12,580 bases of DNA from Promethearchaeota archaeon (GTDB lineage: Archaea; Asgardarchaeota; Hermodarchaeia; Hermodarchaeales; Hermodarchaeaceae). Each line of letters begins with the position of its first letter. Position 1 is the stretch's first letter. Positions 1 through 12,580 of the stretch are shown one piece after another. The notes beneath the pieces are model-generated. The model saw only the letters and a list, made by a program, of their open reading frames with translations. It had not been told where the DNA came from and did no database searches. Position numbers and translations under genes: made by a program. Location: positions 1 through 12,580 of the forward strand of contig JBHLPR010000065.1 in assembly GCA_048939245.1 (NCBI GenBank). Reading direction: 5' to 3'.

Positions 1-683
1 AACAGAATAGGTCGACCTTGTTTCAAGACGCGATGTCGTCCAGGACGAGAGGCAAAGTCAATAGCTTGAGGAAAATCAATAATCCACGGTTCATTCTTAA
101 ACAGCAGGATATTATATCCCGATAGGTCCCCATGGATAATAAATGCCCGATACATTGCAAAGATGCCTTCCATGGCTTCATCAAACAGTCGTTTAGGAAC
201 TTCAATTTTTGCATCTTTAAGAAGAGGTGCAGGGGTGCCATTTTCCCCCAGAAATCGTGCCGTGAACATATTATCGATATGTCGGGCTGGTGTGGGAACT
301 TTTACACCTGCTCGGAAAGCTCGATCTATAAGCCAAAATTCTCGGGCTGCCCAGTAACTCATGATGTCTTTCGAGAATCCGACTTTTCCTCCACCTTGTT
401 TCTTTCGTTTTCCTTTCTTGGCATGGGGTGTCGCGTAGAGCCGATATACCTTCAGGGCAAGTGGGAAATCCTTCCAATATGCATAAAAGACGGTCGCTTC
501 CTTGCCTGCACTGATAATCCCACTAACATCGGTAGCAAGCTGGGTGGCAATAGCTTCCGCTTGGACAGAGGACAACGTAATTTCAGGCAGATCCTCCAAT
601 CGCCCTCGTTGGTCATCCATCTTACTTATCTGACGCTGCGCGAGACTGCGCTTACTGATATAGGGTGCTGGGTCATTTGGCAC
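1..683 (-). CDS. rio1: RIO1-family atypical Ser/Thr protein kinase (partial, C-terminus runs off the window start)
   Basis: Manual translation of the minus strand gives ISAGKEATVF (P-loop), ALKVYR, YWAAREF, AGVKVPTP, IIHGDLSGYNIL (catalytic loop) and WIIDFPQA (metal-binding loop). Start is GTG 683 (an in-frame TGA lies just upstream) or ATG 620. Absent from the ORF track because there is no stop in the window. Confidence 0.93.
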   Translation of the reverse strand, partial: MPNDPAPYISKRSLAQRQISKMDDQRGRLEDLPEITLSSVQAEAIATQLATDVSGIISAGKEATVFYAYWKDFPLALKVYRLYATPHAKKGKRKKQGGGKVGFSKDIMSYWAAREFWLIDRAFRAGVKVPTPARHIDNMFTARFLGENGTPAPLLKDAKIEVPKRLFDEAMEGIFAMYRAFIIHGDLSGYNILLFKNEPWIIDFPQAIDFASRPGRHRVLKQGRPIL

Positions 684-1024
684 GTTTTTTCAAACTCTAT
701 ATTCTGTTTATGGTTCACCTCTTCCCTTACACCCTGGAACGAATACATGGAGGCAATGAATGCCTTTGTGTATCATGTCCTGAGCTAAGGGTGAGGCAGA
801 TGGTTTCCCTTAAAAAAACGGGTTTAGCTAGTGCCCATCTTCGGAGGCTGCAATTGCAACTGCTCGGAAGACAGAACATGTTTCTTGTGGTAAAATTCGT
901 AAAACCGGCATATTGCAAAACACCTCCAATACATTGTAATCGATTACCCGCGCATTCGGTTCCCTCTTATTTAGATATTTCGATTCTCTCCAAAGATTCT
1001 GCTAGTCTCATCCGCTGGCAATCT

Positions 1025-1034
1025 CCTTATAAAG
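1025..1034 (+). promoter_or_regulatory. TATA-like box (CCTTATAAAG) of the 1056 gene; probably a leaderless transcript
   Basis: TTATAAA is centred about 26 nt upstream of ATG 1056, the archaeal TATA-to-TSS distance. No SD seen. Confidence 0.55.
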
Positions 1035-1055
1035 TATCTTCGTAGACACTAGATA

Positions 1056-1937
1056 ATGGTGCTTCCATTGGATCGGAGTCTTATTTCCGTCCTGGCTGGT
1101 ATATTCACGGTATCTCTGTTTACACTTATAGCCGGAATAACACTAATTGATATTGCCATTCGTATGTGGCTAATCCCTTTGGGGTTCATATTGGCCTGTC
1201 TCATTATCGGTGTGGTTGGTCGACTTCGAGTTCTGCACCTTCTACTTATTTCATTCTTAATCTACTTGGGGCTGATGGTGTTTCTCGCTGTCAGCTCAAC
1301 CCTTAGTGGCTTGGAAGTTCCTCCTCTCTCTTTAGATGCAGTCGTGGACTCATGGTTTGCTTTTCAAAGTTTCGTTAACACAACTATTCCATTTCTTTCC
1401 ATCCTTTCAATTTTCGCAGCAACACTTCAAGAGATGGCTGGAGGGTCATCCATCTTAGCCATCTTCCTAGAATTTTTCGTTGCTTATTTGTTCATTGGCA
1501 TCATTGGATTAATGGTCACAGGAATAGCCGGGCACGTAACGCGTAAACCTGGTCTGTATGTGGCTACTGCCCCTGAACCAACCGCTGAACCACCTGCTTT
1601 TCCAGAACCAACCGCTGCACCGGCTGCTCCGGTCGCTTCAGCTCCCCCTGTTGCACCACAAGGTGCACCAGCACCGCCTGTTCCTCCGACTACGGAAGCA
1701 CCACCAATACCCGCACCTCGCTCTATTGAGGAAGCAACCCCGCCACCTCCTCTGCCATCGAAAGGTGGATCACCTAGTGCCCAAGCAATAGCGGGATTGA
1801 AGGGCAAGGTGAAAAAACATCTGAAAGGAACTGGACAACAAGTTCCAGCAGGCCAGTCACGCTGTCCGCATTGTAATGCTACCATCATTCGTGGTTCACG
1901 ATTCTGCAATGTCTGTCAAAAAGAAATCAAAGGCTAA
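1056..1937 (+). CDS. Multi-pass membrane protein with Pro/Ala-rich linker and C-terminal C4 zinc ribbon
   Basis: About 5 hydrophobic segments in the first ~160 aa, a Pro-rich region (~170-235), then CPHC-x10-CNVC at the C-terminus. Confidence 0.85.
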   Translation: MVLPLDRSLISVLAGIFTVSLFTLIAGITLIDIAIRMWLIPLGFILACLIIGVVGRLRVLHLLLISFLIYLGLMVFLAVSSTLSGLEVPPLSLDAVVDSWFAFQSFVNTTIPFLSILSIFAATLQEMAGGSSILAIFLEFFVAYLFIGIIGLMVTGIAGHVTRKPGLYVATAPEPTAEPPAFPEPTAAPAAPVASAPPVAPQGAPAPPVPPTTEAPPIPAPRSIEEATPPPPLPSKGGSPSAQAIAGLKGKVKKHLKGTGQQVPAGQSRCPHCNATIIRGSRFCNVCQKEIKG

Positions 1938-2002
1938 CTGTTAGATGCTTAGTTAGTTTTTTCGTCTTCAGAAATTTCATCGAAGGAATTGTAAAAATAG
2001 AT

Positions 2003-2064
2003 AACATTTTTATAGGAGAAAAGCGTGTCGAACGCTACTCGGAACTTTAAAAACGTTTCGACAC
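2003..2064 (+). promoter_or_regulatory. Promoter of TFB-1: two TATA-like boxes plus an inverted repeat
   Basis: AACATTTTTATA (2003-2014) and GGAACTTTAAAA (2041-2052). Inverted repeat GTGTCGAA (2025-2032) / TTCGACAC (2057-2064). The same two-box layout recurs before TFB-2. Confidence 0.6.
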
Positions 2065-2214
2065 TACGCACGGGGTTACTCCTCGATTTCACACGCCATC
2101 TCTCACTCTCCCGGCGCCATGGATGCTTTTCATGAGTATTGGAGAGTTTCGTCTGGTTCGATTTCATCTTGTAGTACCTCCCCTTGAATGTTCACCTGAA
2201 TATTAGGAGAGAGT

Positions 2215-3225
2215 GTGCCTCCGTGCATCATCAATATCATTGGTAGAAAACAAATGGCAAATCCTATTCATAATGAATCACTTGCTCACCCCCAACGTCC
2301 AAGGGAGCCCTCCGACGCCGTAATAGTCCACTGTAGCGATTGCGGAACTTCAGAGGTAATTCGTGATCCCGTTCGTGGTGAAGTTATTTGTACAGGCTGC
2401 GGGTTGGTTTTGGATTCTCATATGGTGGACCACGGACCCGAATGGCGAGCATTTACAAGCGAAGAACGTGATGCTCGAGCTCGTACCGGTGCCCCAATCG
2501 ATTATACACGGCATGATAAGGGTTTGAGTACCACCATCGATTGGCGTGATCGTGATGCTAATGGTCGAAAACTTGCTCCAGGACTCCGCGCACAAATCTA
2601 TCGGCTTCGAAAATGGCAAATCCGTACACGAGTCCATTCAAGTATCGACCGAAATCTTGCCCGCGCGATGAGTGAACTCGACCGTATCACCAGTCAGCTT
2701 AGTGTTCCTCGTCCCGTGAAGGAAGCATCAGCGATTTTATATCGCCGAACTGTCGAACGCCATCTCATACGAGGACGTAGCATCGAAGCCATGATTGCAG
2801 CATGTGTTTACGCGGGCTGTCGACTCCGCCAGGTCCCTCGTACGCTAGATGAGATTGCCCATCACAGCCGAATTAATCGGAAGGAACTTGGGCGCTGTTA
2901 CCGGCTTCTTCTTCGCAAACTCGATATGCGTGTACCCATTTCCCAGCCCACGGACTTTGTACCCCGGTTTGCACAAGCGCTTGACCTTTCAAGCCGAGTG
3001 CAACGCCGAGCTATTGAGATTCTCGACAAGGCTAAAGCGCAGGGAATAACTGCAGGTAAGGATCCCACGGGGTTGGCTGCAGCAACCCTCTACATTGCAT
3101 CAATCCAAGAAGGCGAACGACGCACGCAACGGGAAATAGCTGCGGTGGCTCGGGTCACGGAAGTTACTGTCCGGAACCGCTATAAGGAAATGGTGCGGGT
3201 TTTGAACCTCCAGGTCGAAATCTAG
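2215..3225 (+). CDS. tfb: Transcription initiation factor IIB (TFB), paralog 1
   Basis: Zn ribbon CSDC...CTGC, B-reader GPEWRAF and HDKGLST, RLRKWQ, LIRGRS, GKDPTGLAAA, HTH RTQREIA..VTEVTVRNRYKE. Start is GTG 2215 (AGGAG 5 nt upstream) or ATG 2254. Confidence 0.97.
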   Translation: MPPCIINIIGRKQMANPIHNESLAHPQRPREPSDAVIVHCSDCGTSEVIRDPVRGEVICTGCGLVLDSHMVDHGPEWRAFTSEERDARARTGAPIDYTRHDKGLSTTIDWRDRDANGRKLAPGLRAQIYRLRKWQIRTRVHSSIDRNLARAMSELDRITSQLSVPRPVKEASAILYRRTVERHLIRGRSIEAMIAACVYAGCRLRQVPRTLDEIAHHSRINRKELGRCYRLLLRKLDMRVPISQPTDFVPRFAQALDLSSRVQRRAIEILDKAKAQGITAGKDPTGLAAATLYIASIQEGERRTQREIAAVARVTEVTVRNRYKEMVRVLNLQVEI

Positions 3226-3297
3226 CGGACACCGTGGCAGTTCTTCATAGCCTCTCATCCTCTAATAGGTTGTAAGGGTTAGTGTGATAAAAAAGCG

Positions 3298-3354
3298 AAC
3301 ATTTAAATATTTGTTCAACTAGAAAATAAATGGGAACGTTTAAAAGGTTATCGA
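3298..3354 (+). promoter_or_regulatory. Promoter of TFB-2: two TATA-like boxes
   Basis: AACATTTAAATA (3298-3309) and GGAACGTTTAAAAGGTTATCGA (3333-3354), resembling the TFB-1 upstream elements. Confidence 0.6.
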
Positions 3355-3510
3355 TGAGCTATGCGGCGAAACCAATTCTCCCGCTCGATCTTCTAATACA
3401 CCAGGTTCCATATTGAACCTCTTGGTCACCTTGAAACATCATGACATAGTACGCTGGGAACCCTATGTCTCCTAAACTTTCCTAACCATATATTAGGAGA
3501 AAAATAAACG

Positions 3511-4470
3511 ATGGAAGAAAATTCCTCAATCCATGAAAAGCATCGGCACTTTGCAGATTCGCAAGAACACCGCACATGTCCTGAATGTGGTGAAAGAGAT
3601 GTGATACGTGATGAGAGCCGAGGGGAACTAACTTGCGCAAACTGTGGATTAGTTCTAGATGTGAATAGTATTGATTCCGGTCCTGAATGGCGAGCTTTCA
3701 CAACCGAGGAACGTGAAAAACGTGCACGAACGGGAAGTCCCATAAATTATGCTTTACAAGATCATGATCTCAGTACCATGATTGACTGGCGAAACCGGGA
3801 TGCCGCTGGTCGTCAAATCTCCTCCAATCGACGGGCTGAAATCTATCGACTTCGAAAGTGGCAACGTCGGTCGCGGGTGCATTCTAGTATTGAACGCAAT
3901 CTAGCCAGTGCCATGAGTGAATTAGATCGACTAAGTAGCCAATTGGGTGTATCACGTAACGTGAAAGAAACTGCTGCAGTGATGTATCGACGCGCTTTAG
4001 AACGTCGATTGATTCGAGGACGGAGCATTGATGCTATGATTGCGGCAGCAATGTATGCTGCCTGCCGGTTGCGTGAGGCACCTTGTACTCTAGACGAAAT
4101 TGCCCATCATAGTCGTATTAACCGCAAAGAACTTGGGCGCTGTTACCGGCTTCTTCTACGCCGACTTGAGGTCCGGATGCCTGTATCACAGCCCACCAAC
4201 TTCATTCCACGCTTTGCCCAGAGTCTGAATCTAAGCAGCCGGGTCCAACGGCGTGCAGTGAAAATTCTTGAGGATGCTCGAGTCAAAGGCATCACCGCAG
4301 GAAAAGATCCCACCGGGCTAGCTGCATCGGCACTCTATATTTCTGCTATTATGGAAGGCGAGCGACGCACGCAACGGGAAATTGCAGAAATTGCACGTGT
4401 CACCGAAGTCACAGTACGAAATCGTTACAAAGAACTTGTACGCGAACTCGATCTCGCAGTGGAATTTTAG
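3511..4470 (+). CDS. tfb: Transcription initiation factor IIB (TFB), paralog 2
   Basis: CPEC...CANC Zn ribbon, GPEWRAF, two cyclin repeats, VTEVTVRNRYKE. SD-like TAGGAGA at 3494-3500. Confidence 0.97.
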   Translation: MEENSSIHEKHRHFADSQEHRTCPECGERDVIRDESRGELTCANCGLVLDVNSIDSGPEWRAFTTEEREKRARTGSPINYALQDHDLSTMIDWRNRDAAGRQISSNRRAEIYRLRKWQRRSRVHSSIERNLASAMSELDRLSSQLGVSRNVKETAAVMYRRALERRLIRGRSIDAMIAAAMYAACRLREAPCTLDEIAHHSRINRKELGRCYRLLLRRLEVRMPVSQPTNFIPRFAQSLNLSSRVQRRAVKILEDARVKGITAGKDPTGLAASALYISAIMEGERRTQREIAEIARVTEVTVRNRYKELVRELDLAVEF

Positions 4471-4536
4471 TCTGTTCTGGTACAAGCTAGACTAAAATAA
4501 CTGCGCAGAGAAGGAGTTGGCGGAGGCCTATCTTTT

Positions 4537-5058
4537 TTGTCCAAACTGGTACGTTACGAAGAACTCTCCCGCGAAGAACTCCTCACAATCGTCGACATGT
4601 ATGCCAAAAACTGGCTAGCCATCGATGGAACATGGTTTCTTGCTGCTGAAAAGAAATATGATATCGGGACAGCAATAGAACTCGACACCGAATCCTGGCG
4701 TGTATTCTCTCCCATCGAAGCTAAGCGCATAATGAAAGAAATCGGAATCCCACCGAATTCCGGCCTAGACGGTCTAAAGAAAGCCTTACAGTACCGCGTC
4801 TACGCCCGATTGAATCGTCAATCATTTGAAGATATCGATGAGACGAAGTTCATTTTTCGGATGGAGAAATGTCGTGTCCAAGATGCCCGAAAACGAAAAG
4901 GACTCCCAGACTTTCCCTGCAAACCTGTAGGGTTGGTTGAATACGGAGAATTTGCTAAAACCATCGATTCCCGAATTCATACTCGTTGCTTAGGTTGTCC
5001 GCCGGATCCACATCCCGAAGATTGGTGGTGTGCCTGGGAATTTTCACTCAGCGATTGA
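4537..5058 (+). CDS. DUF6125-family protein (Cys-containing, probably metal-binding)
   Basis: Recognised motifs KNWLAIDGTWF, CRVQDARKRKGLPDFPCK and CLGCPPDPHP..WWCAWEF. TTG start with GGAGG about 10 nt upstream. Confidence 0.85.
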   Translation: MSKLVRYEELSREELLTIVDMYAKNWLAIDGTWFLAAEKKYDIGTAIELDTESWRVFSPIEAKRIMKEIGIPPNSGLDGLKKALQYRVYARLNRQSFEDIDETKFIFRMEKCRVQDARKRKGLPDFPCKPVGLVEYGEFAKTIDSRIHTRCLGCPPDPHPEDWWCAWEFSLSD

Positions 5059-5071
5059 ATTTCAACTCCAA

Positions 5072-5115
5072 TACCCACTAACCTAGCTTGAAAGTAGAAC
5101 AGCTAGTTATAGGTA
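5072..5115. terminator. Imperfect hairpin between convergent DUF6125 and mscL; possible terminator
   Basis: CTAGCT (5083-5088) / AGCTAG (5101-5106), flanked by TAA/TTA and TACC/GGTA pairings. Confidence 0.3.
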
Positions 5116-5125
5116 CTTACTTGAA

Positions 5126-5491
5126 TTATTTAATTCCAAGGCGCTTGGTGAGTTTGACGATAATGAAGATAACAAAAGCAACGATGATGAAGGTGATTAG
5201 TTCTTGAATGAATAGTGTTGGAGTGAAACCGATAAGGGTTGATTCCCATCCAACTGAGACGAAGATGAGTGACAGAATAGGTGTTATGAAACTGCTGACT
5301 AGTTGTTGAACGAGTCTGCCAAGATAGATACCCATAATGAAGGCTACAGCAAGTCCCATCACCTTGTATTGATCTAAAAAGTCTTTGAATTCTTCCCAGA
5401 GGTTTTTCTTTTCTTGTGGTGAAGGCGGTGCTGGTACTAGCGCTTCTCGGATTTGTTTCAATTCTTCTAGCATTTGTTCATTAGTTGACAT
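5126..5491 (-). CDS. mscL: Large-conductance mechanosensitive channel MscL family protein
   Basis: EFKDFL..YKVMGLAVAFIMG (S1-TM1), LVSSFITP, FIQELITFIIVAFVIF (TM2). TAGGAG upstream. Confidence 0.9.
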   Translation of the reverse strand: MSTNEQMLEELKQIREALVPAPPSPQEKKNLWEEFKDFLDQYKVMGLAVAFIMGIYLGRLVQQLVSSFITPILSLIFVSVGWESTLIGFTPTLFIQELITFIIVAFVIFIIVKLTKRLGIK

Positions 5492-5650
5492 CTCAATTAC
5501 TCCTATGTAAATGACGTATCTTCCGCAAGCGTTTCAACTAAAAGTCTATGGGTTTTACGGAACCTGGCGGCAATTGCTAATGTTGGTGATTGGAGTAAAG
5601 ATTATACGGGTAAAGGCTTCACTACTCTTCGCGCTTTATCAACAGGTTGA

Positions 5651-6334
<684 letters not shown>

Positions 6335-6340
6335 ATTGGG

Positions 6341-6637
6341 CTAGTCACGTTGTTGAGTTGATGCTGAGCGTTCCCGTTGATCAATCGCCGCAAATAATTG
6401 CAGTTTCTGTTCTCGGTGATTCTTCAAGGCGATTTCGATGTCTTGAAGAAGTGTGGTCATTTCTGTGTCACTTAGTTTGATAGTTTGCGCGTTTCCTTCG
6501 CCATCCGCGATTCGAATGAAGAAGCCGCCTTCACGAACATATCTATCCTTTTTTGTTTCGGGTATAAACCCGTCAACGGTGAGAATGGACGAGATTTTTT
6601 GTTCGAAGAAGTGGACAATTTCAGTAACTTTCGTCAT
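6341..6637 (-). CDS. Small hypothetical protein (beta strands then long helix; possibly PC4/Whirly/PUR-like)
   Basis: 98-aa ORF with protein-like composition. TATA-like CTTTATAAT lies about 35 nt upstream on the minus strand. Ends 6 nt from the tpiA stop. Confidence 0.75.
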   Translation of the reverse strand: MTKVTEIVHFFEQKISSILTVDGFIPETKKDRYVREGGFFIRIADGEGNAQTIKLSDTEMTTLLQDIEIALKNHREQKLQLFAAIDQRERSASTQQRD

Positions 6638-6815
6638 GGTGAGTCACTGATGCTATTGTAGTAAGACATATTATAAAGGGCGCTCTTTTACCCAGTTCTG
6701 CGTTTTCCTTTTCTATCGGACTATTACACGAATTGACTTCGGCAGGCTTTTATGGCGTCTCCCGATTTCTCATATCCAAGAACGAGTATTAGTAAGCATT
6801 ACGGAGTGAAAGAAT

Positions 6816-7331
6816 GTGCGCTGGTTTAAACGAAAAAAGACGAATGAGGTTGAGAAAGCAACTGAACAATCCAAAGAAGCGAAGAATGCAGCCCCTCCTG
6901 CCGATATGGATTCTTTCCCTGAAAGTTCTCTCGTTTCATTGACAAATCCGGTTGAAGCATTTATTCAACAGCTCGATGGGTTTCTCACCACTCCTGAGAT
7001 AAGTGCGAAAACTAAGGCATTGCAGGACACTCGGTTACAACTTATTGTGGGTGGCGACTCTCTTCTGATGAAAAAGGAAGGCGTGTTCCCAATGGGCTTA
7101 TCCCTCGAACGGAGCGTCCAGGCTGATGTCTTCATTCGGATATCCGAAGAAGCAGCTGGCGTCTTGGCGATGACCACAACGCTCCCTGATTTCAAAAAAG
7201 CGTATAAGAAAATGGTCGGTGCCAAAGGTGAAGCTTCTTATGTTACCATCAAGCTCCACACCCCATTAGAAGATCTCCGAGCAAAGGGATACTTCAGTGT
7301 GGAACTCCTCCGAATTCTCATTGATGCTTAA
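6816..7331 (+). CDS. Hypothetical protein, possibly SCP2 (sterol/lipid carrier)-like fold
   Basis: 171 aa, GTG start with GGAG upstream. The ADVFIRISEEA motif after a beta meander resembles SCP2. Its stop overlaps the convergent gene stop (TTAA, 7328-7331). Confidence 0.75.
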   Translation: MRWFKRKKTNEVEKATEQSKEAKNAAPPADMDSFPESSLVSLTNPVEAFIQQLDGFLTTPEISAKTKALQDTRLQLIVGGDSLLMKKEGVFPMGLSLERSVQADVFIRISEEAAGVLAMTTTLPDFKKAYKKMVGAKGEASYVTIKLHTPLEDLRAKGYFSVELLRILIDA

Positions 7332-7723
7332 TATGCCAAAATAAGCCATTTGGTAACCGCTTGGGTCAATGCCGTGGCTTGCTCATTATTCCAAAGCTGA
7401 TCAATAGCTTCATATCGACTGTTTGGAATTACAATCTCAGGCGGATCTGAAAACCGGATAATCTGAATTAATCCCATGACGGTCTTTTCTGGTCGAGTGT
7501 TCAATGTTATCGCAGTTAGATAGAGCGTTTGTTGAGGGTGTTCGATAAGATTCCAACGAGTAAGCTCTTTGTTCAAATTAGAAATCGCTATATTGGCTTT
7601 AGCGACGATAAACGCTGGAAGCTCAAGTTTATTTTCAGGAGTTTCACATACCAGCAACTTCTTCTCATCAACAATAATTCCAATCCCTGCGGCGAGAAGA
7701 GTTGACGGAGCCAATTCAATCAC
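7328..7723 (-). CDS. Nudix-fold-like protein with degenerate Nudix box
   Basis: AAGIGIIVDEKKLLVC...LELP follows the Nudix N-terminal strand pattern. The box region reads LPAFIVAKANIAISNLNKELTRW. Confidence 0.7.
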   Translation of the reverse strand: MIELAPSTLLAAGIGIIVDEKKLLVCETPENKLELPAFIVAKANIAISNLNKELTRWNLIEHPQQTLYLTAITLNTRPEKTVMGLIQIIRFSDPPEIVIPNSRYEAIDQLWNNEQATALTQAVTKWLILAY

Positions 7724-7822
7724 CTTTGATGATACAAGTATATTCTCCTACAAGAAACTCTAGGTCGAGTAGTGCCTTTTTAATCCCATGAGACCTGTGT
7801 ACTATACTAGACGGCTGGTTTA

Positions 7823-8377
7823 ATGGTGACTGAGCAATCTCCTCGTAAATCACGGACGCGACGTATCCTTGATACAATACACCTCCTCATCAGCCATCAT
7901 GACCCTCCCTATATGCACCGCACCTGGTCAATCTCATTTCGTGGGCATACTCTTCATATCTGTGCCCGTTGCTCCGCGCTCCTTTTCGGAATTATCCTTG
8001 CCCTCTACATCCATCTCTTCTTTTTGTTCATCCCACTTAATCCAATCACGTTTTTAGGCGCATTCCTCCTCAGCCTCCCGGCTGTACTTGATTGGTCGAC
8101 TCAAACCCTGCAGATGCGAGAAGGCCGAAATCTGATACGCGCCCTCACAGGATTTCTCCTTGGATATGCGGTTGGATTTGTCCTCTCTTCCTTCAATCTC
8201 TTTTATTATCTTCTCGTCGTTGTCCTTTATACTGGCTACACTCTTGGTCTTGGGGCTCTTACACCCCGAATTCTCCGATGGCGTGAAAATCGTCAGTCAC
8301 TCCAAAAACCAAATCCTCCACGCCTTCGATTGTCCTCCACCCAGCAAAAGGACGAAAATCATGAGCGTGACGAATAG
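7823..8377 (+). CDS. DUF2085-family membrane protein
   Basis: SHH....HR...RG..LHICARC, LP..LDWSTQ, RE..N.IR.LTG.L.G, with about 4 TM helices. Confidence 0.85.
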   Translation: MVTEQSPRKSRTRRILDTIHLLISHHDPPYMHRTWSISFRGHTLHICARCSALLFGIILALYIHLFFLFIPLNPITFLGAFLLSLPAVLDWSTQTLQMREGRNLIRALTGFLLGYAVGFVLSSFNLFYYLLVVVLYTGYTLGLGALTPRILRWRENRQSLQKPNPPRLRLSSTQQKDENHERDE

Positions 8378-8439
8378 GAGAACTTTTAAGGAGCATACTT
8401 TTGGTAAGGGATTATCGCTCTCCCTGAGGGACCTATACG

Positions 8440-8769
8440 ATGTCAAAAAGCCAGGCTAAACCGGAAACCACCAAGACCTTCATTACCATCGAAATCAAGG
8501 ACATGCTCAATCACGGTGGTGAACTCGGTACAGCACTAGTCAACTTTCTCAGTGAAAAGCTCGCTAAAGATGTAACCATCAACGCCGCAGACACCGAAGT
8601 GTATATTCGCAGTGACATCGTTCAGCATCCCAGTAAAACCCATCTTCGCACCTATCTGAAACGGTTCCTCCACCTCAACGCACTCCGTGAAGACCTCAAA
8701 CTCATATCTCGAAGCAAAGACCGATTTGCCATTATAGAATATGTCACCGTGGTCTATGTCGAAGATTGA
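8440..8769 (+). CDS. rpl22e: Ribosomal protein eL22 (L22e)
   Basis: FITIE, NFLSEKL and SKTHLRTYLKRFLHLNALREDLKLIS.SKD.F.I.Y align by eye to eukaryotic L22e ([36 protein letters not shown].Y); 109 aa. Confidence 0.85.
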   Translation: MSKSQAKPETTKTFITIEIKDMLNHGGELGTALVNFLSEKLAKDVTINAADTEVYIRSDIVQHPSKTHLRTYLKRFLHLNALREDLKLISRSKDRFAIIEYVTVVYVED

Positions 8770-8912
8770 TTATCCTCATTTCTGCTTTCAATATCATCAA
8801 CCTTCTCCTCCAACGCAAATGCTCCAAGAGCCGTAACGCTTAAGAATAAAGAACCGACAAAAATCCCGAAATAGTAAAACCGCGGAGATAGGATGTTGAG
8901 GAAACCGGAACT

Positions 8913-8939
8913 CCCTCCTATCCCAATATTTCCCTCCCC
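8913..8939 (-). other. Canonical G-quadruplex motif (minus strand) / i-motif (plus strand)
   Basis: Minus strand reads GGGG-A-GGG-AAATATT-GGG-ATAGGA-GGG (loops 1, 7, 6). Confidence 0.5.
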
Positions 8940-9007
8940 TCCTCCTCGCATGATTTGATGATATTTTTCCAATCCCAACATCCCTCCACTGCCCCACAGA
9001 TTGCGGT

Positions 9008-9021
9008 ATCCGCGCGCGGAT
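9008..9021. repeat. Perfect 14-bp palindrome ATCCGCGCGCGGAT
   Basis: Self-reverse-complementary, intergenic, about 120 nt upstream of the GTPase start. Confidence 0.7.
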
Positions 9022-9137
9022 TTCCAGCGACCCTCCACCCTTTATACCACACAGAAGGAGCGCTAAACCGCTAGAAACTGCAAACCTGAAGGCTTAAGAC
9101 CACACAAACAACGGCTTAATCATTGCGGTGTAGCACC

Positions 9138-9656
9138 ATGCGACACCTCAAAATCCTTGTCATTGGACCCCAAGGCGTCGGGAAAACCACACTCATCAAA
9201 AGTGCTACCAACCACGCCATCTCCACCGACGTCAACGGCTGCACTGTCTGCCTTGACTTCGGCACCCTTGAATATCGCCAATTCAAAGCCCATCTTTTCG
9301 GCAGTCCCGGCTTACAACATTTTGGGCTTGTCCGCAAAGCTCTTTCTGGTGGCACCGACGGTGTCATCCTAGTCGTGGACAGCGCCAATCCCCACACCAT
9401 CGTTCAAGGTGAATGTTACCTCCGTGAAATTTTTGGGTCCAACACTCCACCGGTTGCCGTCGCTGCTAATAAACAAGACCTTCCAGGCGCTATTCTTCCA
9501 AAACAAATCGAAACCCTCCTGAAAATCCGCGCCCCGGTCTTTCCCACGATAGCCCATCGTGGTCTTGGCCTTAACGAACTTCTAGGTCAGTTTATCAGCT
9601 ACCTCGGTGATATCGGAAAAGGTCTTAATGTTGCCACCCTCCTTGAAAATGCATAA
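9138..9656 (+). CDS. Small GTPase, MglA/COG2229-like (Ras/Arf superfamily), with atypical switch motifs
   Basis: G1 GPQGVGKT, G2 GCTVCLDFG, G3 FGSPGLQHF, VILVVDS, G4 NKQD, G5 PTIA. ATG 9138 preferred over TTG 9123. Confidence 0.93.
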   Translation: MRHLKILVIGPQGVGKTTLIKSATNHAISTDVNGCTVCLDFGTLEYRQFKAHLFGSPGLQHFGLVRKALSGGTDGVILVVDSANPHTIVQGECYLREIFGSNTPPVAVAANKQDLPGAILPKQIETLLKIRAPVFPTIAHRGLGLNELLGQFISYLGDIGKGLNVATLLENA

Positions 9657-9734
9657 AACTGACTAAATACCCGAAATTGCACAAGGCTTTTCAACAAGAA
9701 TAATAATTGAAGGCGCATCACGGAGGAAATAACC

Positions 9735-10052
9735 ATGGTCGAAGAACTCAATGACAAAACAATTGACGCATTCATCACTGAACATGAAATCGTCGTTCTT
9801 GATATCTACACTGAATGGTGTGGTCCTTGTAAAATTCAGACTCCGATTATGGAGGGTCTTGATAAGGAATTAGATAAGGATCGAGTGCGGATTGCGAAGC
9901 TTGATGCGGATCAGGCGCCAGAGACATCGATGAAGTATCAGATTCGTGCGATACCAACAGTGATTCTCTTTCAGAATGGTAAGCCGGTTAAGACGCACAT
10001 TGGAGTTTGGCCCCGAGAAGAAATTAAAAAGGAACTTGCGGTAATTCTCTAG
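9735..10052 (+). CDS. trxA: Thioredoxin
   Basis: WCGPC active site (9816-9830), cis-Pro motif IRAIPT, FQNG; 105 aa. SD GGAGG at 9722-9726. Confidence 0.96.
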   Translation: MVEELNDKTIDAFITEHEIVVLDIYTEWCGPCKIQTPIMEGLDKELDKDRVRIAKLDADQAPETSMKYQIRAIPTVILFQNGKPVKTHIGVWPREEIKKELAVIL

Positions 10053-10084
10053 TTAGCTAGCATTAACGCACCTTATCCACAGTC

Positions 10085-10107
10085 TTGTTTTTCTATTTTC
10101 TTTTAAT
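10085..10107 (+). terminator. U-rich archaeal terminator candidate after thioredoxin
   Basis: TTGTTTTTCTATTTTCTTTT about 30 nt after the stop. Confidence 0.4.
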
Positions 10108-10169
10108 GTCCTAGGGAGTGATGTTTGGAGTTGCCCAAACTCTTAAACACGGTGATTTTCTAGTGGTGC

Positions 10170-10583
10170 ATGATACGGTTCTTTGGGGCTGTTTGTGTGT
10201 CGGTGGATGCGGATCGTTTAATGGCTGATGTTGAGACCTTGCTAGAGGATTTTGATGAACGTGCTGGCGGGGTCGTGGCTGTTGTCCTCTTGATGAGGAC
10301 GGGGTTGCCGGTGGCGGCACGAATTCGGGCGCATGTAGATGAAACTTTTCTCTCAGCGAGTTTAGCGACGCTTCTCAATGTGTCCGTGGATTTATCTGAT
10401 AAGCTGTTTACCTTGACTCCAGCAAGAATTATGTTGGACACTGAGGCAGGGAGCTTGATTTTACGGGGGATAAACGAGGATATGGTGCTTGTGGCGGTGT
10501 TTAAAAAGCAACACTTGGGGGCCATTCTTTTACTGGTTGAACAGACAGCAAAAAGGCTCTCACGATTATTTCGGTCAACCTAA
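10170..10583 (+). CDS. Roadblock/LC7 (MglB-like) domain protein
   Basis: Helix, GVVAVVLL..TGLPVA, DETFLSA, IMLDTEAGSLIL, MVLVAV, LGAILL..., final helix: the roadblock pattern. Start is ATG 10170 (TATA-like CTTAAA ~25 nt upstream) or ATG 10221. Confidence 0.88.
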   Translation: MIRFFGAVCVSVDADRLMADVETLLEDFDERAGGVVAVVLLMRTGLPVAARIRAHVDETFLSASLATLLNVSVDLSDKLFTLTPARIMLDTEAGSLILRGINEDMVLVAVFKKQHLGAILLLVEQTAKRLSRLFRST

Positions 10584-10628
10584 TATGCTTTCTATCTGTG
10601 AACTTCGTTTGCACTGTTGGGTCCTAAT

Positions 10629-11345
10629 TTAGAAGAAGAAAGTTCGTCGTTTAGGCTCTTCTTCGTCGCCCTCTTCCGTTTCATCTTCTGCAGGTTCAGG
10701 AGTTGGTGCGGGTTCTGCTTCGGGTTCAGGAGTTGGTGCGGGTTCTGCTTCGGGAGGCGCTATTGGTTCAGGAGCCGGTTCAAACTCCGGTGCTGGTTCG
10801 AAGGTTGGCGCTGGTTCGGGTGGTGGTGGAGGACTTGGCTCCGTTTCTCCAAAATCAAAGGTTGGCGCTGGTTCAGGGGCTGGCTCTGGTTCGGGTGGTT
10901 CTTCAGCTAGAAAAATCTCGGGTTCTGGCTCGGGTTCAGGCTCGGGGAATGATTCAGGTACAGCTTCGGGTTCAGGAACTGGAGGGACTGGAGGTGGTAC
11001 CGCTTCAGGCTCTGGTTCGGGGCTGGGTTCAGGAATAGGCTCGGGTTCCGAAACCGGTTCGGGGCTGGGTTCCGGGGTTGGAGTGGGTTGTGCAGCTTCA
11101 ACTTCTTGAAGGCCAGGAAGCATTGCTTCCACTGCAGCGTCATCCTCACCAAAAGTGACACCAAGAATTTCTTTCAAACAAGGCGCGCATTTTTGGCGAA
11201 CGGCTTCAAGAGCTTCAGAAATAAAAGTCTCGATGGTGCGGTCCTCGTTAGGGTTCTTTTCTTTCCAGAAGAGGAACGTTTGTGTCATGCGCAATGCGTC
11301 ACGGACGCCGTTCCAGTACATTTGACCAAATTCTTCCTGTGACAT
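10629..11345 (-). CDS. Hypothetical protein: small helical N-domain with CxxC, long Pro/Glu-rich disordered region, KRRTFFF C-terminus
   Basis: Start refined to ATG 11345 (MSQEEF): TATA-like CTTTATAT about 25 nt upstream and AGGTG upstream. The ORF-track extension to 11423 lies in the promoter. Confidence 0.85.
10693..10754. repeat. Perfect 2 x 30-nt tandem repeat ([10 protein letters not shown] x2) inside the Pro/Glu-rich gene
   Basis: GGTTCAGGAGTTGGTGCGGGTTCTGCTTCG occurs twice. A 17-mer AAGGTTGGCGCTGGTTC also recurs at 10801 and 10858. Confidence 0.85.
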
Positions 11346-11546
11346 TTCGGAATTACACCTTTCCCATATAAAGGCAAACTTGATAAGTACGCTTCTCTGA
11401 GCGATAGATAACCACTCCCACATATTGCTTAAAATGTTTCGTCACTCTCCTCAGCCATCTGCACCTTTTCAGAAAGGAATAAAGTTTAGAAAAGACGCAA
11501 CAGGCTTTAATAGGGTGCCATATTCCTTGTTTGATGTGGGTCTTCA

Positions 11547-12580
11547 ATGGCGAAATCACTCCTAGAAAAAGTAATGACGATATCTTTACGTCGTGGTATT
11601 CTTTATCCCAGTGCTGAAATATATGGAGGACTTGCAGGGTTTTATGATTTCGGTCCAATCGGTGCCAGAATCCGAAATCAACTTACTCGGCTTTGGCGAA
11701 CAAGATTCGTAGAAAATCGTGATTTTGTTTATGAAGTGAGTGGAAATACTATCTTGCCAAGACCGGTATTCGAAGCCTCCGGGCACTTGGAACATTTCAC
11801 AGATCCATCGACTAAATGTCCCAAAGGGCACGTGACTCGGATTGATCAGTTAATTGAAGAGCGCTTGAAAATTCCTGCTGAAGGGAAATCAAACCAGGAA
11901 TTGGAAGCCATTGTACGCGAACACAAGCTGCGCTGTCCAGTTTGTGGCAATCCTTTAAATGAGGTTAAAAGCTTTGGGCTGATGTTCGGTACGAATGTGG
12001 GTGGGGAACGGCGGGAAGCTTTTCTTCGCCCTGAAACTGCACAGAATATTTTTCTAGGGTTTAAACGGATTCAAACGGCAATGCGTGCAAAACTCCCCTT
12101 TGGGGTTGCCCAGATTGGGCGATCATATCGAAATGAGATTTCACCTCGCCAAAGTATTGTGCGTGTGCGTGAATTTGGACAAATGGAAATTGAGTACTTC
12201 ATTGACCCCAAGCATTTAGATGCCTGCCCATTTTTTGAGGAGCTAGCCCAGATTTCTCTTAATTTTGTGACACGCGAAATTCAAGAGAAAGCTGCGAAAA
12301 AATCGAGTACTGACTACACATCTATACAACTCACTGTCCAAGAAGCATTTGAAAAGAAGTTAGTTCCCAACCAATGGATGGCTTCTGTTCTTGGGGATGA
12401 AGTGGAATTTTTCAAATTATTAGGAATTCCTGAGAAGGCTATTCGTTTTAGGCATATGCGTACTGAAGAAACTCCCCATTATAGCGGAGGGAATTTCGAC
12501 TTGGAAGTTGAATTCAGCTTTGGTTGGAAAGAGGTAATTGGAAATGCTTATCGACGCGACCATGATTTGAAATCGCATAT
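11547..12580 (+). CDS. glyS: Glycine--tRNA ligase, alpha2 (archaeal/eukaryotic) type, partial (runs off the window end)
   Basis: Manual translation gives RRGILYPSAEIYGGLAGFYDFGPIG, ASGHLEHFTDP, CPVCG, FLRPETAQNIF, KLPFGVAQIGRSYRNEISPRQ, REFGQMEIEYF, FGWKEVIG. Not in the ORF track. Confidence 0.97.
   Translation, partial: MAKSLLEKVMTISLRRGILYPSAEIYGGLAGFYDFGPIGARIRNQLTRLWRTRFVENRDFVYEVSGNTILPRPVFEASGHLEHFTDPSTKCPKGHVTRIDQLIEERLKIPAEGKSNQELEAIVREHKLRCPVCGNPLNEVKSFGLMFGTNVGGERREAFLRPETAQNIFLGFKRIQTAMRAKLPFGVAQIGRSYRNEISPRQSIVRVREFGQMEIEYFIDPKHLDACPFFEELAQISLNFVTREIQEKAAKKSSTDYTSIQLTVQEAFEKKLVPNQWMASVLGDEVEFFKLLGIPEKAIRFRHMRTEETPHYSGGNFDLEVEFSFGWKEVIGNAYRRDHDLKSH

Follow-up and report, generated by a model that had tools for sequence, protein, structure and literature searches.

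The closest described relatives of the GTPase considered here are the MglA proteins of groups 2–5, especially the archaeal group 4 (PMC4316618), referred to as 'MglA2-5' in Asgard archaea (bioRxiv 10.1101/2024.02.28.582541). They are marked by an NKxD G4, by a G3 motif that lacks the Walker B Asp and by the absence of Arg, with Thr in its place, ahead of the G2 Thr; as a rule they contain no Arg finger, and their G3 has been described as GTPGQ (PMC4316618). Group 1 MglA carries an intrinsic Arg finger before the G2 Thr and a TVPGQ motif. The importance of the Gln is known from MglA, in which the Q82A and Q82L substitutions abolish both the intrinsic and the MglB-stimulated hydrolysis of GTP (PMC3199381; PMC13408092).

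Individual eukaryotic GTPases and Rup1 are already known to have lost this Gln, so that the substitution by itself does not make a new kind of system. Rab25, a eukaryotic Rab of unrelated origin, has a natural Gln-to-Leu change (Leu71) at the catalytic position, as does the protein described below, and reportedly retains hydrolysis (PMC12663406), which calls for caution with the term 'locked'. In Rap/Rheb and in prokaryotic Rup group 1 the Gln is missing or unused while the other motifs are intact, again as found here, and a catalytic residue supplied in trans has been shown or proposed; these are other subfamilies, of the DxxG type, unlike the present protein.

Motifs and class of the window GTPase

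The window, which is the whole stretch of DNA that was analysed (12,580 nucleotides), contains at 9138–9656 on the plus strand the gene for a small GTPase of 172 aa. Homology, a tree and an AlphaFold model assign it to the archaeal MglA2-5 type, within a clade that has Leu or Met in place of the Gln. The G1 P-loop reads GPQGVGKT (9165–9188), with Gln12 (codon 9171–9173) at the K-4 position and Gly13, not Asn, at K-3. The G2/switch I motif CTVCLDFG (9240–9263) contains the invariant Thr36, and position 35, the site of Arg53 in MglA, varies between C, S, T, R and K. G3 and the start of switch II, LFGSPG-L-QHF (residues 53–62, 9294–9323), place Leu59 (codon TTA, 9312–9314) at the catalytic Gln position, followed by a variable Gln60. 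Finally, the G4 motif NKQD (9468–9479) is invariant. All of these motifs lie on the plus strand, and the intact G1 and G4 reported in an earlier note on this DNA are confirmed, together with Thr36.

The register of Leu59 is secure. By alignment it occupies the Ras Q61/MglA Q82 position, and when aligned to Arl2 it stands opposite the engineered Leu of the Q70L protein (4GOK) and opposite Gln in the wild type. Similarly, when the Leu paralogue class described below is aligned as a profile, its Leu pairs with the engineered Q72L of the Asgard protein HodArfR1 (8OUK) and with the Gln of the wild-type protein (8OUL). In the same genome, 10/10 reference GTPases (Rab-like, Arf-like and MglA group 1) have Gln in this column. 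The AlphaFold model (pLDDT 89) matches MglA and Arf/Arl structures with a TM of about 0.78. The Q-to-L change at G3 that the earlier note had read from the letters is therefore real in its register. It concerns the same position and the same residue as MglA Q82L/Q82A (Myxococcus, Thermus; 3T12, 6IZW) and the Arf/Arl Q-to-L proteins (4GOK, 8OUK); however, those changes were engineered, in group-1 MglA or Arf, whereas the change in the window is natural, fixed and alternates with Met.

In the tree the window GTPase is split (100/100) from the three group-1-type MglA proteins of its genome and falls with MglA2-5. It has the motif marks of that class, namely GSPG, NKQD and no conserved Arg at position 35, and it has neither the Arg finger before the G2 Thr nor the TVPGQ of group 1. 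With groups 2–5 it also shares the general G-[TS]-P-G form without the Walker B Asp and the T-V-x-x-D-F-G switch I. It may be called group-4-like. The earlier note had also drawn attention to the lack of an Arg finger; none is conserved, but this is not peculiar to the protein, because groups 2–5 generally have none (PMC4316618). The real departure is the missing Gln. Where groups 2–5 share GTPGQ the window clade has GSPG followed by L or M, and because L or M, not Gln, stands in 37/37 rows of the orthologue alignment the protein is a variant of MglA2-5. The P-loop differs as well, with Gln-Gly in the window clade and aromatic-Asn in groups 2–5.

Fixation, spread and history of the substitution

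Position 59 is Leu in 21, Met in 16 and Gln in none of the 37 orthologue rows, which include some redundant sequences. Among database homologues of 58–100% identity, 22/22 have Leu (14) or Met (8), as do the orthologues of 18/18 species-level genomes. The closest named homologues are mostly from Hermodarchaeia, with some bins under other Asgard labels; the source would thus be an Asgard archaeon, most likely a member of Hermodarchaeia. Six codons are used at the site by the orthologues, five for Leu (TTA, CTA, CTC, CTT, CTG) and ATG for Met. Codon 59 is covered by contigs from the run that is the likely source and, in a separate study, by one contig of a relative, with no change listed at 9312–9314. 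The Gly-Lys-Thr of G1, Thr36, Asp40, G55/P57/G58, Phe62, the VRKA stretch and NKQD are invariant in the 37 rows. Synonymous sites of the gene are near saturation (pS 0.60–0.88) while dN is 0.07–0.38, below the dN of the neighbouring eL22 and thioredoxin genes in nearly every pair. The window GTPase is conserved under purifying selection, and these data support a natural, selected, hydrophobic substitution at position 59.

A second MglA2-5 gene, reading GTPG-L, is present in the same genome (G000:C53:16474-17175; L111:4975-5676). It belongs to a class of about 230–240 aa with a C-terminal helical/β-hairpin tail, which gives weak winged-helix matches below the curated cut-offs; the class has no family name in Pfam or NCBIfam. 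Leu occupies the catalytic position in 135/142 of these tailed sequences, and the residue is Gln in 95/105 of the relatives that carry a long N-terminal fusion (KaiC-like in those scanned). The tailed class has named members in Odin-, Thor-, Freya/Jord-, Borr-, Hel- and Wukongarchaeia, and their gene neighbours vary between classes. Two further small Leu clades are found in Baldrarchaeia and Ranarchaeia.

The spread of the trait was followed with a DNA pattern for F-G-[TS]-P-G-[LIMF]-x-[R/H/Q..]-F over 400 Asgard genomes. The Leu/Met-type motif occurs in 269/400 genomes and in 65/90 of high quality, with 2 matches in the reversed control; the subset of these matches that was compared falls within GTPase matches. 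There is nearly always one copy per genome, and two in most genomes of the family to which the window belongs; several families (f7, f9, f12, f24, f25) gave no match. The tailed Leu paralogue is a near pan-Asgard single-copy class, and the window GTPase has its Leu trait in common with it, a point absent from the earlier note.

Among the other relatives, a KaiC-like domain is fused to a Gln-type MglA2-5 GTPase in P0029 and about 100 relatives (e.g. L019-L027), an arrangement widespread in archaea (Archaeoglobi, Thermoplasmata, Micrarchaeota, Bathyarchaeia). In the MglA2-5 relatives P0030, P0040, P0054, P0064, P0048 and P0107 the catalytic Gln is replaced by His or Arg; Sar1 and EF-Tu also have His there.

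The gene for ribosomal protein eL22 (8440–8769, plus strand) is the conserved upstream neighbour of the window GTPase and marks the orthologous group in several Asgard classes. In Hermodarchaeia (L/M) and Baldrarchaeia (L) a short GTPase gene is found a little way downstream of eL22, whereas the eL22-linked GTPase has Gln in the Atabeyarchaeia-like family f3 and in family f26, the latter having in addition a tailed Leu paralogue. Trees were built from thinned sets of 87, 51 and 58 rows, from which near-duplicates and most KaiC-fused rows were left out. In these each of the four Leu clades has good support, unlike the backbone, parsimony requires 4–5 changes, and once the trait columns are removed a branch with support 62 sets the eL22-linked group apart. 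The AU test does not reject a single origin (p 0.56), which with the trait columns removed is 8 lnL units worse (p 0.32); the AU tests reject neither a single nor multiple origins. Because the eL22-linked orthologues in other classes keep Gln, the residue was probably lost more than once, and it is this synteny that would favour repeated loss. The linkage to eL22 also hints at co-expression with translation genes, without showing function.

The remainder of the window holds several further features. Between eL22 and the GTPase gene lies a conserved non-coding element (8830–9035), of which 13/14 genomes of the genus have one copy; it was not found in the sister genus. It has a long stem, with some two-sided changes, around an invariant C/U-rich interior and is flanked on both sides by TATA-like boxes; it has no Rfam match, and the frame of a minus-strand ORF within it is not conserved. 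At 2215–4470 the translation, judged by eye, shows a tandem pair of TFB (transcription factor B)-like genes. Two proteins have long linkers rich in Pro/Glu or Pro/Ala: one at 10629–11423 (minus strand), whose conserved N-terminal part contains a CxxC and which keeps its synteny in orthologous loci, and one at 1056–1937 (plus strand), with a Zn-ribbon-like motif at its end. Promoter and terminator scans with a bacterial consensus yielded no signal beyond chance, nor did scans for Rfam families and tRNAs, and no RNA run was among the sequencing runs listed as carrying the sequence.

Possible consequences of the missing glutamine

As the binding motifs are intact and no conserved substitute for the Gln is apparent from the residues themselves beyond the candidate Gln12, the simplest reading, to which we give about an even chance, is that the window GTPase loads GTP, hydrolyses it very slowly and is mostly 'on'. 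Mg-GTP would be bound normally; with no side chain to position the attacking water, the protein's own hydrolysis would be very slow, and it would be mostly GTP-loaded in the cell, acting as a slowly cycling switch or a scaffold. The off step could be a partner protein, nucleotide exchange or turnover, as for the Gln-less Rab25, Rap and Rup1. Several points weigh against a slow switch. The Q82L data come from group-1 MglA, the catalytic set-up of which is unlike that of groups 2–5, and Rab25 with its natural Leu71 is reported to hydrolyse GTP (PMC12663406). HAS GTPases also hydrolyse GTP without a Gln (PMC9599734), and the change of P-loop K-4 to Gln in this clade could compensate. Given that Rab25, which carries this Leu naturally, reportedly retains GTP hydrolysis, the term 'GTP-locked' and the stronger description in the earlier note, of a constitutively GTP-bound protein, are unproven.

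The P-loop Gln is the basis of the first alternative, which we consider unlikely: an active HAS-like GTPase that cycles normally, with catalysis moved to Gln12, possibly on dimerization. Position 12 is Q29/H5/K2/E1 in the 37 rows, that is, Gln or otherwise a long polar residue, compared with F/Y/H in the Gln-type relatives. We take this K-4 position to be that of Ras G12, MglA G21 and dynamin Q40. In the dynamins, which likewise lack the catalytic Gln, a Gln at K-4 (dynamin Gln40, DNM1L Gln34) helps to place the catalytic water, and the Q34A mutant of DNM1L is inactive (PMC9599734; PMC3747075). The HAS GTPases (MnmE, EngA, FeoB, YqeH), like the window GTPase, have a hydrophobic residue after the G3 Gly. 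However, Gln12 is not invariant, the tailed paralogue and Baldr Leu clades keep Y/F/H/T at K-4, and position 13 (K-3) is G34/A3, with no Ser or Asn for a cation. Since it varies and the other Leu clades do without it, Gln12 is treated as a rival and not as the lead. The Asn at K-3 of K+-activated HAS GTPases (PMC9599734, PMC6310460) and the Ser found there in dynamins are both absent, no K-loop is evident from the sequence, and the protein is a single-domain Ras-type GTPase. The 'HAS-type' label of the earlier note is apt as a description of the residue at the Gln position, but does not extend to the K+-binding Asn of the classical members.

Other residues were also considered. Arg66 (the Ras R68 position) occurs in all Leu/Met proteins (37/37 and 136/136) versus 21/161 of the Gln type, but is also present in group-1 MglA and in the Gln-bearing eL22-linked orthologues, with only one independent pair on supported branches, and is rejected as a compensating residue. 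A CxxC in switch I is not linked to the substitution, Cys35 being present in only 17/37 rows. Arg at position 35, the MglA finger site, in the subclade without a roadblock gene represents one event at a variable position.

The second alternative, which we also hold to be improbable and rank after Gln12 catalysis, is that the protein resembles Rap and Rheb, being inactive alone but switched off efficiently by a dedicated GAP, the donor of an Asn or Gln in trans, and thus an ordinary cycling switch in vivo. A precedent is RapGAP with its asparagine thumb (PMC3199381), and the same has been proposed for the Gln-less Rup1 (PMC4316618). The invariant switch II surface (F62, V65, R66, K67, A68) could be the partner-binding face, although it is equally compatible with effector binding, and comparison of the orthologous loci revealed no candidate GAP co-conserved with the GTPase.

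The one neighbour that the MglA family itself suggests is a roadblock/LC7 protein (10170–10583, plus strand), which lies beyond a thioredoxin gene (9735–10052, plus strand; a conserved neighbour within the family). Most orthologous loci have it two genes downstream of the GTPase, its sequence evolves under purifying selection, and MglA/MglB pairing is the family norm; its dimer could be an MglB-like GAP that completes or bypasses the active site. We consider this to have little chance of being correct. The gene is missing from loci L010, L011 and L014, and a search of the corresponding genomes G098, G099 and G106 (77–85% complete) gave no orthologue, the best matches having 23–27% identity; this is probably one loss event in one subclade. 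The GTPase of these loci keeps Met59 where that part is assembled, so the neighbouring roadblock is not required. No roadblock was seen beside the Baldr, Atabey or f26 orthologues. MglB donates no residue to MglA's active site and cannot rescue Q82A/L (PMC3199381), and the roadblock protein reads T/S/A-G where MglB partners of groups 2–5 keep D-G (PMC4316618; position matched by eye). A predicted complex of the GTPase, GTP/Mg and the roadblock dimer (median ipSAE 0.04, mark 0.32) speaks neither for nor against this reading. The role that the earlier note had given to this neighbour is weakened by the three Met59 genomes and by the nature of MglB.

That note had further proposed that Gln60 might take the place of residue 59 by a register shift. 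The idea gains something from Gln60 in 24/37 rows and from Q or H at position 61 in all 37, but it is very improbable: position 60 varies (Q24/R9/A3/P1, so that 13 rows have R, A or P), which argues against compensation, the G58–F62 spacing is the same as in the Gln-type relatives, and HodArfR1 Q72L, which also has Gln at the next position, was crystallized with GTP. Finally, a sequencing error, which as a single-base change the earlier note had already thought unlikely, and a decaying copy with Gln in its orthologues are excluded by Leu or Met in all orthologues (0/37 rows with Gln), their six codons, the covering contigs, the low dN and the invariant G motifs.

Gln-less MglA2-5 proteins in Asgard archaea

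No description of Gln-less MglA2-5 subfamilies of Asgard archaea was found in the literature searched, and the sequences themselves are probably within published Asgard GTPase sets. In that literature we did not meet the finding that whole MglA2-5 subfamilies of Asgard archaea are marked by loss of the Gln, one of these being carried as a single copy by about two thirds of genomes. A broader picture, which we offer tentatively and regard as possible though on balance doubtful, is that Asgard archaea repeatedly made MglA-type GTPases hydrolysis-dead and GTP-loaded. The tailed class, found in most classes, could then be an ancient GTP-sensing regulator that binds DNA or a complex, and for the Hermodarchaeia protein a dynamin-like P-loop Gln could have restored catalysis instead. 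MglA groups 2–5 have no established catalytic mechanism, and the orthologues at the same locus, with Gln in some and Leu or Met in others, form a natural matched pair for the mechanism of GTP hydrolysis in the group. The finding also bears on whether atypical, 'mostly-on' small GTPases were present already among the archaea related to eukaryotes.
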